Notes under the pieces: model-generated | Database searches by the model: none | What the model was told of the DNA's origin: nothing | Seen by the model: only the letters and a program-made list of their open reading frames with translations | Source: Escherichia phage vB_EcoM-Ro157lw | Sequence record: MH051335.1 | Direction: 5' to 3' (one strand) | Length of the DNA: 64,000 nt | Shown here: positions 1 through 64,000 of the stretch, piece after piece | How the letters are laid out: each line of letters starts with the position of its first letter | Position numbering within the stretch: the first letter of the stretch is position 1 | Program-made: the position numbers and the translations under genes

Positions 1-135
1 ATTTTGAATTAATTTAAATTAATTTTTTCTACATCCTCATACTTATGTTAATTTATATATTTAACGTATTATCCGTAAGATATAAGTAAAAACAAAGACT
101 TGCGGCAATACGGATGATACGTCATGATACGCTTC
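1..135. repeat. AT-rich tract plus iteron-like decamer CGGATGATAC (111-120) with partial copies; inverted paralog of the element at 15866-15938
   Basis: Direct reading: 111-135 and flanks match the reverse complement of 15861-15885 (one mismatch over about 25 bp); shared AATTAATTTAAATTA-type AT tract. Confidence 0.5.
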
Positions 136-359
136 AACCAGCCAGCAGCGGCTAAGTCATTGATTTGCATAACACGCGGCGAAAGGGATGGATTTCTTTT
201 ATACGTATCAAACAGTACACCAAGCACCACGGTCCGCTATTCATTAAGCATTGTGATTTATGTACGTTTACAGCCAATTTGAACATCAATCTGCACTTGA
301 ATATAATGTTCAATCATTGTATAATTCACACTATTAATTTGCACTATGGGATTTGCACT

Positions 360-833
360 ATGAGTCAAGATTATGTAGCAATGCCTGAAGACTTTGAAGA
401 CCCGCGATTTGCAGAGCATAATCAGGCATTATTCGATGAGTTCATTGACCTTGTTATTCAGGGCCATGACATGCGCGCAGCTTTTGCACTAGTATTTGGC
501 ATGGAGGTTGCGACCGATAACTACACTGGCCAGCGAATCCTCTGCACGCAACGCAATCCGTACTACAAGATGCGCTACAAAAAGCGTATGGAAGAGATGC
601 CATTGAAGGAATTGTGGAGCGTAAAGAGTTCCATCCACAATTTAGTGAAGCTTGTGCGTGATCCAGAAGTCGCGGCATCAGCCAAGCTTAATGCCATTCG
701 TGAACTGAATATCATCTACGGCATTACGATGATTGATGAAAACGGCAATAGTAAAATGGGCCGTTCCATGGATGATTTCTACAAGGATTTTGGAGAGGCG
801 GCCAAAGAGGGTGAGCAATTCTCCCGCCACTAG
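360..833 (+). CDS. hypothetical protein (start uncertain; frame is open back to a TTG at 165)
   Basis: ORF track 165..833; first ATG-initiated stretch MSQDY at 360; region upstream is occupied by motif copies; no clear SD. Confidence 0.5.
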   Translation: MSQDYVAMPEDFEDPRFAEHNQALFDEFIDLVIQGHDMRAAFALVFGMEVATDNYTGQRILCTQRNPYYKMRYKKRMEEMPLKELWSVKSSIHNLVKLVRDPEVAASAKLNAIRELNIIYGITMIDENGNSKMGRSMDDFYKDFGEAAKEGEQFSRH

Positions 834-852
834 CCAATTTGCACTATAAAAC

Positions 853-886
853 GGCCCTAGAACACATTTTCTCCACTTCTAGGGCC
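853..886 (+). other. stem-loop (10-bp perfect stem GGCCCTAGAA/TTCTAGGGCC, 14-nt loop) downstream of CDS 360..833
   Basis: Inverted repeat read directly; no U-tract, so not a classic terminator. Confidence 0.4.
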
Positions 887-1261
887 ATCGGTAATACGAC
901 GGGGAAGGCTGCAACCATAAACGCGTTAGAAAGTGTATTATTATAAGTCATCTTTTAGTCACTTTACGTAACAATTTACGACCTTCAGCCGTCCAGTCGA
1001 ACGACTCCACCAGCAGATTTGCACTATAACCTAAGACGATGCGCCCTTTCTCGTTATCAACCCGCCAACAAGTCTCGAATAGCATTCGATTTGCACTATT
1101 AACTATCGCCGCAGCGCGCGTTGGGTAAGCGCAATTTGCACTATGGTCGTAAAGGGATAAGGTGCGACCACTTCCGATGGACAACGTAGCGATGAGAATA
1201 AGCGTATTCATAAGCCACCAATTTGCACTATGAAAAGCGACCCCGAAGGGCCGCCATTCGA

Positions 1262-1888
1262 TTAGATGATCTGGAAGGTGTAGGACTTGTTGCCGAACTC
1301 AAAGTTTAAGCGCCCAGCTTCCTTGAGCTTCATACGGAAGCGAATGTGCTTGCTATCCGGTAAGCCCAGCGCGGCGAACGCTACGCGGACTGATTTGAAC
1401 TCGCCTACACCCTCGACCATAACGGCGTTACGCGTGAGACGCTTTTGCGCCACTTCCTTGTTATCCCAACTTTTTGCAATACCTTCGCTATTCGAACGGC
1501 GATGGGAAGGACTGGCAATTTTATCCGCGCCAACCGGAGTATCATTCAGGCCGCTCTTGACGAATGCTTCATACTCTTCGTCGGTCATCGCGTCGAGTTC
1601 TTCCTGAGTCGGCTCGGCCTTTTTAACGACCGCACGCGCCTTATGCGTTTTTACATCGCTGGACACTTCCTCGCACGGCTTCGCGTCTGGAATGGGCGAT
1701 TCGTTGGACGGCTCATCGAGCGCGTTTAAGGACTCGATTAACGCGATGACGCGAGTCTCAGCGGTGCGACGGTCCGCAAACTTCTTAATCGGTTTTGAGC
1801 CGGAGTTAGCGTTATAGAACGCAACGAGGTCGGCGGTCTTAGTTGCGATAACGTCGCCGCTAGTAGAGAAACGATTCAAGCTAACCAT
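1262..1888 (-). CDS. hypothetical protein
   Basis: ORF track; ATG with AGGAG SD on minus strand; CpG-rich, CTG-poor codon usage; followed by a short UUCG-loop hairpin and T-run. Confidence 0.6.
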   Translation of the reverse strand: MVSLNRFSTSGDVIATKTADLVAFYNANSGSKPIKKFADRRTAETRVIALIESLNALDEPSNESPIPDAKPCEEVSSDVKTHKARAVVKKAEPTQEELDAMTDEEYEAFVKSGLNDTPVGADKIASPSHRRSNSEGIAKSWDNKEVAQKRLTRNAVMVEGVGEFKSVRVAFAALGLPDSKHIRFRMKLKEAGRLNFEFGNKSYTFQII

Positions 1889-2029
1889 AATAAACTCCTA
1901 GTTTGGGAGCGGCGTTAACGACCTATTCGCTAACTCATCCCGTCCCGATATGAGTACATTATAATATAGTGTAGAAAAAAGTAAAGCACTTTTTCGATAA
2001 AAATGCGATAAATTATTTTATCTTTTTTC

Positions 2030-2057
2030 TTTACTTCTTCGTACACTCGCGTATACT
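2030..2057 (+). promoter_or_regulatory. sigma70-like promoter TTTACT-N16-TATACT inside a conserved ~45-bp element
   Basis: Element CTTTACTT.TTCGTACACT...GTTTATATCGAGA repeated upstream of 2113 and 2523. Confidence 0.45.
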
Positions 2058-2112
2058 TGTTTATATCGAGACGGGCGATGGCCTTCCTTCTACTAGCATC
2101 GGGAGCTTTATT

Positions 2113-2415
2113 ATGACTACTTTAATCTCTTCCATCCTTACTTACGACGAAGACCGTTTAACCGTTCGCTCTCTTATCGCCGCCGTTAACGCGGAACTAG
2201 AATCCAGCGCCATTAAGGTCCGCGCGGTCGCCTTCGTCGGCCTCTCCTTCGACGAAATTAAATACGCCGAACGTAGCGCCATCCGCTTCGCGAAGACCGA
2301 CGACGAAGCCGTCACCCTTATCGAGACGGTTACGCCGCGCGACGAAGCGTTAATTATCGTCGAGTATATCGACGTAGAAGGCGATAATGCTTATAAATAT
2401 TTTATCGCAAAATAA
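2113..2415 (+). CDS. hypothetical small protein (acidic)
   Basis: ORF track; ATG with GGGAG SD; promoter-like element upstream. Confidence 0.6.
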   Translation: MTTLISSILTYDEDRLTVRSLIAAVNAELESSAIKVRAVAFVGLSFDEIKYAERSAIRFAKTDDEAVTLIETVTPRDEALIIVEYIDVEGDNAYKYFIAK

Positions 2416-2426
2416 CGAAAAAGTGC

Positions 2427-2455
2427 TTTACTTATTCGTACACTAAGACTATAAT
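2427..2455 (+). promoter_or_regulatory. sigma70-like promoter TTTACT-N17-TATAAT (second copy of the conserved element)
   Basis: Consensus -10 hexamer; leader contains an 8-bp stem hairpin at 2478-2498. Confidence 0.5.
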
Positions 2456-2522
2456 GTTTTATATCGAGAGGGGATGAGGTAGCGAATAGGTCGCTACCCT
2501 CCCGACTAACTAGGAGAATATT

Positions 2523-2813
2523 ATGATTACTTTATCCGCTATCCGTTCCGCTCGCGTCGAAACTTCCGAAAACTCTAACGTATTTGGCGAAACCTTAGAG
2601 AGCGTTTATCTCTCTAACGTAGACGCGATTATCGAGTCTATTTATGAGCCGATCAACTTTCTCGACCTTTACAAGTATCGCGACGAGGACATCGTATCCT
2701 ACCGCGTAACGATTAACGGCTTCGTCTATACGATTACCGAAATCGGCGGCGAATATATCGCTGTACCGCAACTCGGCGGCGAAGTAACTTACTTTAAAAT
2801 CGTAAGCCTTTAA
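2523..2813 (+). CDS. hypothetical small protein (acidic)
   Basis: ORF track; ATG with AGGAG SD. Confidence 0.65.
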   Translation: MITLSAIRSARVETSENSNVFGETLESVYLSNVDAIIESIYEPINFLDLYKYRDEDIVSYRVTINGFVYTITEIGGEYIAVPQLGGEVTYFKIVSL

Positions 2814-2824
2814 GGAGAAGAAAG

Positions 2825-3034
2825 ATGACTAATATGAATAACTCTCTTAACGCGCGCGCCCATCGCACCGCCGTAATCGATATGTTTCGCGAGCTTAAGG
2901 AATTATGCGATAATATGAACGCGATGTTATCCATCGGCGGCTGGGGATACGAAGAAGAAGTTAAATACGCGGTTATGCGTCGCCGTCGCGATAACGTCCT
3001 TGGGCAAATTAAACGCGCCGGATTATTCCTTTAA
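2825..3034 (+). CDS. hypothetical small protein
   Basis: ORF track; ATG with AGGAG SD. Confidence 0.6.
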   Translation: MTNMNNSLNARAHRTAVIDMFRELKELCDNMNAMLSIGGWGYEEEVKYAVMRRRRDNVLGQIKRAGLFL

Positions 3035-3060
3035 TTATAATCACCCACCGTTACTAATAG

Positions 3061-3082
3061 GCCGCGCTTAGTCGCGGCTTTT
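3061..3082 (+). terminator. intrinsic terminator (GCCGCG/CGCGGC stem, 6-nt loop, TTTT)
   Basis: Hairpin plus T-run 27 nt after the stop at 3034. Confidence 0.55.
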
Positions 3083-3204
3083 CTTCGTCCCTATCTCGAT
3101 GCGCTTCTCCTCGAAAACTCCTTTATCCTTCCCTTCTTCGTCGCATAATCTTCGTCGAGATGCGCCTTAGTTCGCATAACAGGTATTACGTTAAATGGAG
3201 AACA

Positions 3205-3278
3205 TCGCGTAAGTCGTTGTTTTATATAGACACCTATATCGGAACGTTAAGGCGGGTCGCGTAAGTCGTTGTTTTATA
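3205..3278 (+). repeat. 22-bp perfect direct repeat TCGCGTAAGTCGTTGTTTTATA x2 (3205-3226, 3257-3278)
   Basis: Direct reading, period 52 bp, non-coding region. Confidence 0.85.
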
Positions 3279-3402
3279 AAGGCGCAAAACTTTCCCTTCG
3301 TTCCGAACTAAAACGAGAAATATGCCGACCCTTCGCCCGAAAATAGTACGCATGCGAAATTACCGACATCTAGAATAATCCCCACCGATATTATTCTGCG
3401 CG

Positions 3403-3462
3403 CAATCATTCGCTTTCGAACTATTATGCTTCATATTATTATGCGTCGAATCATTCGCTTTC
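3403..3462 (+). repeat. 15-bp direct repeat (C/G)AATCATTCGCTTTC x2 (3403-3417, 3448-3462); adjacent 8-bp-stem hairpin at 3372-3397
   Basis: Direct reading, period 45 bp. Confidence 0.8.
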
Positions 3463-3555
3463 TAATTGTAACGCTGGAAACTGTAACGGCGATTGATTAT
3501 TGCGTTCGTGTGGTTTTTAGGGCATGGGTCTTTTGGTGCGTTTTGGTACTTGATG

Positions 3556-3668
3556 AAATTTGCAGTACACTAATCAAAATACGACACATTTGGCCCACTA
3601 ACTTTTCAAAGAAAAAGTCCTAGACAGTACCGTACTATTTTGTGCCCACAGTAAATTTGCAGTACACT
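3556..3668 (+). repeat. 16-bp perfect direct repeat AAATTTGCAGTACACT x2 (3556-3571, 3653-3668); shares the ATTTGCA core with the 337-1231 array
   Basis: Direct reading, period 97 bp. Confidence 0.85.
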
Positions 3669-3737
3669 CCTGCGCGGCAGGCAAAATAAAGGGCCGCCAC
3701 AGCGACCCACGATTCACGGTTAAATCAGCAACACCCA

Positions 3738-4133
3738 CTATTCACTCTTATGGGCATCACCAAAGCCATCCGCAATCTGACTGATCAATGATTCAATGGA
3801 CACAGTTTTACCAATTGATCGAGCGGTAATAGCAAGCATATTATCAATCAAACCATGATTAGACGCATATGGTCCAGGTTTTGAATCATCTTCAGGACAA
3901 CCAAAAAGCTGGTCGCGAAGACTTTCAAGAGAACGCTCAATATTTTCCAGCTTCTCTTCTAAATCGGATTGGCGACGTAAAACCCACGTTAAGTCGCGGT
4001 TGCCGACTTCCAATCCATCAGAATCGCAAGATGGAGCGTCAATTTTGATACTTCCACTAAAGGCCATTCCGCTGCCTTTAGTATATGTATTGTGAATAGA
4101 ATCATTTTTATTTGACATATCATTACCTTTCAT
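3738..4133 (-). CDS. hypothetical protein (alternative start at 4118 has the better SD)
   Basis: ORF track. Confidence 0.55.
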   Translation of the reverse strand: MKGNDMSNKNDSIHNTYTKGSGMAFSGSIKIDAPSCDSDGLEVGNRDLTWVLRRQSDLEEKLENIERSLESLRDQLFGCPEDDSKPGPYASNHGLIDNMLAITARSIGKTVSIESLISQIADGFGDAHKSE

Positions 4134-4213
4134 GAGGGTGATTAACTTGAATTATAATAAAGCCGCATAGCGCGACATTCAAATCGGTTTGTTAATTGTA
4201 ACGATTGGATTCA

Positions 4214-4408
4214 TCAATCGATACCAACTGAGCCGATGTGCTGAAAGAACTCTGAATAAACTTCCTTCCAGTATTTACGGGCTGCTTTCTGAGCCTGTCC
4301 TTTGCGCTTGAAGCTTTTACCTTGAAATATGAAGCGGTCTTTTGGTGCGTAATACTCCACCACACCTTCCAGCCATTGTAAGAACGCTACTGATTCATTT
4401 TTATTCAT
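4214..4408 (-). CDS. hypothetical small basic protein
   Basis: ORF track; ATG with GAGGT SD. Confidence 0.55.
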   Translation of the reverse strand: MNKNESVAFLQWLEGVVEYYAPKDRFIFQGKSFKRKGQAQKAARKYWKEVYSEFFQHIGSVGID

Positions 4409-4415
4409 ATTAACC

Positions 4416-4883
4416 TCAATATTTTAATAAGAAAGCGCCCAACCAACTCTCCTCAACCTCGCGGCCAGTAGCCACACGGTCGGTCTTTGCTATGGGCCTG
4501 GATTCGCCGCATGGCAATCCGTCTTGCAGTTGTGTACTATTGCCAATTCTCACCATGACCTTTCCATCAGGGTCGATATAAGCGCGACAACCCATTATTT
4601 CGAGTCGTTGTAGACACTGGCGAATCGTTTTCAGCCTTTCACCGGACCGGATAGAGCGCGGTCGCGACCTCTGACCGTTCTTATTCACTGTACGCTTGAA
4701 GACCGGAATCTCATTGGTGCGTTGCGCTTTCGGTCGGTAGTAGGCTTCCTCGCCAGGAGTCGCACCTGGTGTTAATTCTCGCTTGAGAGCCTTTTCAATA
4801 TCGATGATCATAATTATGCCGCTGCAGCGTAAACAATTGCATAAGCGATTCCAAACAGCGCGGCAATGCATACCGTGCCCCAA
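4416..4883 (-). CDS. hypothetical basic protein (start uncertain; TTG at 4883, ATG at 4871 or 4811)
   Basis: ORF track; no clear SD at any candidate start. Confidence 0.45.
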   Translation of the reverse strand: MGHGMHCRAVWNRLCNCLRCSGIIMIIDIEKALKRELTPGATPGEEAYYRPKAQRTNEIPVFKRTVNKNGQRSRPRSIRSGERLKTIRQCLQRLEIMGCRAYIDPDGKVMVRIGNSTQLQDGLPCGESRPIAKTDRVATGREVEESWLGAFLLKY

Positions 4884-4904
4884 AATGCAAAGCGTCGTGA
4901 CTCT

Positions 4905-5114
4905 TTATCCATTGTCCACCGCTCCAATATCCTTCAAGAACTTGTGCAAGTCGCCCTTCTTGTTAAGCTTTTGCATAGTTTTGATATCATCAAGTGATAT
5001 ACCTTGATCGCTTTGTTGTTTGTCAATGCAGACAATGCCGCCTTTCTTAGCCTTGATTGTCATGCCTTTGGCTTCAATACTTTTTACGAAATCGGACAAT
5101 AATTTAATTTCCAT
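4905..5114 (-). CDS. hypothetical protein
   Basis: ORF track; ATG overlaps upstream stop. Confidence 0.55.
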   Translation of the reverse strand: MEIKLLSDFVKSIEAKGMTIKAKKGGIVCIDKQQSDQGISLDDIKTMQKLNKKGDLHKFLKDIGAVDNG

Positions 5115-5395
5115 TAGAACCTTTCTCCAATATCCATAAAATTAAACACTAATTTGGCCATGTCATCTTGTGAAATCACGTTGTAGTGTTTAGGCAGATT
5201 GCTTTCTGACAATACTTTCTGGGCTTCTTCTGCTGTCTCAAACAAAGGGATACACCAATTAACTGCGTCGCCAGGATCATTGCTATCAACTTGTTTCAAG
5301 AAAACCAAGCGGTTGTCTTCAGGATCAATTCCGCAAATCACATATTTAGGCAGCGCCTTTGCTTTTTTGGCCTTATCGATGTCTTCAAATTTCAT
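5114..5395 (-). CDS. hypothetical protein (ATG at 5395 with GAGGTG SD; track extends to GTG at 5404)
   Basis: ORF track plus RBS inspection. Confidence 0.55.
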   Translation of the reverse strand: MKFEDIDKAKKAKALPKYVICGIDPEDNRLVFLKQVDSNDPGDAVNWCIPLFETAEEAQKVLSESNLPKHYNVISQDDMAKLVFNFMDIGERF

Positions 5396-5451
5396 TTCAT
5401 TCACCTCACTTGTTAACGTATAATGAGTATAACTTAATAGCGCATAAAGTA

Positions 5452-5471
5452 AAGGCGCTTTTCAGCGCCTT
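5452..5471 (-). terminator. hairpin terminator (8-bp stem AAGGCGCT/AGCGCCTT) downstream of the leftward tail-fiber gene
   Basis: Perfect inverted repeat 8 nt after the stop at 5479. Confidence 0.5.
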
Positions 5472-5478
5472 GAGTGAA

Positions 5479-7833
5479 TTATTTTGCTGATTTTAGCGCG
5501 GCTATCTCTGCCTTGAGTTCATCTATCTGATCCATCAATGCAAGAATAGCCTCGTGGTGCAGCGCCGCAGCCACTCCGTAAGTGTCGACTGATTTGATAT
5601 CCTCGACAATTGTGCCATCCTTTAGTTCCGTGTTTGAATATTTCAAAGTCTTTACTGCATCAGGGAATACGCCTTCTACGTCTTGGGCGATAAAGCCAAT
5701 TCCATTCGGTTTTTCTGATTTATCAAGACGCTCCCAAGTCACACCCTTGATCAACCTCATCTTCCCTAACGGGTCTGAAATCCTTTGAATGTTCGTCTTG
5801 ACCCTCTCATCAGACGTGCTAACCCAGTTCCCAGCACTGGCAGTCCCATCAGGGAAAAATCTGAAGTCAGCGGCTTGCCCTGCCCCGTTGTTGATTGATA
5901 TTTGCGCACGCTCTAAGGCTGTGCTGCCGCCGCGAACGCCGCCAAATGTATAGCTGCCATCATACCAATCTCCTGAAAAATATGACACATATCCAGGCGT
6001 TGATTGATTGAAGTTGACCATCCTCATGGCATTTCTTTCATGCGCTGAAACGCCTACTGAGTTCAACGGTTGCGCAACAAGGTCTTTTGGTCTGAGATAT
6101 GCATTAACAGTCAATGCGCCATCACTTCTCTGAGTCTCAATTTGCGTTATTGAGTCCGGGAAAGATAGTGCTCCATATTGGTTGAATGACCACTCTTGCA
6201 CACCATTTGAAACTATTGCTCCACATTCAGACGATGATCCATCAATCTTGCCGTATGCCTGCAAGAATGCTTGATACGCGATGTTCGTGCCAATCTTATA
6301 TTCAGATTTTACACTACCGCCTCTGACAAGCGTTCCGGTTGCAGGTTTTACTGCGTCGCCGTTGATAACGCTCCAAGACGTATTCGCGGCAACAAATCCA
6401 CCCGATGCACGAATCACCCAAACGCCTTCAAAGGCATTAGGTCGAACTTCATTTGCACCATCACGCCCATAAGCGCCATTGGAAAGGCTTGCATCAATGT
6501 TCAATCCGTTCCTATAGTTAAGGTTTGTTGCACCTCCGTCTGGACCAACTCTTAGGCCTGGAATAACAACAGGTGCTGGAACTATTGCCCCTGTCCCTGT
6601 GTTACCTGCCGTGTTATATTGCGTTGATATTGAAGTACCAATTGAACCGGTTATGTTTGGCGCTGCGTTTTGTCTTACGCGACCGTCAGAAGAAGACACT
6701 CCACCATCGCCTCGTCCAAATAAGCCTGGGATGGACCCCGCTTGGACACCGTTTCTGTCTGGTACGCGGAATGTTGTTGTTCCGTTGCCCAAAGAATATT
6801 TGCCGCGTTTTGCTGGGTCGGCAAGCCAGTCAGCATCGGCAATAGGGGAAAGCATTTGCGCATAAGCCCAAAGTTCAGGCCAGTCTGCACGATTTAACAA
6901 TTGTCCGTCAGAAACGACTTCATAAGGTTGAATATAAGCACGGCTGTCCCGTAAGTGGAAATCACCGACGCCATAGTTCATAACACCGTTCATGCTTGGG
7001 CCAACAGTTCCGGTGTTTACTAAGTTCTCAACCCAACGTTTAGTCGCGGCGTCATAATCATTTACAGGGTCGCCAGCAAGCGGAGTTGGGCCTATCGGTC
7101 GGATATTCAGCCATGCCTGCGCGTTATCACCTGATCCTGTGCCTCCCATCGAAGTAGGAACAATATTTTGATCAGCGACTTGCCCGAATCCAAAAGCGGA
7201 CTTCATCCCTTGGATGGTAGTTTGTCCTGTGCCGCCGTTGGCTACTGGGATGACAGATTCGCTGTTGTATATTTGCTCCCATCGACTCCAAACTCCATTT
7301 ACCGCGTTGTAAGTCCTTTGGTATGTAACATTGTTGTAGTATGTTGAGTATCTTTGTACACAACTTTCTATTGATGGTCCAGTTTTTAGAACTTCAAGGA
7401 CTCCTGCTTGTAAAACTGGGTAATTAAGAACAGGCTGAGCATCTGCATTGAAGTCTTGGAAATAATTTCCAAACCAAGAGCCTGTCAGAAAGTTGAGATT
7501 TATCCCAGAAGGAAGTTTGCCATAATTTCTTACAACCCCTGTTAAGGTCGCAGCAGTGTTACGAATGGAAAGCAGATCTCCAGTCGCCCATGCACGCGCT
7601 GCAGTCCCTTCCTGTGCACGCTGCACGGTCAGGACGTTCCCAACCACGGCTGTTACTGTGACGATTTCGAATTGAAGGCCTGTTGCAGCGTCAACGATTG
7701 TCGCCACTACGCTCTCGTTTGCGCCCAAGGTCGGAAAGTCCGACCCTGAGCGAATTGTGATTGTGGTGTCTGAAGTCGTCGTTGGTTGAGCCAGCGCGAC
7801 CTCAAAGTTGTTTTTGAATATTAGCCTTGGCAT
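5479..7833 (-). CDS. tail fiber protein with tail-collar domain and C-terminal intramolecular chaperone (peptidase S74-type)
   Basis: Collar-like motif LLNRADWPELWAYAQ...FRVPDRNG; C-terminal SDERVKTNI...GFIAQDVE plus terminal coiled coil typical of self-cleaving fiber chaperones; GAGGA SD. Confidence 0.75.
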   Translation of the reverse strand: MPRLIFKNNFEVALAQPTTTSDTTITIRSGSDFPTLGANESVVATIVDAATGLQFEIVTVTAVVGNVLTVQRAQEGTAARAWATGDLLSIRNTAATLTGVVRNYGKLPSGINLNFLTGSWFGNYFQDFNADAQPVLNYPVLQAGVLEVLKTGPSIESCVQRYSTYYNNVTYQRTYNAVNGVWSRWEQIYNSESVIPVANGGTGQTTIQGMKSAFGFGQVADQNIVPTSMGGTGSGDNAQAWLNIRPIGPTPLAGDPVNDYDAATKRWVENLVNTGTVGPSMNGVMNYGVGDFHLRDSRAYIQPYEVVSDGQLLNRADWPELWAYAQMLSPIADADWLADPAKRGKYSLGNGTTTFRVPDRNGVQAGSIPGLFGRGDGGVSSSDGRVRQNAAPNITGSIGTSISTQYNTAGNTGTGAIVPAPVVIPGLRVGPDGGATNLNYRNGLNIDASLSNGAYGRDGANEVRPNAFEGVWVIRASGGFVAANTSWSVINGDAVKPATGTLVRGGSVKSEYKIGTNIAYQAFLQAYGKIDGSSSECGAIVSNGVQEWSFNQYGALSFPDSITQIETQRSDGALTVNAYLRPKDLVAQPLNSVGVSAHERNAMRMVNFNQSTPGYVSYFSGDWYDGSYTFGGVRGGSTALERAQISINNGAGQAADFRFFPDGTASAGNWVSTSDERVKTNIQRISDPLGKMRLIKGVTWERLDKSEKPNGIGFIAQDVEGVFPDAVKTLKYSNTELKDGTIVEDIKSVDTYGVAAALHHEAILALMDQIDELKAEIAALKSAK

Positions 7834-7871
7834 TTTACGGTCCTCGTTTTGTCGACAACCGTATTATAACC

Positions 7872-8213
7872 TTAATTTCTTTTGAGAGGAATATGACGGT
7901 TGCTGTCATTATTTGGTTTAATAATGAGCATAAAAACGATTAGAAAGATGATGGCTGATATACTTAATTCAATCAGCGCCGCTTGAGATATGGATTGATC
8001 TTCATGATACTGCTTTTGCATTTCTGCTTTCTTCTGAGCGCAAACTTCAGGTGATATATAATCGCCTTTTGAGTTGCCATAATAAATCTCGCCATTCTCA
8101 GAAATAAGCCTGCCGCAAATATCCGTTTCAGCTTTTGCGCTTGAAATCATAATAACGGTGCCGATGATAGCGGCGATAGTCCAGATTAGCAGTTGTGATA
8201 AAGTATTGTTCAT
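7872..8213 (-). CDS. membrane protein (N- and C-terminal hydrophobic segments)
   Basis: ORF track; AGAGG SD. Confidence 0.55.
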   Translation of the reverse strand: MNNTLSQLLIWTIAAIIGTVIMISSAKAETDICGRLISENGEIYYGNSKGDYISPEVCAQKKAEMQKQYHEDQSISQAALIELSISAIIFLIVFMLIIKPNNDSNRHIPLKRN

Positions 8214-8408
8214 GATAACCTCTTTAATTCCCTTCCCATATCGGGAAGGGCAAATATTATTTTACGCGAAAGAATAGGCGCGTGCCACACAGCGAGTCCC
8301 AACGGCCCTCACCATCCCATATCGACCCAACACCAGCAGCGATTGGTCCAGCAGAATTGGCGGCATTGGCCCAGGCGAGTCGTTTAAGCTTCCAACTGCA
8401 CCAACGAT

Positions 8409-8642
8409 TCACAGTTCGCCTCCAGACTTCAAAATTAATCCCGCATAGATTATTGCCAGAGCTAAAGGCGCACCGTCGCCAGCCTCTCTATTCTCTTTGA
8501 TTTGAAGAGTATCTTTTAGGAATTGAAGCTGAACGTTGAATTCATTTTCAATTCCAAGCACTCCAGCTAATCCTTTTACAGAATCTGCATATGCCTTGTC
8601 TATCACTTCTTTTGGCACCGTTAAGGTTAATTCATTTGCCAT
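8409..8642 (-). CDS. hypothetical protein (ATG at 8642; track extends to TTG at 8660)
   Basis: ORF track. Confidence 0.5.
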   Translation of the reverse strand: MANELTLTVPKEVIDKAYADSVKGLAGVLGIENEFNVQLQFLKDTLQIKENREAGDGAPLALAIIYAGLILKSGGEL

Positions 8643-8853
8643 TTTCTTTCCACTCCACAAATGTACTGCTACTTGTTTCTCTATTTAGCAGGTATCTGCC
8701 GCGCATTCCACGAAGGCTGAATTCAACCGTCGATGGATTAGATTTTGAAAGCCACATCACTTGACCGTCGAACGGTCCGCCAACGCATGTGTATTTGGCC
8801 TTTGGCTCACTCCTTTTGGGCCTCTTTGCCCGCTCTTTGATTGATAGTCTCAT
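8632..8853 (-). CDS. hypothetical basic protein
   Basis: ORF track; AAGGTGA SD. Confidence 0.5.
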   Translation of the reverse strand: MRLSIKERAKRPKRSEPKAKYTCVGGPFDGQVMWLSKSNPSTVEFSLRGMRGRYLLNRETSSSTFVEWKENGK

Positions 8854-9068
8854 CAGTCTTCACCTTGAGATTCAAGACAAGTAAGAACAAGCCACGTCAT
8901 CGGAAGAATCAAAACCAGAGAAATAAGTGACCAAATGGACCAACACAAGATGACAGACTTGAATGTGTGAACGTCGCCAAACGCAGCAGTGAAACAAAAT
9001 CCCATTACGAAAGCAATCGCTGTGGAGTGATTATCAATGGCTTTGATGGCGCGGTCGATGAGTTTCAT
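8853..9068 (-). CDS. small membrane protein with two predicted TM segments (holin candidate, unproven)
   Basis: ORF track; GGAGGT SD; hydrophobic stretches. Confidence 0.5.
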   Translation of the reverse strand: MKLIDRAIKAIDNHSTAIAFVMGFCFTAAFGDVHTFKSVILCWSIWSLISLVLILPMTWLVLTCLESQGED

Positions 9069-9149
9069 ATTACCTCCGGTTTTGAGTTAATATGATTATA
9101 ATGCAGAATTTCAGAAAGGCAAACTTTTTGTGAATTTAAATTAAAAAAA

Positions 9150-9170
9150 TGGCCAGAAATAATCTGGCCA
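9150..9170 (-). terminator. minus-strand-oriented hairpin (7-bp stem, A7 before and A5 after on plus = U-tract on minus)
   Basis: TGGCCAG/CTGGCCA inverted repeat in the divergent region. Confidence 0.4.
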
Positions 9171-9246
9171 AAAAGATCACCCTTTATCCACTACTAAGCT
9201 GGAATCATAATTTTACTTGATATAGCTGTCTCAAGCAAACTATAAT

Positions 9247-10707
9247 ATGAATAAAATATTAACACATAATTGGAAAGTCATGTACCAGTTGAATCCTGCT
9301 TTAAGAGAAGTCTGGAAGACGAAAGCGCGATACAAAGTCATATACGGCGGTCGTGCATCTTCCAAATCGCACGATGCCGCTGGTTTTGCTATTTATTTGG
9401 CGGCAAACTTCAAATTAAAATTCCTTTGCGTTCGACAATTCCAGAACAAGATTTCTGAATCAGTATATACGCTATTAAAAGATAAAATAGAGATTTCTGA
9501 TTTTAAAGACGAGTTCAACTTATTAAAGAACTCTATTGAACACAAAAGAACAAAATCTGAATTTTTATTTTACGGTATCGCACGCAACGTTGACGAAATC
9601 AAATCAACAGAAGGTGTTGATGTTCTTTGGCTTGAAGAAGCGCATGCACTGACTGAAGAGCAATGGGACATCATTGAGCCGACAATTCGTAAGGAAGGGT
9701 CCGAAATATGGATCATATTTAACCCTGATGAAGAGGCTGATTTTGTCTACCAGAACTTTGTCATGCGACCGCCGAAGAATGCCATCGTTAAGAAGATTAA
9801 CTGGCAGGACAACCCATTCTTGTCGCAAACAATGCTGGATGTTATAGCTGGCATGTATGAGCGCGACCCGAAAAAGGCAGAACACGTTTATGGCGGAGTA
9901 CCGAAGACTGGCGGCGACAAGTCGGTCATCAACCGTGCATTTGTCAAGGCCGCGCTAAACCTCCACAAACACCCTACGCTGGGGTGGAGCTTGTCAGGGT
10001 CTAACCGTATAGGCTTCGACGTGGCGGACGACGGCGACGACTTAAACGCCACAGCGTTTGTCACAGGCAACGTATTACGTGGCATCAAGACATGGGAAGG
10101 TCTGGAAGATGAATTGCTTAAGTCCGCAAGCGGAGTTTGGAAAGACGCATTGACATTCGGCGCATCAATCACCTATGACGCCATCGGTGTTGGTGCATTT
10201 GCTGGTTCAAAATTTGATGAGCTTAATGAGTATGCAATCCATGAAAATCCAACATTCCCAAGAATCGAATTTAATGCGTTCAACGCGCAAGGTGCTGTTG
10301 ATGATCCTGATGACGTTTTCCTTGAGTTACCACACGTTGAAATACTCAATAAAGACCATTTCGCAAACATAAAAGCGCAAAAATGGACTGAGATTGCCGA
10401 ACGATTCAGAAAGACATATGAGTATGCGACAGGGCAAGCCGTATATCCGACCGATGAGTTGATTTCCATCGACACAGACGGCATCCCAGAACTTGGTATT
10501 CCCGCTTGGTCTGCCGAAGAAATTGAGACGTTTCTTTTTGAGATGTCAGCACCGCGCAAAGACACGTCTGTTCTTGGTAAGTTCAAAGTTGAATCGAAAA
10601 AAGATATGGCAAAGCGTGGAGTCAAATCGCCTAACAAAGCGGACGCAGCAATCATGGCATTGATGAAACCAATTGTTGCAGCATCCGGCTTCTTCTCTAA
10701 CCTTTAA
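9247..10707 (+). CDS. terL: terminase large subunit
   Basis: Deviant Walker A GGRASSKS, Walker B VDVLWLEEA; position ahead of portal. Confidence 0.8.
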   Translation: MNKILTHNWKVMYQLNPALREVWKTKARYKVIYGGRASSKSHDAAGFAIYLAANFKLKFLCVRQFQNKISESVYTLLKDKIEISDFKDEFNLLKNSIEHKRTKSEFLFYGIARNVDEIKSTEGVDVLWLEEAHALTEEQWDIIEPTIRKEGSEIWIIFNPDEEADFVYQNFVMRPPKNAIVKKINWQDNPFLSQTMLDVIAGMYERDPKKAEHVYGGVPKTGGDKSVINRAFVKAALNLHKHPTLGWSLSGSNRIGFDVADDGDDLNATAFVTGNVLRGIKTWEGLEDELLKSASGVWKDALTFGASITYDAIGVGAFAGSKFDELNEYAIHENPTFPRIEFNAFNAQGAVDDPDDVFLELPHVEILNKDHFANIKAQKWTEIAERFRKTYEYATGQAVYPTDELISIDTDGIPELGIPAWSAEEIETFLFEMSAPRKDTSVLGKFKVESKKDMAKRGVKSPNKADAAIMALMKPIVAASGFFSNL

Positions 10708-10710
10708 CAA

Positions 10711-10950
10711 TTAAAGCATTCCGTGCTGAAGGTCGAGCTTTCTTGCGGCAAACGACCTGGCACGGAATCGCTTACCCGCCCTTACTGCCTGTCGAATTTT
10801 CTTTTGCAAACACTTACGGTCAAAATCGTTGCGGTCGACGGCTTCGAGTAAATCGCGACGCAGTGCACCCAGTGTCGACTTATCGGAGACTTCGACGCCG
10901 AGCGCGGCTGCAACATCTTTCAAAACATCGAGTTCGGTTAAAGTTCTCAT
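10711..10950 (-). CDS. hypothetical protein with Rho-N/SAP-like N-terminus and basic tail
   Basis: ORF track; motif LTELDVLKDVAAALGV; AAGGGG SD. Confidence 0.5.
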   Translation of the reverse strand: MRTLTELDVLKDVAAALGVEVSDKSTLGALRRDLLEAVDRNDFDRKCLQKKIRQAVRAGKRFRARSFAARKLDLQHGML

Positions 10951-11363
10951 TTAATAATCCCCTTGATGTCTGATTCTGCCATGAAGATTGGAGTGCCGCC
11001 GCCAGGAACAATCGAGCGCGTAACTTTGTCAAACATATCGTTTTCTTCAACTTGAATACGATAAAATTTATTTTTGGATGAAGATGGGCACAATCCCATA
11101 AATTTGCCGATTCCGCGAACGCATTCATCTTCAAAGTATACTGTTTCACCTTGAATGGAGTCGATATTGTCTACTGGATAGACTTTGCGACCCAACAACC
11201 ACTCATCCAAAGTCGCCTGCAAGACGTTTCGCGCATCTAAAATCCACGGGTCAATAGTAGCACCTTCGTATCGCGCAGCAGTGGCCTTTGCCAGTTCTTC
11301 ATATTCGCATACGTTAACGACTTCGCCGTTGTGTAGGACGACAAATACAATTGTTGTGCTCAT
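10947..11363 (-). CDS. hypothetical protein
   Basis: ORF track; AGGAG SD; 4-bp overlap with downstream gene. Confidence 0.55.
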   Translation of the reverse strand: MSTTIVFVVLHNGEVVNVCEYEELAKATAARYEGATIDPWILDARNVLQATLDEWLLGRKVYPVDNIDSIQGETVYFEDECVRGIGKFMGLCPSSSKNKFYRIQVEENDMFDKVTRSIVPGGGTPIFMAESDIKGIIK

Positions 11364-11458
11364 TTCAATCTCCTTTCGTTTGGTTAACTAAAATATAACT
11401 CAAAATGATACAAAAGCAAAATATTTTATGAACTATTTATGATCACCATACATATCAT

Positions 11459-11487
11459 TTGCTTACAAACACATGAATATTTATAAT
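11459..11487 (+). promoter_or_regulatory. sigma70-like promoter TTGCTT-N17-TATAAT upstream of portal
   Basis: Hexamers read directly. Confidence 0.4.
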
Positions 11488-11525
11488 ATAGATTGATTCC
11501 CTTTCACTGTCAGGTGGCGTTAACA

Positions 11526-13901
11526 ATGAAAATTCTTGGCATAAAACTCTGGGAGAAGACGCAACCAGAAGCCGAACCAGCGGAGATGCCGCCAGGCGAC
11601 CCATTGGCACCGTTTGAACGCCTTGAAAGGCGCGGCAGCGGTCAACGCTGGGAAAAGACTGAAAGCAATCGACCGACCTTTAAAACGGTTGATGACTTCC
11701 CTTTATATGAGCCTGATATTAATGGCGATGGTGTTGCAATCATAAAAGGTCGTTCAGTCGATTCCGCAACAGTATCCAAAAAGGTTATGGATAATGCCTT
11801 AAAGAACATCAGTTCAGAAGGGCAAGTCAACCCATACACAGTACCTATTCAACTTCAAAACTGGTATTTGTCACAGTCATTCATCGGCTATCAAGCTTGC
11901 GCAATTATAGCGCAGCACTGGCTGGTGAACAAGGCTTGTTCCATGGTAGGCCGCGATGCGGTCCGTAAAGGCTGGGAAGTTAAATCCAGTTCTGAGTCAG
12001 AATTGTCAGTACAAGCCAGCGAACGCCTAAAGCAAATTGATAAAGAATTTAATATCAAAGAGCACTTAGTTGAAGCCGAACGATTCAAAAATATTTTTGG
12101 TATCCGCGTCATCATATTTGATGTGCGTAGCGATGACCCAGAATATTACAGCAAGCCTTTTAACATTGATGGTGTGACAAAGGGGTCTTATAAGGGAATC
12201 ATTCAGGTTGACCCTTATTGGATGATGCCATTTTTGACGTCTGAAAACACCGCCGACCCTGCATCACAGCACTTCTATGATCCAGAATACTGGGTGATCA
12301 GTGGACAACGTTATCATCGAAGTCACCTCATCATCTTGCGCAATGATGAGCCAGCTGATATTCTCAAGCCAACTTATATTTACGGCGGCATTCCTCTGAC
12401 TCAGCAGATTTATGAACGCATCTATGCCGCTGAACGTACCGCTAACGAAGCGCCATTGCTGGCGATGTCCAAGCGTACAACCACGCTGCGGACCGACGTT
12501 GACAAGGCTATTGCCAATGAGCGGTCTTTTGCAGAACGTCTGATGATGTGGATCAAGTACCGCGACAACTATGCAGTCAAAGTGCTTGGCCAAAAAGAAG
12601 AGATGGACCAGTTTGACATCAACTTGTCAGACTTCGACAGCATCATCATGAACCAGTACCAGCTTGTGGCCGCAATCGCAAAAGTTCCGTCGACCAAACT
12701 GCTTGGGACTTCGCCAAAAGGCTTTAACGCCACTGGTGAATTCGAGATGGTCAGCTATCACGAAGAGTTGGAAACGTGCCAGCAGCATGACCTGACAAAA
12801 ATTCTCGACCGCCATTACAAAATCCTTCTCAAATCAGAAGGGGTGGATGTCGATGTTAAGGTTGCATGGGAACCAGTTGGCTCACTTACTGCTACTCAAC
12901 TTGCAGAAATCAATGATAAGCGAGCCAACACTGGCAAAACTCTTATTGATGCTGGCGTCATTTCTCCTGATGAAGAGCGCGACCGCATCAAAGACGACAA
13001 AAACAGCGGCTACAACCGTCTGCCGGAAGACGCAGCAGAAGAAACCCCAGGGATGTCTCCAGAGAATATGGCATTGCTTGGCAAGTCTGCTGGTGAAGTC
13101 CTGCAAGGTAAGGCCGATATTGAACAGGCGAAAGCTGATGTCGTTAAGATGGGCGGCCAGTTCTATAGCGAAACAGGTATTATGCCAGAGGGTGCCGCGC
13201 GTGGTGAGTTGGCGGAAAACCCTGACAAGGCGCCTGTCGAAATCAACATGGACGATACCGATGATGAATCAAGCCATCAGGTTGATGTCCTAACGCAGTT
13301 GAAAGAAGGGCTGGAGGGTATTGCGGATTACTACCTGAAAGAAGGTCAGGATGTGGATTTTGACCCTCAAAAAGATTCACGGTCGGTGCAACCGTCTACC
13401 CTTCCAAGCGTTAAAGGACACGTCGTCAACTTACGCCACAACGTGGGTAAAATGGACGCAGCATCATTACCTAAGATGAAGTTGCACGGAATGATTCTTG
13501 GCATTGAGAATCCGCGAAACAGCATTCGTAGAGGAAACAGCCTTGACGGTGAATGGGCCGTGAAGATGCCGCACCACTACGGATTCATCAAGGGCACCAA
13601 GGGCGCAGACGGTGATGAAGTCGACTGCTTTGTGGGTCCAAATCTGAAGTCGCCGAAAGTCTTTATCGTGAACCAAAACGATAACTACTCTGGCGAGTTT
13701 GATGAACACAAGTGTATGCTTGGATTCGATTCAGCAGAAGAAGCGAAAGAAGCTTATCAAGCATCATTTGGTAACGGTTGGAACGGATTCGACTCAATCC
13801 ACGAATTAGATGTGAACTCATTCAAGGAGTGGTTGAAGGGTGATTGCTCTCAAGCATACGGAGCACTCAATAATCCTACTAATTCACCGAAGCAAGGTTG
13901 A
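11526..13901 (+). CDS. portal protein with ~250-aa C-terminal extension
   Basis: Position between terminase and MuF-like gene; portal-like N-terminal two-thirds; ATG at 11526 with AGGTGG SD (track extends to TTG 11493). Confidence 0.65.
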   Translation: MKILGIKLWEKTQPEAEPAEMPPGDPLAPFERLERRGSGQRWEKTESNRPTFKTVDDFPLYEPDINGDGVAIIKGRSVDSATVSKKVMDNALKNISSEGQVNPYTVPIQLQNWYLSQSFIGYQACAIIAQHWLVNKACSMVGRDAVRKGWEVKSSSESELSVQASERLKQIDKEFNIKEHLVEAERFKNIFGIRVIIFDVRSDDPEYYSKPFNIDGVTKGSYKGIIQVDPYWMMPFLTSENTADPASQHFYDPEYWVISGQRYHRSHLIILRNDEPADILKPTYIYGGIPLTQQIYERIYAAERTANEAPLLAMSKRTTTLRTDVDKAIANERSFAERLMMWIKYRDNYAVKVLGQKEEMDQFDINLSDFDSIIMNQYQLVAAIAKVPSTKLLGTSPKGFNATGEFEMVSYHEELETCQQHDLTKILDRHYKILLKSEGVDVDVKVAWEPVGSLTATQLAEINDKRANTGKTLIDAGVISPDEERDRIKDDKNSGYNRLPEDAAEETPGMSPENMALLGKSAGEVLQGKADIEQAKADVVKMGGQFYSETGIMPEGAARGELAENPDKAPVEINMDDTDDESSHQVDVLTQLKEGLEGIADYYLKEGQDVDFDPQKDSRSVQPSTLPSVKGHVVNLRHNVGKMDAASLPKMKLHGMILGIENPRNSIRRGNSLDGEWAVKMPHHYGFIKGTKGADGDEVDCFVGPNLKSPKVFIVNQNDNYSGEFDEHKCMLGFDSAEEAKEAYQASFGNGWNGFDSIHELDVNSFKEWLKGDCSQAYGALNNPTNSPKQG
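13476..13898 (+). other. inorganic-pyrophosphatase-like segment within the portal C-terminal extension
   Basis: KMPHHYGFIKGTKGADGDEVDCFV matches the family-I pyrophosphatase signature D-[SGDN]-D-[PE]-[LIVMF]-D-[LIVMGAC] and the preceding YPxNYGxI..T pattern (recalled, not searched). Confidence 0.4.
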
Positions 13902-13902
13902 T

Positions 13903-14754
13903 ATGGCTTTTAAAGCTTCGAAAAAACGTGAACGCCGCTCACCCGATAGAATCGGGCGCGGCAGTCCGATAATCCCATCAAACGCTATTGCGATGGCCTA
14001 CCGTCGTGAGATGAAAGGTCTTTGCTATGCGATGATTGATGACTATCAGGCAGGAATTTCAGAGTGGCTTGAAAAGAAGCAGGTGCAGAAGTTCTTTGCG
14101 CAAGACTCTGCTGATTCAACATTCCAAACTCTTATGAAACGTCTGCAGCTGAAATGGGCAAAGGCGTTTGCTCGTGTTGGGTCGAAGATTGCCGCTGATT
14201 TTATCAAGTCGGTTGAAAAGGGTGCTACTTCTGCTACATTCGCCAGCCTTAAGTCCGCAGGCATAGAAGCGCCAAAGGCCACATATAACAAATTCGTTGA
14301 GAACACTCTTAGAACAAGCGAGACGTTTAACACGACTCTAGTGACTAAGGTCGGCGAGGATATTCACAACAGAGTGTACGAAGCAGTCATGCTTTCGCTG
14401 ACTTCGCCCGACCCAGCCCAGCAAGGCACGTCAGGCATTCAGGCGGCGCTGCGAAACGTAAAACACTTCTCTGCAAAGAGAGTCGACTTAATCGCTAAAG
14501 ACCAGACAAGCAAATTGTATTGCGTTCTAAGCGATGAAAGGATGCGCCAGAATGGAGTTGAAGAATTTGAATGGGCGCACTCAGGAGCAGGAAAGGAGCC
14601 GCGAATCTCTCATGAACACGTCGACGGAATGAGATTTAAACTTGATGACAAGCGCCTATGGGAAGTTGGCGGAGAATTGAAGTTCAAAAAGGGTGACATC
14701 GGTCCTCCTGGATGGGCAATACACTGCAAGTGCAGGAAAATACCAATCATTTGA
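13903..14754 (+). CDS. head morphogenesis protein (MuF / SPP1 gp7-like)
   Basis: Position directly after portal; ATG at 13903. Confidence 0.55.
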   Translation: MAFKASKKRERRSPDRIGRGSPIIPSNAIAMAYRREMKGLCYAMIDDYQAGISEWLEKKQVQKFFAQDSADSTFQTLMKRLQLKWAKAFARVGSKIAADFIKSVEKGATSATFASLKSAGIEAPKATYNKFVENTLRTSETFNTTLVTKVGEDIHNRVYEAVMLSLTSPDPAQQGTSGIQAALRNVKHFSAKRVDLIAKDQTSKLYCVLSDERMRQNGVEEFEWAHSGAGKEPRISHEHVDGMRFKLDDKRLWEVGGELKFKKGDIGPPGWAIHCKCRKIPII

Positions 14755-14761
14755 GGTCATT

Positions 14762-15682
14762 ATGACGATACCAATCAGCACGTTTCCTATATCTGGACAA
14801 ACGCCAGTATTACCTGCTGTATATGCGAACGGTTTGGCGATTGTTTCAGAATTTACATCCGATAAAAATTTGATTGTTCCATTGAGTCCGCCATTGGCAT
14901 CTGGATACAATTCAGTCGGCCAATTCTTTATGATCGGTAATGATGGCGATTCTACCAGCAAGCCGAATCTGACACTTTCAGTTCCCAAAATGGACATAAC
15001 AGACGTGCAGACTGGTTTAACTGCATCTACAATCACCATCGCTTTTGGAGAAGCGGTGATTATAGGCATGGAGTCTGGAGGGTCCAAGAATGCTGTCGCC
15101 GTTAAGGTAGTCAAATCCAGCGGCAACCAATACACGTTACCAGCGGCAACGGCTTCTGTTCTCGGCGGCGTCAAGATAGGAAGTGGCATAAGTGTTGCAG
15201 GTGACGGTACAATTAGTGTTACTCAATACTCGTTACCGATTGCATCAGCATCAACCTTGGGTGGCGTAAAAGTAGGAACGACACTATCAATTGATGGTTC
15301 TGGCGTCCTTAATGCTGCTGCAAGCACTGTGCAGAACGCAAGCAACAGCGTAAGCAATCCTCCGACAACTCTGGTGAATCTGGCAACCTTAAACCTGCCT
15401 GCAGGGAAATGGCTTGTGACAGCAAGTCAGTTGACTGTCGCGACAGAAGGAGTTCAAGCGAATACCGGAATTACAGTAAAATTGTCAACAAGTAATTCAG
15501 ATATTACGGATGATGCATTCACGATGTCTGCTGGCATTCGGGCTGCAGGTCGTTTCGGCGGCAATATTCCAACAAAGATAATTACTCTTGCCGCGCCTGG
15601 CAACGTGTATCTAAACTATCAATGCACAGACGCATTGACATCTACCGTTTACGGACAGATCACCGCAATTAAGTTGAACTAA
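14762..15682 (+). CDS. fiber-like protein with tandem ~25-aa repeats
   Basis: Repeats ATASVLGGVKIGSGISVAGDGTISV / ASASTLGGVKVGTTLSIDGSGVL; ATG at 14762 with GAGGT SD. Confidence 0.55.
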   Translation: MTIPISTFPISGQTPVLPAVYANGLAIVSEFTSDKNLIVPLSPPLASGYNSVGQFFMIGNDGDSTSKPNLTLSVPKMDITDVQTGLTASTITIAFGEAVIIGMESGGSKNAVAVKVVKSSGNQYTLPAATASVLGGVKIGSGISVAGDGTISVTQYSLPIASASTLGGVKVGTTLSIDGSGVLNAAASTVQNASNSVSNPPTTLVNLATLNLPAGKWLVTASQLTVATEGVQANTGITVKLSTSNSDITDDAFTMSAGIRAAGRFGGNIPTKIITLAAPGNVYLNYQCTDALTSTVYGQITAIKLN

Positions 15683-15692
15683 AGAGGAAGTT

Positions 15693-15830
15693 ATGCAAAA
15701 GATTATTCAGTCACGTTACGTTAAAGTGCGAAATATTAATTGCAACTCTTTGCTTTCTTGGAAATGGGCTGTTTACGACTCGATGCTGATTGGCGTTTTA
15801 GTTGCTGGAGTGCTTTTTAATATTCACTGA
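15693..15830 (+). CDS. small hypothetical membrane peptide (45 aa); below ORF-track size cutoff
   Basis: ATG with AAGAGGA SD; hydrophobic C-terminus MLIGVLVAGVLF. Confidence 0.4.
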   Translation: MQKIIQSRYVKVRNINCNSLLSWKWAVYDSMLIGVLVAGVLFNIH

Positions 15831-15865
15831 ATCGCCTGGCAATGGATTGCCGCAGGATTTTACGC

Positions 15866-16136
15866 GTATAATGACGTATCATCCGTATCAAGTAAGTAGT
15901 TGTTTTCAAAAGAATCTTACGGATGATACGGATGATACGCGTTGCCGCGATAATTTATAGGAATTCAAATAAATTAATTTAAAATTATATATCTAATTTA
16001 ATTTTATTTTTTTATAAACTCTTATATATGAAAAGTATCCGTATCATCCGTATCATCCGTAGCACACCAGTGATAGCGCGGCTTATACACCGATACGGAT
16101 AAAAATACGCCTCATTTTATCCGTATCATCCGTATC
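15866..16136. repeat. iteron-like region: GTATCATCCG at 15876, 16041, 16050, 16123; inverted tandem CGGATGATAC at 15920 and 15929; ~90-bp AT-rich tract at 15951-16040
   Basis: Direct reading; coordinates anchored to ORF-track boundaries. Confidence 0.85.
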
Positions 16137-16194
16137 ACACTAATTAAGGCGCGGCTATATCGGTTGTTATACATATTCAAACCATAATTATTGT

Positions 16195-16223
16195 TTGCCT
16201 AAGTTTTTTTCATTAGATATAAT
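16195..16223 (+). promoter_or_regulatory. sigma70-like promoter TTGCCT-N17-TATAAT upstream of the scaffold/capsid genes
   Basis: Hexamers read directly, just after the iteron region. Confidence 0.4.
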
Positions 16224-16246
16224 ACACAATACTTATTTGAGGGTGG

Positions 16247-17665
16247 ATGCGAATGCAAACGGCACGCGAAATTGACAAAAATGGATTCTTGACGATTGTG
16301 GGTTGTCCCATTTCGTCATTTGGCATTTTTGATTATTCTGCAGGTCAGGTTGGACTTGATGGTGATCCGAATCGCATCGTAAAAGTTTATCGCCCAGAGT
16401 CAGCGGTGAAAGACCCCGAAGCGATAGATTCATTCAAAAATATCCCTTTCATCGACAATCACGAAATGCTTTCTGGATTCGAAGGTGATGAGGATAACAC
16501 AGCACCCGAAGAGTATGGCGTTGATGGCGTTCTGACTGGCAATGTTTATTATGACAAGCCATGGATGCGCGGCGACCTTAAAGTTTTTAGCCGTCGTCTG
16601 AAGAAGGCCATCGATTCTGGAAAGGTTGACTTGTCTTTGGGCTATGACTGTGAATTCATCATACAGTCTGGAGAGTTTGACGGGCAGCCGTATGAAGTGG
16701 TACAGACAACTCTTCGCGGCAACCACATTGCTCTCGTGGACGTTGGTCGAGTACCAGGTGCACGGGTGCTGGATGGTCGTTGCTTTGACCATCTTTGTTT
16801 GACGACTGTAACACCATCCAACGAGGATTTAGACATGCCAAAACCGTTAAAAGGTAAAGCGCGTGATAATGCTGTTGAACAGCTGAAATCACTGATCCCT
16901 GCGCTCGAACAATTTCTGAATGAAGAGAGCACCGAAGCTGCTCATCAGGACGAAGTTGAAGTGAAAGCAGAAGAGAAGGATTCAACCGAAGAACGTGAAG
17001 AAGTGATGGTTGATCCAGAAGTCAAAGCAGAAGCTGAAGAGACTCCAGAAGGTGAAGAGAAGTTTGAAGTTGAAACTGAATCTCACGCTGGCGGCGAGCT
17101 TCCGCAACTGATCAGCCAAATCGAAGCACTTATTGCAAAACTGAAAGGTGGCGCGGTAGGTGATGAAGAAGAAGTTGAAGCCGAAGTCAAAGACGAAGAA
17201 GTTGAAGTCAAGGCTGAAGATGTATCACCTTGCGACAAAGCTGAAGATGTGGTTAGCGGCCTGCAAAACAGCAACGTAAAGGGGGCTTCGGTCGAAAAAG
17301 ATGACAAACCGACAAAAGCGGCGAAAGCGTCGCCAGGTCCAGCAAAAGGGGAACACTCAATGGCATCTGATTCAGCAGTTGCTGCTTTCTACGCTGATTC
17401 TGCTCGTAAGAATAGCCTCTACCAGCGCCTGTCTAAAGTTGTTGGTGCCTTTGATCATGCAACTATGGACTCCAAGTCCGTAGCGAAATATGGCGCTAAA
17501 AAGTTAGGCTTGAAGTGCGTTGATGGTGCTGAGTTTGACGTGGTGGATAATTATCTGCGCGGCGTTGAACACGGTCAAAAACAGCGTGTAGTCGCAAAAC
17601 AAAAGGCCGCTGCGGATTCTGCAGCAACTGACGAAGCATTTGAAGCTTGGTTGAAAGGGGAATAA
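16247..17665 (+). CDS. capsid scaffolding protein (N-terminal domain possibly prohead-protease-like; acidic central region)
   Basis: Position before capsid gene; E-rich low-complexity centre. Confidence 0.5.
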   Translation: MRMQTAREIDKNGFLTIVGCPISSFGIFDYSAGQVGLDGDPNRIVKVYRPESAVKDPEAIDSFKNIPFIDNHEMLSGFEGDEDNTAPEEYGVDGVLTGNVYYDKPWMRGDLKVFSRRLKKAIDSGKVDLSLGYDCEFIIQSGEFDGQPYEVVQTTLRGNHIALVDVGRVPGARVLDGRCFDHLCLTTVTPSNEDLDMPKPLKGKARDNAVEQLKSLIPALEQFLNEESTEAAHQDEVEVKAEEKDSTEEREEVMVDPEVKAEAEETPEGEEKFEVETESHAGGELPQLISQIEALIAKLKGGAVGDEEEVEAEVKDEEVEVKAEDVSPCDKAEDVVSGLQNSNVKGASVEKDDKPTKAAKASPGPAKGEHSMASDSAVAAFYADSARKNSLYQRLSKVVGAFDHATMDSKSVAKYGAKKLGLKCVDGAEFDVVDNYLRGVEHGQKQRVVAKQKAAADSAATDEAFEAWLKGE

Positions 17666-17667
17666 AC

Positions 17668-18285
17668 ATGACTTTCCAAACTAGTGTAGGCCGTCAATAT
17701 ACAACTGGCTTTCCTGGCGACATCGTTCGCGACGGCCCACAGCGTGGGAAGCCAGGCCGAATTGCCAACGCTAACGAAGGCGCAAACGTAAACGCCATCA
17801 GCCGTGTGTTCGGTTTTAAGACTGACGTATCCTTAATGGGTACTGGTCAAACCAAAACTTTGGGCGCGCAGGACTTTGAAGTTGAGCTGGGCGGCACTAA
17901 CTACTACGGCATCCTCGGCAATAGCAAGCGTTACGCGCTGTATGGCAACTCTACTGGTCCTTTGGGTGCCAGCATGGTTCTGCCTCAATATAGCGAAGGC
18001 GAGTTCTATGATATGTGCACGGGCCTCGTAGTTGAAGTATTCAACCCAAGCACCAGTCCGCAGACGCTTAACTATGGCGACCTGCTTGCTTATGTACCTA
18101 AAGGCATTTCCAGCGGTAACAACCCGAACAACTTGCCTATTGGTGCAATTATCGCCTATACTGGCTCATTGCCAACTGGCATGGTTGCCATCCCAGGCGG
18201 TATTGTGATTGACCCGACGACTATTGCCCTTTCCGGCCCAAGCGTCCAGTCTTCCACTTATACCATTGTACAATTGACTCGTTAA
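17668..18285 (+). CDS. hypothetical head protein (decoration candidate)
   Basis: ATG at 17668 with AAAGGGG SD; between scaffold and capsid genes. Confidence 0.5.
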   Translation: MTFQTSVGRQYTTGFPGDIVRDGPQRGKPGRIANANEGANVNAISRVFGFKTDVSLMGTGQTKTLGAQDFEVELGGTNYYGILGNSKRYALYGNSTGPLGASMVLPQYSEGEFYDMCTGLVVEVFNPSTSPQTLNYGDLLAYVPKGISSGNNPNNLPIGAIIAYTGSLPTGMVAIPGGIVIDPTTIALSGPSVQSSTYTIVQLTR

Positions 18286-18299
18286 TAGGCAGGTGAATA

Positions 18300-19439
18300 A
18301 TGACTCGCATTAGCCAAACACACTCTCGCCTCCCAGCGAGCAAGGTGCGCCCTTTTGATATGCAATCCGTGACCGACGCGGCTGTTTCCCAGCTTGCGCG
18401 TATCGGTATTGTGTTTGATTCCGCGATTGTGCGTGATCAGATTGAGCACTTAAACCGTGCAGGCGCTTTCCGCGTAGGTGACGCCGCATTTACTGCGCCG
18501 CAGACCACGCCATCAATCCCGACCCCGCTGCAGTTCCTGCAACAGTGGCTGCCTGGCTTCGTCAAAATCATGACCGCTGCCCGTAAAATTGACGAGCTGG
18601 TTGGTATTGACACCGTTGGTCAGTGGGAAGATGCAGAAATCGTTCAGGGCATCGTTGAACCAGCTGGCACCGCAGTTGAATATGGTGATTTCACCTCTAT
18701 TCCTCTGGCAAGCTGGAACGTGAACTTTGAACGCCGTTCCATCGTTCGCGGTGAAATGGGCATGGCAGTCGGCATGCTGGAAGAAGGCCGCGCGTCTGCG
18801 ATGCGTCTGAACTCTGCAGAGACCAAGCGCCAGCAGGCTGCTGTATCTCTGGAAATCATGCGTAACGCAATCGGCTTCTATGGTTGGTATAACGGGAACA
18901 ACCGCACGTTCGGCTTCCTGAATGATCCAAACCTGCCAGCGGCAATGACTTCAAACACCACTTCCGGCTGGGCTACTGCGACCTTCCAACAGGTGACTGC
19001 AGACATCCGTTTGATGGTTCGTCAAATCCGTGTCAACTCTCAGGACCAGATTGATCCAGAGAAGGTTGATATGACTCTGGCGCTGCCGACCAACTCTATT
19101 GATTGGCTGTCAAACACCACCGACTTCGGTATTTCTGTACGTGACTGGATCACCCAGACTTATCCGAAGATGAAGATCAAATCCGCACCGGAACTCAACG
19201 GCGCACTTGGCAGTGACCCGACTTTCCTGAACGTGGCATATCTGTACGCTGATCACATCGATTCCTCAATTGATGGCTCAAGCGATGATGGTTCCGTATT
19301 CAGTCAGCTGGTCCAGACTAAGTTTATGACTCTGGGCGTTGAGAAACGCGCTAAGAGCTACGTTGAAGACTACGCAAACGCAACAGCAGGCGTTCTGCTC
19401 AAGCGTCCTTTCGCAGTCGTCCGTATGACTGGTATCTAA
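18300..19439 (+). CDS. major capsid protein
   Basis: Position, size 379 aa, AGGTGA SD, strong hairpin downstream. Confidence 0.55.
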
Positions 19440-19464
19440 TTGCTGTGATTACACAGTAAAACAC

Positions 19465-19494
19465 ATGGGGCGTGGTCGAAAGGCTTCGCCCCAT
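19465..19494 (+). terminator. stem-loop after capsid gene (8-bp stem ATGGGGCG/CGCCCCAT)
   Basis: Inverted repeat 26 nt after stop; weak U-tract. Confidence 0.4.
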
Positions 19495-19554
19495 ATCAAT
19501 AGACCTCAAGGGCTGTAGGGGCTTATCTGAGGCTTATATAAATAGGACTACAAA

Positions 19555-20019
19555 ATGCCAAAATACATCGTTTCAACTATGTCTATGTCAGTCAACTACA
19601 CTTTCTATACGGAAGTGAAAGAAAACCCGAATGCAAAAGCTGGTTCAGGCGCTCTTCCAAATATTCGCAAACAGATTCTGATCAAGGGCGGTGCTGGTCT
19701 TACTTCGGCAACTTCCGGCTTTGGTGAAATGGCAAAAGGCGCTGATGGTGCACCTTTGTGGACTCCTGAAGGAATCGTCACCGTTGTAAGCGATGCTGAT
19801 TTTGAACATTTAAAAGATCATCACGTATTCAAGCAGCACCTTGAAAAAGGTCTGGTTAAAGTGGTTAACCACGACATCGTTGGCAATCATAAAGCTGTCG
19901 CTAAAGAAGTGCGCGGCATGTCAGATGACCCGTTCGCACCTATGACGCGTGAGACGGCTGACAAGCGCATCAAGGTTAAATTGAGCGGCGAACAAGAAGA
20001 TGATTTGTTCCGCGTTTAA
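19555..20019 (+). CDS. hypothetical structural protein
   Basis: ORF track; AGGA SD. Confidence 0.55.
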   Translation: MPKYIVSTMSMSVNYTFYTEVKENPNAKAGSGALPNIRKQILIKGGAGLTSATSGFGEMAKGADGAPLWTPEGIVTVVSDADFEHLKDHHVFKQHLEKGLVKVVNHDIVGNHKAVAKEVRGMSDDPFAPMTRETADKRIKVKLSGEQEDDLFRV

Positions 20020-20033
20020 ATAAGGTGAATGCC

Positions 20034-20489
20034 ATGTCATTAGATTACGAAAAGTTCAGAATAAAATTTCCACAGTTTGCTGATCAGGTAAAATTCCCTG
20101 ACACAATGCTTCAAGTATTCTATGACATGGCATGTGAATTTATTGAATCACAAGACAGTCCTTGTCGTGTTTTAAATGGCAGTAAATTGGAGCTGGCATT
20201 GGAATATATGACGGCTCATCTTTTATGCATAGCCACAGACCAACAGGTGTCTGTGTCTTCTGGTGACGGAGTTGAACAAGGCGGCTTCGTGACTGGTGCA
20301 ACAATCGGTGACATCACCGTGAATAAGGTAGCGCCGCCTGCAAGTGATGGTTGGGAATACTGGCTTTCAAGCACTCCTTATGGCATGGCGCTTTGGGCGC
20401 TTCTGCAAGCACTGGCTGTCGGCGGCTTGTCGTTTGGCGGTCTTCCAGAGCGCGAAGGATTTCGTAAAATTGGTGGGGTATTCTGGTGA
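20034..20489 (+). CDS. hypothetical structural protein (head-tail joining region)
   Basis: ATG at 20034 with AAGGTGA SD. Confidence 0.55.
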   Translation: MSLDYEKFRIKFPQFADQVKFPDTMLQVFYDMACEFIESQDSPCRVLNGSKLELALEYMTAHLLCIATDQQVSVSSGDGVEQGGFVTGATIGDITVNKVAPPASDGWEYWLSSTPYGMALWALLQALAVGGLSFGGLPEREGFRKIGGVFW

Positions 20490-20872
20490 GGATTCCTGGC
20501 GTGAACTTATATCGAGTTGCGACAAAGGTCATCGGTCGCCAACCGATTCAATATTACATGTACAAGGGGCGCACTCTTGATAAAATGCGCAACTACGTTA
20601 CCACTTATGAAGAACCAATCACGCTACTTGCTTCGGTGCAGGCTGTTCTTCGAAATCAATACGTCGAGCTTGGATTGGAGCTTCAAAAGAACTATGTCAA
20701 AATCTGGGTAGACAAAGACATTGTTGACCTTGACCGCGACGCTTCCGGCGACTATTTTGTGTTTGGTGGGAAAACGTATAAAATGGAAGATGAAACGACA
20801 TGGTTTGACCAAGATGGTTGGACGACTTGCCTTGCCGTGGAAATAAAACAAAGCTTTCCAGTGTCTACTTGA
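20486..20872 (+). CDS. hypothetical structural protein
   Basis: ORF track; GTG start overlapping upstream stop. Confidence 0.5.
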   Translation: MRIPGVNLYRVATKVIGRQPIQYYMYKGRTLDKMRNYVTTYEEPITLLASVQAVLRNQYVELGLELQKNYVKIWVDKDIVDLDRDASGDYFVFGGKTYKMEDETTWFDQDGWTTCLAVEIKQSFPVST

Positions 20873-20879
20873 GGTGTAT

Positions 20880-21455
20880 ATGACAGATGTCGACCTGATT
20901 GACATGCTGGCAACGCGAATTGAAGAAGGTCTGGCGGCGTATAGTCGTGCAGACCTTTCTGCTGTTCCGGTCCAGAAAAAGTATCAACCGACTCAACAGG
21001 GTATTCCGACTGGTGACCAAATTTGGTTTAACCTTTTATTCTCAGTTCCGTTTGGATGGTCCATGAGGAAAAGTGAATTTGTCAATGATGAGTCTCAATT
21101 TGTAAACGGAAAATTCAAAGATATTGAAGATCAAATATACGCTACACGTTTTCAAATCAGCGGCTTATTTCCAGAAGTTCCTGGCAATCCAGAAAAGCCT
21201 ACTGCTAATGACGTATTGACTTATTTGGCAAGATTCATAACTCATAAAGCGAATTTGAGGGATTGGTTCAAAAAGCATCAGGCATCAGTATATCGAATCG
21301 ACATGAATAATAATGAAAAGTTTTATGATGACATGTCGCAATTTGAATCATTCCCTTCTTTTGATTTGGTAATACTTCACAGAAACGCAATTTCAATTGA
21401 TACTCCTGCTGTTGCAAGAGCTGTTAATAATGATTTGGGTGATATTCCGGTGTAA
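20880..21455 (+). CDS. hypothetical structural protein
   Basis: ATG at 20880 with GAGGTG SD. Confidence 0.55.
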   Translation: MTDVDLIDMLATRIEEGLAAYSRADLSAVPVQKKYQPTQQGIPTGDQIWFNLLFSVPFGWSMRKSEFVNDESQFVNGKFKDIEDQIYATRFQISGLFPEVPGNPEKPTANDVLTYLARFITHKANLRDWFKKHQASVYRIDMNNNEKFYDDMSQFESFPSFDLVILHRNAISIDTPAVARAVNNDLGDIPV

Positions 21456-21456
21456 T

Positions 21457-21942
21457 ATGACAAAATCAAAAATGATAGAAAAACAGATTAAGGCGCTTCA
21501 GTCTATGAAGGGTCTTACTGTTGAGGCAGGATGGTTTGATTCTACCAGATACCCTTCAGAAACTGGTGGAGAAGGAATACTGGTGTCAGAAGTCGCGCGG
21601 CTTAACGAGTTTGGTCACATAGCCGTTTTGAACTTTGGACAAGGCCCAGTCAGGGTAGAAGTGCCACCCAGACCATTCATGAGATATGCCTATGAATTAT
21701 TCGTTAGTGAGCGCAGTGAAATAGAGAATAAAATTGCTAAAAAGATTTTTTCCGGTAAAATAGACGCTAGACAGGCATTGGGTCAAATTGGGCTTGCGAT
21801 GGAAGCAAAGATTGTCGAATCAATTAAAAACGGACCGTGGCAACCAAATGCCAGATATACTGTACGTGTGAAGGGATTCGACAAGCCTTTGATTCACACT
21901 AGCCTCATGTGGCAATCTGTCAGCAGCCAAGTCATTAAATAA
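21457..21942 (+). CDS. hypothetical structural protein (tail completion candidate)
   Basis: ATG at 21457. Confidence 0.5.
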   Translation: MTKSKMIEKQIKALQSMKGLTVEAGWFDSTRYPSETGGEGILVSEVARLNEFGHIAVLNFGQGPVRVEVPPRPFMRYAYELFVSERSEIENKIAKKIFSGKIDARQALGQIGLAMEAKIVESIKNGPWQPNARYTVRVKGFDKPLIHTSLMWQSVSSQVIK

Positions 21943-21954
21943 GAGGACACCGAC

Positions 21955-23493
21955 GTGATCAGTCAATCTCGTTATATTAAAATTGTATCAGGGGTCGGAG
22001 CAGGCGCGGCTGTTGCAGTTCGCAAACTGTCGCTTCGCGTCATGACTTCTAATACAGTTCTGCCGCCGGGCATTGTAGCAGAATTTTCAACGGCTGATGC
22101 TGTTGGATCATATTTCGGTTATTCTTCCGAAGAATATAAGCGCGCAGCATTATATTTTGGATTCATCAGCAAGCAAATTAACTCGCCTGATTCAATCAGC
22201 TTCTCGCGTATTGTTTCAACTGCGATTCCAGCAATGGTAATCGGTGATACTGAGCCTAAAGTGCTTGCTACGTTTCAAGCATTCACTGGCGCTATTTTAA
22301 GCATCACTTATGATGGCACAGACTACCTGACTGACGCAATTAACCTTTCAGCGGCAACAAGTCTGGCGAATGTGGCTGAACTTCTGGAAACGGCAATCAA
22401 TACTAAATTTGCAGCAGAAGGTGGCACGTCGGTGCCTGCACTTGCTGATGCAGAAGTGTATTGGAACGCTAATACTCAGCAGTTCACGCTGGAAGCAGCG
22501 CCGTCGACCGCTGGCGCAGGCAACCTGTCTATCAACGTCACAGGCCAACCGACCGACCCGTCTCAAGCATTGGGTTGGACCACCACTGGCACCGTAACCG
22601 TTGCAGGCCAGGGCGTTTCAAGTCCGGTAGAAGCAATCGCAGCATCTGTGGAAATCTCCAACAACTTCGGCTCATTCCTTTTTGCTGGGGCTGACCGAAC
22701 TCTGGAAGAAATTACCGCTGTGGCAGCGTGGAATCATTCGCAGAATAATATGTACATGTATTTATTCTCGACTTCGTTCGCTAATATCGGGTCATACTAC
22801 ACCGCTCTGAAAGGGTACTCAGGCGTTGGCATGATGATTCGCGCCACTAACCTTGCAAACGATTACATCGACCAAGCGCCTGCTGAAATCCTCGCGGCGA
22901 CGAACTATAATACTGTGAATGCGACTCAAAACTACATGTATTATCAGTTTGATACTCGCAACGTGACTGTTTCAACTGACTCTCGCGCAGATACTGCTGA
23001 TCAAAATCGTGCTAACTACATCGGTGCAACTCAGCAGGCCGGACAAACCTTGGCATTCTTCCAGCGCGGCGTATTGATGGGCGGGTCTACCGCAGCAGTT
23101 GACATGAATACTTATGCCAACGAGATGTGGCTTAAATCTGCTATCACTTCTCAGCTGTTCAGCATGTTCTTGAATCTTGGTCGCGTGCCTGCAAACGAAG
23201 AAGGTAAAGCGACTGTACAAGCCATGATTCAAGTTGCTGTTGACAATGCGAAGGTTAACGGCACCATCTCTGTTGGCAAGGCGCTGACTGAGATTCAGAA
23301 ACAATACATCACGCAAACTTCCGGTGACAACACTGCTTGGCGGCAGGTTGAAACTATCGGTTACTGGCTGACTGTAGATTTTGATACTGAAACCACTTCC
23401 GATGGGCGCACCGAATACTATGCAACATACACGCTAATCTACTCTAAAGATGATGCTGTGCGTCGCGTTGAAGGTCGTGACGTCCTTATCTAA
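21955..23493 (+). CDS. tail sheath protein
   Basis: 512 aa, directly upstream of tube-like genes; GTG start with AAGAGGA SD. Confidence 0.5.
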   Translation: MISQSRYIKIVSGVGAGAAVAVRKLSLRVMTSNTVLPPGIVAEFSTADAVGSYFGYSSEEYKRAALYFGFISKQINSPDSISFSRIVSTAIPAMVIGDTEPKVLATFQAFTGAILSITYDGTDYLTDAINLSAATSLANVAELLETAINTKFAAEGGTSVPALADAEVYWNANTQQFTLEAAPSTAGAGNLSINVTGQPTDPSQALGWTTTGTVTVAGQGVSSPVEAIAASVEISNNFGSFLFAGADRTLEEITAVAAWNHSQNNMYMYLFSTSFANIGSYYTALKGYSGVGMMIRATNLANDYIDQAPAEILAATNYNTVNATQNYMYYQFDTRNVTVSTDSRADTADQNRANYIGATQQAGQTLAFFQRGVLMGGSTAAVDMNTYANEMWLKSAITSQLFSMFLNLGRVPANEEGKATVQAMIQVAVDNAKVNGTISVGKALTEIQKQYITQTSGDNTAWRQVETIGYWLTVDFDTETTSDGRTEYYATYTLIYSKDDAVRRVEGRDVLI

Positions 23494-23540
23494 ATAATTG
23501 CCGCCGTAACTGGCGGCCATCTCTCTGAGAGGAATCTGTA

Positions 23541-24008
23541 ATGATTAACGTTTCCGGTTTTGGCGCTTCGATTCGTTTAGTGGCATCAAACACTTTTCCA
23601 AATGGTGTAACTCTTTCTGATTTCGCAGATGATGCTGATCCGATTGACGCGCCTGATCTTCAAATCTCTGAAGCCGCAATGGGGTTGAACGGTGACCTGG
23701 TAGTCTGGAACCGTGCCAACCCTCTTGAAGTAGGCGTCAACATCATCCCTACTTCTGAAAGCGATGTAAACTTAGATGTTCTGGCAGCGGCTAACCGTGT
23801 AGGCAAGCGCAAGAACTCTGCGAAAGACGTGATCACCCTTATTCTGACCTACCCTTCTGGCATGGTCATCACACTGAACAAGGGAACTTTGACGACTGGT
23901 TCAGTGATTCCTGGCATCCAGTCTCAGGGTCGTGTAAAAACACGTCAATATCGCTTTAAGTTTGAGAACGTAGTCAAAACTGGCGTGAGCAACCAAGAGA
24001 TTTTATAA
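23541..24008 (+). CDS. tail tube protein
   Basis: 155 aa after sheath; paralog of 24959..25456. Confidence 0.5.
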   Translation: MINVSGFGASIRLVASNTFPNGVTLSDFADDADPIDAPDLQISEAAMGLNGDLVVWNRANPLEVGVNIIPTSESDVNLDVLAAANRVGKRKNSAKDVITLILTYPSGMVITLNKGTLTTGSVIPGIQSQGRVKTRQYRFKFENVVKTGVSNQEIL

Positions 24009-24337
24009 TGTATCAAATACCACTTGACAGCGTACCTAACCAGAATATCAGCTTTAACGTTGACGGTGCTTATTGGCAGCTGCACATATTCGCCGCAATT
24101 GAGCACATGTGCGCAGATGTTTACCGCAATGGCGAATTGTTGATTCAGGGGGTACGTTGTTTTGGTGGTATACCAATGGTGCCTTATAAATATCTCATGA
24201 TTGGGTACGGCAACTTTATTTTTGACAGCGTACCCGATTATGAGCATTTTAACTCTGGCGGCTGTAATTTATATTACATGTCAGAATCTGAGTTGGCTGA
24301 ATTCCAGAAAACTGCTGAAGCGGAGTTTGCAATTTGA
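24008..24337 (+). CDS. hypothetical tail protein
   Basis: ORF track. Confidence 0.5.
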   Translation: MYQIPLDSVPNQNISFNVDGAYWQLHIFAAIEHMCADVYRNGELLIQGVRCFGGIPMVPYKYLMIGYGNFIFDSVPDYEHFNSGGCNLYYMSESELAEFQKTAEAEFAI

Positions 24338-24690
24338 CAACTCTAACGATTGAAGTTAATGATAACAATGACCTGTTTCTGCCTGATGGAAGAAATTTGA
24401 ATATTCTGTCAGGAGAAAAGGCCATGGTACAAGTTATCAAGGCGGCGCATCAAATGCGACTTGGTGAAGACTTGTACGATGTTGAAAACGGAGTCGATTA
24501 TTTAGGCACTGTTTTCAAATCGCCCGTTGATGAAGACGGTGCGAGAAAGTCGATTGCAGATGCTATTCTGAAGAAAGCAGACGTTGCCGGAATCGACTCA
24601 TTGACTGTCACCATCCAAAACGGTATTCTTGGATTCACCGCTGAAGTGGTGACTATTTATGGCGAACGTATAAAGGTGAGTAATCAATAA
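24334..24690 (+). CDS. hypothetical tail protein (TTG start)
   Basis: ORF track. Confidence 0.45.
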   Translation: MTTLTIEVNDNNDLFLPDGRNLNILSGEKAMVQVIKAAHQMRLGEDLYDVENGVDYLGTVFKSPVDEDGARKSIADAILKKADVAGIDSLTVTIQNGILGFTAEVVTIYGERIKVSNQ

Positions 24691-24956
24691 TGGCACAAGT
24701 AATTCATTTTGCTAATGGCGTCATGAAATTTGGCGAAAAATTTGAAGACGCATCGGAATTATTCAAAAAGACTTCAAACCCTGTTGCGGAGAAGAAAGAA
24801 CAGGTTGAAGAGAAGGCAGTAGAATCGAAAGTTGATTTTGATTCAATGAGCGTCTCTGAATTGAAGGCTTATGCAAAGGAACATGAGATTGACATCAAAG
24901 GTCTTTCTTATAAGGATGAAATTCTTGCAGCAGTTAAATCTGCATCTGCGGAGTAA
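24690..24956 (+). CDS. hypothetical small acidic protein
   Basis: ORF track; AAGGTGAG SD. Confidence 0.5.
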   Translation: MAQVIHFANGVMKFGEKFEDASELFKKTSNPVAEKKEQVEEKAVESKVDFDSMSVSELKAYAKEHEIDIKGLSYKDEILAAVKSASAE

Positions 24957-24958
24957 AC

Positions 24959-25456
24959 ATGGTCAATATTAGTGGATTTGGCACAAGCATTAGAATTGTC
25001 GCTCTCCAATCTTTTCCTGTTGGGCTGAATATCAGTTCTTTGTCTGATGACCAGGATTCGCTAATTATTGAGGAAGTTGAATCAGTAGGCTATCAACTTA
25101 CTTATGACGGCGGCATTTGTATTTATGACAAGGCCGCCGTCGTTCGCGTATCCATTGCAGTGATCCCAAACACTGAAGACGACATAAACCTAAAGCTTTT
25201 GCTTTCCGCTCGTAAAGGCGGATTCAAGTGGCTTCCTATACAGGATGTCACATCAATGCTTATTACATATCCTGATGGCGGCAGAGTAGCATTTTCGAAC
25301 GGGACCATAATCAGCGGTCCGCTTGGCGACTCCATTGAGCAATCCGGTCGTCGTAAGACAAACAGATATACATTTGTGTTTGCCAGCTACGGCGGCGCAC
25401 AGAGCACATCACAAATTGCAAAAGGCGTGGTGCAGAGCATATTGGGGTCAATTTAA
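24959..25456 (+). CDS. tail tube protein paralog
   Basis: N-terminus MVNISGFGTSIRIVA versus MINVSGFGASIRLVA in 23541..24008; similar length and conserved blocks. Confidence 0.5.
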   Translation: MVNISGFGTSIRIVALQSFPVGLNISSLSDDQDSLIIEEVESVGYQLTYDGGICIYDKAAVVRVSIAVIPNTEDDINLKLLLSARKGGFKWLPIQDVTSMLITYPDGGRVAFSNGTIISGPLGDSIEQSGRRKTNRYTFVFASYGGAQSTSQIAKGVVQSILGSI

Positions 25457-25989
25457 TGGCTATCGATTTATTGTCATATAGTCTTTCCAACAGAAGCTTC
25501 ACAATAAGAAGCTTCAACCTTGGGGAAGTGTCAACGCTTGGTTGGGCGATTGTTAACGTTAAAATAAGACTCCAAGCAAAGATATTCAAGAACCAAAGGG
25601 AGGATGGAAGCTATATTGTCGATGGCAGGGTCAAAATGCCTAGAATATTGACTGTGACTGTAATAGCACAGACAAAAAGCGCGTCCGAAGCAATCGCAAA
25701 GATGCTGCAAAATAGGTCCACTATATACACAATAAATTCTCGTGGGCTAATATTTGAACGTATGGTGCTGCAAAATAACAATTTCAGCCAAGATGCTGAC
25801 AATATAACTTCACAACCCATACAACTGGTCTTCCACGAGATATTAACACAGCAGGATGTGTCTATTCAAACAGCGCAAGCAGCCGACTCCACTGTCATTG
25901 AGCGCGGCATCGCTTATATAAAAGAGACTACTGCCAGCGTCACTGGCGTTGCAACAAAGGTGATGAATGGCATCAAGGGGATGCTCTGA
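25456..25989 (+). CDS. hypothetical tail protein
   Basis: ORF track. Confidence 0.5.
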   Translation: MAIDLLSYSLSNRSFTIRSFNLGEVSTLGWAIVNVKIRLQAKIFKNQREDGSYIVDGRVKMPRILTVTVIAQTKSASEAIAKMLQNRSTIYTINSRGLIFERMVLQNNNFSQDADNITSQPIQLVFHEILTQQDVSIQTAQAADSTVIERGIAYIKETTASVTGVATKVMNGIKGML

Positions 25990-26549
25990 TGGACTTTGTT
26001 TCGATTCTGCTTTCTGGTCAATCTCTGACCATAACGAATGAGTCGACAGGGCTTCCTGTCTGGACAAGGCTTTCTCCAGTGTCTGCAGAAATAACATCAC
26101 CAGCAGAAACTACTCAATTTCCACTTGCTGGAACGGCGATGCAGGTGGTGGAAGTATCAAGCACATCCTCAGTAAGTAATTTACAGGCGGCAAAAGTAAT
26201 AATGCCAGCGCACATGGCGCTAAACGTAATTTGCAACGACCAATCGACTATTGAAAACATAATTAATACATTCGACAATGATGAAGTCACATTTTCAATA
26301 ACTTCTCGAAGCATAATTGCAAGCAAAATGTCGATGTCTGATGTCGAAATAACTCAGTCAGAAGAAAACCTGAATGGAGTCTCAATTGTAATAACATTTG
26401 AACAGACGTCATTTAGTATTCAAGGAAGCTTTGACCCTAAACAGTCCGCAGATGAATCGTCAAATGGCGTGGCTATTAAAGAGCCAGTCAGTTTGACTAC
26501 AACTGTGAGTTCGTTATATAATAAAATAAAATCAACAGTAGGAATATAA
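25989..26549 (+). CDS. hypothetical tail protein
   Basis: ORF track. Confidence 0.5.
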   Translation: MDFVSILLSGQSLTITNESTGLPVWTRLSPVSAEITSPAETTQFPLAGTAMQVVEVSSTSSVSNLQAAKVIMPAHMALNVICNDQSTIENIINTFDNDEVTFSITSRSIIASKMSMSDVEITQSEENLNGVSIVITFEQTSFSIQGSFDPKQSADESSNGVAIKEPVSLTTTVSSLYNKIKSTVGI

Positions 26550-26550
26550 A

Positions 26551-26967
26551 ATGAAGATCACCAATAAACAAACCGGTCGTAAAGTAGAAATTAAAATCAG
26601 CAAAATGACTGCGATGGAAGGCTGGAACATCCAGCGCCGATTTATCGAATTTGCAATGTCAAAAGACCCTGCATTCCGTTCAGAATACACAATGGAAGTA
26701 TTAAGCTTTGCAAAGGTTGAACTTGATGTCGGGCAAGAAATTCCGCTGAGCACTGGCGCACTTATTGACAACCATCTTGGCGACTGGGAAAACTTGAAAT
26801 TGGTTTTCGAAGCGGTGTTGATGGAAAACGGAATCAACCCAGAGACTCACGCTGAACGTGAAGGATACTGGGAACAAGCCGGCGGCGAAATGGCTGCAGC
26901 ATTTATTGGCGAATCGATGCGATTAATCGCGCCATTCCTCAGCGGCGAGACTCCAAACAAGGGGTAA
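26551..26967 (+). CDS. tail assembly chaperone candidate
   Basis: Immediately upstream of tape measure gene; AGGAA SD. Confidence 0.4.
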   Translation: MKITNKQTGRKVEIKISKMTAMEGWNIQRRFIEFAMSKDPAFRSEYTMEVLSFAKVELDVGQEIPLSTGALIDNHLGDWENLKLVFEAVLMENGINPETHAEREGYWEQAGGEMAAAFIGESMRLIAPFLSGETPNKG

Positions 26968-26970
26968 ACT

Positions 26971-29151
26971 GTGTCTGACTCATTAGAAAAATTTGTTCTT
27001 CAATATACGGTGGACTTGAAAGAGTCCATCAATCGTCTTGAGCAATTGCAAGATAAGGTTGATCAGACAAATAAAAAGGCAAAGGCCGCTGGTAAGGACT
27101 TCACCGGAGCATTCAAAGATGTGTTTGGTGAGCTGAAGCCTCTCACAGCTGAACTGGGGTCCATTGACGGAATCCTTGCGCGGCTTACTTACCGCTTTGC
27201 CGCGCTCGTTCCTGTTGTCGCAGGATTGGCCGTCGTCGTCAAATCCATTGTTGATGTTCGAAAAGAATATGAAGCGCAAAGGAAGCTGGGATTTGAAGCA
27301 GGTCTTTCACCAATTGGCGTGGAGCAATTACAGCGACAATTGAATGAAAGTTCAGGTGGCATTCTTGGTGCGCAGGGGTCAAGGGATTTGATCAGCAAAG
27401 CTTCTAATCTCGCATTCAACGCATACACCAACCCAGATGTGATGAACAAGGACAACTTGTTACTGAACAAGATGGGCACTAGTCCTTTCAACAGTAACGG
27501 CGGCATCAAAGACACAAACCAGCTTCTTGATGAAATTGGCACAAAGCTGAGAAGTGTGAATGAGCAAACCGCTCGTGCTATTGGTGCTCTGGCAGGTTTT
27601 ACCGCCGATGAAGTCCGTGCGCTTCGTGAGCGAAATCAATCAGTCAAAGAAAGCACCCGTATAAGCGACGAAGAAACCGCGAAGCTGCAAAGACAGCAGG
27701 CCGCTCTTGAAACGATACGAAACAGCATGGGCCAAATTCAAGAAGACTGGCGACGCATTGAACTGGTAATCGGTGAGAACGTGATGCCTGCATTCTCGAC
27801 GCTTGTCAGCAAAACCGCCGATACAGTCGAAGGATTCCAGATGATGTTCCAAAGAATGTCTGATGGATGGTCCGAATTTGTCGACAATTTCATTGCTGAC
27901 TTGAAGCACCCGTTTGATAAACAGGCGGCTGTCAACGAGCGCCACGAGCGTGCCGTTGACAGATGGATCACTCAGATGGCTGACGGCGATGTGAAACGCC
28001 AGAGGAATCAGGAGCAAAACGCGGCTGAACAACGTTCTGCGCAAGCACTTTTCACTCGCGATATAAACCTGTTTTCAAGCGCCGTTTCAACCTTTGCTGG
28101 TGTTATTGATGAGCGACAAGCGTGGGCTGCATGGGCTGGTGAGATAGGACGAAGCGCAGGCCAATCCGCAATGCCTGGCACGCCAGCACTAAGCACTGGT
28201 GCGACCGTAGGCAACAACTTGGGGTCAGGAAATCCGACTGCATATGACTCAATCTATGAGGAAGCCTCCAAGCGTTATGGAATCCCTGTTGCGATGATGA
28301 AGGCCGTCACAGAAGTCGAATCTGGATTCAACCCTAATGCCGTAAGCGGAGCAGGCGCGACCGGACTGATGCAAATAATGCCTTCCAACTTCAAGGGACT
28401 TGGTATCACAGACGGTAATGACCCAAGACAAAACATTATGGGCGGCGCTCAACTTCTCAAGGAATATTTAACTGCTGCCAATGGCGATTGGAATCTTGCA
28501 CTGACTATGTATCACGGCGGATATGACCGCAGCGGATGGGGAAAGAACACCCGTGCATACCCTGGCAAGGTGATGGCCGCTCTCGAACGACAGGCGAATG
28601 GAGAATACGCCACGGGAGCGCCGCAAGGTGCACCAGTTACTCCAGTGCTTAGCGGTAGCGGAGTAGAAGCGCCAAAAGGCAGCTACGCTCCAGTACAGGG
28701 CCAATCCCGCCAAACGGTGCAATACAGACAGTTGCAAGAAGCAATTGCAGGATACCTAAACGTGCCAGTTGAGCAGCTGATGCAAGGACAAGTCAACAAA
28801 GGTGATATTGACTTTGCTCAAACTTACCTTAAACTTGGAACGCAAAGGGATTATATTAAAAACATGCAGCTGGCTTCAACTCCAGGTGTAAGGCCGAACA
28901 TTCAGGCCGAAGCCATGAAGAATGCTCGTCTCGCGGCATTCCAGCTTGAAGCATTCCAGAAATACGGCGGCGACCTTTCCGCGAATAGTCGACCTGGTGG
29001 GCGTGATATTACTATGGGTCAGAAAAACGTTGTCATCAACGTCAACGGCGCTCAAGACCCAAGAAGCACGGCGATTGAGACTAAGCGTGTGCTTGAACAA
29101 GATGATATCAACGACATAAACAACCTTACTGCTACACCTTTGAAGTGGTGA
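26971..29151 (+). CDS. tail tape measure protein with C-terminal lytic transglycosylase domain
   Basis: Transglycosylase motifs AMMKAVTEVESGFNPNAVSGAGATGLMQIMPS; coiled-coil N-terminal half; GTG start with AAGGGG SD. Confidence 0.65.
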   Translation: MSDSLEKFVLQYTVDLKESINRLEQLQDKVDQTNKKAKAAGKDFTGAFKDVFGELKPLTAELGSIDGILARLTYRFAALVPVVAGLAVVVKSIVDVRKEYEAQRKLGFEAGLSPIGVEQLQRQLNESSGGILGAQGSRDLISKASNLAFNAYTNPDVMNKDNLLLNKMGTSPFNSNGGIKDTNQLLDEIGTKLRSVNEQTARAIGALAGFTADEVRALRERNQSVKESTRISDEETAKLQRQQAALETIRNSMGQIQEDWRRIELVIGENVMPAFSTLVSKTADTVEGFQMMFQRMSDGWSEFVDNFIADLKHPFDKQAAVNERHERAVDRWITQMADGDVKRQRNQEQNAAEQRSAQALFTRDINLFSSAVSTFAGVIDERQAWAAWAGEIGRSAGQSAMPGTPALSTGATVGNNLGSGNPTAYDSIYEEASKRYGIPVAMMKAVTEVESGFNPNAVSGAGATGLMQIMPSNFKGLGITDGNDPRQNIMGGAQLLKEYLTAANGDWNLALTMYHGGYDRSGWGKNTRAYPGKVMAALERQANGEYATGAPQGAPVTPVLSGSGVEAPKGSYAPVQGQSRQTVQYRQLQEAIAGYLNVPVEQLMQGQVNKGDIDFAQTYLKLGTQRDYIKNMQLASTPGVRPNIQAEAMKNARLAAFQLEAFQKYGGDLSANSRPGGRDITMGQKNVVINVNGAQDPRSTAIETKRVLEQDDINDINNLTATPLKW

Positions 29152-29155
29152 TAAT

Positions 29156-30028
29156 TTGAAAAAGAGAATCCTTAAGGTCACCTTATCTATGCCGGATGGC
29201 ACAAGCCAAGTTCTTGATGAAGGATTGATGCTCAGATGCCGAATCAAAAAGGCAGCACTTTCCGTTCAGAATAAGGCCACGATTGAAGTCGCAGGATTAA
29301 CAGGGTACTTGAGAGAGTACCTGCTTTCCAACTTCACGGCATTCAACAAACGTCTGCGTGATCAAGGTCAGTTGGCGGCGAACTACGTTAATGTGACTAT
29401 TGAAGCTGGATACAGAGAAGGGAGCGTAATCAGCAGCAACTTGGTATACAAGGGACAGGTGACTACGGTGGAGATAACAGCGCCGCCGCCGAATATCGTC
29501 ATCAGAATCACGTGTTATACAAACCAAATAAACAGAACGAAGTTCATAACTCAAGCCGCGCCATCCAACCCGACTTTCAAAGAGTTTGTGGAATGGTCTG
29601 CAAAGCAAATGGACATTGATACTGTTATTTGCGACACGTCGATTAACAATCAGCGCCTTGTAAACCCAGGAAGAACGACATATGTTGCTGCTGCGCTGCT
29701 GCTTGAGATCCAGAACTATCAACGCAACTCCATCGCGGCATACATTGATGACGATACGTTAATTGTTAAGGATAAAGACAAAATTCTAAATCCAGACCAG
29801 ATTACGGTCATTGAGGAATTTGTCGGAATACCGATGTGGAACGAGTGGGGTGCAGACTTCACTTGTATGTATAACGCAGATTTGAAGCTTGCACAAGGTG
29901 TTAAATTCAAATCAGTCTTAAACCCAAGCTTGAACGACACCACATTTGTCATCATGCAACTTGAATATGATTTAGCGAGTCGTGATGACATATTTACGGT
30001 GACGGGCGGCGTTGCACCATCGGCATAA
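29156..30028 (+). CDS. baseplate/distal tail protein
   Basis: Position after tape measure; TTG start (alternative ATG at 29189). Confidence 0.45.
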   Translation: MKKRILKVTLSMPDGTSQVLDEGLMLRCRIKKAALSVQNKATIEVAGLTGYLREYLLSNFTAFNKRLRDQGQLAANYVNVTIEAGYREGSVISSNLVYKGQVTTVEITAPPPNIVIRITCYTNQINRTKFITQAAPSNPTFKEFVEWSAKQMDIDTVICDTSINNQRLVNPGRTTYVAAALLLEIQNYQRNSIAAYIDDDTLIVKDKDKILNPDQITVIEEFVGIPMWNEWGADFTCMYNADLKLAQGVKFKSVLNPSLNDTTFVIMQLEYDLASRDDIFTVTGGVAPSA

Positions 30029-30030
30029 AT

Positions 30031-30552
30031 ATGAGAAAGAATAAAATAATCGACTTGTTTGGCGTAACTTATGAAATTCATCAATTCAGCGCAATAGATG
30101 CATTTGAAATGGTCGATGACATAAGTATATTAACCCCACTTGAATTATTGAGTGAATGTTATGTAATAAAATACGACGGGTCCAAAGTAAGGCTTAATTC
30201 TGAAAAAGTAATTAGTGAAGAAGTGAAAAGTATTCCTAATCACTTGCCGCCTAATCTTGTGTTGAAAGTGTTAATGGAAGCCGTTAAAAAGCACAACTTT
30301 GGATTCCTTAGCGATTGGAAAAGCACCAAAATTCCAAATAGATTCTTGGCGGATGCACCGACAGTAGAGCCTAATTATCTTGAGCCAATGGTTGCAAGTC
30401 TAATAAATAACGGCCTTGCATCTTTAAAGGAGTTGGAAGAATACTATTCACTGCGTGATGCATTTGCTATGTTTGATGGTTTAATAGCAAAATCACTTAA
30501 TGAAGCCTACTCAAACGAAGCTGCCATTAAAGAATCAAAGTCAAATCGCTAA
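30031..30552 (+). CDS. hypothetical baseplate protein
   Basis: ORF track. Confidence 0.5.
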   Translation: MRKNKIIDLFGVTYEIHQFSAIDAFEMVDDISILTPLELLSECYVIKYDGSKVRLNSEKVISEEVKSIPNHLPPNLVLKVLMEAVKKHNFGFLSDWKSTKIPNRFLADAPTVEPNYLEPMVASLINNGLASLKELEEYYSLRDAFAMFDGLIAKSLNEAYSNEAAIKESKSNR

Positions 30553-30556
30553 AATA

Positions 30557-30611
30557 TTGCTTATAGACTCCTTATAGATTATAATTTGTTGATCAGATAT
30601 AAGGAGTCTAT
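30557..30611 (+). promoter_or_regulatory. promoter TTGCTT-N17-TATAAT (30557-30585) overlapped by a 13-bp perfect inverted repeat ATAGACTCCTTAT / ATAAGGAGTCTAT (30563-30575, 30599-30611) whose right arm contains the SD and first A of the ATG
   Basis: Direct reading. Confidence 0.5.
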
Positions 30612-31338
30612 GATGGCAGAAAAGTTAACCCAACTTACAAGCCCCAACCAAACTGACAAATCAAGTATGTTTGCCGCGCTTCAGGGAATGCTGGACCGTG
30701 GCAAGTATACCACTGATGGCATGATTCCTGCGCAAGTAATATCTTATGACCGCAAGAAAAATTTAGCAGTCATAAAACCTGTTATTCATTTCGTAAGTCT
30801 TGATGATAAGCCAGTGGAGCGTCAACCTTTGGTGTCAATTCCGGTACTGGCAATCGGCGGCGGCGGATTCGTGATCAACTTCCCTTTGAAGGAAGGCGAC
30901 TTGGGCTGGATATTCGCTGGCGACCGCGAGTTGTCGACATTCCTTGAAGAATTGAAGCCGACCGCGCCTACCAATGGCCGTGTAAAAACTTTCGCTGATG
31001 GACTGTTCATACCGGATGTATTCCGAAAATACACCATAAGCGGAGAGGATGCAGGGTCAATGGTAATTCAATCCCTCAGCGGCGCTGTGAGAATTGCACT
31101 AAGCGATGACTCAATAAACATAACTGCGTCTTCTGGAGTAAACGTCAAGACCCCGATAACCACTATCGATCAACAACTGATAGTAAATGGAAAGGCAACA
31201 TTCAATGGTGGGATAGAAGGCAAAGAAGGAACGACGGCAACGCTTCCGACTGGCACAACGGTCGGCGGCATTGATGTATCCACTCACGGGCATATCGGTA
31301 ACGGGCCTGGAAACAGAACTGGGAATATGATAGAATGA
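30610..31338 (+). CDS. baseplate central spike protein (gpV/gp5-like)
   Basis: Spike-like size and a C-terminal His-rich tip (VSTHGHIG); ATG at 30610 with AAGGAG SD. Confidence 0.45.
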   Translation: MMAEKLTQLTSPNQTDKSSMFAALQGMLDRGKYTTDGMIPAQVISYDRKKNLAVIKPVIHFVSLDDKPVERQPLVSIPVLAIGGGGFVINFPLKEGDLGWIFAGDRELSTFLEELKPTAPTNGRVKTFADGLFIPDVFRKYTISGEDAGSMVIQSLSGAVRIALSDDSINITASSGVNVKTPITTIDQQLIVNGKATFNGGIEGKEGTTATLPTGTTVGGIDVSTHGHIGNGPGNRTGNMIE

Positions 31339-32606
31339 GTGCACAATATTCTTACATAGTAAGCACTGGTGTGATCACCATTGACACGGCAGATTTATTG
31401 GCTGATGTTCAAGGTGAATGGATTGAGTCTTTAGGGGTCGGGCTTGATGTTGATGCTTCGACGCCGCAAGGCACGCTAATCGCAACAGAGACGTTGGCAA
31501 GAACTTCAGTGATGAAGAATAATGCCGAATTGGGAAGTCTCATCAACCCTAACTACTCATATGGAGTATACCTTGATGCAATCGCGGCGCTTCTTGGCAT
31601 CGAGCGCACAAAGAATGTAAGCACAATGTTGAAAGGTGTGACTGCAGAGGGAACGCCGCTGCTGGAAATTCCTGCTGGAAGTCTTCTTACTGATTCAAAT
31701 GGTACATACTGGTATGTGCTGGAAGACGTTCAAATCACTTCGACTGGCAAGACAAGCAACATGACTCTTGCGTCAAAAGATTATGGCTCATTTACCGTTG
31801 CGCCTGATGAAGAGTTTACAGTGGTGCAAGGTTATGACGTCATCGGATGGTCAAGAACGTATTCAACATCAGCAACGACGACCGTGCCAGGCACCCAATA
31901 CATGGGCGACGGAGCATTAAAGGCCGCTCGCGTTAAGCGTCTTTACCAGCAGGGCATCGCATCACTTGGTGCCATCCGCGCTCGCGCCATGTCTGTCGAC
32001 GGTGTAGAGTCTGTGATGGTCGTGGAGAATGACACAGGAGCGCCTGGAACGGTGCGCGGCATTACCTTCTCAACGCCTAACGGTGTTTGGGTATGCGCAA
32101 GCGGAACATTTGACAAGCAAGTGTTTGCGGAGACGATATTCAAGGCGAAGATGGGTGGTCAACCTTGGGACTTTGGCGCTACTAATCAAGGAAATCCGGT
32201 AAACTCGCCTGATGGAATCGAAGTGGTCGATGCAGAATCACAGTTGTCTTATTTCGTCAAATTTAACACTGCAGTGATATATGATTTGTATGTTGACATA
32301 ACCGTTTCAAGAGGAACGGCGACCGCTGATGCAGAGTCCATTATTGCCGCTGTACTAAATTACGGAAATGGCAATTTTAACGGTGAGCAGGGATATACAG
32401 TAGGCCAATCTCAATCTTCTTTTGAAATTGCTTCGGCAGTATCCTGCGAATATCCAGGACTTTATATCAAAGATTGCAAAATTGCAGCAGTTAAAAGCGG
32501 ACAGGCAGCGCCAACTTATCCTTCCGATTATGGCAGCGAGTGGATTGCCAATCCTTGGGACAAGGCCAATACTATGCGCGGCTTCATCAACGTTAAATTT
32601 GTGTGA
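31335..32606 (+). CDS. baseplate wedge protein (gpJ-like by position)
   Basis: ORF track; ATGA overlap with upstream gene. Confidence 0.4.
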   Translation: MSAQYSYIVSTGVITIDTADLLADVQGEWIESLGVGLDVDASTPQGTLIATETLARTSVMKNNAELGSLINPNYSYGVYLDAIAALLGIERTKNVSTMLKGVTAEGTPLLEIPAGSLLTDSNGTYWYVLEDVQITSTGKTSNMTLASKDYGSFTVAPDEEFTVVQGYDVIGWSRTYSTSATTTVPGTQYMGDGALKAARVKRLYQQGIASLGAIRARAMSVDGVESVMVVENDTGAPGTVRGITFSTPNGVWVCASGTFDKQVFAETIFKAKMGGQPWDFGATNQGNPVNSPDGIEVVDAESQLSYFVKFNTAVIYDLYVDITVSRGTATADAESIIAAVLNYGNGNFNGEQGYTVGQSQSSFEIASAVSCEYPGLYIKDCKIAAVKSGQAAPTYPSDYGSEWIANPWDKANTMRGFINVKFV

Positions 32607-32612
32607 GGAACT

Positions 32613-35351
32613 ATGCAAAAGTTTGACACAAACCTGTTGCAAAACCTTAAGTGGATGCAGAACAACGCGCCAAACATCACATCTTTGGTTCAGAAGAAGA
32701 GTGATTGGTATGAGCGATATCAAGATCAGTTTTGGATTGACTGGTACAAAAACATATTCAACATTGATACTTGTGATGCAATGGGCATCTATATTTGGTG
32801 CGACATCCTATGCATACCAAGAGACTTTGTTGACTTAAGTAACTATGAGCACAACTGGGCATTCGGGCCAACACGCGACAACTTTGAAGGGCCGGACAAT
32901 ATCGGCGGCAACTTCTTTGGTGCTGGCGGAAAGGTTGTGAAAAACATTGAAGAAGCGCGCATCCTTCTGAAGCTTCGTTATCTGACGCTTACAAGTGATG
33001 GCCGCATCGAAAGCATCAACCGTATGCTTAAGTGGATTTTTAACCGTGGGGAAGCTTGGGATTACTCTTCATCCAGATACGCATATGTGACAGACAATAC
33101 TCAAGGCGCGGTGTCTTCTTCTGAATCAACAAACGGTTCATTCCTTCTGTATGACTGGCAGGGGTCGACTGAGATTCAGCACGATTATAAACAAATTCTT
33201 TTGAGTCACGGCAACAACGCAGGACTTACCATAAGTGGGGTGGCAGGGACTGTTTCGCGAATGGCACACCCAGACTGGTATTCATGGGGTAATGGCTCCG
33301 GCGCTGGTATTGTCGGCGGTGATACGCGCCAATATGGCGGCCCTGACTATTACGGCCAACTGTGTGGTGATTACCCAGGAGAGGCCATAGAGAATTTCGC
33401 CAACGCAGTACGGGTCATCAAGACCGCTTCCAGCGGCGAGCCTGTGTATTCTTTGGCCAGTAATCCAAGCGCCCAATCTATTGCGCTTCCTTCTCAGGCT
33501 GGTGTCAATGTTTGCTATAGCTTCTACATAAAAGTGCTTTCTGAAAACGTGGCTTCTGTTTCCGTAACAGAGAACAGTGATGCATCGAGTAATGGAAAAC
33601 TTTTCGACCCAGTGACTGGGCAGTTCAACCTTGACTCTTCTTTGAGTTATTTCATCACAGGCAAGTTCGACGGTGTGAGAAGGGAATCAAACCGTGGTGG
33701 CATCAAGGCAATCGGCGGCGATTGGTACAGAATCTGGATTGTAGAACAAACTGCGAACGCGACAGCTGGGGTAAACACAAGCTTTTCAATTGAGTTGAAA
33801 GCAACTGCCGCTGGATCAACTCAGACTCGCGAATTGCCTGAAGGGTCTGATGCGCTTCTTTTTGGATACTCAATTTGTGTTTGCGACCCTGTTCAGAATC
33901 CTAATGGGCCTGAGCCTTATTTCTATGGGACTCAAAATCCGCCTGCAGATGGCACAGCAATTTTGTCTGTTACGGCAGGAACGCTCAACAACATTTCTTG
34001 CGCAAACGGTCCGTTGACGACAAGAAATGGCGTGGTGGGCGAGTCATTTATGCAGCCTGGGTCATCACTTGCGTACTCTGGTTCAATCGGCGGCTACCCG
34101 TACCCAGGAAACGCCACTCTAATCGCAGAAACAGACGGAATCAGACGCTCATGGAACGTTAGCCGATTGGACGGAGTACCGCCGCCGCCGACCGCTGACT
34201 ATTACATGGAATATGTCATCGGGCCTTATTTCGCCAACAACTTGTCTGATAACTTTAAGACGCTAGTTGGCGACAGGAATGAAGGATTCTTGCCAGCCAA
34301 TGCCGGAATACGTTGGCAGCTTTACCAAGAAGTCGCAGACTTATCCGATATTGATTTGACTGTCAGCAACATAACAGACACGCGAGTAGGATTCGAAACG
34401 GAAGGTGTCGCATGGATTAACACTGACGGGATCATCAGAGTTGGCGGCATAAACGAGTGGCCGTTGAACAACTTTAATGGTGTTATAAGACAGCTTGAAT
34501 CTCTGAAAGGTGTGAACCAAGTCATCGACGGCGCACTTGTCAACGACTATTCAATCTCAAAAGCTTCAAGAGATGACTTTGGTCGTGAAATTCCACGCGC
34601 GGCAATCACTAACTACTGGCGATACACACAGCCCAATGACGGCACATCTTTTGGCAATATCGTCAAGGACGGAGCTAACACGGTAACGGCGACGCCAATC
34701 AGCGGTGTGCCCAACCAGTTCCCATCATTCAAGCTTTCCGCTACAATAGGGACTGTGCCAGCGTCCGGTTATGCACGCGCTGTACTTGCTACTAAATACA
34801 CTGGCACCTTGACTGGTCCTTTGTCATTTATCGCAATAGTTAAAAACAACACGGTAAACGGTCAAAAACTTTTCGTAACCGTACCGGATGGTATGGGCGG
34901 CTATATCCCTAAATTCTACAGCATAGGCGCAGGTGATTTGCAACGTATCGAAATTGACCTTGCTGCTGAGATTGTTGCAGGAACGACTTGGGATGGTTCG
35001 ACAGGTGGAATCAGCATTGGTTTGATATCAGGGAAAGACTTGCCGACCGAAGTTGGTACGACTCTTGAACTTGATATTTTAAGCTTGATGCTTGTTTCTG
35101 GTAATACGATGAATGCGCTTGCGATTTCAACAAGCGAAGACTTTACAAAGAAAACTGCAACTTCTATATACATCAAAAACCCAGGGTCACTGGCGACTGG
35201 AGTTCAATTGATAGCTTCGAATGGGGATGTTGTAGCGACAGTAAACTTTCCAAGAAGTGCTGCTGGCGGTTATGTTTCAAGCATGAATATAACTGACTTA
35301 ACTGGTGATTGGGCATCAACCCTTTTATCAAAAATTAAATACATCGTGTAG
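32613..35351 (+). CDS. large baseplate/tail fiber protein
   Basis: 912 aa; GAGGA SD; position in tail module. Confidence 0.5.
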   Translation: MQKFDTNLLQNLKWMQNNAPNITSLVQKKSDWYERYQDQFWIDWYKNIFNIDTCDAMGIYIWCDILCIPRDFVDLSNYEHNWAFGPTRDNFEGPDNIGGNFFGAGGKVVKNIEEARILLKLRYLTLTSDGRIESINRMLKWIFNRGEAWDYSSSRYAYVTDNTQGAVSSSESTNGSFLLYDWQGSTEIQHDYKQILLSHGNNAGLTISGVAGTVSRMAHPDWYSWGNGSGAGIVGGDTRQYGGPDYYGQLCGDYPGEAIENFANAVRVIKTASSGEPVYSLASNPSAQSIALPSQAGVNVCYSFYIKVLSENVASVSVTENSDASSNGKLFDPVTGQFNLDSSLSYFITGKFDGVRRESNRGGIKAIGGDWYRIWIVEQTANATAGVNTSFSIELKATAAGSTQTRELPEGSDALLFGYSICVCDPVQNPNGPEPYFYGTQNPPADGTAILSVTAGTLNNISCANGPLTTRNGVVGESFMQPGSSLAYSGSIGGYPYPGNATLIAETDGIRRSWNVSRLDGVPPPPTADYYMEYVIGPYFANNLSDNFKTLVGDRNEGFLPANAGIRWQLYQEVADLSDIDLTVSNITDTRVGFETEGVAWINTDGIIRVGGINEWPLNNFNGVIRQLESLKGVNQVIDGALVNDYSISKASRDDFGREIPRAAITNYWRYTQPNDGTSFGNIVKDGANTVTATPISGVPNQFPSFKLSATIGTVPASGYARAVLATKYTGTLTGPLSFIAIVKNNTVNGQKLFVTVPDGMGGYIPKFYSIGAGDLQRIEIDLAAEIVAGTTWDGSTGGISIGLISGKDLPTEVGTTLELDILSLMLVSGNTMNALAISTSEDFTKKTATSIYIKNPGSLATGVQLIASNGDVVATVNFPRSAAGGYVSSMNITDLTGDWASTLLSKIKYIV

Positions 35352-35361
35352 AGGAACGGCA

Positions 35362-37149
35362 ATGCCAACACTTATTAACAGACCTTTCGCGCAAAGCGGT
35401 GATGTATCCGTGGTGCCGGATGCAAGCCCAAGCGGTTATGTAAACTTCCAGCGCGGCTACACCCCTGACTATGCGCTTGCTCTGGAGGCCGGAAACGTCG
35501 CCGCGAAAGCTGTTGAGCGCGAATCGATGAACTGGTTGCTGAATTTGATTACAGACAACCTTATGTTTATTCAAGATCATGGTGCTCAACAATATTTCTC
35601 TTCTGACTTGAAGCCGGATGGATACCCGAAAAATGCCATTGTTGTCAGCAACTCTGGAACGCCTTCAGCGCCTGAGTGGCGCATCTTTCAAAGCGTGGTC
35701 GACGGCAACACAAGCGCCGTACCAGCTAACGGAGAAACGGAATCTTGGCAGGAATTAACGCTGCCCAGCGAAGCGCGAAAATACATTCCGATGCCTGCCG
35801 GAGGCGATGCGCAAAACCCGTACTTCGTTCGCGGATTGATTTCAAGCTTTGTGGACTTCGATAATATTACGACTTCCACAACTATCGTCATTCAATCCGA
35901 TGCCGTCGCCGCTCTGTGCTCTAACATCCCGAATGCGGTTGGCGCGACGAAGGTTGCAGGTCGCCTTCAGGTTTGCGCTTGGCAGGTCGATGCGCAAACC
36001 TTTGCCTTGCAGCAATATACATCAATGAATGGCTATTTGTTTACCCGCTCTTACACTTCTGGTGCTTGGAGTGCTTGGATTCAAAATGCCACTGTTCAAG
36101 ACGTGCAAATTGGAACGCCGAATCTTGCATCAGGTAAAGGAGCGCAAGACATAATCCTTACCGTCCCAGCAGGTTATTCATGGCCTCCGTCAGCAGGTAG
36201 TCGCCTGACAATCGTCAATGATGTAACGACTACCGGACCTGTCACCGTGACCATTGGTGTAAACAAAGTTGCCGTTCTTGGATTCGACGGCGGCGAGTTG
36301 CCAGCTGGCGCTATCGTAGGCTTGCTGCCATTCACCATCATTTATGACGGCACTGTTTGGCGTCTCCTTCAGGCGTTTGGCGCGGCGCAAATCGGCGTTG
36401 ATGCTACTGAGGCGCAACAGTTTGTTACAAAGCGCCAACTCGATGCTTTGGCTGCGAAATTGATCACTATGGGCGACGTATTCGAAGTCGGTGAGACTCG
36501 ATTCCTCACCAACGGAACAGACCCGAATACTAAACTGGGCGCTTACGGCCAGGTATGGACACGACTTCCTGATAACATGGTCATCAGAACATCTGGCACG
36601 GCGCGAAACGGTCTTGCCACTGGCGGCGCGGACTCTGTTACTCTCACCGCTGCAATGCTTCCTCTCCACAATCACAGCGTGAACATTACCACGCGACAAA
36701 GTGGTCCATGGTCTAATACCACTGGAGATGCTGGAAATCACAACCACACAGGTGATACAAGTCAAAACGGTGCTCACGTGCATGGAATGGATACGGCAGG
36801 CAACCATCACCATGACAGCAGCTGGGGTGAAGCCAATACTAGCGATGCGCGGTACGGCGTTTATGATGGGACACACAACAACTTCGGAAGTCGCAAAGGC
36901 GGCGACTGGGATAACTACAAATACAACACTTCGACTAACGGCAACCACGTCCATAATATTCAATCTTCTGGATCACACACCCATGGGTTGAATATAAATT
37001 ACGCTGGCAATCACAGCCACAGTTATACCCTTCCCGCTCACACTCATGATGTGGTCGGTAACACTGGCGATGCAGGACAGTCGGTGCCAACGGCTGTTGC
37101 GACTTTGCCGCGATACGTTGTTTTGAATGGCTGGTACAGAAGCGCATAA
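35362..37149 (+). CDS. tail fiber protein with His-x-His repeat tip domain
   Basis: Repeated HNH/HVH/HTH/HSH motifs in the C-terminal third, as in lambda Stf and T4 gp37-type tips; GAGGAA SD. Confidence 0.6.
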   Translation: MPTLINRPFAQSGDVSVVPDASPSGYVNFQRGYTPDYALALEAGNVAAKAVERESMNWLLNLITDNLMFIQDHGAQQYFSSDLKPDGYPKNAIVVSNSGTPSAPEWRIFQSVVDGNTSAVPANGETESWQELTLPSEARKYIPMPAGGDAQNPYFVRGLISSFVDFDNITTSTTIVIQSDAVAALCSNIPNAVGATKVAGRLQVCAWQVDAQTFALQQYTSMNGYLFTRSYTSGAWSAWIQNATVQDVQIGTPNLASGKGAQDIILTVPAGYSWPPSAGSRLTIVNDVTTTGPVTVTIGVNKVAVLGFDGGELPAGAIVGLLPFTIIYDGTVWRLLQAFGAAQIGVDATEAQQFVTKRQLDALAAKLITMGDVFEVGETRFLTNGTDPNTKLGAYGQVWTRLPDNMVIRTSGTARNGLATGGADSVTLTAAMLPLHNHSVNITTRQSGPWSNTTGDAGNHNHTGDTSQNGAHVHGMDTAGNHHHDSSWGEANTSDARYGVYDGTHNNFGSRKGGDWDNYKYNTSTNGNHVHNIQSSGSHTHGLNINYAGNHSHSYTLPAHTHDVVGNTGDAGQSVPTAVATLPRYVVLNGWYRSA

Positions 37150-37157
37150 GGTGATTT

Positions 37158-37802
37158 ATGATTAACGCAAACGTAATATCTAAAGGGACCGGATGCAGCA
37201 TGGATGTTGCAGAGAAATGGGTGGACCCTTTCAAGCAGGCTTGTGAGCACTACGGAATCAAAAGCAAGAGTGCCATCGCGGCATTCCTTGCAAACGTAGG
37301 AGTAGAGACAGGCAGCTTGAAAACATTTGTGGAAAATCTCAACTACTCTGCACAGGGTCTTGCCAACACGTGGCCTAGTCGTTACAGCGTCAACGGTCGC
37401 TCTGGAAGTTCCCCGAACTCATTGGCCCTGTCGATTGCCCGTAAACCAATGGAAATCGCCAATAATACATATGCAAACCGCATGGGAAATGGTTCGGTAG
37501 CATCTGGCGACGGCTGGAAGTACCGTGGCCGTGGTGCCATTCAGCTGACTGGCAAGGCGAACTATGCGGAATATACGCGCCAATCAGGCTATGATGCGTT
37601 GAACAATCCTGATATTCTGACTGAACCAAAATACATTGCCGACAGCGCGGCATGGTTCTTTAAGAATAGCGGTTGTATCCCTCTTGCGGATGCAGGAAAT
37701 TTTGATTCAACCGTTAAGCGAATTAACGGGGCCGCGCCGAACGCAGCAAACCACGGTGAGTTGCGAAGAAAGCGTTACAAAGATGCACTAGCAGTTATGT
37801 AA
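37158..37802 (+). CDS. endolysin, glycoside hydrolase family 19 (chitinase-like lysozyme)
   Basis: Motif YRGRGAIQLTGKANY typical of GH19 catalytic core. Confidence 0.7.
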   Translation: MINANVISKGTGCSMDVAEKWVDPFKQACEHYGIKSKSAIAAFLANVGVETGSLKTFVENLNYSAQGLANTWPSRYSVNGRSGSSPNSLALSIARKPMEIANNTYANRMGNGSVASGDGWKYRGRGAIQLTGKANYAEYTRQSGYDALNNPDILTEPKYIADSAAWFFKNSGCIPLADAGNFDSTVKRINGAAPNAANHGELRRKRYKDALAVM

Positions 37803-37805
37803 GAA

Positions 37806-37825
37806 AAAGGCCCATATGGGCCTTT
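37806..37825. terminator. bidirectional hairpin terminator (AAAGGCCC/GGGCCTTT, loop ATAT) between convergent genes
   Basis: Perfect 8-bp stem flanked by A-run and T-run. Confidence 0.6.
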
Positions 37826-37827
37826 GT

Positions 37828-38040
37828 TTATTTTACGGCTTCAACTTGGACGGGCGGAGCGGAACTTGTATCAATGTCTGGCAAGTCGAAGTAATACCCC
37901 GCCATACCAATCACACCCACAATCGCGGCCCGTGCCACCTTGCTGCTAATTGACTCCCCAATAAGCTTTACCAACAGGGATAAGATTTGAGACGTCAAAG
38001 CCTTTTTCAGCCTTTTGTTTTCTTCCAAATCTTTCTGCAT
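37828..38040 (-). CDS. small protein with C-terminal TM segment (ATG at 38040; track extends to TTG 38058)
   Basis: ORF track; GGGTGG SD. Confidence 0.45.
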   Translation of the reverse strand: MQKDLEENKRLKKALTSQILSLLVKLIGESISSKVARAAIVGVIGMAGYYFDLPDIDTSSAPPVQVEAVK

Positions 38041-38054
38041 AACTACCACCCATG

Positions 38055-38597
38055 TCAACGCACTTCCTGTGTCTTAACATTACCTGAAGCATCTCTCAAG
38101 GGCAGTGGATAGTAGGCCATTTGGTAGTCTGATACGCCTTCAATGTGATAAAACACGATTACGTCTTTGCTGTTGATGAGCATGTTAACGACATCTGATT
38201 TATCTTCTGGAGTGAGTATTAGTGCGCCGCCTGTCCTGCTGTCTACTGCAACAGGGTATGTCTTGTCGACAAGGCCGCTGTCCAATGTATTATACCTGAC
38301 AACGATTTCAGGGGCATCAACTTTTGCCATTGACATTCCGAACACAAACGACACTACTTGTCGACCGCGATCATTCATTACGCACATCTTTTCTTTGTCA
38401 AATCTTTCTTTTATTACGTCGTATTTGTTCCAGCAGAACTCAAAGGATTGCCCATTGTTGAAATATCTTGTCAAAACTTTTGCACTTCCATTCGGCGGCG
38501 TAAACATATTTTCAGCCGATGCAGTCTTGGTGAAGAATATAACTGTCAGCATAGCCATGATGATGATCAAAACAATCTTTAATTTGTTCGCTTTCAT
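38055..38597 (-). CDS. secreted/periplasmic protein (N-terminal signal peptide)
   Basis: Signal-like N-terminus MKANKLKIVLIIIMAMLTVIFFTKTASA; AAGGTGA SD. Confidence 0.55.
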   Translation of the reverse strand: MKANKLKIVLIIIMAMLTVIFFTKTASAENMFTPPNGSAKVLTRYFNNGQSFEFCWNKYDVIKERFDKEKMCVMNDRGRQVVSFVFGMSMAKVDAPEIVVRYNTLDSGLVDKTYPVAVDSRTGGALILTPEDKSDVVNMLINSKDVIVFYHIEGVSDYQMAYYPLPLRDASGNVKTQEVR

Positions 38598-38678
38598 TAT
38601 AATTCACCTTTTGATTATGAATATTAATAGTATAGGCTCAAGGTTTTGAAAGTAAATACGCCGAAAGTAAATAAAAGA

Positions 38679-38700
38679 AAAGCCGGAAATTTCCGGCTTT
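38679..38700. terminator. 22-bp perfect palindrome AAAGCCGGAAATTTCCGGCTTT, bidirectional terminator-like
   Basis: Direct reading downstream of ligase gene. Confidence 0.55.
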
Positions 38701-38772
38701 ATGTATACACTGTATATTAAATTCTAGAAAACAGCGCGATAGATTATACGCACCAATTATTTATCCAGTGTG

Positions 38773-39747
38773 TTAAAAATACTCCATATCGGTGATATCA
38801 CGGAAGCACTTATACAAGGCAGAGCGCGGCACGTCAACTATGCCAAAGTTAAAGAATTTATATGTCAGATACTTGTTTCGATAATTCTCGCGATTCTCCC
38901 AAAGCATTTTTCTCTCTGCCATAGGCATTGAACCAGCGGAGACGCGGAAGGGAATCATTTCACCTTTCTCATCAACATATTTTGGATTGACAACCACAAA
39001 TGATCCAAGGTATCCTTTTGCAACTAAGCCTTCAGCCTCTTTCGAACGCTTAGTGCGACCCAGCTCATCAATGAATGCTTCGTTGTTGTTCTCCATCATC
39101 TCAACGAAGTCTATGATCAGTCCTTCTTCATCGGTCCACGGCTTGTCCTTCCACACATCACGTGACTTTGGCGTCGCGCGGCCATGCTTGTATTTGCCCG
39201 TCCAAGACTTGCCATACAAGCCTTCATAGCCAAGCTGGTCTGCTTCGATTTGCATCGCCGCGTACTGTTCCATATTTTCGATGTTTCGATATTCGAGAGC
39301 GCGAAGGAATGGGCGTCGACCATGGTTGATGAGGTGCTGATTGACTTCAGCAACTCTAGCGCGATAGTTTGCATAACGTTTTTCAAAAGGCAAATCAGGG
39401 TCGCTGAAGTCATCAAACACCCACCATGTAAAGTTAGTGATTGCATCAGTGTTCATGCATGCAGTATAGGCCTGTTGCATGACGTTCTTGTCGTTCGGAT
39501 TGCCGTCAATTAGCTCTCCATCAAGGCCGTGAATCAATTCACCCAAAAAGAGGAACTCTTTCTTGATTTGAATGTTGCGCAACGCCATGCCGGACGTGCC
39601 CATTGGCAAATTGTCATATGCCATCGCGCGTATGCCATCGACCTTGAATGACAGTCCGCAAGGCAGCGGCACATCTTCGCCGCGCTCGATGATTTGTTTA
39701 CGCTGGCACCCTTTCATTGGTTTTAATGCTTTGATTTCTCCTGCCAT
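38773..39747 (-). CDS. ATP-dependent DNA ligase (small phage type)
   Basis: Motif I KVDGIR, motif III LDGELI, EGLYGK/EGLVAK motifs; ATG at 39747 (track extends to GTG 39750). Confidence 0.65.
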   Translation of the reverse strand: MAGEIKALKPMKGCQRKQIIERGEDVPLPCGLSFKVDGIRAMAYDNLPMGTSGMALRNIQIKKEFLFLGELIHGLDGELIDGNPNDKNVMQQAYTACMNTDAITNFTWWVFDDFSDPDLPFEKRYANYRARVAEVNQHLINHGRRPFLRALEYRNIENMEQYAAMQIEADQLGYEGLYGKSWTGKYKHGRATPKSRDVWKDKPWTDEEGLIIDFVEMMENNNEAFIDELGRTKRSKEAEGLVAKGYLGSFVVVNPKYVDEKGEMIPFRVSAGSMPMAERKMLWENRENYRNKYLTYKFFNFGIVDVPRSALYKCFRDITDMEYF

Positions 39748-40340
39748 CACTCAAACTCCTTATTCATCACTTGTTCCATTGCATAGGCGTAAGCCTGATC
39801 AGTCGATTTGATAAACGTTCCGTTGTACATCACTCCTTTACGGTCCTTGATGTCTTCATAGGCGGCTTGAGCGCAATCAGACAGTCGAAGTCCATAATCA
39901 TGCGCTACGCCGGAAAGATAATCGACTGCGGCCATGATGGTGACATCAATATCCATACTCTGATTTTTAGCAATGGCGTCACCAAGCCGTCCGAGAGTCT
40001 TTGCCAAGCGAAGGATAAACGAGTGAGGGTGGGCACCTTTGTCAGCGCAACCGCCGCCGTTGATGTCTTCGATTTTTGCACCATTTTGCGCGGCAAGAAT
40101 AGTTAACACAACAAGGCAATCGCCGATGTCATCCTTGATTGCGGCTTGTAAATCACAGATGGCCTGCTCTGTATATCCGATTTCAGGGTCAAAGAACACA
40201 AGGTCATGTAATTGATCAATGTGGTCGGTCAACTCCCCAAACTCGCTAATAAGCTTCGGGTATTGGTCCTTAAGGTCGCAGCCTTGGATGATGTTACGGT
40301 CAGAAGCCCACTGGCGAATGTTTGCATAAATCTGGTTCAT
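39747..40340 (-). CDS. MazG-like nucleotide pyrophosphohydrolase (tentative)
   Basis: Acidic helical motifs ISEFGELTD and DDIGDCLVVLTILA; AAAGGA SD. Confidence 0.4.
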   Translation of the reverse strand: MNQIYANIRQWASDRNIIQGCDLKDQYPKLISEFGELTDHIDQLHDLVFFDPEIGYTEQAICDLQAAIKDDIGDCLVVLTILAAQNGAKIEDINGGGCADKGAHPHSFILRLAKTLGRLGDAIAKNQSMDIDVTIMAAVDYLSGVAHDYGLRLSDCAQAAYEDIKDRKGVMYNGTFIKSTDQAYAYAMEQVMNKEFE

Positions 40341-40855
40341 TTATTTTCCTTTGATGCATTGAATTGATCGATTTTAATTTTAGCCTGATTATAAGTATCA
40401 ATCAAGCTATTAACCTTCTCTTTTAATCGGTTTGTTTCTGCGGCGAACTGAACAAGAAAACTGACATCTTCTTCTGATAGTCCACAGTTTCCTTCTGGGA
40501 TAGAGAGGCGTCCAGTGGTCGCAGAGTCGGGCATACTCCTGAGTAATTCACGGGAGCAGCTGAGTTGCTCGCGCAGCTTGATATTCCCAGACTTGTAACG
40601 AGCAATAGTGTCATCAGCAACCAGTTGCGCTTCCTGGCGACCCTTCTCATATGCCGATGCCGATTCAACCTGTAAAGATGCAATTTGCTCTTCGAGTGCA
40701 TTTATCTTGTCCTTACGCTCATTGAGCGATGTCAGATATTGATTATCCTTGGCCAGTGATGCGTTGGTTTGCTGAAGGTCTTCAACGTATGATCCAGCGG
40801 CGAACGCGCCAACAAGGGCCAGAATCTTCAGAAGCGGCACAATTCTTTCTATCAT
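40337..40855 (-). CDS. i-spanin (Rz-like)
   Basis: N-terminal TM then long coiled coil; contains an embedded lipoprotein ORF in another frame. Confidence 0.5.
   Translation of the reverse strand: MIERIVPLLKILALVGAFAAGSYVEDLQQTNASLAKDNQYLTSLNERKDKINALEEQIASLQVESASAYEKGRQEAQLVADDTIARYKSGNIKLREQLSCSRELLRSMPDSATTGRLSIPEGNCGLSEEDVSFLVQFAAETNRLKEKVNSLIDTYNQAKIKIDQFNASKENK
40423..40650 (-). CDS. o-spanin (Rz1-like lipoprotein) embedded in the i-spanin gene
   Basis: Alternate-frame ORF: MRRVARKRNWLLMTLLLVTSLGISS then Cys (lipobox-like ISSC); mature part has Pro and a second Cys. Confidence 0.45.
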   Translation of the reverse strand: MRRVARKRNWLLMTLLLVTSLGISSCASNSAAPVNYSGVCPTLRPLDASLSQKETVDYQKKMSVFLFSSPQKQTD

Positions 40856-40912
40856 GATGCACCAGATAAATAAAAGGCCGCCAATCGGCAGCCTTGTTGA
40901 TTTGATTGTCGA

Positions 40913-41773
40913 TTAAAACTCTTCTGCGTCGGTCGGAGTTTCATTAACAGGGCCAGCGGCACCGCTTGCTTCTTCCTGCTTGCTGCGGTCAATGTTAACG
41001 TTGCCGCCAACTACATCGTTGTGGAATGCTTTGGCGACTTCATACAGACCTTTGTCCTGCACCAGACCTTCCAGCTCAAACTTCAGAACTGACCAGGTGT
41101 TGCCATCTTTAGACTGAGACGCAGTACCCATGCGAACGATGTTCATGAAGGTCGGCGGAGTTTTCAGGCCCTGCGGAGTCTGAACTTTCTTCTGCTGCAG
41201 AGCGGTCATCAGCATGCGAGACGGCTTGATCATGGAAGAAGTCAGAGACAGCATTGCGCTACCAAATTCACCAGTTTCTTCGTTCAACAGGATCACAAAG
41301 TGGTTACGTGTATCTGCGTAGTAAGGTGATTTCTTCTCGTGCACCTTGCCGTTTTCGTCTGGCACAAACACCTTACCGTTGATTTCAACAGCGCGGCCTG
41401 CTGCGACTTCTGCATCAACGTGCTCTTTGGTGAATTCACCTTTAAAGCCTTTATCGTCGGACTCGCGACCGCCCCAAAGGATGAAGGTGCGTTTGAATGC
41501 GCAAGGGATGATCTGCACACCTTTCTTGCCGTCATACAATTCACCAGTAACGGTGTTGTACAACATACCAGCTTTTGCGCCAGGAACGTGTTTTGGATCA
41601 TCTTCGTCGACCATCGGAGACATCTTTTGCAGTACGACGATAAAAGGAATGGCATAAGCGTCGGCATCGGCACCTTCAAAGCCAGCGCCAAAATCGGTCA
41701 TGTCGACAAAATCAGCCATAGCGGACATCTGGGTGTTTTTCACTGCAACTTCGGTAGTTTCTTTCTTAGACAT
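40913..41773 (-). CDS. hypothetical protein with acidic C-terminal tail ending in Phe (SSB-like feature)
   Basis: C-terminus ETPTDAEEF. Confidence 0.4.
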   Translation of the reverse strand: MSKKETTEVAVKNTQMSAMADFVDMTDFGAGFEGADADAYAIPFIVVLQKMSPMVDEDDPKHVPGAKAGMLYNTVTGELYDGKKGVQIIPCAFKRTFILWGGRESDDKGFKGEFTKEHVDAEVAAGRAVEINGKVFVPDENGKVHEKKSPYYADTRNHFVILLNEETGEFGSAMLSLTSSMIKPSRMLMTALQQKKVQTPQGLKTPPTFMNIVRMGTASQSKDGNTWSVLKFELEGLVQDKGLYEVAKAFHNDVVGGNVNIDRSKQEEASGAAGPVNETPTDAEEF

Positions 41774-41832
41774 TTGATGTTTTCCTATAGTATCAAGTTT
41801 CGTGGCAACCTGATTTCAAGATAAAGGTTAAA

Positions 41833-42390
41833 TTACTTTTTGCTTTTAGGCAAGGTTATTTTAGCTTCTTTATACTCAAAAACGCTAATATCTTCACTAA
41901 CTGGATTACCCGCTTCCAGCTGTTCTTTTACAAATGACTTCAGTGTAGCAGAGTGAACGCCTTGTTTCAACGTGGCTTCAACACCATCTTCACGCAGCGC
42001 GGCAACAATCTCTTGCGCTTGCTCGATTTCTTCGCGACCGAACTCAGCCGTGACGCTGGACTTGATCAAGCCGCCGTAACCGTTGTTGACAAGCCAATCG
42101 AATACCTTCAATTCATTTTCTTTCTTGATTGAAGCATTGACTTTTGACTCGACCTTGATTTTGGTCTTGTCTTCAAGCTTGATTTCGGACACGCCAAGCT
42201 CATCCATGACGCCAGGAAGCAGAACAGTTTTGATTTCACTGATGCGCTGCTTTTGCATATCAGCTTCATCTTCAAGCTCTGTCAAAGCTTCTTGGCGCTC
42301 TGCCAATTCCGATACTAAGCGCGCAAGGCGCTCTTGGATGCTCTCAGGAGCGACCTGCGGCAAATCATCTTCCCAATTAATATTGCTCAT
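41833..42390 (-). CDS. hypothetical coiled-coil protein
   Basis: ORF track. Confidence 0.55.
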   Translation of the reverse strand: MSNINWEDDLPQVAPESIQERLARLVSELAERQEALTELEDEADMQKQRISEIKTVLLPGVMDELGVSEIKLEDKTKIKVESKVNASIKKENELKVFDWLVNNGYGGLIKSSVTAEFGREEIEQAQEIVAALREDGVEATLKQGVHSATLKSFVKEQLEAGNPVSEDISVFEYKEAKITLPKSKK

Positions 42391-42650
42391 ATTTTACCTT
42401 CTTGCATTAGCCCTTCAACACGGGTCATTTGATAACGTTCAGGTTTCCAAGCCGCCAAAGCCTTCTCAGCGCCTTTTAAGGTTTTATATGCCTTGATGCC
42501 AGGCATAATAACGGTATTCACCCCAGCACCGTTGCCATAATCAAACTCTTTTACAACGCGGAACATGCCGTCAATTTCTTTGACCAAAAGACGTTTGAAC
42601 GCGATTGCGCCAGTAGCTTCATTTTTGTAACGTTCAAGGATGCGTACCAT
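42387..42650 (-). CDS. hypothetical protein
   Basis: ORF track; AGAGGA SD. Confidence 0.55.
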   Translation of the reverse strand: MVRILERYKNEATGAIAFKRLLVKEIDGMFRVVKEFDYGNGAGVNTVIMPGIKAYKTLKGAEKALAAWKPERYQMTRVEGLMQEGKI

Positions 42651-42724
42651 TTTGTATTCCTCTATTTCGTTTCGATGAAGTAATTATGACTCATCTTCCG
42701 TGACAAGTCAAATTATTTTTGATA

Positions 42725-44248
42725 TTAATTCATCTTTTTGCCGTCGAGGATGTGATCAGCAAGCATTGACTTCATACTGAGTGAACGCTGAATTTCTTCG
42801 TCGATGGTATCAACACCAATAAAATCAACATACAACACGCTTGATTTGGTGCCGATGCGGTGATTTCGGTCTTCGGATTGCTTGCGCAACTCGTTATCGT
42901 AGTTGCAAGAATAATAAATTGCCAAGTCGGCGGCGGTAAGCGTGATGCCGATGCCTGCCGCTGCAGCGTGGCAAACCAAGACTTGCGTTCCGCCGTTCTC
43001 GACTGTATTCTTCTGGAAGTCATCAATTAAGAACTCTCGCTGCTCTTTGGACGTTTCACCATTGTATACACCAGTGACCACGCCTTCAGACTCAAGCCAG
43101 TCCTTAATCTGGTTCATCTCTTCCTTAAAGATGGCCCAAACGATGAATTTGCGCTCTGGGTCGTCTTCCAGCACACCTTCCACATAATCCTTAAAGGCCG
43201 TGAATCGTGGGTTGTCTTCCATGTAGACCATCTCATCATACACCTTAACAAAGCCGGATGTAACCTGCTTCATCTTAGTGCGAGACGCGATCATCTCAAA
43301 CTTGACGTTTTCTTCTTCGCCCTTGTATTCCATCAAATAGTTGTACTCATTCTTGAGTTCATCGTAAACATCACGTTGTTTAGGCGACAACTCGAAGTCG
43401 ATAAACTTGTACACCTTCTCTGGAAGGTCCGGCAAGTATTCCGCTTTTGTCGCACGAAAATAGTGCGGTTCCATCAGCCGGATAAGCTTGTCAAGGTTTT
43501 TGTACATCGGTCGACCAAACTGGTCTTTGCGCGGCACTTGCGGAATCCCATAACCATTGCCGCCGATTTTCTTGAGGATGGCTTGCATCTCTGGGTCGTG
43601 CGCTTCAAGTAGCACTGTAAATTCAGAGTTAAAGGCACGGAATGATTTGGTGCCGAGCAATCCTGCTTCAAGGAAGTGGTATTGCATGTAAATATCCGCA
43701 GGCGAGCGCGGCAACGGCGTGCCAGAAAGGATTCGACGGGCCTTTGCCAGCCGTCCCAATTCCACAACCTTGATGGAGCGTTTGGCTGTGTTATTCTTGA
43801 TGCGCGTTGATTCGTCGATGATCATCAGGCAGCGGTACTTCTTCAAGACCGACTCGATGTGTTGATAACCGACTGGTGTGTTGACAGTATCGATGTTGAA
43901 TGAGAAGATGCGCGCAGGCACTTCGCCTTCGGGGTAGTGATCAGCAAACATCTTCTCCCAAAGCGCCTTGCCCTTTTTAGTTTTCATCTTATCGTTGCCG
44001 CACCAGTAGTGCCCAATCCACTTGATGGAAAGGTGCTCTGGCGCTTCACGACGAATCCAGTTTGAGTGGACCCCGTTTGGAGCGATGACGACCATGGCGT
44101 CGAAAGCGCCAGCGGTGAAGTGCTTTTCAAACTCTGCCAAAGCGGTCCAAGTTTTACCAAGACCCTGTTCCATGAAATAGGCAAAGTATTTTCTGCGGCC
44201 TGCTTTATCAAGCGCCAGAAGCTGGTGGCGCATCCCTTGTGTTTTCAT
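42725..44248 (-). CDS. SNF2-family helicase
   Basis: DExx box MIIDESTRIKN, motif III ILSGTPL, motif VI QSEDRNHRIG. Confidence 0.8.
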   Translation of the reverse strand: MKTQGMRHQLLALDKAGRRKYFAYFMEQGLGKTWTALAEFEKHFTAGAFDAMVVIAPNGVHSNWIRREAPEHLSIKWIGHYWCGNDKMKTKKGKALWEKMFADHYPEGEVPARIFSFNIDTVNTPVGYQHIESVLKKYRCLMIIDESTRIKNNTAKRSIKVVELGRLAKARRILSGTPLPRSPADIYMQYHFLEAGLLGTKSFRAFNSEFTVLLEAHDPEMQAILKKIGGNGYGIPQVPRKDQFGRPMYKNLDKLIRLMEPHYFRATKAEYLPDLPEKVYKFIDFELSPKQRDVYDELKNEYNYLMEYKGEEENVKFEMIASRTKMKQVTSGFVKVYDEMVYMEDNPRFTAFKDYVEGVLEDDPERKFIVWAIFKEEMNQIKDWLESEGVVTGVYNGETSKEQREFLIDDFQKNTVENGGTQVLVCHAAAAGIGITLTAADLAIYYSCNYDNELRKQSEDRNHRIGTKSSVLYVDFIGVDTIDEEIQRSLSMKSMLADHILDGKKMN

Positions 44249-44667
44249 GACAATTCCTCTAAATACTTGATGATGTGATGGATGGACCCGCTCGCGGCGA
44301 CCATATCCAAAATCTCACCCTTAGTATATTCTTTTAATCGCAATGAAGGGTGAACTAAATAATAAGCCTTTTCAGAATCTACCTTCAGCAGCACAAATGA
44401 CGAGAACTTCCAATCATTCCAAGAAGTCAAAAAGCTTTGTTGGCCTTTCTCAAATGCACTTTTAAAAGGAAGAGTGGTGGCCCTTGCAGGCCACGATTCA
44501 AAAAACTTCATTTCAAGCCAAAAGCCGCGCCCTTTCCGGTTGGTGCCGATTACATCCGGCACACCATCACCCGTCATGGATTCGATTCTTTGAAGCTTCA
44601 GTACTGATTCTGAATGCTTCTTCAAAGGAACGAAAATGTATTTTTGTTCACGGTTATTTGTTGCCAT
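44245..44667 (-). CDS. VRR-NUC domain nuclease
   Basis: PD-(D/E)xK-type motif GVPDVIG...WLEMK; paired with SNF2 helicase. Confidence 0.6.
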   Translation of the reverse strand: MATNNREQKYIFVPLKKHSESVLKLQRIESMTGDGVPDVIGTNRKGRGFWLEMKFFESWPARATTLPFKSAFEKGQQSFLTSWNDWKFSSFVLLKVDSEKAYYLVHPSLRLKEYTKGEILDMVAASGSIHHIIKYLEELS

Positions 44668-45310
44668 CTGGATACACCTGTTTGATCACGTCGACTATAA
44701 ACATGTCAATGCCTTCAAGCTTTCGACCTTTCATCAGGAAGAATGCACCGTTCCCGACGTTCTCTGCAATGTATTTCCCGTATTTCTGGAACTTCTCTGG
44801 ACGAATCCTGAAGCGCATTGGCGAGTCGGTCGAGTCGTCCTTGCACATAAGGTCGATGAACTGAGTTTCAAGCTTGTTTCCATACTGATCAAACTCTGCG
44901 TAGCGGCCATCGGCCTGAAGACCCTTTTTAAGCTTGCCGTGCTTTGTATAAATGCCGCGCTCAAGACGTTTACGGATGCGTGTTGCTTCGTTCTCGTCAG
45001 CCAGCACTTTCTTGGTCAACTTGCCGATTACTATTGCACGCTCGTCATCGCCGACTTCCTTCATCTGACGTATTGAAGCACCGGAAGTAACGCCAATCAG
45101 ATAGGGGTCATTATACGCCCAGCCAAACTTGGTGTGCATCTCTGTAAGGTCGCCGTATTTGACTTCAGCATTGGCCAATGCATCCTTTTGTTTTTGCGTT
45201 AAGGTTCCGGCTTCACGTGCTTCGATGTACTTCATCGCTTTCACCATTCCGTACCCTTTAGCGTTCATGATGCCGCCAATTAGCTTTCCGTTAGCGATTG
45301 GCCAATGCAT
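44654..45310 (-). pseudogene. C-terminal fragment of the DnaE-like polymerase, separated from the main ORF by a frameshifting 127-bp tandem duplication
   Basis: N-terminus repeats the last 42 aa of ORF 45291..47678 (IANGKLIGGIMNAKGYGMVKAMKYIEAREAGTLTQKQKDALAN); no usable SD at its ATG. Confidence 0.65.
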
Positions 45311-45424
45311 CCTTTTGTTTTTGCGTTAAGGTTCCGGCTTCACGTGCTTCGATGTACTTCATCGCTTTCACCATTCCGTACCCTTTAGCGTTCATGATGC
45401 CGCCAATTAGCTTTCCGTTAGCGA
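45171..45424. repeat. perfect tandem direct duplication, 2 x 127 bp (45171-45297 and 45298-45424)
   Basis: Identical copies read directly; consistent with the ORF-track break. Confidence 0.9.
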
Positions 45425-47678
45425 TGGTCCAGTTCATTGAAGAGTGATCAGGGTCGATTGGCACATAATCCACGCCTTCCTTTGCAAGTTCACGTAATAT
45501 CGCAATCGTCTGGTCTTCGTCCTTGGCAGCGCGTAAGCAAGCAGCGGCAAATTCCAACGGATAGTGTCGTTTAAGCCACAAGGTCCAGTAGGTCACGACC
45601 GCGTATGATACGGAGTGTGACTTGTTAAATCCCCATGACCCGAACGTCGCCATTGCTTGCCAAAGCTTTCTTGCATCAGCTTCCGGTACGCCGTTATTTA
45701 TTGCGCCTGCAACGAAGTCTTCGCCAAGCTTGTTAAAGTATTCCTCACCCTTACGGCCTGACATCGCCTTACGTACAGCGGATGTCTTCGCCCAGTCAAA
45801 TGAACCAATCTCTTTAACCACGGCCATGATTTGCTCTTGGTAAAGAAACACGCCGTAAGTCTCTTTTAAGTACGGCTCAAGCTGCGGCACGTCGTACTCA
45901 ATCGGCGCACGTCCTGCCGCGCGTTCGATGTATTTCTGGGCCATACCGGATGACAACGGGCCAGGTCGGCCAAGTGCTGTCAGGTTATCGATTTTGTTAA
46001 AGTTATCAACGTGCACAAAGTTGGTTACTGAGCGTACAGCGTCGCCTTCGAACTGGAAGATTCCTGACATCTTATTTTCGTTAAGGATGTCAAGGACGCT
46101 TTGATCATTGAGCTTGATTCCGTACAGTGTTTCAGCATCTATCACGCCAGTATCAGAAATGATGCCGAGGGTACGAAGGCCCAATGCATCAAGCTTCAAA
46201 AGGTTAAGGTATTCGCTGTCAGGCTTATCAATTTGTGCAATCCCTTCCGCCGTTACCGTACAGTAATCAGAGATTGGATCATTACACACGATGATTCCCG
46301 CTGCGTGAACGCCAGTGTGGGAAGGGTGAATTTCAAGGTCACCCATGCATCGCGCGGCATCAGGATATTTAGCCACAAACTCTTGGCCCGTGGTCGTTGT
46401 TGCAAAGGTGTCCTCCAGGCCGTGGCCATAACGGGCGTCACCGGATGAGTATTCAAGCAATGCGTTTTTAATGTTGGCCGTTTCGTGATATCCAATGTTG
46501 AATTTCTTACCAACCTGAGCCATTACTGAGTTGGCCTTAAGCGTGTTGATGTTGCCAAGCTTTGCAACGTTCATTTCGCCGTATTTTTCTTTAAGGTAAT
46601 CAAACACCATATAGCGTTTGGTATCCTCAAAGTCAATATCAATATCAGGAAGGTCTGCGCGGCTTACGTCAATGAATCGGGCAAACAGTAGCTTATACGG
46701 GATTGGGTCAACTTCCGTGATGCCGAGGCAATAACAAACCAGTGAACCAGCCGATGAGCCGCGAGCGGGTCCGACGAGCATTTTTGTTTTTGCGAATCGT
46801 ACAAGGTCCGCTACCACCAGAAAGTATGAGTCGAAATCTTTCAGCTGAATCTGGTGAATCTCTTCGTTGAATCGGTCCTCATATTCCTGAGTCCATTCTT
46901 TGATGTGGCCTGCCTTAAGGCGGTACTCCATCCCCTCACGAGCAAGCTTTACCATGTCACCAGCAAGGTGGATAATCGGTGCCTTGCGCAGCTTCAGGTC
47001 AAGTCCCACGATTCCGTTTGCAATGTCAACTGCATTGGCCGTTGCTTGATTCAACTCATCTTCGGTCAATATTCCTTTAAGCTGTTTGCGCAAGTCTTCC
47101 GCGTCAACGATACAGTGCGGCTTGACCGTGTCGCGCACTTCCCAAGCATAAGCAAAGTCAACGTGCTCAGGTGAAGGCATGTGGTTGTATCCGGTTAAAA
47201 CCAGCGGCCTTCCGTTGCTGCGGTGAGCCAATACCTGGCGCTTGGCCAAAAGGAACGATGATGGGTTGACGTCTATATAATCGTAGTCCTCTGGCCGCAG
47301 CAACTCCACGGCCCCGCCACAGAATTTAACGACGCCATCGAGCGCCCCGAACTCTGCACGGGTCAGTCCGCCGCGCTGTGTTGCAAGCGTGGTCGCGTTG
47401 TAAAAGGATTTCAGGTCAAGCGCCAATATCCAAGCCTTCGGTTTGAATCCCTTTTTCGGGTCCGCATCAGGGTCGATGATTGGAATTTCCATGCCGAACA
47501 TAGGCTTAATATCATTTTTCTGGCACTCCTTTTCCCATCGAACGTGACCCCATGTATTGTTATCAACTAATGCCGCGACTTCGCAGCCCAACTCTTTGAG
47601 CCGTGCTATAATTTCAGGATGCCGTCCATATACTTCTTTGAACGTGTAACCGCTGCGAACTCTCAATTGTGGAAACAT
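45291..47678 (-). CDS. dnaE: DNA polymerase III alpha-like (DnaE, C-family) catalytic subunit, interrupted at its 3' end
   Basis: Motifs GPARGSSAGSLVCYCLGITEVDP, GIFQFEG, FNKSHSVSYA; PHP-like N-terminus. Confidence 0.8.
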   Translation of the reverse strand: MFPQLRVRSGYTFKEVYGRHPEIIARLKELGCEVAALVDNNTWGHVRWEKECQKNDIKPMFGMEIPIIDPDADPKKGFKPKAWILALDLKSFYNATTLATQRGGLTRAEFGALDGVVKFCGGAVELLRPEDYDYIDVNPSSFLLAKRQVLAHRSNGRPLVLTGYNHMPSPEHVDFAYAWEVRDTVKPHCIVDAEDLRKQLKGILTEDELNQATANAVDIANGIVGLDLKLRKAPIIHLAGDMVKLAREGMEYRLKAGHIKEWTQEYEDRFNEEIHQIQLKDFDSYFLVVADLVRFAKTKMLVGPARGSSAGSLVCYCLGITEVDPIPYKLLFARFIDVSRADLPDIDIDFEDTKRYMVFDYLKEKYGEMNVAKLGNINTLKANSVMAQVGKKFNIGYHETANIKNALLEYSSGDARYGHGLEDTFATTTTGQEFVAKYPDAARCMGDLEIHPSHTGVHAAGIIVCNDPISDYCTVTAEGIAQIDKPDSEYLNLLKLDALGLRTLGIISDTGVIDAETLYGIKLNDQSVLDILNENKMSGIFQFEGDAVRSVTNFVHVDNFNKIDNLTALGRPGPLSSGMAQKYIERAAGRAPIEYDVPQLEPYLKETYGVFLYQEQIMAVVKEIGSFDWAKTSAVRKAMSGRKGEEYFNKLGEDFVAGAINNGVPEADARKLWQAMATFGSWGFNKSHSVSYAVVTYWTLWLKRHYPLEFAAACLRAAKDEDQTIAILRELAKEGVDYVPIDPDHSSMNWTIANGKLIGGIMNAKGYGMVKAMKYIEAREAGTLTQKQKDALANR

Positions 47679-48220
47679 TATTTACTCCAGATGTCATATA
47701 CGCCAATTTGTTGGCAGACTTTGTGCAGTAATATTACGTCGTCTAATGCACGGTGCTTCTGTTCATATTTTCCGAAATATAATTCATACAGCTCTTGAAG
47801 CTTAACTCTTCGGCCAAAAATAGGCAAGGTTTGCTCGACTGTACAAATGTTTATTTCTGGAAAATTAACATCACCAAGTGTAAGACCTTCGCGCTGTAAT
47901 GCATAATCAAGGATGTTCTTATCGAATGCATGGTTGTGCGCGATAGTGGCATCAGTCTTCTTGAAGATGTCTTTTAGTTGCGGAACGAAATGAATAAAGG
48001 GTGGATTGCACTCAAGGTCTTCATTGGTTAATCCGGTAATCTTTGTGATGATTTCTTCAATCACAATTTCAGGATTAATTATGAACTCGAACGTTTCAAG
48101 AATCTCTTTGCCGTCCGTCAACAGGCCTGCAAATTCAATAGGGCGCGGCTGCATCCCAAGCGGTGCTTTCGGGTGCACGGTTAATCCGGTTGTTTCGAAG
48201 TCATAAGGGAGAAATAACAC
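47678..48220 (-). CDS. DnaQ-like 3'-5' proofreading exonuclease
   Basis: Exo I YDFETTGL, Exo II AHNHAFD, Exo III HRALDD; GTG start with AGGAGG SD. Confidence 0.8.
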   Translation of the reverse strand: MLFLPYDFETTGLTVHPKAPLGMQPRPIEFAGLLTDGKEILETFEFIINPEIVIEEIITKITGLTNEDLECNPPFIHFVPQLKDIFKKTDATIAHNHAFDKNILDYALQREGLTLGDVNFPEINICTVEQTLPIFGRRVKLQELYELYFGKYEQKHRALDDVILLHKVCQQIGVYDIWSK

Positions 48221-48273
48221 ATTGGCCTCCTACAAAAGGCCGCCCATTAGGACGGCCACAGATTCAAGATTCG

Positions 48274-48825
48274 TTATGCAGTGTACGGAGTACCATCTTG
48301 ATTCAACCGCACGATGAACTTAAGGTCGACGCCGATGATTTCACGCGTATCAAAGATCACATAGTTGTAACGACGCTGACCAGCAATATTTGGGTTGGTG
48401 TGAGAGTCAGTTACAACTTCCTGCGCAACCTGAATGCCTTCTTCTTTAAAGAACTTGCGCCATTCAGCGAGTTCAGCGGCAGTCACGTGCATACCAAGAT
48501 GGCTAACCTGATTGTCGTGTGCATCAATATATTCGATGTTTTCGTTAATCCAGTTGCGACCTTTCGTGTAGTCAAGAATTTCAAGTTCAAGAGGCTTACC
48601 AGCGCCGCCATCGGTGCCGTTGCCAGCTTGATAGTTGAAGCGCAAGTCAGCTTCGTTGGTGCAATCGCCGCGCTGACCTTTAAAGTCATCAGCTTCAAAT
48701 ACGCGACCAGTAGCAACAACATGATCATGGAACCATTCTGTCAGGCCGATTTTAGCCAGAAAATCCTGTGCGCGCTGAGCATCTGGAATTGACAGGGCGA
48801 TTTGTTCAATTTTAAAGTGTGGCAT
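48274..48825 (-). CDS. VOC/glyoxalase-fold protein (tentative)
   Basis: N-terminal pattern KIEQIALSIPDAQRAQDFLAKIGL. Confidence 0.35.
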   Translation of the reverse strand: MPHFKIEQIALSIPDAQRAQDFLAKIGLTEWFHDHVVATGRVFEADDFKGQRGDCTNEADLRFNYQAGNGTDGGAGKPLELEILDYTKGRNWINENIEYIDAHDNQVSHLGMHVTAAELAEWRKFFKEEGIQVAQEVVTDSHTNPNIAGQRRYNYVIFDTREIIGVDLKFIVRLNQDGTPYTA

Positions 48826-48845
48826 TTTGTTTCCTTAATTAAATA

Positions 48846-49016
48846 TTATTGATTAATTACTGTGTTGCCTTCGATGGAATAAGTCTCAATGGAACCGACG
48901 CGCTCGTGGTTAATCTTTGCGTTTTCGATTCTTATTACTTCAAATCCAACGCCTTCTTGATCAATCTTCACTTCTGCCACGTCGCCAATCACTTCTACAA
49001 CAACTTTGATAGTCAT
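48846..49016 (-). CDS. small hypothetical protein (56 aa); below ORF-track size cutoff
   Basis: ATG 3 nt downstream of SDR stop; GGGAAA SD-like. Confidence 0.35.
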   Translation of the reverse strand: MTIKVVVEVIGDVAEVKIDQEGVGFEVIRIENAKINHERVGSIETYSIEGNTVINQ

Positions 49017-49019
49017 GAT

Positions 49020-49703
49020 TTATTTCCCAAATGGAATATCAGTACCAGACATAAAGCGCCATGCGCCCGTAATTAAGATATGGCGAATGAAGTCAGCAAT
49101 TACTTGCGGCTCAGTCTCCAATCCGTTCATCAATGCCTTTTTCTGGTATTCAGCGGCATACTCAGGAGTCCAGCCGCGAGTCGCGCAAACAGCATCTTCA
49201 ATCTGTTTGGACATGCCAGTACCACGTAGCTTGTTAGGACTAATAGAGAATACCGTGATCCCGTATTTAGGCGTAAGCTCGTGAGCCATCTGCTTGCTAA
49301 TCATAAGCGCAGCAGCCTTGGATGCATTATAACACAAGCTGGACGTCATAGGAATATGCGCAGCATTAGAAACGATATTGATCACAAAACCTTTGTTGTC
49401 GATAAGACTTTTCAGCGCGGCCTGAGTCGTGTTGACGAAAGAGAAGGCGTTGGTGTGCATAACGCGATTGAACTCTTCGTAGTTAACATCTTCGAACCAG
49501 TTGTTGGAGTTGACGCCAGCGCAGTTGATCAAGCCTTCTACGTCGTATTGAGAGAGAAGCTCTTTCATCTGTTTCGCGTTACGGATGTCATAGCCGTTCT
49601 CCAAATCAATACCGACAACTTCATGACCGTAAGCGCCAAGGGTGTCAAAAATGGATTTACCAAGACCGGAATTGCAGCCAGTTACAACAATTACTTTTTT
49701 CAT
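49020..49703 (-). CDS. short-chain dehydrogenase/reductase (SDR)
   Basis: TGxxxGxG (VTGCNSGLGKS), NCAG, YNASK catalytic motif. Confidence 0.7.
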   Translation of the reverse strand: MKKVIVVTGCNSGLGKSIFDTLGAYGHEVVGIDLENGYDIRNAKQMKELLSQYDVEGLINCAGVNSNNWFEDVNYEEFNRVMHTNAFSFVNTTQAALKSLIDNKGFVINIVSNAAHIPMTSSLCYNASKAAALMISKQMAHELTPKYGITVFSISPNKLRGTGMSKQIEDAVCATRGWTPEYAAEYQKKALMNGLETEPQVIADFIRHILITGAWRFMSGTDIPFGK

Positions 49704-49724
49704 TTATTTATCCTTTTTGGACTT

Positions 49725-49758
49725 CGTTTCGATGAGATAAATATAACTCATCGAAACG
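49725..49758 (-). promoter_or_regulatory. 12-bp perfect inverted repeat CGTTTCGATGAG / CTCATCGAAACG with 10-bp spacer in the SDR gene leader
   Basis: Direct reading; 13-mer TTCGTTTCGATGA also at 42666-42678. Confidence 0.5.
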
Positions 49759-49768
49759 CACAAGTAAA

Positions 49769-50641
49769 CTATTTATTGAAATTAATATTATGGGTGTTAA
49801 CAAGACGTTCACACATGGCGCTGTAAACACCATCATCGTGTATAGAGTCTTCGTGCTTCAGGCCGCTGATTGCGAAGCGTGTAAGCTTGACAATCTTAAG
49901 CTCGAACAGATGCCACATGTGGTAGTCTTCCGGCGTTTTCAACGTCACGCCATTAGGGAAAAGCACTTGCATAACCTGACCTACCATCACAGCGTTATCG
50001 CCATAGACAGCGTTGCGCTCACGGAAGGTTGCTGCCATTGCATCAAGAATATCGGCGGCAGTTGCCGGAGATTGTTCAACTTCCACAGCCTTAGTCTCTT
50101 CTTGCCCTGTTGCGCTTGGATCAATTGCTAATTGTTGCACCACTTCACCTGCCTTGCAAAGATTAAATGTAAAAGCGATTTTATTTTGAGCAACGGAATT
50201 ATAATACAATGCTTCATCTTGCATCCGCGCGAGTACGTCTTGTCGGTCGTCGAATACATTGATGATTCGATAATCGCCGTGCCGCAATGCGTGCGATAGC
50301 CATGCAGATTTCATAATAGTTGATGGACGTTTGTCGCCATAGTCTCTCATCTTGATTGTAAATTCATCAAAAGGAAAAACATTATCCAGACGTTCAAAAG
50401 TCACTTGTCTGTATTTTTCTGGCCTTGCAGTCCAATATTCAACCGCCTCACCGCGAAGAGATGCCGACTCTACTGCTGATGCAATGTGAGGATAGAACTG
50501 ATCATAACCAATACCGCTGTGATAGTCATCATAGTCTGACGACGGACCTGCCACCTTTATGCGGTCTAAGCGCCAACGGTCATCAAACAGCGTTCCGTCA
50601 AGGTCGAATACATTTAAGATTTCGCTGTTTTTAATGCTCAT
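49769..50641 (-). CDS. HAD-superfamily phosphatase-like protein with extra C-terminal domain
   Basis: Motif I VFDLDGTLFD and later DD motif. Confidence 0.55.
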   Translation of the reverse strand: MSIKNSEILNVFDLDGTLFDDRWRLDRIKVAGPSSDYDDYHSGIGYDQFYPHIASAVESASLRGEAVEYWTARPEKYRQVTFERLDNVFPFDEFTIKMRDYGDKRPSTIMKSAWLSHALRHGDYRIINVFDDRQDVLARMQDEALYYNSVAQNKIAFTFNLCKAGEVVQQLAIDPSATGQEETKAVEVEQSPATAADILDAMAATFRERNAVYGDNAVMVGQVMQVLFPNGVTLKTPEDYHMWHLFELKIVKLTRFAISGLKHEDSIHDDGVYSAMCERLVNTHNINFNK

Positions 50642-51468
50642 CCTTTTGATACTCCATCTTTAGCAACTGGATTGTTGGTGATTGGCATCGCACTCCAAAA
50701 CTGGATGCGCAACTCTTCTTGCTGTGCCGTGGTATCCATCCAATCACGATACCAAGGGCAATGGGCTTTGCCATGACGAGGAAACGCGCATTTACCCATA
50801 CCGATGCATTGCGGCTGTAATAATGGATTTGCCCACGGGTGCACCTTGAGGACTTCCGCAACCATTGCGCGGAATACTTCTTGATACTCGCCTTGAGTGC
50901 GCGTGCACAAGCGGTTTGACGCCATCTGCTGCAGCGTGCGCAAGTTGAACTTTGCCATGATATGCGTTTGCATATTAGAAGGCAACACGGCACGTGCATC
51001 TTGAATCTCTGCGCCAGCCGCGCGAAGCTCTTGATACAAAGCATCGATAGTCGCCATCGCATCATCCCACTTCTCTGCTAAGTATTGCTTTTGAAGTAAA
51101 GATTGGTGCTCTTCATCAGTCCCAAACGCTTCACATTGATCAATCAACTCTGGATTTTGGTGTGAGAATGCCTTCGGACGAATCGCATCAAATGCAGACG
51201 ACTCCTGAGCGCGGCTGGTACGTTCTTGATATGCGCCTGTGCGTGTGCGCACCATCTGATGGGTCATGTTCTTTGAAACATCGGTGATGTCAAAGATATA
51301 GTCCACAAAGTCAAAAGGCGACTTGATTGTATCAAGCATGTAGCGCCAGTGCTCTTGCTTCTCTGATTCCGTCATCTCAGAGACAGGCTTGCCAGTCATG
51401 CGCGTGTTCTTTGTTTCCAGCAAAAGGTCAAGTGCATCTTGGGTGTATCGAATTAATTTAACTTTCAT
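50638..51468 (-). CDS. ThyX-like flavin-dependent thymidylate synthase homolog (divergent RTR in place of RHR)
   Basis: VRTRTGAYQERTSR aligns to the ThyX RHRxxxxxxxS region. Confidence 0.5.
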   Translation of the reverse strand: MKVKLIRYTQDALDLLLETKNTRMTGKPVSEMTESEKQEHWRYMLDTIKSPFDFVDYIFDITDVSKNMTHQMVRTRTGAYQERTSRAQESSAFDAIRPKAFSHQNPELIDQCEAFGTDEEHQSLLQKQYLAEKWDDAMATIDALYQELRAAGAEIQDARAVLPSNMQTHIMAKFNLRTLQQMASNRLCTRTQGEYQEVFRAMVAEVLKVHPWANPLLQPQCIGMGKCAFPRHGKAHCPWYRDWMDTTAQQEELRIQFWSAMPITNNPVAKDGVSKG

Positions 51469-51481
51469 TTTAATTATCCTA

Positions 51482-51928
51482 TTAACGGTAGTTCACTAGT
51501 TGCTGATCACCAGAGAAGGTGCAATGATAAACAAATTGTGCATTATAAAGCAACTGAAAACTTTTCTTTGGTTCACTATTAGCACTCATCGATGTGAATA
51601 CTTCTGCACCGGAACGGTTTTCACCGATTAAGTTGACAAAGCCGCCAGTTGTGCGAGGTTGAACGAAAGTGAAACGTTGCATCCACGGAGTCCGGTTGAC
51701 ACCTTTTCCGGTGAATCCTTGAATCTGAATATTCAGACCTTCTTGCTCATTCACACCGATGTAAGTGGTAATCTTCGCACCAGTCGTTGCTGCGGTCTTA
51801 CCGTCCATCGCTTCGCAATCATAAACAGCGATTGAATCGGAAGTACGGATGGCAGCTTCAGTCGCTTCCATATACATGGTGCCGAGAATAGCAGTTGCGG
51901 CAAGCGCGATTCCAGTGATTCGTTTCAT
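51482..51928 (-). CDS. secreted protein (signal peptide, two Cys)
   Basis: N-terminus MKRITGIALAATAILG. Confidence 0.5.
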   Translation of the reverse strand: MKRITGIALAATAILGTMYMEATEAAIRTSDSIAVYDCEAMDGKTAATTGAKITTYIGVNEQEGLNIQIQGFTGKGVNRTPWMQRFTFVQPRTTGGFVNLIGENRSGAEVFTSMSANSEPKKSFQLLYNAQFVYHCTFSGDQQLVNYR

Positions 51929-51993
51929 TTTCGTTTCCTCTATGAGTTCTGCTTCAATGATTAAAGTATACGCCCATTGAAGCAGAAAGCAAA

Positions 51994-52989
51994 TTATTTA
52001 TTAGCAATATAAGCAAATTTTTGATAGTTATTTGCTTTGATGAGTTTTTCAACTTCAACAAGATCATGAGCGACGTCATCAAGCAAAATGTTTCGCCAGG
52101 TAGCAAATCGACCGACACTAAACACGTTCAAATCCATAGTCAGCTGCAGGAGTAAGGCGTGTCGCAAGTCTTTCGGAATGTCGACAATCTTTCCATATTT
52201 CTGGTCGACCTTTTCAACTTCTTCAAGAGCGATGTCACTCCATGAGAGGCCAAATGCCGTCAGCACCTCGTCGACTTCTGCGCGCAGCTTGATGTCACGG
52301 TAACGAGTGATGCCGCCAGCGGCTTCAACTGCAGCTTCACTTACGCTGACCAAAGGAATTGTTTCAATGATAAGCGTGTCACCAGTAATTGATGCGCGGT
52401 AAGTTCTGACGGAGTAGTCAGGGAAGTAAATTGTCTGATACAAATCACACTTACGTTTAATCTTAAAGCGGTAAACACGAATGTTTGCTTTATCAAATGA
52501 GAAATCAAGCTTTTGATCAATCCCAGCCAGCTTCATCATGACTGGCAGCGGCGACGTGTTGATGATTGGCGTCTCGCTATAGCCGCAAAGAGTATCAACC
52601 GGAGTATTAAAGAATATGCGGTCACCCAGTTTGTCGACAAGCTGATCATAAAAGTCATCAGGCGCAATATAACGCGTTGCAGTCTTAAGATTCATGATTG
52701 AACGGCTGCCAAACTGATTGGTGACCTTCATGGAATACATATTGGCAAGGTTGATTGGGCAATGGTCGTGGTAGTAGTTGCCGCGAAAATACACAGCCTT
52801 GTCAACTGTCACTGCCTTAAAAGGGATTCCGGTAATACGGCTTACTTCTTCGCCACGGAAGCGTAGCAGCGCCTTGTGCTGTTGCGCTCGCTCCCCTGCT
52901 TCGTACACAACAGAGTTCGGGAAGTGACACGCTGTGATAAGTCCTGCCAATCCGCCGCCGATAATCATTACAGGTTGTTTCATGTTCAT
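51994..52989 (-). CDS. FAD/NAD(P)-binding oxidoreductase (possibly UDP-galactopyranose-mutase-like)
   Basis: N-terminal GxGxxG MIIGGGLAGL; C-terminal GRFATW motif. Confidence 0.5.
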   Translation of the reverse strand: MNMKQPVMIIGGGLAGLITACHFPNSVVYEAGERAQQHKALLRFRGEEVSRITGIPFKAVTVDKAVYFRGNYYHDHCPINLANMYSMKVTNQFGSRSIMNLKTATRYIAPDDFYDQLVDKLGDRIFFNTPVDTLCGYSETPIINTSPLPVMMKLAGIDQKLDFSFDKANIRVYRFKIKRKCDLYQTIYFPDYSVRTYRASITGDTLIIETIPLVSVSEAAVEAAGGITRYRDIKLRAEVDEVLTAFGLSWSDIALEEVEKVDQKYGKIVDIPKDLRHALLLQLTMDLNVFSVGRFATWRNILLDDVAHDLVEVEKLIKANNYQKFAYIANK

Positions 52990-53121
52990 TTGTCCTTTGT
53001 GGGTGATATGAGAAGTATAATAGCTAAATTATTTTACAGCAACAAGTCATTTTATTTAGTACAGATGAAAAAAGACCCACAACAAGTGTGGGTCAATTAC
53101 CGCTGCATAACCGTCCTAAGG

Positions 53122-53967
53122 TTATTCCGCTTGATCACCGTCTTCGGCATCTTCGTTGGATTCAACATCGACAAACTCGATGTGGCCCATCTCTTCCAGC
53201 TTGCTCAGGTAGGAGCGAACGGAAGCGCCAAACAGTTGATCTTTAACTTTTTCGCCCAGCTCATCGATAGACTGCGCCACGCCAACTTCGCCTTCTTTGA
53301 TCGCCGCCAGAACGCGTCCACGGGTGGAATGCTCTTGCGGCTGGCTCAGGCCATTGCCAGTGTAGATGAAGTGGGTTGCTTTTGCGCGACGCTGACCGTT
53401 TGCCTTTTTAGCAGCCTTACGTTCTGCGATGGCTTTGCGACGTTCTTCAGCTTCTTTCTTACGCTGTTCTTTCTGCTTTTCTGCAGCTTCTTTAGCCGCA
53501 ATCTTAGCAGCTTCACGCTCTGCCTTGCGTTTCGCTTTAGCTTCTTCTTTGGCCTTCTCTTTTTCGGCCTTCGCTGCAGCACGGGCTTGATCACGCTCTG
53601 CTTTCTTAGCAGCAGCTTGTTCAGCTTTCAGGCGCTTGGCTTCTTCTTTGGCCTTTGCCTTTTCGATTTCTTTTGCTGCTTTAGCGGCTTCACGCTCTGC
53701 TTTCTTAGCAGCTGCTTTTTCTGCACGCTCTTTGGCTTTCTTCGCTGCTTCTTCAGCACGTTTCTGTGCTTTCTCATCAGCGGCCTGCTTGCGTTTCAGT
53801 GCAGCTTCTTCACGCTTGGCTTGTTTTTCCTGCTCACGCTTCTGGCGTTTTTCTTCGGCTTCTTTCTTTTTAGCCAGGCGTTTTTCTTCAGCCACGCGAC
53901 GACGTTCTGCTGCAGCTGCTTGTTTTTCTTCTTTAGATAATACTTTGATTGCTTCGGCCATATTCAC
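53122..53967 (-). CDS. Lys/Glu/Ala-rich charged-helix protein with C-terminal globular domain
   Basis: ~190 aa of KAE-rich low-complexity sequence; AAGGA SD; same strand as all neighbours. Confidence 0.6.
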   Translation of the reverse strand: MNMAEAIKVLSKEEKQAAAAERRRVAEEKRLAKKKEAEEKRQKREQEKQAKREEAALKRKQAADEKAQKRAEEAAKKAKERAEKAAAKKAEREAAKAAKEIEKAKAKEEAKRLKAEQAAAKKAERDQARAAAKAEKEKAKEEAKAKRKAEREAAKIAAKEAAEKQKEQRKKEAEERRKAIAERKAAKKANGQRRAKATHFIYTGNGLSQPQEHSTRGRVLAAIKEGEVGVAQSIDELGEKVKDQLFGASVRSYLSKLEEMGHIEFVDVESNEDAEDGDQAE

Positions 53968-54120
53968 AGTCCTTAAATAAATTAGTTTATTTTATATTCC
54001 CCGTTTGGGATAACTTAATTATGCCTTCAGTCGCCGCCAGTAGCAACTAAAAACTCTGGCGGCAATGCCACTTTAATTAAACTGATTTTCAGTTTTATTT
54101 TTCGTAAATTTACGTCAACA

Positions 54121-55305
54121 TTAACGCGCTTTCAAATCACGGTACACAGTCAGATTCTTCTTAGCGCGGGTAATAGCTGTATACATCATCTTGGCATACG
54201 GAACGCCGCGCAAGATTTCTTCCAGCACGCACACATTGTCCCACTCGCTGCCTTGAGATTTGTGCACCGTTATGACATAGCCATAGTCCATTCCTCCAAC
54301 AGCGCGTTGGGCCTCTTTGCGCACTTCCTGATCAGTAGAGAAGGAAAGAGGATTTATCTTAACCTTTATATCTTTGCCATCGGTAAGCGAGCGCAAATTT
54401 ACATACATTATTTCATTGGACTCATCTTCATCCCTTTCAAAGTCCGGTACTGGCTCATAACTAATAACAATCCCTTGCTCGCCATTACAGAATCCTGGAC
54501 CGTGTTGGTTGAATGTACAAATAACTTTCTCGCCGATTCCTGGCATTGGCGTTATACGTCCGCTCACTTGTCGCAATAATGAATTCCATTTATCTTTAGT
54601 GCTATTATATGAGCAAATAATTTGATCATCTTCGCCCATGAATTTCTTCAGTGCGGTAACGCGCGGCGATTCAGCCAACACCTTTACGTCATCGTATTCA
54701 CGCGGAGGAAGTCGGTTGCCCTGTCGCACGAAGAAGGAAGCGCGGATTATGTTGGACTCTTTTCCCTGCCGCATGATTTCGGTTAACAGTACGTCAACGG
54801 CATCTTCAGTAAAGTAGGCGGCGGCTTTTACCGGAGGGACTTGCCCAATGTCGCCTAATGCCAGCACAGGGATGCGGTGATCAAGAAGGCGCTCTGTGTC
54901 CCACTCGCCAACCATTGAAGCTTCATCAAGGACTACAAGATGCGGCTTTTCGTCCAGCTTTGACTTTCTCGAAAATATTGGCTCATTGTCGTCATTTACG
55001 CCGCGAACGTTATAGATGAACTGGTGAAGGGTCTTCGCGCCACGACACCCTTTCTGCTTCAATCGGCTGGCGGCCTTTCCGGTCGGCGCAATATAAATGG
55101 CACCGTACTCACCGACACAACGGCGCACAATCTCACGCGCAATAGAGGTTTTACCTGTTCCTGCATAGCCAGCGATGAAAAACACGCGCTTCGTCGTTTT
55201 ACCGTCCTGCAATCGCTTGTACCATGCAACGGCCTTTTCGATGGCATCAATCTGTTGCGCGTTAAACTGAATCGCTGGCTCATTATTAAATTCTGGAATG
55301 TTCAT
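54121..55305 (-). CDS. Dda/RecD-like SF1 DNA helicase
   Basis: Walker A GYAGTGKT, Walker B VVLDEASMV, VHKSQGSEWDNV. Confidence 0.75.
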   Translation of the reverse strand: MNIPEFNNEPAIQFNAQQIDAIEKAVAWYKRLQDGKTTKRVFFIAGYAGTGKTSIAREIVRRCVGEYGAIYIAPTGKAASRLKQKGCRGAKTLHQFIYNVRGVNDDNEPIFSRKSKLDEKPHLVVLDEASMVGEWDTERLLDHRIPVLALGDIGQVPPVKAAAYFTEDAVDVLLTEIMRQGKESNIIRASFFVRQGNRLPPREYDDVKVLAESPRVTALKKFMGEDDQIICSYNSTKDKWNSLLRQVSGRITPMPGIGEKVICTFNQHGPGFCNGEQGIVISYEPVPDFERDEDESNEIMYVNLRSLTDGKDIKVKINPLSFSTDQEVRKEAQRAVGGMDYGYVITVHKSQGSEWDNVCVLEEILRGVPYAKMMYTAITRAKKNLTVYRDLKAR

Positions 55306-55631
55306 TATAACTCCACTACGCTTTCAAGGTCCAGATATACTGGAATAAAATGGCAATCTTCTTTTCGTTCAAACATCTCACCGTCAACGTGACTGAAGAA
55401 AACAGTCGTGTTTGGTATCTTCCACCCTTGCTCGTCTCGCACCAGGTACGCCATGGATTCAACAGGGATGTAAAGCGATACCGGATTTGCGGCAAAGATG
55501 AATTTGATTCTGTCTGGTTGACCCAGGAATCGCATAATTGTAAGACTTGAATTCAGTCTTGTATTAAGGAAGGACTCAACGATGCCGACGTGTGTTGCAC
55601 GTTCGCGTTGCTTCGTATCTTTTTCGTTCAT
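55305..55631 (-). CDS. hypothetical protein
   Basis: ORF track. Confidence 0.55.
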   Translation of the reverse strand: MNEKDTKQRERATHVGIVESFLNTRLNSSLTIMRFLGQPDRIKFIFAANPVSLYIPVESMAYLVRDEQGWKIPNTTVFFSHVDGEMFERKEDCHFIPVYLDLESVVEL

Positions 55632-55669
55632 TTCAGGCGACCTTTGTTAGTGCGGAAATATTTTTTGAT

Positions 55670-55698
55670 AGTATAATTGCAGATATAGTATAAAGCAA
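55670..55698 (-). promoter_or_regulatory. leftward sigma70-like promoter TTGCTT-N17-TATACT
   Basis: Hexamers read on the minus strand, ~30 nt upstream of the 55631 start. Confidence 0.4.
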
Positions 55699-55734
55699 AG
55701 TAAATCGAAATTGTGAACTAAATGGTAAATATTG

Positions 55735-55762
55735 TTGACTTTGCATCACTCAATATTATACT
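55735..55762 (+). promoter_or_regulatory. rightward sigma70-like promoter TTGACT-N16-TATACT
   Basis: Near-consensus hexamers upstream of 55792. Confidence 0.5.
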
Positions 55763-55791
55763 GCAGGTATTGATCACCGAAGGAAAGAAAG

Positions 55792-56874
55792 ATGGCTAGT
55801 TTAAGAGAAGAAGCAAAAATAATCGAAGAGTTTTTGACGGAACTCCAAAGAGGCATTCCAGAAGATGAACGCGTCATGACCGTGTTTGCGCCTGAAGCAA
55901 CGGTGCAGACCGACGAGCGCGGCAAAAAGATTAACAGCAGCTTCTGGCCTAAGCCTTGGAAGCTTGGCAAGCCGCTGATGCAACATCAGAACGGTTACGC
56001 CTGCATAAGTTCAATGCGTAAGTCTCCCAACCCAAAGACAGGCGAGATGCGATACTGGCGCACGGAATCGGCTTTCGGTCATGGCATGGCGATGATGGTC
56101 GACGACATCGGACACGGTAAAGGGTCAAAGGGCGATTTAGATTTGGAGTTCTTTTTCGAGCGCCTAAAACCAACCGTCATCGTCGAGACTTCGCCGAACA
56201 ACCATCAGCTGTGGTACTTCTTTAAAGAACCGATTGACCATCTTATTCAGTTCAAAGCATTCCTTGGGTCTTTCGTAAACATGGTACTCAAGAAGGGCGG
56301 CGACAACACGATTAAAGACGTGACGCGCGTGGGCCGTGTTCCTGGGTGCATCAACAACAAGCGTGTGACTCACGACGGCCCCTATAAATATGTCGATGAG
56401 AACGGCGACCCGTTCCGCTGCCGACTTGTCCATGCAGACTATTCCTTGCGCTACACAATCGAAGAGATTTGCCAAGCCTTCGGTTTCCACGTCGTTATGC
56501 CGCAAAAGCGTGAAATTCAAATCGACGTTGACGAATACAAATATGACGCTGTTTGGTATAAGATAGCCCAGCAAATCCTTGCGCGCAATAAGATGGGCGA
56601 AGGGTCAGATGGCGATGTGGTTGAAAACATGTCAGGTAAATGTCGCATCATCTGTCCTTGGGGTGAAGAGCACACCAACGGCGACCCATACGGCGCTTAT
56701 TTTCGCGGCCCAATCCCTGGCGCTGAACATGAATTCGTTTTCGGTTGCGCTCACGACTGTCACCGGAAAGGGGAAGGCAAGAAAGGATGGACCGCTTTTG
56801 TTGAAGCAGTAGTCATGCCTTATATTGAGAATCAACTTGATATGATAAATCGTCGCGCAGGTGGCATAAAATAG
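55792..56874 (+). CDS. primase-polymerase-like replication protein with Cys/His zinc-binding C-terminus (tentative)
   Basis: Acidic VDDIG and SPNNHQLWYF motifs; CPWGEEH...CAHDCH cluster; AAGGAAAG SD. Confidence 0.4.
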   Translation: MASLREEAKIIEEFLTELQRGIPEDERVMTVFAPEATVQTDERGKKINSSFWPKPWKLGKPLMQHQNGYACISSMRKSPNPKTGEMRYWRTESAFGHGMAMMVDDIGHGKGSKGDLDLEFFFERLKPTVIVETSPNNHQLWYFFKEPIDHLIQFKAFLGSFVNMVLKKGGDNTIKDVTRVGRVPGCINNKRVTHDGPYKYVDENGDPFRCRLVHADYSLRYTIEEICQAFGFHVVMPQKREIQIDVDEYKYDAVWYKIAQQILARNKMGEGSDGDVVENMSGKCRIICPWGEEHTNGDPYGAYFRGPIPGAEHEFVFGCAHDCHRKGEGKKGWTAFVEAVVMPYIENQLDMINRRAGGIK

Positions 56875-56875
56875 T

Positions 56876-56903
56876 TTGCTTTTATTTTTCTAGCAACTAT
56901 AAT
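56876..56903 (+). promoter_or_regulatory. sigma70-like promoter TTGCTT-N16-TATAAT
   Basis: Hexamers read directly. Confidence 0.4.
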
Positions 56904-56932
56904 CATTTTATGAACTGAAGCAGAGGTTATTT

Positions 56933-57079
56933 ATGCAAAGCGAAGAATTGAACATCGAGCTTGAAGGTCTGTTAAATTCGTTAGAACCTAAGCACGTAGA
57001 GCTTCCCACCCTTGAAGGTGTCATGGCTCACCACCAATCGGCTGCGGCCAAACAATACTCTGAATTTGTTAAGGAATAA
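56933..57079 (+). CDS. small hypothetical protein (48 aa); below ORF-track size cutoff
   Basis: ATG with AGAGG SD. Confidence 0.35.
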   Translation: MQSEELNIELEGLLNSLEPKHVELPTLEGVMAHHQSAAAKQYSEFVKE

Positions 57080-57081
57080 AA

Positions 57082-57372
57082 ATGAACGAACCAAAAATGA
57101 TGACCACTGAAGAAGCGCAAAAACTTCGCGTGGAGAACGAGCTGAAGCTTGTCAATGAAATTCTTCCTCTGTTTAAAGGCTATGCGGTTGAAGAAGTTGT
57201 TGGCGCAATCCTTAATGTTTCGACTCACGTGGCGATGAATCTGAATGCAGAGCGTTTCAATACTTTGCTGACGATTAACAACTTCACTGTCAGTGCAACG
57301 TTTACCGTTGAGCCAGTGAATTTTGAAGAAGCTGCAGCCGCGATTCAACAACGGCGAGATCAAGAGGTGTAG
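57082..57372 (+). CDS. hypothetical protein
   Basis: ORF track. Confidence 0.55.
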   Translation: MNEPKMMTTEEAQKLRVENELKLVNEILPLFKGYAVEEVVGAILNVSTHVAMNLNAERFNTLLTINNFTVSATFTVEPVNFEEAAAAIQQRRDQEV

Positions 57373-57373
57373 C

Positions 57374-57637
57374 ATGGGTGCTTTCCGCAACGAGTTTGTT
57401 TGGAACGTCACAAGCAGTCTTTCGACTTGTCCTAACTGTGCAAGCGATGTGATCAAGGTGCGGCAGCATCGCAATGCAGAGGAAGGTGCCTGGGAGGACG
57501 GCGACCTTGTAGAGTGCCAGTGTTGCTCTCACGAAGGCGTGGTGGAGCTTTACGCCGGAGAAGGTTGTCCACCAGCAGAACGTACAGCACGCGTTGAATG
57601 GGATGCGACAGACTCCATCGGTGATCCTCAACAGTAA
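57374..57637 (+). CDS. small Cys-rich (zinc-ribbon-like) protein
   Basis: CPNC...CQCC pattern; ATG at 57374 with GAGGTG SD. Confidence 0.5.
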   Translation: MGAFRNEFVWNVTSSLSTCPNCASDVIKVRQHRNAEEGAWEDGDLVECQCCSHEGVVELYAGEGCPPAERTARVEWDATDSIGDPQQ

Positions 57638-57649
57638 ATTTAGGTATAG

Positions 57650-57760
57650 ATGCATATGAAAGCCGTAAAGAAATACACATTAATCATTTCCCTTGTTATC
57701 ATCCTGGGGCTATTATATGTATTGGATATGGCATATTATTTGGCAGGGGTGAGTAAATGA
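57650..57760 (+). CDS. small hydrophobic peptide (36 aa, single TM); holin or membrane modulator candidate
   Basis: AGGT SD; hydrophobic core LIISLVIILGLLYVL; ATGA overlap with next gene. Confidence 0.3.
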   Translation: MHMKAVKKYTLIISLVIILGLLYVLDMAYYLAGVSK

Positions 57761-58047
57761 ATATTGTAATTCTTTATGGTGAGAATATCAGCGATGACGA
57801 CATCGAAGTTGCCGTTGATGTTTACGGTATCGATGAGGTGAAACGTGTTGAAGAAATTAATGGCTCAAATCTTAATGAGATTGCCAAAGAAGCTGGTTGC
57901 CCTTCGGAAGAGATTCTGGTGGTTACTAACGATGACCTGTCTTCTATGGATTGTTTGCGCCGCATCTTCACCGATTGCCAATACCTTCATTCTGTTCAGT
58001 CAGTAAACAAATTGAGAAAGGCATACGCTGACCAATTTCCTTGCTGA
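57757..58047 (+). CDS. hypothetical protein
   Basis: ORF track; GGGGTGAG SD. Confidence 0.55.
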   Translation: MNIVILYGENISDDDIEVAVDVYGIDEVKRVEEINGSNLNEIAKEAGCPSEEILVVTNDDLSSMDCLRRIFTDCQYLHSVQSVNKLRKAYADQFPC

Positions 58048-58097
58048 TAGTTCACCAGTTATATTGCTTTAAACTGAGTTTTACTATATTAATATAC

Positions 58098-58117
58098 AAC
58101 GCCAGATTTCTGGCGTT
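58098..58117 (+). terminator. intrinsic terminator (AACGCCAG/CTGGCGTT, loop ATTT, T-rich tail)
   Basis: Direct reading. Confidence 0.55.
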
Positions 58118-58183
58118 TATTTACCGCACCCTGAAAGGATATATCCATGCAACAATATAACAAAGCCGTATCAGGAGGATTAA

Positions 58184-59854
58184 ATGTCAATTGAACATGA
58201 CAATCTTCCAGAGGATACAGGTGATGAATTTGGTGCAATCTTTGACGAAATTCAAGACGCTGGTGTTTCAGAAGAGATGCAAGCGGCAGAGCAGCAAGGC
58301 ACCAGAGCTAAAATCAGCCTCCAGCATAAGGCTGTTGAGAAAGATGCAGAGCGCATGGAGTGCTACGGTGAAGAAGACTTGGTTGAAAGAGCACGTTTGC
58401 TCGCCTCACTTCAGGTAATCAAGTTCCCTCACTACAAACCGACGAAAGATGATTTTGTTCTTCAGGCGGACCGGACGAGTGACATGAACCGTTATGCGGT
58501 TTTCGACGCGTTGTTTGATAAGGGAAGCGGCATTGTCCCATTCCCTCACAAAGATACTTTTCGTGGACGCTTAGTCGACCATCGCGGCGAAACATTCACC
58601 GACCGGACGTTGGAAGTCACAGAGATAGTTGCCGCTGTAGACGCAGCAGGTCTGTCCAACCCAAACTCACGTCAGGTCGCTCAATCCTATAAGGAATGGG
58701 CTATGCGTTATCAGCGCGACGACCTGATGGACTTCTTCTACAAGAAGCTGCCTGAATGGGACGGTACTGCGCGCATTGAAAAATACCTTATCGAGCTATT
58801 CCGACCGTTCGATACAGAGTTAAACCGACAAATCGGTGTGTATTTTTGGCTATCGCTCTATAACCGCCTGACCAATCCTGGCTGTCAAGCGCCAATCTCC
58901 ATTGCGCTCATCGGCGGCCAGAACGCAGGGAAGAGTTATTTTAGTAAGCTGCTTTGCGAAGCTATTATGAACGACCGCCACGCAACACCGATTCCGTTGA
59001 ACTTGGCCGCGCAGAACTTCAACCCGTTCTTGCGAGCTATTACGGGTCGCTCAATTATCGCGAACGTTGGTGAGATGACAGGCTTTAAAAAGGCCGACAT
59101 CGAAAACATGAAAGCATTCCTGACTAAGACGGAAGATGACCTGGACTTCAAATTTGAAGATACGCAGGTTAAACCACGCCAGTGGATTGCTATCATGGAC
59201 GGCAACGAATACGCAGGCATGCAGCGTGACGATACGGGCAACCGTCGTGTGTATCCTATCTTTGTTGGCCAACTCGCCGACAAGGACGGGCAACCGAACT
59301 GGTCGAAAGACTTCCAAGCTGACCTTTCCACTTTGAAAGAAGACGTTTGGCAACTGATGGCTGAGTGTGCTGCGTGGATGGAGAAGCACGGCGAAGCAGG
59401 TTACAACGCGTTTGTCGGTGAAACATCTCGCATGCTTACTGAGTTCAGCAAGAACGAAATGGAACGCGCTCGCGGCGTTATCCGTGATGAGATGGTCGAC
59501 AACGACCTTGTTGAAGTCGTCATCACCGCGCCTTATGACCGACATCACAGCGGACGCTGGCACATCACCAGTGGTGCAATCGCTATGGGATTCAGAGCTA
59601 AGTGCGGCAAGTCGCCTTTCTCACGTACCCTTGCGCCGCACATGTCGAAGCTTGGATTTGAGCCTGCAACCTATCGCAACCAGCGTGGCTACTTTACGCC
59701 GCTGATTAAGAATGAAGCAGGGGAATACATTTCTGACTTGATGACTATCTTAGCGTATCTTATCCGCGACGAGTCTGACCCTGAAGATATTGAATTCTTG
59801 AAGAAGGTTATTGAACGCAAACGTTCTTTAGGAAGAGATAAGGATGAATTCTGA
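58184..59854 (+). CDS. VirE/D5-like P-loop NTPase (primase-helicase C-terminal type)
   Basis: Walker A GGQNAGKS; AGGAGG SD. Confidence 0.5.
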   Translation: MSIEHDNLPEDTGDEFGAIFDEIQDAGVSEEMQAAEQQGTRAKISLQHKAVEKDAERMECYGEEDLVERARLLASLQVIKFPHYKPTKDDFVLQADRTSDMNRYAVFDALFDKGSGIVPFPHKDTFRGRLVDHRGETFTDRTLEVTEIVAAVDAAGLSNPNSRQVAQSYKEWAMRYQRDDLMDFFYKKLPEWDGTARIEKYLIELFRPFDTELNRQIGVYFWLSLYNRLTNPGCQAPISIALIGGQNAGKSYFSKLLCEAIMNDRHATPIPLNLAAQNFNPFLRAITGRSIIANVGEMTGFKKADIENMKAFLTKTEDDLDFKFEDTQVKPRQWIAIMDGNEYAGMQRDDTGNRRVYPIFVGQLADKDGQPNWSKDFQADLSTLKEDVWQLMAECAAWMEKHGEAGYNAFVGETSRMLTEFSKNEMERARGVIRDEMVDNDLVEVVITAPYDRHHSGRWHITSGAIAMGFRAKCGKSPFSRTLAPHMSKLGFEPATYRNQRGYFTPLIKNEAGEYISDLMTILAYLIRDESDPEDIEFLKKVIERKRSLGRDKDEF

Positions 59855-60501
59855 TGAATAAAGCAATCAACATCGCTAAATTCTTTCAACATCTTGGTGA
59901 ACTGAACAAAGAGAGTGACGTTCACGGAGAAGAAATGAACCGGATGATTTCAACCGTGTTGCGTGGTTTTGGTTACGATAAGGACTCCATCAACTGTAAG
60001 CGCACGAAGCTTGTCGATGAGACATACCTTTACTATGTTGAATTGCGCGTAGGCAAAGATTTGATGATCATCGACCCAAAACTGGAAGGGGCGCACTGCT
60101 TTGGTGCTCACCCTCGTGCGAGTGAATTCAAGGGTCGCGGTCGCAACCGACTCCAGAAGCTTGATGATGCAGGCGACCTGAACATCTCGATGTTCCTCAA
60201 AGAGTTCCTTGCTCTGCCGAAGGTTGCATCTTCAACGGGCCGTGATGACCTGTGCAAGATTGGATTCAGAACTAAAGATTTGCGCAATGCGCTACGCAAG
60301 AAGGGATTTGTGCCTTCTTATGATAACGTCGCCGCGCTGATGGCTTCCATGGAGGAAGCTGAAGCAATGGACAAGGTGCGCGGCTATTTCCTGAATACAG
60401 GCTACACAATGTATGAGTGGCACACCAAAGGATTGACGGTCGCCGACTTCATCTATTCATTAGAGCAGAAGTATGTACGCAATATGCAGGCCACAGGATA
60501 A
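59854..60501 (+). CDS. hypothetical protein
   Basis: ORF track. Confidence 0.55.
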   Translation: MNKAINIAKFFQHLGELNKESDVHGEEMNRMISTVLRGFGYDKDSINCKRTKLVDETYLYYVELRVGKDLMIIDPKLEGAHCFGAHPRASEFKGRGRNRLQKLDDAGDLNISMFLKEFLALPKVASSTGRDDLCKIGFRTKDLRNALRKKGFVPSYDNVAALMASMEEAEAMDKVRGYFLNTGYTMYEWHTKGLTVADFIYSLEQKYVRNMQATG

Positions 60502-60540
60502 TTATCATCAAAATATTTGCTTTTCTGACGAGGTGATATT

Positions 60541-60765
60541 ATGATTAATTTAGACAGGATTGAGTTAGCACTTAGTACCTTAATCAAATATTACCAGTTT
60601 GCTTTTAAGGCTAGTTTGTTTGGCTTGTTCAATCCTCATCAAGCAGCAAAGGCGCGAAGCAATGCAAACCGTCTTCGCTGTGCTGGTATAGTCATCCACG
60701 ACCGGATATTGACAGAGGGTAGATTCAGCCATGAATACACAAGGGAGAATAACAAAGCAACGTAG
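60541..60765 (+). CDS. hypothetical protein
   Basis: ORF track; GAGGTGA SD. Confidence 0.5.
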   Translation: MINLDRIELALSTLIKYYQFAFKASLFGLFNPHQAAKARSNANRLRCAGIVIHDRILTEGRFSHEYTRENNKAT

Positions 60766-60940
60766 AGCTTTACAAGTTCTCATCCACTACCTGACACGCC
60801 TTTATCCAACGGCGCACGAGCAGAATCCATCAACGGGTCACCTGTTTAAGCGCCGTAACCTTTCGTTGAAAACATTCGCTTTAATCCAATACGACCGCTA
60901 CCTGGACGGGCGCTACTGCGGCCCGAAGGACTCACTATGA
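60731..60940 (+). CDS. hypothetical basic protein (overlaps upstream gene by 35 bp)
   Basis: ORF track; ATG with GAGGGT SD. Confidence 0.4.
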   Translation: MNTQGRITKQRRALQVLIHYLTRLYPTAHEQNPSTGHLFKRRNLSLKTFALIQYDRYLDGRYCGPKDSL

Positions 60941-61215
60941 TTACTACATACAAAGTGTTCTTTGTCAAGTGCACGTCATCGATTGATGACCAGTTTACTG
61001 CTGGAAAGAATTATCCCGTGATTTCTGAGTCAAGAATAGATATAATCTTGAACGATCATGAAATCTATGAGCCGATGCCAGCGACTGCGTTTGATGTTAT
61101 CGGTCACGTTCGGATTAAGACGAATGTTGAAACGATGCATGACCCGTTGTTCAAGAAGCAAATTAAGAATGCCATGCAGGACTTTTGCGCGGCTATGTTT
61201 AAATACTATAAGTGA
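60937..61215 (+). CDS. hypothetical protein
   Basis: ORF track. Confidence 0.5.
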   Translation: MITTYKVFFVKCTSSIDDQFTAGKNYPVISESRIDIILNDHEIYEPMPATAFDVIGHVRIKTNVETMHDPLFKKQIKNAMQDFCAAMFKYYK

Positions 61216-61222
61216 GTTGAAG

Positions 61223-61444
61223 ATGAGAAAGAAAACTCTTAAGGCTGGGGACCGCATCCGTTGGATGTCAGGACAGAATATGCGCGCAGGCACCATCCTT
61301 GAGCTGGATCAATACCTTACTGATTCGCGTGGTCGCAATCACTATCGCGTTCGAATCGATACGGTAAAAGAAGATGACAAGTCAATTGTTGGTGAAGTGG
61401 TCATCGTTACTCCACATCAAATTAAGGCGGCTTGTGAAGCATGA
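61223..61444 (+). CDS. hypothetical protein (ATG at 61223; track ORF extends upstream into previous gene)
   Basis: ORF track plus start inspection. Confidence 0.5.
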   Translation: MRKKTLKAGDRIRWMSGQNMRAGTILELDQYLTDSRGRNHYRVRIDTVKEDDKSIVGEVVIVTPHQIKAACEA

Positions 61445-61704
61445 ACAGCAAATTCGGAATCAAAGATAAATGCCAATTACTTTTTGAAATGAGAGTTGCT
61501 GAGAAAGAGCGTTTAGATTTTGAAGCAGAATTGAGAGAAGAGGAAGAGATGAATAAATTTCAGTTCAACGATAAAAAGATCAGTAAAGCAGACGCAATCA
61601 AGCAGCTTCGCCGCGTACTTGAAGCCAGCGGCCATACGAAAGAGCGTGCACGCGTCCTGGCCAAAGAACATTATAAACGTTTTGTGTCACAAATCAGAGG
61701 TTAA
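61441..61704 (+). CDS. hypothetical protein
   Basis: ORF track. Confidence 0.5.
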   Translation: MNSKFGIKDKCQLLFEMRVAEKERLDFEAELREEEEMNKFQFNDKKISKADAIKQLRRVLEASGHTKERARVLAKEHYKRFVSQIRG

Positions 61705-61706
61705 TT

Positions 61707-62198
61707 ATGATCATCCATCGCCCTTTAATGTTAAACAGAGAAGAGTGTGAAGAAATTTTACACGCATTGAGACGTGCAGAGGCAGATGTCAACATTCGTG
61801 TAAAGGTAAGAAACTTTATCATGAATGAGTTTAAAAGTGATGATGTTGGCTATGCCATCGATGAATTACTGAAGCGAAACGTCAAGGGTGCAACAAGACC
61901 TATTCACCATCAATCACGTTGCGTAAGAGTTCCTATTCAAACTTATGTTGATAAAAAGCCGCGCCTTAAGCCAATTGACATATTTGACATCAAGAACGGC
62001 GACTCAATCATAAGCAAGGACGCGGAAGAGGGCGCAATTCCTATTAATGGCCGGGTGATTTACGTGTCGCACGATGCTGACCAGACTTTAATTCAATGGG
62101 TAAGGTTTGATAAAACTGCCGGCGGCAAGTATCGCTACTATGGCGATGAGCGATTCACCACTAAATTCTATAAGGTACTCGATCATGGCTCATGTTAA
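61707..62198 (+). CDS. hypothetical protein
   Basis: ORF track; AGAGG SD. Confidence 0.55.
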   Translation: MIIHRPLMLNREECEEILHALRRAEADVNIRVKVRNFIMNEFKSDDVGYAIDELLKRNVKGATRPIHHQSRCVRVPIQTYVDKKPRLKPIDIFDIKNGDSIISKDAEEGAIPINGRVIYVSHDADQTLIQWVRFDKTAGGKYRYYGDERFTTKFYKVLDHGSC

Positions 62199-62532
62199 AG
62201 ATGAAACGCTGTATGGCGCAGAGATTAAGAAGCGCGTGCGTGAGATGGCTGAAGGCGGTACGTTGATACCGTCGCGAGTCCGTTGCGACCACGTGATTGG
62301 CGTATCCGGTACGAAGGAGATGGGTGTGTTGGTAAAAGACATTCGCGTTGGGGATGTCATGGTCATCGACCGACAAGCGCGAGTCGTTATCCAGGTGCAA
62401 CCGAACGATGATGAAGGATGTGTCCTATTGAAGCTGAAGAAGCTTTCATCCAGCCCAGCAAAAGCCGTCATCAAGAAGGTCTGGCCCGAAGGATTACGCA
62501 AACTCATTCGTCGACCCGTGGAAAATGTATAA
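62185..62532 (+). CDS. hypothetical protein
   Basis: ATG at 62185 with AAGGT SD. Confidence 0.5.
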   Translation: MAHVKDETLYGAEIKKRVREMAEGGTLIPSRVRCDHVIGVSGTKEMGVLVKDIRVGDVMVIDRQARVVIQVQPNDDEGCVLLKLKKLSSSPAKAVIKKVWPEGLRKLIRRPVENV

Positions 62533-62768
62533 TGGAAGATTATATCAATGCGATGTACATGGCATTCTATGTCGTGCAGCTTCCCAATGGCGCGGTATTT
62601 TATGGCGAGTACACCTTTGACGTTCAATATGACGTCTCAGAGCGTACAGTGTTAACAAGGGAGTTGATTGCGGACCTTAAGGACGACATCAAGCGCGTCG
62701 CGCGGCAGCAGTTCAATTTGGATGACACCGTAATTGTTCGCATCACCGGAATAACAGAGGTGCAGTGA
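62532..62768 (+). CDS. hypothetical protein
   Basis: ATG at 62532. Confidence 0.5.
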   Translation: MEDYINAMYMAFYVVQLPNGAVFYGEYTFDVQYDVSERTVLTRELIADLKDDIKRVARQQFNLDDTVIVRITGITEVQ

Positions 62769-63097
62769 TGACCCGTGATCAGATACTCGCCGCGCATGAG
62801 CGTGAAAAGGTTAAAGATATTTGTAAAAGGCACAGATTATTTGCTGACTCTTACGTCTTCTTAAAGTCCTGCATCAAGCAAAACGCAAGGATGGATAACA
62901 CCGTATTGACATTCAACCTTTTGTCTAACGGAGCAAAGCTTGATGCGATATGCGGATGCAGAATTGCCAGCAATAACTTCGCCCAAAGAGAGAGGAAAGA
63001 TGCATTCATCTACCGATTCTCTTACCGGATTGGAGACACAAAGATAACAAGGACAAGGCACGAGATAGAGATTGACCTACTCCACTATGTAAAATGA
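62768..63097 (+). CDS. hypothetical protein
   Basis: ATG at 62768 with AGAGGTG SD. Confidence 0.5.
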   Translation: MTRDQILAAHEREKVKDICKRHRLFADSYVFLKSCIKQNARMDNTVLTFNLLSNGAKLDAICGCRIASNNFAQRERKDAFIYRFSYRIGDTKITRTRHEIEIDLLHYVK

Positions 63098-63182
63098 ATA
63101 TCAAAAAGGTGAGCTAAATGCTTGCCTTTTCTTTTATCAATACTTATACTCTTTTCATCAAGACTGACAAGCGAGGTGAATT

Positions 63183-63500
63183 ATGATTTACTTAGGCATC
63201 GACAAGGAACAAGACGAGCGGTTAGGAAGCGTGTTAAACTTAGACTTGAACACAGCTGTACACACCAAGCCTTGGCCAGAGGCGCACCCCGACGTAGTTG
63301 TACCCGTTGCACCTTGGGCGCGTTACGTTGCCATTGACGATAACGGCCTTGTCCATTGTTATTCAGAAAGGCCAACGTATTTCGAGCTTCACCGCGAATG
63401 GCTGATGACTGGATGGGCAAAGGTGCGCTGCTGCGGCGAAGTCGGTCTGGAAGGATGGGGATTCAAGGCTAGTGAATCGTGTGTCGAGGTGCAATTATGA
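63183..63500 (+). CDS. hypothetical protein
   Basis: ORF track; GAGGTGA SD. Confidence 0.55.
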   Translation: MIYLGIDKEQDERLGSVLNLDLNTAVHTKPWPEAHPDVVVPVAPWARYVAIDDNGLVHCYSERPTYFELHREWLMTGWAKVRCCGEVGLEGWGFKASESCVEVQL

Positions 63501-63715
63501 ATGCCGCGCTGGGTAAGTTGTCTTTTAACAAGCGCAATGAGTTGCGCATGGTGTCTCGTTTTCAGTTTTTATTAAATGCTATGTCAAGCGTTGCCATAAC
63601 AATGCTTCGCGCCGATTGCCCTGCTGAAAAGCGTGAGACTTTATTTGAACGTCATAAACAATTACAAAAGGCTGCGTTTAAGCTGCAGCAATACGCTATG
63701 GAGTATGCAAAATGA
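63497..63715 (+). CDS. hypothetical protein
   Basis: ATG at 63497 with GAGGTG SD. Confidence 0.5.
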   Translation: MNAALGKLSFNKRNELRMVSRFQFLLNAMSSVAITMLRADCPAEKRETLFERHKQLQKAAFKLQQYAMEYAK

Positions 63716-63996
63716 AGGTGCAACGCTGCCCACATTGCTTGTTAACTATGCGACTTCCTGTTGAAGAATATTTACATCACGTTAATGTTTGTGAAGCTAA
63801 TCCTGAAAATTCGACGCGTTACTATTATCACTATCACGCAGAAGCGGAAGATGGATCAGGCGCAACAGGAATCGTTACCACGAAAGAAATGGTTATCACC
63901 AAAAAGGCGTATGAAAGCCTGCTGGATACAATAAAGGAAGTATCTGGAAAAGAAATAATCTGCATCAAATCTTTGTCTTTCTTACACGAGGTGTAA
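63712..63996 (+). CDS. hypothetical Cys/His-containing protein
   Basis: ORF track. Confidence 0.5.
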   Translation: MKVQRCPHCLLTMRLPVEEYLHHVNVCEANPENSTRYYYHYHAEAEDGSGATGIVTTKEMVITKKAYESLLDTIKEVSGKEIICIKSLSFLHEV

Positions 63997-64000
63997 AATG

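What the first reader, a model, noticed from the sequence alone, without database searches (positions are those of the whole stretch)
51482..51928. Secreted proteins encoded within the replication and metabolism module
Two proteins with clear signal peptides (51482..51928 and 38055..38597) are encoded among intracellular enzymes. Phage-encoded periplasmic proteins often mediate superinfection exclusion or receptor masking.
Basis: inference. Interest (0 to 1): 0.3.

Follow-up and report, generated by a model that had tools for sequence, protein, structure and literature searches.

The report
Two exported phage proteins, functions unknown
An E. coli Wifcevirus phage encodes two small proteins that carry export signals and are very likely sent to the periplasm: one is predicted to be a lipocalin-like barrel, the other is transcribed with a lysis-helper gene, and nothing yet shows that either blocks other phages.

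Summary
The window is a Wifcevirus, an E. coli myovirus related to Pseudomonas phage PB1. Both ORFs are real genes, present in all 28 sequenced relatives and under purifying selection (dN/dS 0.08 and 0.11).

Both have a typical Sec signal peptide, with predicted cleavage at TEA|AIR (after residue 25) and ASA|ENM (after residue 28). The same features persist in homologs only 17-37% identical. Every family member keeps exactly two cysteines in the mature part. These calls rest on a heuristic and on comparative evidence, because SignalP was not available.

ORF A (51482..51928) gives a confident model (pLDDT 84) of an 8-stranded lipocalin-like barrel. It always sits between an FAD-type enzyme and ThyX, and it evolves much faster than those neighbours.

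ORF B (38055..38597) is only nominally "among enzymes". It forms its own promoter-to-terminator unit with a 70-aa membrane protein. That protein is the homolog of PA1-LRP, which was reported to help an endolysin kill cells. The unit abuts the endolysin gene. PB1 keeps the LRP homolog but lacks ORF B.

Neither protein matches any characterised family, and neither was found in virion mass spectrometry. Superinfection exclusion is plausible for ORF A but untested. ORF B looks more like a lysis accessory. This is an ordinary finding of modest interest.

The parts
51482..51928 (-). ORF A: 148-aa preprotein (ortholog of vBEco4M7_81; same family as KYLE_76)
   Evidence: 28/28 Wifcevirus records, 93-99% aa identity; dN/dS 0.08.
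51854..51928 (-). ORF A signal peptide, residues 1-25, predicted cleavage TEA|AIR
   Evidence: It aligns with VGA|A in P0007 and VGA|G in P0012. Heuristic; SignalP not available.
51485..51853 (-). ORF A mature domain, 123 aa: predicted 8-stranded up-and-down beta-barrel with invariant Cys38 and Cys136 (preprotein numbering)
   Evidence: AF2 model pLDDT 83.9, pTM 0.76. Foldseek top hits are lipocalins, Blc and designed barrels at TM 0.43-0.47. The BFVD model of the Mansfield ortholog agrees, TM 0.88. Cys invariance.
51965..51992 (-). Promoter-like element upstream of ORF A: TTGCTT, 16 nt, TATACT
   Evidence: Read. Both hexamers are conserved in a relative whose ORF A is only 31% identical, while the spacer varies. 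It falls below the scan tool's threshold, so it is an inference.
51936..51940 (-). Shine-Dalgarno GAGGA of ORF A
38055..38597 (-). ORF B: 180-aa preprotein (ortholog of vBEco4M7_66 and CPT_Mansfield_054; same family as KYLE_59 and Hera gp72)
   Evidence: 28 Wifcevirus plus 3 Pantoea phage records; dN/dS 0.11; hhalign 94.8%, E 5e-8 to Hera gp72.
38514..38597 (-). ORF B signal peptide, residues 1-28, predicted cleavage ASA|ENM
   Evidence: Homologs end in ARA|A, AKA|D, AVA|Q and ADA|S at the equivalent place.
38058..38513 (-). ORF B mature domain, 152 aa, beta-rich, two invariant Cys; fold unresolved
   Evidence: AF2 failed (pLDDT 38.7). Invariant columns include both Cys. No PDB, Pfam or PHROG match.
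38629..38656 (-). Sigma-70-like promoter of the ORF B unit: TTTACT, 16 nt, TATACT
   Evidence: The hexamers and the SD are conserved in the distant relative while the spacer diverges.
38679..38700 (-). Intrinsic terminator that closes the spanin-MazG-ligase unit just upstream of ORF B
   Evidence: Annotated as a terminator in phage Mansfield. Conserved.
37828..38040 (-). 70-aa membrane protein co-transcribed with ORF B (14-nt gap): homolog of PA1-LRP, KYLE_58, PB1 ORF47 and Hera gp73; phrog_5165
   Evidence: PA1-LRP experiments: PMC11538084.
37806..37825 (.). Bidirectional terminator shared by the ORF B-LRP unit and the convergent endolysin gene
   Evidence: Annotated on both strands in Mansfield and PB1.
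37158..37802 (+). Context: GH19 endolysin with no signal or SAR domain, so it needs a holin
   Evidence: PF00182, phrog_181.
40337..40855 (-). Context: i-spanin with embedded o-spanin (40423..40701), two genes upstream of ORF B

Best explanation
Both genes encode non-structural proteins that the host Sec system exports. Signal peptidase I removes the signal peptide, and each product is a soluble periplasmic protein with one likely disulfide. This export step is directly supported by the sequences and their homologs (my estimate about 0.85).

ORF A (inferred function): the mature 123-aa protein is a small lipocalin-like beta-barrel. The two invariant cysteines lie in the first and last strands, where they could staple the barrel shut. 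The gene sits in a variable slot between an FAD-type enzyme and ThyX, probably has its own sigma-70-like promoter, and is the fastest-evolving gene in its neighbourhood. I read it as an envelope-directed binding protein made during infection. Its most likely role is exclusion or protection: blocking entry of a second phage, for example by binding an incoming virion component such as the tail SLT transglycosylase, or by binding a host envelope component. Estimate about 0.3.

ORF B (inferred function): it forms a self-contained promoter-to-terminator unit with a 70-aa membrane protein. That protein's homolog in Pantoea phage PA1 is toxic when expressed and enhances endolysin killing. The unit abuts the endolysin gene in Wifcevirus, Kylevirus and Myosmarvirus. 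The partner protein has a basic N-terminus, a hydrophobic helix and an acidic C-terminal tail, so the tail would face the periplasm. The most likely role of ORF B is a periplasmic accessory or regulator of that lysis step, comparable in logic to T4 antiholin RI. Estimate about 0.35.
For: Export: tripartite signal peptides with -3/-1 sites, kept in homologs 17-37% identical while the N-terminal sequences drift. Exactly two Cys in every mature domain. Neither protein is among the 33 and 28 proteins detected in phage-particle mass spectrometry for vB_Eco4M-7 and ECML-117 (PMC7048862; locus tags checked).

Real genes: present in 28/28 Wifcevirus records; dN/dS 0.08 and 0.11.

ORF A fold: pLDDT 83.9, pTM 0.76, 8 strands plus 1 helix. 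Lipocalin, Blc and designed-barrel hits. The independent BFVD ortholog model agrees.

ORF A slot: every family member found lies between the p331 homolog and ThyX. The same slot holds unrelated non-secreted ORFs in PB1 and Hera.

ORF A rate: 31% identity where its neighbours are 70-85%, and undetectable by BLAST in Kylevirus where neighbours are 50-66%.

ORF B unit: terminator, conserved promoter and SD, then ORF B, a 14-nt gap, the LRP homolog and a bidirectional terminator shared with the endolysin. The same order holds in Kyle, PA1, the SRR26188688 contig and Hera.

LRP: lysis-helper phenotype reported in PMC11538084. No canonical holin is recognisable among the small membrane ORFs of the window.
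Against: No experiment or homology ties either protein to any function. All Pfam, PHROG, NCBIfam, PADLOC, PDB-sequence and fold searches were negative or generic.

ORF A fold matches are weak (TM below 0.5, E about 1e-2), so 'lipocalin-like' describes topology only.

These genomes are collinear throughout, so conserved adjacency of ORF B and the LRP homolog is weak evidence for a functional link. PB1 has the LRP homolog without ORF B, so ORF B is not needed for whatever LRP does.

The PA1-LRP evidence is itself weak: over-expression and fusion constructs, 24-h OD readings, and no direct interaction with the endolysin.

The ORF B structure prediction failed. Expression timing is inferred from promoter-like motifs only.
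Confidence: 0.45

Rival explanations
1. ORF A and ORF B are superinfection-exclusion or receptor-masking factors that act in the periplasm or at the outer membrane, and ORF B's position next to the lysis genes is incidental.
For: Both are exported, non-structural and lineage-restricted to enterobacterial PB1-like phages. Both diverge faster than neighbouring enzymes, as expected for proteins facing host or rival-phage surfaces. ORF B has its own sigma-70-like promoter, which fits early expression by host RNA polymerase. T4 imm and sp are likewise embedded among replication genes (general knowledge).
Against: No similarity to any known exclusion protein. Within the genus both proteins are 92-100% conserved, with no sign of diversifying selection. 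ORF B is tightly linked and co-transcribed with the LRP homolog in three genera.
Confidence: 0.25
2. The hydrophobic N-termini are not cleaved. They act as signal anchors, or as releasable SAR domains like that of T4 RI, so the proteins are tethered to the inner membrane with their domains in the periplasm.
For: ORF A's hydrophobic core is 17 residues long and rich in Ala, Gly and Thr, with two Glu in the c-region. Uncharged stretches reach 19-27 residues in some homologs.
Against: Every homolog has a well-placed A-x-A-type site directly after the core, at aligned positions. ORF B's ASA|E site is textbook. The composition resembles ordinary E. coli signal peptides such as OmpA's (general knowledge).
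Confidence: 0.12
3. ORF A is a ligand-binding lipocalin that sequesters or carries a small hydrophobic molecule in the periplasm (lipid, lipopolysaccharide or lipoprotein intermediate, quinone). It would remodel or stabilise the envelope during infection rather than bind a protein.
For: The best fold matches are ligand-binding lipocalins, E. coli Blc and, more weakly, LolA.
Against: TM-scores are below 0.5. There is no Pfam lipocalin match and no C-terminal helix. Small barrels of this kind also serve as protein inhibitors, for example MliC (general knowledge).
Confidence: 0.1
4. The signal-peptide-like N-termini are chance hydrophobic stretches, and the proteins are cytoplasmic.
For: My heuristic also flags cytoplasmic Rossmann N-termini such as FabG's, so it has false positives. 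No trained predictor was run.
Against: The tripartite features are conserved in 13 of the 14 family sequences compared (the exception, P0006, is truncated), despite sequence turnover. The Cys pairs are invariant. The mature domain of ORF A folds as a complete barrel without the N-terminal 25 residues.
Confidence: 0.03

Closest known systems
T4 superinfection-exclusion proteins Sp (Spackle, gp61.3) and Imm
   Same: Small products of a virulent myovirus that act in the envelope. Their genes are embedded among replication and nucleotide-metabolism genes. Sp is a periplasmic protein that blocks the tail lysozyme of incoming phage (general knowledge). The window's phage also carries a virion SLT transglycosylase (PMC7048862) that could be an equivalent target.
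   Different: No sequence or fold similarity. Sp is helical and Imm is a membrane protein, whereas ORF A is predicted to be a beta-barrel. No exclusion phenotype is known for any Wifcevirus gene.
T4 antiholin RI
   Same: A small phage protein exported to the periplasm that binds the periplasmic part of the holin to set lysis timing (general knowledge). ORF B is a periplasmic protein co-transcribed with a holin-like membrane protein next to the endolysin.
   Different: No homology. RI uses a SAR domain and is about 97 aa, whereas ORF B has a cleavable signal and a 152-aa beta-rich domain. No lysis-inhibition phenotype is reported for Wifcevirus. PB1 lacks ORF B.
PA1-LRP of Pantoea phage PA1 (PMC11538084)
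   Same: It is the direct homolog of the window's 70-aa gene at 37828..38040, and the PA1 gene immediately upstream of it is an ORF B homolog.
   Different: LRP is ORF B's operon partner, not ORF B itself. The ORF B homolog (PA1 ORF14 by position) was not tested in that paper.
Bacterial lipocalins and calycin-type periplasmic barrels (E. coli Blc; MliC/PliC lysozyme inhibitors)
   Same: Small exported 8-stranded meander barrels of the Gram-negative envelope. Blc is among the fold hits for ORF A.
   Different: TM 0.43-0.47 only. No Pfam match to lipocalin or MliC families. ORF A has no lipobox (Blc and MliC are lipoproteins). MliC/PliC were not in the top 50 fold hits.

Membership tests
Sec-dependent, signal peptidase I-cleaved signal peptide | Positively charged n-region | tested here: met
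   ORF A MKR (+2); ORF B MKANKLK (+3). Net positive in 14 of the 15 sequences tabulated (the 14 family members plus KYLE_77); the exception, P0006, is N-terminally truncated.
Sec-dependent, signal peptidase I-cleaved signal peptide | Uncharged hydrophobic h-region of about 10-20 residues | tested here: met
   ORF A 17 residues (best 10-residue Kyte-Doolittle mean 2.27); ORF B 15-16 residues (3.54).
Sec-dependent, signal peptidase I-cleaved signal peptide | c-region with small neutral residues at -3 and -1 | tested here: met
   TEA|A at residue 25 and ASA|E at residue 28. Equivalent sites are aligned in homologs. Heuristic only.
Sec-dependent, signal peptidase I-cleaved signal peptide | Prediction by a trained model, and actual cleavage and export | not testable with these tools
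   No SignalP or DeepTMHMM was available, and no experiment was possible.
Lipoprotein (signal peptidase II) signal | Lipobox [LVI][ASTVI][GAS]C at the end of the h-region | tested here: not met
   Neither ORF A nor ORF B has a Cys at the cleavage region. The o-spanin at 40423..40701 does (ISSC).
Tat signal peptide | Twin-arginine motif S/T-R-R-x-F-L-K | tested here: not met
   No RR in either n-region.
Lipocalin / calycin superfamily (for ORF A) | Eight-stranded antiparallel up-and-down barrel | tested here: met
   The AF2 model has 8 strands in meander order. Lipocalins top the Foldseek list.
Lipocalin / calycin superfamily (for ORF A) | Family sequence signature or profile match, and a C-terminal helix packed on the barrel | tested here: not met
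   No Pfam hit even at E below 5. No C-terminal helix in the model. TM-scores below 0.5.
MliC/PliC lysozyme inhibitors (for ORF A) | PF09864 profile match or a close structural match | tested here: not met
   No Pfam match and no MliC/PliC entry among the top 50 PDB fold hits.
Superinfection-exclusion proteins (T4 Sp/Imm, T5 Llp, Cor) | Homology to a known member | tested here: not met
   No hits in Pfam, PHROGs, NCBIfam, PADLOC, PDB sequences or fold libraries.
Superinfection-exclusion proteins (T4 Sp/Imm, T5 Llp, Cor) | Expression reduces infection by the same or other phages | not testable with these tools
   Needs plating and DNA-entry assays.
Antiholin / periplasmic lysis regulator (for ORF B) | Genetic linkage to the holin and endolysin | tested here: inconclusive
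   ORF B is co-transcribed with the LRP homolog and adjacent to the endolysin in three genera. However, LRP is not proven to be a holin (PMC11538084), the genomes are collinear throughout, and PB1 lacks ORF B.
Antiholin / periplasmic lysis regulator (for ORF B) | Binds the holin and changes lysis timing | not testable with these tools
   Structure jobs were exhausted, no multimer prediction was available, and no experiment was possible.
Virion structural protein | Detected in purified particles | tested here: not met
   vBEco4M7_66 and _81, and by gene order PI34_gp64 and gp79, are absent from the mass-spectrometry tables of PMC7048862 (the vBEco4M7 tags were checked). This is negative evidence only.

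The most novel reading that the evidence does not exclude
ORF B and the 70-aa LRP-type protein together form a previously undescribed two-part lysis-control module of enterobacterial PB1-like phages. LRP would be a new holin class, and ORF B a new cleavable-signal, beta-rich periplasmic regulator that binds LRP's periplasmic tail to time or gate hole formation. This would be functionally like T4 RI/T but unrelated in sequence and fold. ORF A would separately be a new lipocalin-fold exclusion factor.
Probability: 0.15. Interest if true: 0.55.

Novelty: new member of a known kind. Interest (0 to 1): 0.3.

Why it matters
Wifcevirus phages are used against E. coli O157 and are noted for very fast lysis, yet their holin is unknown and about two thirds of their genes have no assigned function. 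This work narrows the search for their lysis control and their phage-phage competition genes. It identifies two conserved periplasmic proteins, one tied to the only experimentally hinted lysis helper of this lineage. Both can be tested directly with the published in vitro genome-assembly system for vB_Eco4M-7 (PMC11074155, abstract seen). If neither shows a phenotype, they remain two more phage ORFan families.

Tried and rejected
- Pfam, PHROGs, NCBIfam and PADLOC scans of both proteins and of their family alignments gave nothing usable.
- PDB sequence-profile searches gave only chance-level hits. A C-type-lectin-like stretch around ORF B's Cys pair scored E 0.43, so I noted it as a lead and did not pursue it.
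- The 5.8-billion-protein word-index search and the full HMMER search of 1.84 billion representatives found only phage relatives. The ORF A family has 7 clusters. For ORF B, one single-sequence search found 5 clusters.
- AF2 on ORF B with 5 sequences failed (pLDDT 38.7). A Foldseek run on that model returned only the Serratia phage MTx homolog and noise.
- No profile-profile relation was found between the ORF A and ORF B families, or between ORF A and the second Kyle secreted protein KYLE_77.
- The motif TATACT-N1-2-TAAT occurs only upstream of the two genes. I derived it from those two sites, so the statistic is circular and I draw nothing from it.
- The 11-bp inverted repeat upstream of ORF A is not conserved in the distant relative, so I do not call it a regulatory hairpin.
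- Literature searches for lipocalin-type or signal-peptide exclusion proteins in virulent phages found nothing relevant.
The disulfide is inferred from strand positions.

Full report
**Identity of the window.** The region matches 28 phage records at 90-99% nucleotide identity. All are Escherichia or Shigella phages of the genus Wifcevirus, such as ECML-117, FEC19, WFH, Mansfield, vB_Eco4M-7 and Bas98-101. These are ~68-kb virulent myoviruses distantly related to Pseudomonas Pbunavirus (PB1) (PMC11990801).

**The observation.** Both ORFs exist on the minus strand at the stated coordinates, and each has a good Shine-Dalgarno sequence.
- ORF A (51482..51928, 148 aa) begins MKR-ITGIALAATAILGTMYM-EATEA|AIR.
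- ORF B (38055..38597, 180 aa) begins MKANKLK-IVLIIIMAMLTVIFF-TKTASA|ENM.
- Each has a positive n-region, an uncharged hydrophobic core and a -3/-1 site. Neither has a lipobox or a twin-arginine motif.
- No trained predictor was available, so I relied on comparative evidence.

**Comparative support for the signal peptides.**
- The ORF A family has 7 protein clusters in 5.8 billion proteins. It includes KYLE_76 of Pantoea phage Kyle at 17% identity.
- The ORF B family has 5 clusters. It also includes Pantoea phage homologs at 33-37% identity and Serratia phage Hera gp72 (hhalign probability 94.8%, E 5e-8).
- All complete members have a signal peptide of the same design but a different sequence. 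One ORF B homolog (P0006) is N-terminally truncated on a 906-bp contig.
- Every member has exactly two invariant cysteines in the mature part. This pattern is expected for exported, disulfide-bonded proteins.
- Within the genus both genes are under purifying selection, with dN/dS 0.08 and 0.11.

**ORF A: fold.**
- With an 8-sequence alignment, AlphaFold2 gave a confident model of the mature domain: pLDDT 83.9, pTM 0.76, eight strands in meander order plus one short helix.
- Foldseek against the PDB returned lipocalins, E. coli Blc and designed beta-barrels, but only at TM 0.43-0.47 and E about 1e-2.
- Against BFVD, only the Mansfield ortholog's independent model matched well, at TM 0.88.
- The fold class is therefore a small calycin-type barrel, with no membership in any characterised family.
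- The invariant cysteines are at mature positions 13 (end of strand 1) and 111 (start of strand 8). In a closed meander barrel these strands are neighbours, so a barrel-closing disulfide is likely.

**ORF A: genomic position and rate.**
- Every family member found lies directly downstream of the homolog of the 331-aa FAD-Rossmann protein (phrog_4828) and upstream of ThyX.
- The same slot holds five unrelated non-secreted small ORFs in PB1 and one in Serratia phage Hera. In Kyle it holds a second, unrelated secreted protein. The slot is therefore variable.
- ORF A is 31% identical in a relative where the neighbouring genes are 70-85% identical. It is undetectable by BLAST in Kylevirus, where neighbours are 50-66% identical.
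- A TTGCTT-16-TATACT element upstream is conserved in that relative while the spacer varies.

**ORF B: transcription unit.** The upstream spanin-MazG-ligase unit ends in a conserved terminator (38700..38679). The elements that follow, in order, are:
- a TTTACT-16-TATACT promoter-like site and an SD, both conserved in a relative with 63% protein identity;
- ORF B;
- a 14-nt gap;
- a 70-aa ORF (37828..38040, phrog_5165);
- a bidirectional terminator shared with the convergent GH19 endolysin.

**ORF B: the partner gene.**
- The 70-aa protein is homologous to KYLE_58, PB1 ORF47, Hera gp73 and PA1-LRP.
- A published study reports that PA1-LRP inhibits growth when expressed alone and increases killing by the PA1 endolysin. 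That study found no recognisable holin in the PA1 genome (PMC11538084).
- No canonical holin is recognisable among the small membrane ORFs of the window either.
- The order ORF B homolog, then LRP homolog, then convergent endolysin holds in Wifcevirus, Kylevirus, Myosmarvirus and an unclassified metagenomic relative.
- PB1 has the LRP homolog but no ORF B.
- ORF B is therefore an addition specific to the enterobacterial lineage, attached to an older lysis-associated gene.
- Its fold could not be determined: AF2 gave pLDDT 38.7, and profile searches were empty.

**Not structural.** Neither product is among the proteins detected by mass spectrometry of vB_Eco4M-7 and ECML-117 preparations (PMC7048862; the vBEco4M7 locus tags were confirmed).

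**Mechanism.**
- Shown or strongly supported: both proteins are exported by Sec, are probably cleaved and disulfide-bonded, and are non-structural.
- Inferred for ORF A: it is a periplasmic binding barrel, and an exclusion or protection role is the most likely one (about 0.3). One concrete candidate target is the virion SLT transglycosylase (26971..29151). This follows the logic of T4 Spackle, which inhibits the T4 tail lysozyme (general knowledge).
- Inferred for ORF B: it is a periplasmic accessory of the LRP-dependent lysis step (about 0.35). It could bind the acidic C-terminal tail of LRP, which should face the periplasm given LRP's basic N-terminus.
- Rival readings: exclusion for both proteins; membrane-tethered rather than cleaved forms; a small-ligand carrier role for ORF A.

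**Comparison with known systems and verdict.**
- The closest analogies are T4 Sp and Imm, T4 RI, bacterial lipocalins and MliC, and PA1-LRP as ORF B's partner.
- No membership test beyond 'Sec signal peptide' and 'eight-stranded barrel topology' was met.
- These are new, uncharacterised members of a known kind (phage-encoded periplasmic accessory proteins). Interest is modest.

Noticed in passing
window 37828..38040 (-): This 70-aa protein (phrog_5165) is conserved from Wifcevirus to Pseudomonas PB1 (ORF47) and always converges on the endolysin across a bidirectional terminator. Its PA1 homolog (PA1-LRP) was reported to aid endolysin killing. It is the best holin candidate in a lineage where no holin is annotated.
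   Followed up: partly
window 51929..51993, and the same slot in L008, L009, L010, L011: The gap between the FAD-Rossmann gene and ThyX is a variable slot. It holds ORF A in Wifcevirus, two secreted proteins in Kyle, one secreted plus two other ORFs in PA1, five small non-secreted ORFs in PB1 and one in Hera.
   Followed up: yes
L008 6600..6977 (-) (KYLE_77): Pantoea phage Kyle has a second small protein with a clear signal peptide (MKRFIIAAAAIVAASTLCPVAVHA|ESS) next to its ORF A homolog. It has no detectable homology to the ORF A family (hhalign probability 1.8%).
   Followed up: partly
window 51949..51985 (-): An 11-bp perfect inverted repeat (CTGCTTCAATG ... CATTGAAGCAG) brackets the -10-like TATACT upstream of ORF A. 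It is identical in Wifcevirus genomes, but its left arm is not conserved in the distant relative.
   Followed up: partly
window 51994..52989 (-): This 331-aa protein has an N-terminal GxGxxG dinucleotide-binding motif (phrog_4828) and no Pfam or NCBIfam hit. It is present in 361 phage records (PB1-like phages of Pseudomonas, Serratia, Xylella and Pantoea, plus some Rhizobium phages). Annotations disagree: oxidoreductase, galactopyranose, polyamine oxidase, polysaccharide deacetylase. It is always near ThyX, a PNKP-like HAD phosphatase and a FabG-like reductase.
   Followed up: no
window 53122..53967 (-), and 52876..53940 (+): A 281-aa Lys/Glu/Ala-rich protein (phrog_4765, annotated 'TolA protein') was detected in virion or lysate mass spectrometry of two Wifcevirus phages. 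The 354-aa ORF on the opposite strand, with ten apparent hydrophobic segments, looks like a low-complexity antisense artefact.
   Followed up: no
L007 6803..7255 (-): In the metagenomic Wifcevirus relative (SRR26188688 contig) the GH19 endolysin is replaced at the same position by an unrelated 150-aa gene, while the ORF B and LRP homologs are kept.
   Followed up: no
window 40423..40701 (-): An o-spanin with lipobox ISSC is embedded in the +1 frame of the i-spanin (40337..40855). With ORF A, ORF B and the LRP homolog, the window encodes five envelope-targeted products. The spanins are separated from the endolysin by MazG and DNA ligase.
   Followed up: partly

What the first reader, a model, noticed from the sequence alone, without database searches (positions are those of the whole stretch)
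53122..53967. Lys/Glu/Ala-rich single-helix protein with a small C-terminal domain; long antisense ORF is an artifact
About 190 residues are almost entirely K, E, A, R and Q in short repeats (TolA-domain-II-like composition), followed by an ~80-aa domain that looks helix-turn-helix-like. The 354-aa plus-strand ORF 52876..53940 is the antisense shadow of this repeat (Phe/Leu/Cys-rich). Function is unknown; it could be a DNA-binding spacer protein or a structural ruler.
Basis: seen in the sequence. Interest (0 to 1): 0.45.

Follow-up and report, generated by a model that had tools for sequence, protein, structure and literature searches.

The report
Charged-rod winged-helix phage protein
A real, probably very highly expressed gene of an E. 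coli Wifcevirus phage encodes a predicted 26-nm single charged helix ending in a small winged-helix domain; it most likely coats or organises phage DNA, its function has never been tested, and the long ORF on the opposite strand is an artefact.

Summary
The window is a Wifcevirus, a 68-kb E. coli myovirus. The minus-strand gene 53122..53961 (ATG at 53961, 279 aa, 31.1 kDa) is under strong purifying selection: 76 of 84 variable sites in 7 genomes fall at codon position 3. Published mass spectrometry detected its product in two Wifceviruses. The 354-aa plus-strand ORF is truncated in 5 of 7 relatives and is a shadow.

Three findings are new:
- In every family member tested, Lys/Arg recur with an 11/3-residue period (z 6.7 to 23). 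This gives a continuous cationic ridge opposite an acidic face. E. coli TolA lacks this pattern.
- The neutral winged-helix domain carries seven invariant basic positions.
- Codon optimisation ranks the gene third of 73 ORFs, between the major capsid protein and the tail sheath.

The family is small (27 clusters) and always lies directly after the Dda-like helicase in PB1-like phages.

Best reading (about 0.4): an abundant, non-sequence-specific DNA-coating or architectural protein of the replication module. It is not TolA. Virion membership is unproven. Interest is moderate.

The parts
53122..53961 (-). Coding sequence of the 279-aa, 31.1-kDa protein (pI 9.7), including the stop codon at 53122-53124. 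A GTG at 53967 is an unlikely alternative start.
   Evidence: ORF list and sequence. Identical 840-nt CDS annotated in relatives. 76 of 84 variable sites at codon position 3. phrog_4765, E=7e-84. Product detected by MS. MW and pI.
53404..53934 (-). Residues 10-186: one continuous predicted alpha-helix of about 26.5 nm. Composition is A/K/E/R/Q-rich, and this segment has net charge +26. Lys/Arg sit at hendecad positions 1, 4, 8 and 11, forming a cationic ridge. Asp/Glu lie about 180 degrees away.
   Evidence: AF2 full-length model, pLDDT 92-96 for residues 20-130 and 73-85 for 130-180. K/R period 3.68, z=+15.4; D/E z=+7.5 against shuffles. Internal DNA repeats spaced 33 and 99 nt.
53164..53403 (-). 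Residues 187-266: basic arm (G-x-R191-R192-x-K194-A-T-H197) followed by a winged-helix domain: beta 197-200, H 213-222, beta 229-231, H 232-243, H 248-257 (candidate recognition helix VRSYLSKLEE), beta 261-264.
53125..53163 (-). Residues 267-279: disordered acidic tail (net charge -6 here; -1 to -18 in relatives).
   Evidence: pLDDT below 50. Charge table across the family.
53970..53974 (-). Ribosome-binding site AAGGA, 8 nt before the ATG.
   Evidence: Read from the sequence. RBS annotated at the same place in phage Mansfield.
54018..54046 (-). Sigma-70-like promoter candidate (TTGCTA, 17 nt, CATAAT) inside a nearly invariant intergenic region.
   Evidence: Consensus scan, 9 of 12 matches. 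The intergenic region 53962-54120 has 3 variable sites in 159, against 10% in the gene. This is a prediction only.
54033..54063 (-). Conserved hairpin GCCGCCAG ... CTGGCGGC between the helicase gene and this gene. It has no U-run and overlaps the putative -35 hexamer.
   Evidence: Sequence. RNA fold of the intergenic region, z=-2.7. No Rfam match.
53064..53094 (-). Intrinsic terminator (GACCCACA ... TGTGGGTC followed by T6) directly after the stop codon, which would make the gene a separate transcription unit.
   Evidence: Scan. Terminators annotated at the same place in Mansfield, WFC, LBL3, MTx and XcP1.
52876..53940 (+). 354-aa Phe/Leu/Ser/Cys-rich antisense ORF. It is not a gene; it is the complement of the GAA/AAA/GCN-rich sense strand.
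   Evidence: Truncated in 5 of 7 relatives. Variable sites fall at its codon position 1. It overlaps the terminator and the start of the next gene. Fop 0.45.

Best explanation
The gene encodes an abundant, non-catalytic nucleic-acid-binding protein of the phage replication module.

Proposed mechanism:
- The C-terminal winged-helix domain and its basic RRxKATH arm dock the protein on DNA.
- The 26-nm, probably monomeric helix presents a continuous Lys/Arg ridge (about 43 of its 66 basic residues). This ridge lies along, and neutralises, tens of base pairs of DNA, or bridges neighbouring duplexes.
- The opposite acidic face and the acidic tail limit aggregation, or fold back on the ridge until DNA displaces them.

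Functionally this would be a phage histone-like or linker-histone-like DNA-organising protein acting on replicating phage DNA.

Shown here or in published work: the gene is real, expressed and strongly codon-optimised; the family and its gene neighbourhood are conserved; the charge periodicity is conserved. Predicted, not measured: the helix-plus-winged-helix fold. Inferred: DNA binding, lack of sequence specificity, monomeric state and the role of the tail.
For: - **Conserved basic surface.** Seven invariant or always-basic positions (R191, R192, K/R194, R214, K/R216, R249, K254), plus invariant T196, H197, S206, Q209 and S212, sit in an otherwise neutral 78-aa domain across 30 sequences of about 40-60% identity. 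They lie in the N-terminal arm, at the N-cap of helix 1 and on helix 3, the places winged-helix proteins use to contact DNA (general knowledge of the fold).
- **Charge layout.** The helix is net positive in every member scored (+4 to +26), the domain core is neutral and the tail is acidic.
- **Periodicity.** K/R periodicity of 3.68-3.70 residues has z=+6.7 to +23 in all 7 genera tested. D/E lie about 180 degrees out of phase. The pattern is absent from E. coli TolA domain II.
- **Abundance.** Composition-corrected codon optimisation gives z=5.6, third of 73 ORFs: below the major capsid protein (7.2) and above the tail sheath (5.1). The MS score ranks 6th of 33 proteins in vB_Eco4M-7, even though only about 30% of the protein yields tryptic peptides of 7 or more residues.
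- **Context.** The gene has its own promoter-like site and terminator, and an almost invariant upstream region. It always lies directly after the Dda-like helicase in the replication cluster, even in members only 40% identical.
Against: - No binding experiment exists.
- The helix is 20% Glu, unlike true H1 tails or protamines. In PB1 the whole protein is net negative.
- A nearly straight ridge does not follow the DNA helix.
- The conserved position next to the helicase may only reflect shared ancestry of one phage lineage.
- No sequence match to any DNA-binding family passed threshold in Pfam or NCBIfam. The only hint is the Csa3 wHTH model in PADLOC at E=0.011.
Confidence: 0.4

Rival explanations
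1. Replisome or helicase adaptor. The winged-helix domain and acidic tail bind a phage or host protein, for example the adjacent Dda-like helicase, the polymerase or the SSB-like protein. The charged helix is only a rigid spacer or tether.
Against: The conserved surface residues are mostly Arg, Lys, Ser, Thr and Gln rather than hydrophobic. Codon optimisation at capsid-protein level argues for stoichiometric amounts, whereas the helicase next door is ordinary (Fop 0.46). The conserved cationic ridge would be unexplained for a mere spacer. The synteny may simply be inherited.
Confidence: 0.2
2. Virion-internal protein packaged with the genome and injected with it. The thin rod plus a small domain could pass the roughly 4-nm tail tube. 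It would condense the DNA in the head or shield incoming DNA.
For: The protein was detected in CsCl-gradient-purified vB_Eco4M-7 with a score above the portal, capsid and sheath proteins, and weakly in ECML-117. The LBL3 ortholog ORF66 is the only gene outside the morphogenesis block labelled 'putative structural protein'. The E217 tail-tube lumen is about 40 A (PMC10329688).
Against: The same MS lists contain clearly non-structural proteins: helicase, glyoxalase-like protein, reductase, endolysin and the 31.2-kDa Pam3_Gp34-like protein. The three strongly detected replication-module proteins, this one included, rank 2nd, 3rd and 5th of 73 for codon optimisation, so carry-over of abundant proteins explains the data. 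Abundance relative to capsid protein differs about 40-fold between the two preparations. The homolog is absent from the MS list of DNA-free ghost particles of Pbunavirus SCUT-S1. The gene lies in the replication cluster. The LBL3 label carries a low-complexity note, 'cell wall associated hydrolase'.
Confidence: 0.15
3. Sequence-specific regulator or origin-binding protein. The winged helix would recognise a defined site, such as an operator or origin, to control transcription or start replication.
Against: The recognition helix is identical from Vibrio to Burkholderia phages, which is unusual for site-specific regulators of diverged genomes. No iterons or repeated sites occur in the flanking intergenic regions. 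Capsid-level codon optimisation does not fit a regulator. A 26-nm charged helix has no role in this model.
Confidence: 0.1
4. Envelope-spanning TolA-like protein, or a capsid scaffold or length ruler.
For: GenBank labels call it 'TolA protein' or 'putative structural protein'. Its length, helicity and C-terminal helix-turn-helix loosely recall the P22 scaffolding protein (knowledge, not tested).
Against: The sequence has no hydrophobic segment or signal peptide, and Pfam finds no TolA domain. In the Pa193 study, candidate scaffolding ORFs were sought among genes next to the capsid, neck and tail genes, and the internal capsid density was assigned to gp24 (PMC11456595). The E217 study built 19 gene products and its text does not mention gp68. 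The tape-measure protein is a different gene.
Confidence: 0.03

Closest known systems
phrog_4765, the orthologs in PB1-like phages (PB1 ORF66/gp69, 14-1 ORF66, LBL3 gp64, E217 gp68, Pa193 gp84, KPP12 ORF65, MTx gp078, BcepF1.072, XcP1_051)
   Same: True homologs with the same three-part architecture. All lie directly after the Dda-like helicase and have their own terminator.
   Different: Helix length varies (family proteins range from 116 to 380 aa) and the N-terminal leader is not conserved. None has an assigned or tested function.
TolA domain II (E. coli Tol-Pal system)
   Same: A Lys/Glu/Ala-rich long helical region. This is the source of the 'TolA protein' label.
   Different: There is no N-terminal membrane anchor and no TolA C-terminal domain. 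E. coli TolA lacks the 11/3 periodicity of K/R (z=-0.2 against +15.4). The similarity is compositional, not homologous.
Linker histone H1 and bacterial H1-like proteins (Chlamydia Hc1, Pseudomonas AlgP, PhaF tail)
   Same: A winged-helix globular domain joined to a long Lys/Ala-rich segment; abundant; presumed to neutralise DNA charge.
   Different: The domain order is reversed. The basic segment is a pre-formed helix containing 20% Glu, and an acidic tail is present. There is no Pfam Linker_histone match. Foldseek similarity to the yeast H1 globular domain is not significant (E=2.2).
ER/K single alpha-helix (SAH) domains (myosin VI and X, caldesmon) and Baldwin-type Ala/Glu/Lys helical peptides
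   Same: Very high charge density, almost no hydrophobic residues, and a predicted uninterrupted helix with no partner strand.
   Different: Here the charges are segregated onto opposite faces with a hendecad period rather than interleaved for i to i+4 Glu-Lys bridges. E to K at i+4 is not enriched, whereas K to E at i+4 is. The Ala content is 30%.
Abundant phage histone-like dsDNA-binding proteins (phi29 p6, SPO1 TF1)
   Same: Small, very abundant proteins from early or replication modules that coat the phage genome. This is an analogy of proposed role only.
   Different: The folds are unrelated (p6 is an unrelated fold; TF1 is HU-like). No experimental link exists.
Sulfolobus Sso10a and Bacillus RacA (winged helix plus long helical rod)
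   Same: A winged-helix DNA-binding head attached to an extended alpha-helical rod, used for DNA bridging or stiffening (recalled from the literature, not tested here).
   Different: Those rods are hydrophobic-seam coiled-coil dimers. This helix has no seam. No sequence similarity exists.
Hendecad (11-residue) repeat helices: group 3 LEA proteins, apolipoproteins, alpha-synuclein
   Same: An 11/3 periodicity that produces straight stripes of like residues along the helix, in a K/E/A-rich composition.
   Different: Those helices have an apolar stripe for lipid or dimer contacts. Here the dominant stripe is Lys/Arg and hydrophobic residues are only 4%.

Membership tests
TolA (Tol-Pal system) | N-terminal transmembrane anchor (domain I) | tested here: not met
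   The N-terminus is MAEAIKVLSKEEK. Only 11 hydrophobic residues occur in the first 195 and there is no hydrophobic stretch anywhere.
TolA (Tol-Pal system) | C-terminal TolA domain III | tested here: not met
   No Pfam or NCBIfam match at E<=0.1 for the whole protein or the C-terminal 94 aa. The C-terminal fold is a winged helix.
TolA (Tol-Pal system) | Long Lys/Glu/Ala-rich helical domain II | tested here: inconclusive
   The composition is similar, but the strong 3.67-residue K/R periodicity of this family is absent from E. coli TolA.
Winged helix-turn-helix fold | Three-helix bundle with a beta-sheet wing | tested here: met
Winged helix-turn-helix fold | Binds nucleic acid through helix 3 and flanking basic residues | not testable with these tools
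   Supported only indirectly by invariant R191, R192, K/R194, R214, K/R216, R249 and K254.
Linker histone H1/H5 (Pfam PF00538) | Sequence match to the globular-domain profile | tested here: not met
   No Pfam hit. Foldseek to yeast Hho1p GII: E=2.2, probability 0.11.
Single alpha-helix (SAH / ER/K) domain | Long helix rich in E/K/R without a hydrophobic seam | tested here: met
   Predicted helix 10-186. 58% charged residues, 4% hydrophobic. No heptad periodicity of apolar residues.
Single alpha-helix (SAH / ER/K) domain | Dense i to i+4 Glu-to-Lys/Arg salt-bridge pattern | tested here: inconclusive
   E to K at i+4: 14 observed against 14.3+/-2.8 expected. K to E at i+4: 23 against 14.5+/-2.8. 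E to K at i+3: 20. E to K at i+5: 23.
Single alpha-helix (SAH / ER/K) domain | Monomeric and helical in solution | not testable with these tools
   Needs circular dichroism, analytical ultracentrifugation or SAXS.
phrog_4765 (PB1-like phage protein of unknown function) | Full-length profile match | tested here: met
   E=6.6e-84, residues 1-279 against profile positions 14-271 of 294.
Virion structural protein | Reproducible stoichiometric presence in purified particles | tested here: inconclusive
   From the literature only. Strong in vB_Eco4M-7 and marginal in ECML-117, alongside non-structural proteins. Not listed for SCUT-S1 ghost particles. gp68 is not mentioned in the E217 cryo-EM paper.

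The most novel reading that the evidence does not exclude
The family could be a previously unrecognised kind of viral chromatin protein. In this reading it is a pre-formed 26-nm rod with a hendecad-phased cationic ridge, anchored by a winged helix. It lines the phage genome during replication and possibly inside the capsid, and it may travel with the DNA through the tail. Coating would shield the DNA from host nucleases and defence systems, or organise a replication compartment. This could contribute to the restriction resistance reported for Wifceviruses and, more speculatively, to their very fast infection cycle.
Probability: 0.12. Interest if true: 0.7.

Novelty: new variant of a known kind. 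Interest (0 to 1): 0.4.

Why it matters
The gene is conserved in Pbunavirus phages such as PB1, 14-1, E217 and Pa193. These are among the Pseudomonas phages most used in therapy, and their virions have been solved by cryo-EM, yet this predicted top-expression gene has no assigned function.

If it is a DNA-coating protein, it would add a new architecture to the short list of phage histone-like proteins: a charge-striped single helix plus a winged helix. It would also give a handle on how these phages organise or protect replicating DNA.

The conserved 11/3 cationic ridge is a simple, testable design principle for a rigid polyanion-binding rod.

The result also corrects two misleading database labels, 'TolA protein' and 'putative structural protein'.

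Tried and rejected
- **TolA homology: rejected.** No Pfam or NCBIfam hit, no membrane anchor, and different charge periodicity.
- **The 'putative structural protein' label.** That is most simply a low-complexity BLAST label. The KPP12 paper identified only ORF22, 23 and 30 experimentally. Ceyssens et al. 2009 could not be read.
- **Supplementary tables not held.** The Pa193 and FoX6 virion MS tables and the 14-1 TSS/TTS tables were unavailable. Virion presence in Pbunavirus and Carpasinavirus, and the transcription class, therefore remain unchecked.
- **Sequence search of the PDB** with the family profile found nothing significant (best E=0.04, CobT, spurious).
- **Foldseek against PDB** gave no hit with E<0.25. 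**Foldseek against BFVD** returned only the protein's own family. The afdb50 library was unavailable.
- **Word-indexed protein search** returned few members, 3 and then 13. The exhaustive search showed that the family really is small: 27 clusters.
- **Iterons or operators** around the gene: none found.
- **Rfam** on the conserved upstream region: no match.
- **Coiled-coil dimer through an Ala stripe:** not supported. Ala periodicity is inconsistent between members.
- **SSB role: rejected.** The fold is not an OB fold, and another highly expressed acidic protein with a ...DAEEF end (ORF 40913-41773) is a better, though unproven, candidate.

Full report
**Where the window comes from.** A megablast of 52900-54200 finds 28 phage records at 94.6-99.2% identity, all Wifcevirus. 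These are E. coli/Shigella myoviruses of about 68 kb; the best match is ECO71P1. In those records the gene is called 'hypothetical protein' or 'TolA protein'. It lies between a Dda/RecD-like helicase (window 54121-55305) and a UDP-galactopyranose-mutase-like flavoprotein (51994-52989). The surrounding cluster holds the replication and nucleotide-metabolism genes: a UvsW-like helicase, Pol III alpha and epsilon, ThyX, a phosphatase and a divergently transcribed primase.

**The observation.** The minus-strand ORF 53122..53967 is there. An ATG at 53961 sits 8 nt after AAGGA and is the start used in all annotated relatives, giving 279 aa, 31.1 kDa and pI 9.7. Residues 10-195 are 94% A/K/E/R/Q with net charge +29. 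The last 84 residues have normal composition and net charge -11.

Seven Wifcevirus genomes differ at 84 sites within the gene. Of these, 76 are at codon position 3 of the minus frame. The protein keeps 279 residues with at most 7 substitutions.

The plus-strand ORF 52876..53940 is rich in Phe, Leu, Ser and Cys. It is cut to 238-276 codons in five of the seven genomes, takes the variation at its first codon position, has unremarkable codon usage, and runs across the terminator and the start of the next gene. It is a shadow of the GAA/AAA/GCN-rich sense strand.

LC-MS/MS of CsCl-purified vB_Eco4M-7 and ECML-117 found the 31.1-kDa 'TolA protein' (vBEco4M7_83: 7 peptides, 25.8% coverage; PI34_gp81: 2 peptides). 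Both are orthologs of this gene (PMC7048862).

**Anatomy.** AlphaFold2, run on a 13-sequence alignment, predicts one uninterrupted helix from residue 10 to 186, about 26.5 nm long. Its pLDDT is 92-96 up to residue 130 and 73-85 beyond. After the helix come a loop, strand 197-200, helix 213-222, strand 229-231, helices 232-243 and 248-257, strand 261-264 and a disordered acidic tail. A second model of the C-terminal 94 residues agrees, with core pLDDT about 90.

Foldseek finds nothing significant in the PDB, and only the protein's own family among viral models. Pfam, NCBIfam and a PDB sequence search give nothing. PADLOC gives a marginal match to the Csa3 wHTH. The fold is therefore clear, but membership in a specific winged-helix family is not.

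**The family.** A tblastn with the C-terminal domain finds it in 356 phage records: Pbunavirus (PB1-like) and the genera of Serratia MTx, Pantoea PA1, Burkholderia BcepF1, Xanthomonas XcP1 and a Vibrio phage. An exhaustive HMMER search of 1.84 billion representatives finds only 27 clusters. In the proteins with complete N-termini, the domain follows a K/E/A-rich segment that ranges from roughly 30 to more than 200 residues, and it is often followed by an acidic tail. In every genome context examined where the neighbouring genes are called, including two metagenomic contigs only 40% identical in the domain, the gene follows a Dda-like helicase directly. Where annotated, it has its own terminator.

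**New features of the helix.** The helical regions cannot be aligned between genera, yet they share one precise property. Lys/Arg recur with a period of 3.68-3.70 residues (11/3). The z-scores against composition-preserving shuffles are +15.4 (window), +14.6 (PB1), +11.7 (MTx), +9.8 (XcP1), +23.2 (PA1), +14.0 (JSF39) and +6.7 (BcepF1). Asp/Glu have the same period about 180 degrees out of phase.

Written in rows of 11, 43 of the 66 basic residues of the window protein fall in positions 1, 4, 8 and 11. The helix therefore carries a nearly straight cationic ridge along its whole length, with an acidic/Ala face opposite. Internal DNA repeats are spaced 33 and 99 nt apart, as expected if the helix grew by duplication of 11- and 33-residue units.

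E. coli TolA domain II has similar composition but shows no such periodicity (z=-0.2). The pattern is thus a family trait, not a by-product of composition. The helix is net positive in all members scored (+4 to +26), the domain core is neutral (-2 to +3) and the tail is acidic (-1 to -18). Hydrophobic residues make up only 4% and show no heptad pattern, so a classical coiled coil is excluded.

**New features of the domain.** In 30 sequences the following are invariant or nearly so: R191, R192, K/R194, A195, T196, H197, G204, S206, P208, Q209, S212, R214, G215, K/R216, G227, I232, L243, G245, R249, L252, K254, L255, E256, E257 and H260. Seven conserved basic positions sit in an otherwise neutral 78-residue domain. 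They lie in the N-terminal arm, at the N-cap of helix 1 and on helix 3. This is the pattern expected of a nucleic-acid-binding surface rather than a protein-docking one. That is an inference from general knowledge of the fold.

**Abundance.** The gene uses E. coli-preferred codons far more than its neighbours: Fop is 0.72, against a window median of 0.49, 0.46 for the helicase and 0.51 for the flavoprotein. All 25 Arg codons are CGT or CGC, and 9 of 10 Leu codons are CTG. After correcting for amino-acid composition it ranks third of 73 ORFs (z=5.6). It sits behind the major capsid protein (7.2) and a Pam3_Gp34-like protein (6.7), and ahead of the tail sheath (5.1).

In the vB_Eco4M-7 MS table its score is sixth of 33, above the portal, capsid and sheath proteins. 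This is despite only about 30% of the sequence lying in tryptic peptides of 7 or more residues. The 159-nt upstream region has 3 variable sites, against 10% in the gene. It holds a sigma-70-like site and a hairpin. The protein is made in large amounts, which suits a stoichiometric role rather than a regulatory one.

**Is it a virion protein?** The MS samples were CsCl-banded. However, the same lists include a helicase, a glyoxalase-like protein, a reductase, the endolysin and the 31.2-kDa Pam3_Gp34-like protein. The three strongly detected replication-module proteins, this one included, rank 2nd, 3rd and 5th of 73 for codon optimisation. The signal relative to capsid protein differs about 40-fold between the two phages. 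The homolog is not in the MS list for DNA-free ghost particles of Pbunavirus SCUT-S1, and gp68 is not mentioned in the text of the E217 cryo-EM paper. The 'putative structural protein' label goes back to LBL3 ORF66 with a low-complexity note. Carry-over of an abundant, possibly DNA-bound protein is the simpler explanation. Packaging is not excluded.

**Most likely mechanism (confidence about 0.4).** The protein is an abundant DNA-associated architectural protein of the replication module. The winged helix and its basic arm anchor it. The cationic ridge of a rigid, probably monomeric helix neutralises or bridges DNA over tens of base pairs. The acidic face and tail prevent uncontrolled condensation, or act as an intramolecular competitor. 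The closest functional analogies are linker histone H1 and bacterial H1-like proteins, and abundant phage DNA-coating proteins such as phi29 p6. Structurally it also recalls winged-helix-plus-rod proteins such as Sso10a. None of these is a homolog.

**Rivals:**
- a helicase or replisome adaptor (0.2);
- a packaged or injected internal protein (0.15);
- a site-specific regulator or origin binder (0.1);
- a TolA-like, scaffold or ruler role (0.03).

About 0.1 is left for something not considered.

**Verdict.** The gene belongs to a known but uncharacterised phage family (phrog_4765). Its architecture, a hendecad charge-striped single helix plus a winged helix plus an acidic tail, was not found described in the papers searched here and matches no curated family. 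I rate it a new variant of a known kind (phage DNA-architectural proteins), of moderate interest (0.4), with a clear experimental path.

Noticed in passing
window 40913-41773 (-): A 286-aa acidic protein (31.2 kDa, pI 5.1; Pfam Pam3_Gp34-like, phrog_2402, unknown function). It has the second-highest codon optimisation in the window (z=6.7) and a C-terminus ending ...ETPTDAEEF, reminiscent of SSB tails. A 31.2-kDa protein of matching mass was detected in both virion MS lists (vB_Eco4M-7_70 and PI34_gp68). It may be the phage's abundant ssDNA-binding or recombination protein.
   Followed up: partly
window 48274-48825 (-): A glyoxalase/bleomycin-resistance-fold protein (20.8 kDa) that is strongly codon-optimised (z=3.4). 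It was detected with 8 peptides and 50% coverage in CsCl-purified vB_Eco4M-7. This is unexpected for an enzyme-like protein in a replication cluster.
   Followed up: partly
window about 48000-53000 (-): A gene run of ThyX, HAD phosphatase, short-chain dehydrogenase, glyoxalase-fold protein and a UDP-galactopyranose-mutase-like flavoprotein (51994-52989, phrog_4828), next to the replication genes. This might be a nucleotide or DNA-modification pathway. The BASEL study reports considerable restriction resistance of Wifceviruses (PMC11990801).
   Followed up: no
window 53962-54120: The intergenic region upstream of the gene is almost invariant among 7 Wifceviruses (3 variable sites in 159, against about 10% in the flanking genes). 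It contains an 8-bp GC hairpin (54033-54063) overlapping a putative -35 hexamer. There is no Rfam match. It could be an attenuator or an operator.
   Followed up: partly
window 51482-51928 (-): A 148-aa ORF inside the nucleotide-metabolism cluster starts with a signal-peptide-like segment (MKRITGIALAATAILGTMYMEA...). It has no Pfam or PHROG match and may be a secreted or envelope protein.
   Followed up: no
family members P0015, P0018, P0019, P0021, P0023, P0024 and BcepF1 (P0005): Several distant homologs begin with His-rich leaders before the charged helix (for example MSHTHHHD, MSHGHHNHG, MHKHHNHDHN, MNQHAHEKHEHHD). The Wifcevirus protein lacks this. It may be a metal-binding or regulatory N-terminus.
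   Followed up: no
L019 3161-5359: In one metagenomic relative the Dda-like helicase upstream of the homolog is 732 aa and carries a faint LAGLIDADG hit. This suggests an intein or homing-endonuclease insertion.
   Followed up: no
window 53346-53980, both strands: The low-complexity coding sequence creates several further spurious ORFs in other frames (82, 49, 53 and 114 aa) that a naive gene caller could report.
   Followed up: yes

Follow-up and report, generated by a model that had tools for sequence, protein, structure and literature searches.

A putative 34-residue membrane peptide encoded in the primase operon of Wifcevirus phages

Does a gap of 119 nt between two genes of a phage replication operon hold a gene of its own, and if it does, what could so small a product be doing? 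The question is posed by Escherichia phage vB_EcoM-Ro157lw (record MH051335.1), of which a stretch of 64,000 nt was analyzed (hereafter the window, to which all coordinates refer unless another sequence is named). Between a gene for a Zn-ribbon protein, whose stop codon ends at 57637, and its neighbor, whose ATG begins at 57757, the gap is filled by an ATG open reading frame (ORF) of 36 codons on the forward strand (57650..57760), with the product MHMKAVKKYTLIISLVIILGLLYVLDMAYYLAGVSK. The original prediction for this site was an unannotated peptide of 36 residues with its own Shine-Dalgarno (SD) sequence and a single transmembrane (TM) core, overlapping the next start codon, and it had placed the ORF correctly in the 119-bp gap.

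Operon context, start codon, and annotation

The window belongs to a Wifcevirus myophage: a query of 1.5 kb around the site had matches of 91-99% identity in 28 phage records, each from a Wifcevirus-type myophage of E. coli or Shigella, among them FEC19, ECML-117, WFH, WFC, Mansfield, vB_Eco4M-7, and the BASEL phages Bas98-101. The peptide gene is the fifth of six cistrons in a tightly packed rightward operon that opens with a RepB-type DNA primase of 360 aa (55792..56874, forward strand; Pfam PF16793, E=1.6e-36; PHROG 4861). Ahead of the primase lies a candidate sigma-70-like promoter (TTGACT-16-TATACT, 55735..55762, forward strand), a pattern match only, with 10/12 positions in agreement. 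The cistron just upstream of the peptide encodes the 87-aa Zn-ribbon protein (57374..57637, forward strand), identified from the ORF list and from Pfam and PHROG searches, and is under strong purifying selection (pS 0.39 vs pN 0.02). The last cistron, which we call the partner gene, encodes a 96-aa acidic protein (57757..58047, forward strand), an ORF whose model is a (beta-alpha)x4 Rossmann-like fold. The operon ends at an intrinsic-terminator hairpin with a T-rich tail (AACGCCAGA-TT-TCTGGCGTT, 58098..58124, forward strand), which is annotated as a terminator in WFH and lies in a region conserved even between genera. A VapE-like primase/helicase gene (58184-59854) follows 3′ of the operon, and then a long series of small hypothetical early genes. 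Because the peptide gene is cistron five of six in a rightward early operon, its expression is probably early.

The predicted length of 36 residues stands only in part, since an ATG ORF of 36 codons is present in the window but the conserved start gives 34 residues. The upstream in-frame ATG (57650..57652, forward strand), four nt after the SD, is unique to the window and reads ATA in all 17 aligned relatives, so it is probably not a start codon. The ATG at 57656, 10 nt after the SD, is invariant in the alignment of 18 genomes. Because the first ATG occurs only in the window and the second is invariant, translation probably starts at 57656 and yields 34 residues (MKAVKK...GVSK). The corresponding coding sequence, 57656..57760 on the forward strand (MKAVKKYTLIISLVIILGLLYVLDMAYYLAGVSK), draws on the conserved ATG, on annotated relatives, and on homologs. 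The SD claimed for the peptide is there: an SD-like AGGT (57642..57645, forward strand), also invariant in the 18 genomes, is annotated as the ribosome-binding site (RBS) of CPT_Mansfield_080, and its spacing of 10-11 nt to the conserved start is longer than optimal.

At the other end, the TGA of the peptide lies within an ATGA (57757..57760, forward strand) that also holds the start codon of the partner gene, confirming the predicted overlap. The motif reads GTGA in EC150 and ATGA in Pantoea phage PA1 and in the near-identical contig L021. Such an overlap is not special in itself, because genes in this genome ordinarily meet in a four-nt overlap (at least 16 such junctions in the listed part of Bas101). 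An SD-like AGGGGTG for the partner gene (57745..57751, forward strand) sits inside the last codons of the peptide; it is annotated as an RBS in Mansfield and conserved as TTGGCAGGG in L022, a metagenomic contig from Logan. Translational coupling of the peptide to its partner is plausible on sequence grounds, because of the ATGA overlap and the position of the partner SD within these last codons.

The description of the peptide as unannotated does not hold. The exact 34-aa protein is deposited in GenBank as QEG09905.1 (CPT_Mansfield_080, UniRef100_A0A5B9NAP8), and a variant identical at 33/34 residues as WFC_00078 (YP_009823631.1), each named "hypothetical protein." Both are the same gene, with the same position and the same overlap, and their records carry neither a function nor a TM note; only the window has the extra, non-conserved upstream ATG that extends the frame to 36 codons. 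Several annotators have called the gene independently, with an RBS, and it is present in the annotations of Mansfield, RCIP0363, Bas98-101, kaset, vB_Eco4M-7n, and WFC. It was missed in EC150, F13, RCIP0319, WFH RefSeq, vB_Eco4M-7, CWP003, and SP13. The suggestion that such peptides slip below size cutoffs is borne out here, as about half of the related GenBank records omit the gene and it is uncalled on the diverged contig L022. For the annotation, the start would be moved to 57656 and the gene added to about half of the Wifcevirus records and to L022-type contigs.

Conservation inside and outside the genus

Within Wifcevirus, the peptide ORF is intact in 27 of the 28 records, and the products differ there by at most one residue. 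The variable codons number five: V14 (GTT/GTC/GTA) and S33 (AGT/AGC) by synonymous changes only, I16T and Y27H each as a singleton, and K34 (AAA/AAG/GGA), the last codon, where K34G dominates. This near-invariance proves little about coding constraint. The whole block 57640-58183 has a pS of ~0.04-0.05 in both the peptide and the partner gene when compared with WFC, and within-genus dN/dS is therefore without power as proof of coding; in the same comparison the neighbors have a pS of 0.39 (Zn-ribbon gene), 0.55 (orf96a), and 0.25 (VapE-like gene). Beyond the partner gene, 136 nt of intergenic DNA contain a single variable site among 18 genomes. The low diversity of the block looks like a recent sweep rather than deep nucleotide constraint, because over greater distances its proteins diverge quickly, the partner being only 44% identical.

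What is decisive for a gene, as far as sequence comparison can decide it, is the evidence from lineages outside the genus and not the identity within it. When ~15 billion proteins were searched exhaustively by HMMER with the 96-aa partner as query, no more than three lineages turned up, all of them Wifce/Kyle-like, and matches of the partner to DUF285/LRR repeats in that search were spurious. A word-indexed search with a peptide profile returned WFC-type and PA1-type proteins only, and scans of viral contigs and of metagenome contigs yielded only further Wifcevirus genomes and Pantoea phage Kyle itself. By these searches the peptide family is very small, consisting of Wifcevirus, Kylevirus, and one metagenomic lineage, and with three lineages in so tiny a family the power of comparison is limited.

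The metagenomic lineage is represented by L022, which carries the same operon, with a primase 81% identical and the 44% identical partner. Its uncalled 119-nt gap holds an ATG..TAG ORF of 33 aa (MEKVKKTLFLISLFSVIGLLYLSDVSYLYLAGW) behind a TAAGGT SD, separated from the partner gene by a 4-nt spacer instead of the ATGA. The two peptides share 17/32 residues (53% identity), with one in-frame 3-nt indel. Nucleotide identity at the first, second, and third codon positions is 19, 26, and 19 of 32, so that second positions are the most conserved, a signature of maintained hydrophobic residues. With a pS of 0.50, a pN of 0.28, and a JC dN/dS of ~0.4 (neighbors, 0.07-0.2), the constraint on the peptide appears only moderate.

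In PA1 and L021, the same position is occupied by an ORF of 72-73 aa with two hydrophobic segments, ATGA-coupled to a homologous partner. The PA1 homolog is a 73-aa ORF in the primase operon (2283-2504 of sequence L006), and the peptide aligns to the N-terminal stretch of its product (..TVKKYLLFVALTSLLALFYCWDKAV..) at a BLASTP E value of 8e-6. The observed score was reached by 0/20,000 shuffles in register and 0/2,000 with best local alignment, and the BLOSUM score is 53 in frame, whereas the other frames, interrupted by stops, score 27 and 30. Identity by codon position is 15, 19, and 18 of 28 in this pair, in which third positions are not less conserved. L021 differs from the PA1 homolog by five non-synonymous and no synonymous changes and is too similar to inform. 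We group these ORFs as a "VKK-TM-D" family, joined by sequence homology and by synteny, each lying directly upstream of, and coupled to, a gene for a Rossmann-like protein of 96-99 aa in the primase operon.

These comparisons bear on whether the frame is a gene at all, or a chance opening in DNA that is conserved at the nucleotide level, either as a regulatory or RNA element or as a swept recombination block. The block 57640-58183 is indeed almost without synonymous divergence in the genus, and the hairpin region after it is conserved between genera. By our own estimate, the chance of a 34-codon open frame in such sequence is ~0.1-0.2, and AT-rich DNA between genes readily gives rise to hydrophobic ORFs (PMC11188072). 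However, in three diverged lineages this frame, and not the others, is open, the indel keeps the frame, the similarity to PA1 resides in this frame, and an SD precedes the ORF in both the window and L022. A conserved element would also sit poorly with a gap that has neither an Rfam family nor a significant fold, next to a partner that diverges so far at depth. We consider a chance frame very unlikely, and the ORF is, with high probability, a real protein-coding gene.

Being real does not make the gene indispensable. In Kyle, the homologous DNA is recognizable, but the start codon and most of the hydrophobicity are lost, and in AV128 an extra A (+1) after codon 6 breaks the peptide frame; both phages keep the partner gene. 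A frame that is kept open in three lineages and lost in one or two phages that retain the partner suggests a real gene that is accessory rather than essential. Two annotations in these phages could be mistaken for fusions of peptide and partner. The 130-aa CDS of AV128 results from the +1 A insertion together with the TAA>TGG variant of its clade, and its N-terminal 34 residues are out-of-frame junk. The N-terminal extension of Kyle_91, which might be taken for a fused TM segment, is not hydrophobic and stems from a TTG mis-start; the conserved ATG is the real start.

The predicted membrane helix and the class of the peptide

The hydrophobic TM core covers codons 7-23 (YTLIISLVIILGLLYVL, 57674..57724, forward strand), with K2, K5, and K6 before it and the conserved D24 after it. 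Its best Kyte-Doolittle 19-mer (residues 8-26) scores 2.43, ranking second among the 279 short ATG ORFs in the six frames of the window, and the Hessa-scale sum of the 17-mer YTLIISLVIILGLLYVL is ~-2.9 kcal/mol, an approximate value. The AlphaFold2 model is one uninterrupted helix over residues 2-29 (pLDDT 88.5), with no domain beyond it. These results supply the TM prediction that had been proposed as a check, and they bear out the strongly hydrophobic core and the single TM segment. In length and hydrophobicity the peptide falls among the small single-pass inner-membrane proteins (≤50 aa, one spanning helix). Because the helix is preceded by three lysines and followed by a tail rich in Asp and Tyr, the positive-inside rule predicts an N-in/C-out topology; the charge bias and its VKK...D pattern are kept in L022 and PA1. 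Across the 34-aa, 33-aa, and 73-aa versions, conservation covers the basic N-terminus, TM helix 1, and the Asp that comes next, but no soluble domain.

Neither the window peptide nor its counterparts in L022 and PA1 matched anything in Pfam, PHROGs, NCBIfam, or PADLOC. Several known classes can be set aside. A lipoprotein, an o-spanin, or a secreted peptide does not fit, as there is no Cys and hence no lipobox, and since only ~10 residues follow the hydrophobic core, the core is not a signal peptide. A replication organizer like phi29 p16.7 is not supported either, the peptide having no domain beyond the AlphaFold2 helix.

The layout of the peptide, with a basic N-terminus, one TM segment, and a short polar tail, resembles TisB-, Fst-, and Ldr-type toxins and the smallest holins. 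TisB, Fst, Ldr, Hok, and Ibs are type I toxins with one hydrophobic helix and charged ends, and the similarity in length, helix, and ends raises the idea of a membrane-damaging peptide, whether toxin-, holin-, or antiholin-like, that serves host shut-off or lysis timing. The very short latent period reported for Wifcevirus (PMC11990801) would suit such an activity. The gene, however, is an SD-driven internal cistron, embedded in an operon and coupled by ATGA, and not a stand-alone locus, and an Rfam search of 55500-60000 (E<=1) returned no family, hence no type I antitoxin-like or antisense RNA; no structured leader was found either. With a normal SD and a place in an early replication operon, a pore former made so soon would be self-defeating. 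No holin family of Pfam or PHROG matched at E<=0.1, and the location is not that of a lysis cassette: in Bas101, 17 kb separate the peptide gene from the spanin genes, which are on the opposite strand, and the lysis genes of PA1 (ORF11-16) are at another locus. Membrane damage is the least probable of the explanations considered here. The published lysis-related protein of PA1, PA1-LRP (PMC11538084), is likewise small, hydrophobic, and labeled "hypothetical" in a related phage, and it damages membranes when overexpressed, but it is a different gene and no homolog of the peptide: it is ORF13, adjoining the endolysin, and its cloning primer starts ATGGTAAGGCGC.

The partner gene and the likely mode of action

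The tight junction with the partner gene could mean that only the act of translating the ORF matters, with ribosomes unmasking the SD and AUG of the partner by termination and reinitiation and the product itself being functionless. The stop of the peptide overlaps the downstream start in the window and PA1 (ATGA) or lies 4 nt from it in L022, and termination-reinitiation coupling is well established, as cited in a passage of PMC11188072. Moreover, the partner RBS is predicted to be mostly paired with the body of the peptide ORF, with a probability of being unpaired of 0.22-0.28 in the window, WFC, and PA1 (0.28 in the window), lower than at most gene starts. Yet this masking is suggestive without standing out statistically, at the 12th-16th percentile of the 69 gene starts for the window and with fold z-scores of -0.8 to -1.7, which are not significant. 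The partner also has an SD of its own, and in L022 its AUG pairs downstream instead. A pure leader would have no reason to retain a basic N-terminus, a TM segment, and an Asp across ~50% divergence, and it would not give rise to conservation of second codon positions or to the two-TM, 73-aa version of PA1. These retained features and the excess of pS over pN against L022 are moderate evidence that the peptide sequence is not unconstrained, and because the sequence pattern of the peptide is retained across lineages, a pure leader role is a minor rival, to which we give only a small chance.

The nature of the partner could in principle reveal what the peptide does. Its model is a small (beta-alpha)x4 Rossmann-like domain (pLDDT 77), for which Foldseek returned generic matches only, namely de novo Rossmann designs, CheY-like folds, and small Toprim folds (best E=9.5e-3), and a sequence search of the PDB gave no relative with a solved structure. 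An assignment to Toprim is doubtful, as the Glu after beta-1 is not conserved. The note in the Mansfield record that describes the partner as a primase similar to RSF1010 RepB was not reproduced and was probably misplaced from the 360-aa primase.

One could nevertheless picture a two-gene module in which the peptide anchors or regulates the co-translated acidic partner at the inner membrane, where the pair might, for instance, tether or organize the RepB-primase/VapE-helicase replication machinery. The two genes are adjacent and coupled in all three lineages, both lie inside a replication operon, and the basic MKAVKK N-terminus would face a very acidic partner; membrane-anchored phage replication has a precedent in phi29 p16.7 and p1 (PMC4974454). 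These are, like the peptide, early membrane or membrane-associated proteins encoded with replication functions. They differ in that p16.7 joins its N-terminal TM segment to a cytoplasmic domain that binds DNA and terminal protein (TP), whereas the peptide has no cytoplasmic domain and no homology to it, and in that phi29 infects Gram-positive hosts and uses protein-primed replication (PMC4974454). Against tethering, an N-in topology would leave only ~6 cytoplasmic residues, little surface for a soluble partner, and the partner is intact in Kyle and AV128, in which the peptide is degraded or frameshifted. The partner fold, with its weak generic matches, also comes without a DNA-binding or replication assignment, and we regard this module as unlikely.

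A broader version would be a two-part early membrane module of Wifcevirus and Kylevirus, previously undescribed, that either anchors the replisome or neutralizes a membrane-acting defense of the host or of cryptic prophages. Wifceviruses are restricted by cryptic prophages of E. coli K-12 (PMC11990801). We think this proposal improbable. If the replisome were anchored nearby, the conserved hairpin (58098-58117) might also serve as a primase recognition site of the ssi/ori-like kind.

The explanation that we favor, and that we hold to be reasonably probable, is that the ORF encodes a real 34-aa early, N-in, single-pass accessory peptide of the inner membrane that acts within the membrane. Synthesized early from the primase operon, with translation running straight through the ATGA into the start codon of the partner, the peptide would insert into the host inner membrane as a single alpha-helix, its lysine-rich N-terminus (MKAVKK) in the cytoplasm and its short Asp/Tyr-rich tail at the periplasmic face. 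There its helix might contact a helix of some integral membrane protein, either one from the host or one made by the phage. An action inside the membrane is suggested because what is conserved is limited to the basic N-terminus, the first TM helix, and the Asp, with no soluble domain; we put forward this specific mode, acting on an integral membrane protein, as a tentative proposal drawn from analogy. The peptide could then function like the small membrane-protein regulators of bacteria or like early exclusion and host-takeover factors of phages.

Both analogies rest on familiar systems. AcrZ, MgtS, MgrB, and CydX of E. coli have 30-50 aa, a single TM segment, and no soluble domain, bind a larger membrane protein, and were often missed by size cutoffs. 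The peptide is like them in size, in its single TM segment, and in the absence of a soluble domain, but it has no sequence similarity to them, is phage encoded, and lies in a replication operon. Imm and Sp of phage T4 are early inner-membrane proteins of ~80-100 aa for superinfection exclusion and host takeover. With these the peptide would share early expression, location in the inner membrane, accessory status, restriction to a lineage, and ease of loss; they are larger and have no homology to it.

As a single gene, the ORF matters little, being of an ordinary kind for a phage early region, where small hydrophobic genes are common, and already deposited as hypothetical. It does provide a clean example of a phage micro-protein family validated by comparison, with one-TM and two-TM versions. 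The peptide is also a tractable target, in a genus whose members are candidate agents for biocontrol and phage therapy: a synthetic-genome and HiBiT platform exists for vB_Eco4M-7, in which HiBiT tagging of the RepB-type primase (gp86) and of a 556-aa primase (gp91), both flanking the peptide gene, gave viable phage for a luminescence detection assay (PMC11074155). If the peptide does bind a host membrane protein, it would join the few intramembrane effectors that phages are known to encode.

A low-divergence block and its hairpin

Synonymous divergence among 18 Wifcevirus genomes was strongly suppressed across positions 57640-58183, with a pS of ~0.04-0.05 for the predicted single-TM peptide gene (57656-57760, plus strand) and the 96-aa partner gene that it overlaps (57757-58047, plus strand), versus 0.25-0.55 for the flanking genes. 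The pN/pS of the 96-aa gene was ~0.9. Since the 96-aa protein shares only 44% identity with its counterpart in L022, a diverged metagenomic contig with the same operon, the block looks like the trace of a recent recombination sweep rather than of deep nucleotide constraint.

The intergenic region inside this block (58048-58183) has a single variable site in the 18 genomes and contains a hairpin at 58098-58117 that carries a terminator annotation. The stem, (A)CGCCAG-loop-CTGGCG(T), is also kept in L022 and in the Pantoea phages PA1 and Kyle, as are its conserved flanks, TTAATAATA and TTTATTTACC; Kyle shows a single compensatory change from C-G to T-A, and the loops differ among the phages compared (our window, L022, PA1, and Kyle). 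Judged from these sequences, conservation at the hairpin region exceeds the needs of a plain terminator, and for that reason the region could additionally act as a primase-recognition (ssi/ori-like) or regulatory site.

Gene calls and annotations around the peptide

Two annotated ORFs near the peptide are questionable. The 39-aa TTG ORF at 58041-58160 (plus strand), a CDS in the Bas98-101 and kaset annotations, reads straight through the terminator hairpin and is probably a spurious gene call. In the WFH RefSeq annotation, a 75-aa minus-strand ORF, gp074 (57453-57680), is given in place of two plus-strand features, the Zn-ribbon gene and the peptide; this call is very likely wrong, since substitution patterns in the plus-strand Zn-ribbon frame (pS 0.39, pN 0.02) point to strong purifying selection.

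The Mansfield annotation names the 96-aa partner (CPT_Mansfield_081) "DNA primase" and cites an HHpred match to RSF1010 RepB (3H25_A). Searching the PDB sequences with a profile of the partner gave no match (best E = 1.4), and the fold predicted for it is that of a small, generic Rossmann-like domain. The RepB note probably belongs to the 360-aa RepB-type primase, the first cistron of the operon (55792-56874, plus strand).

The peptide gene in related phages

In EC150, the last peptide codon is AAG, where our window has AAA, so that the partner starts with GTG (position 1458 of L013, equivalent to 57757) and the overlap becomes GTGA. The stop/start overlap architecture thus persists in this phage despite the changed start codon. 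In phage AV128, an annotated 130-aa CDS (L007, 1399-1791) enters the partner gene from an out-of-frame peptide reading and arises from an additional A in AAAGAAA(A), after peptide codon 6, together with the TAA-to-TGG change of its clade; the +1 A could be a sequencing error; otherwise it naturally inactivates the peptide gene and at the same time extends the partner N-terminally.

In Kyle, the peptide gene survives only as a degraded copy (L005, 2319-2500) that lacks a start codon and has lowered hydrophobicity. The annotated start of KYLE_91 is a TTG at 2435, with the conserved ATG at 2501, and the minus-strand KYLE_90 call upstream of it looks doubtful. In L022, a 33-aa homolog (2895-2996) was missed by the gene finder, leaving a seemingly "empty" gap of 119 nt, which is a direct illustration of the size cut-off problem.

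A second hydrophobic mini-ORF

A very hydrophobic mini-ORF at 4814-4912 (minus strand), encoding 32 aa from its ATG (MDKESRRFAFWGTVCIAALFGIAYAIVYAAAA), is squeezed between two minus-strand genes. Judged by genome offset, it is probably the 32-aa Bas101_0103, and it may represent a second small membrane peptide of vB_EcoM-Ro157lw.
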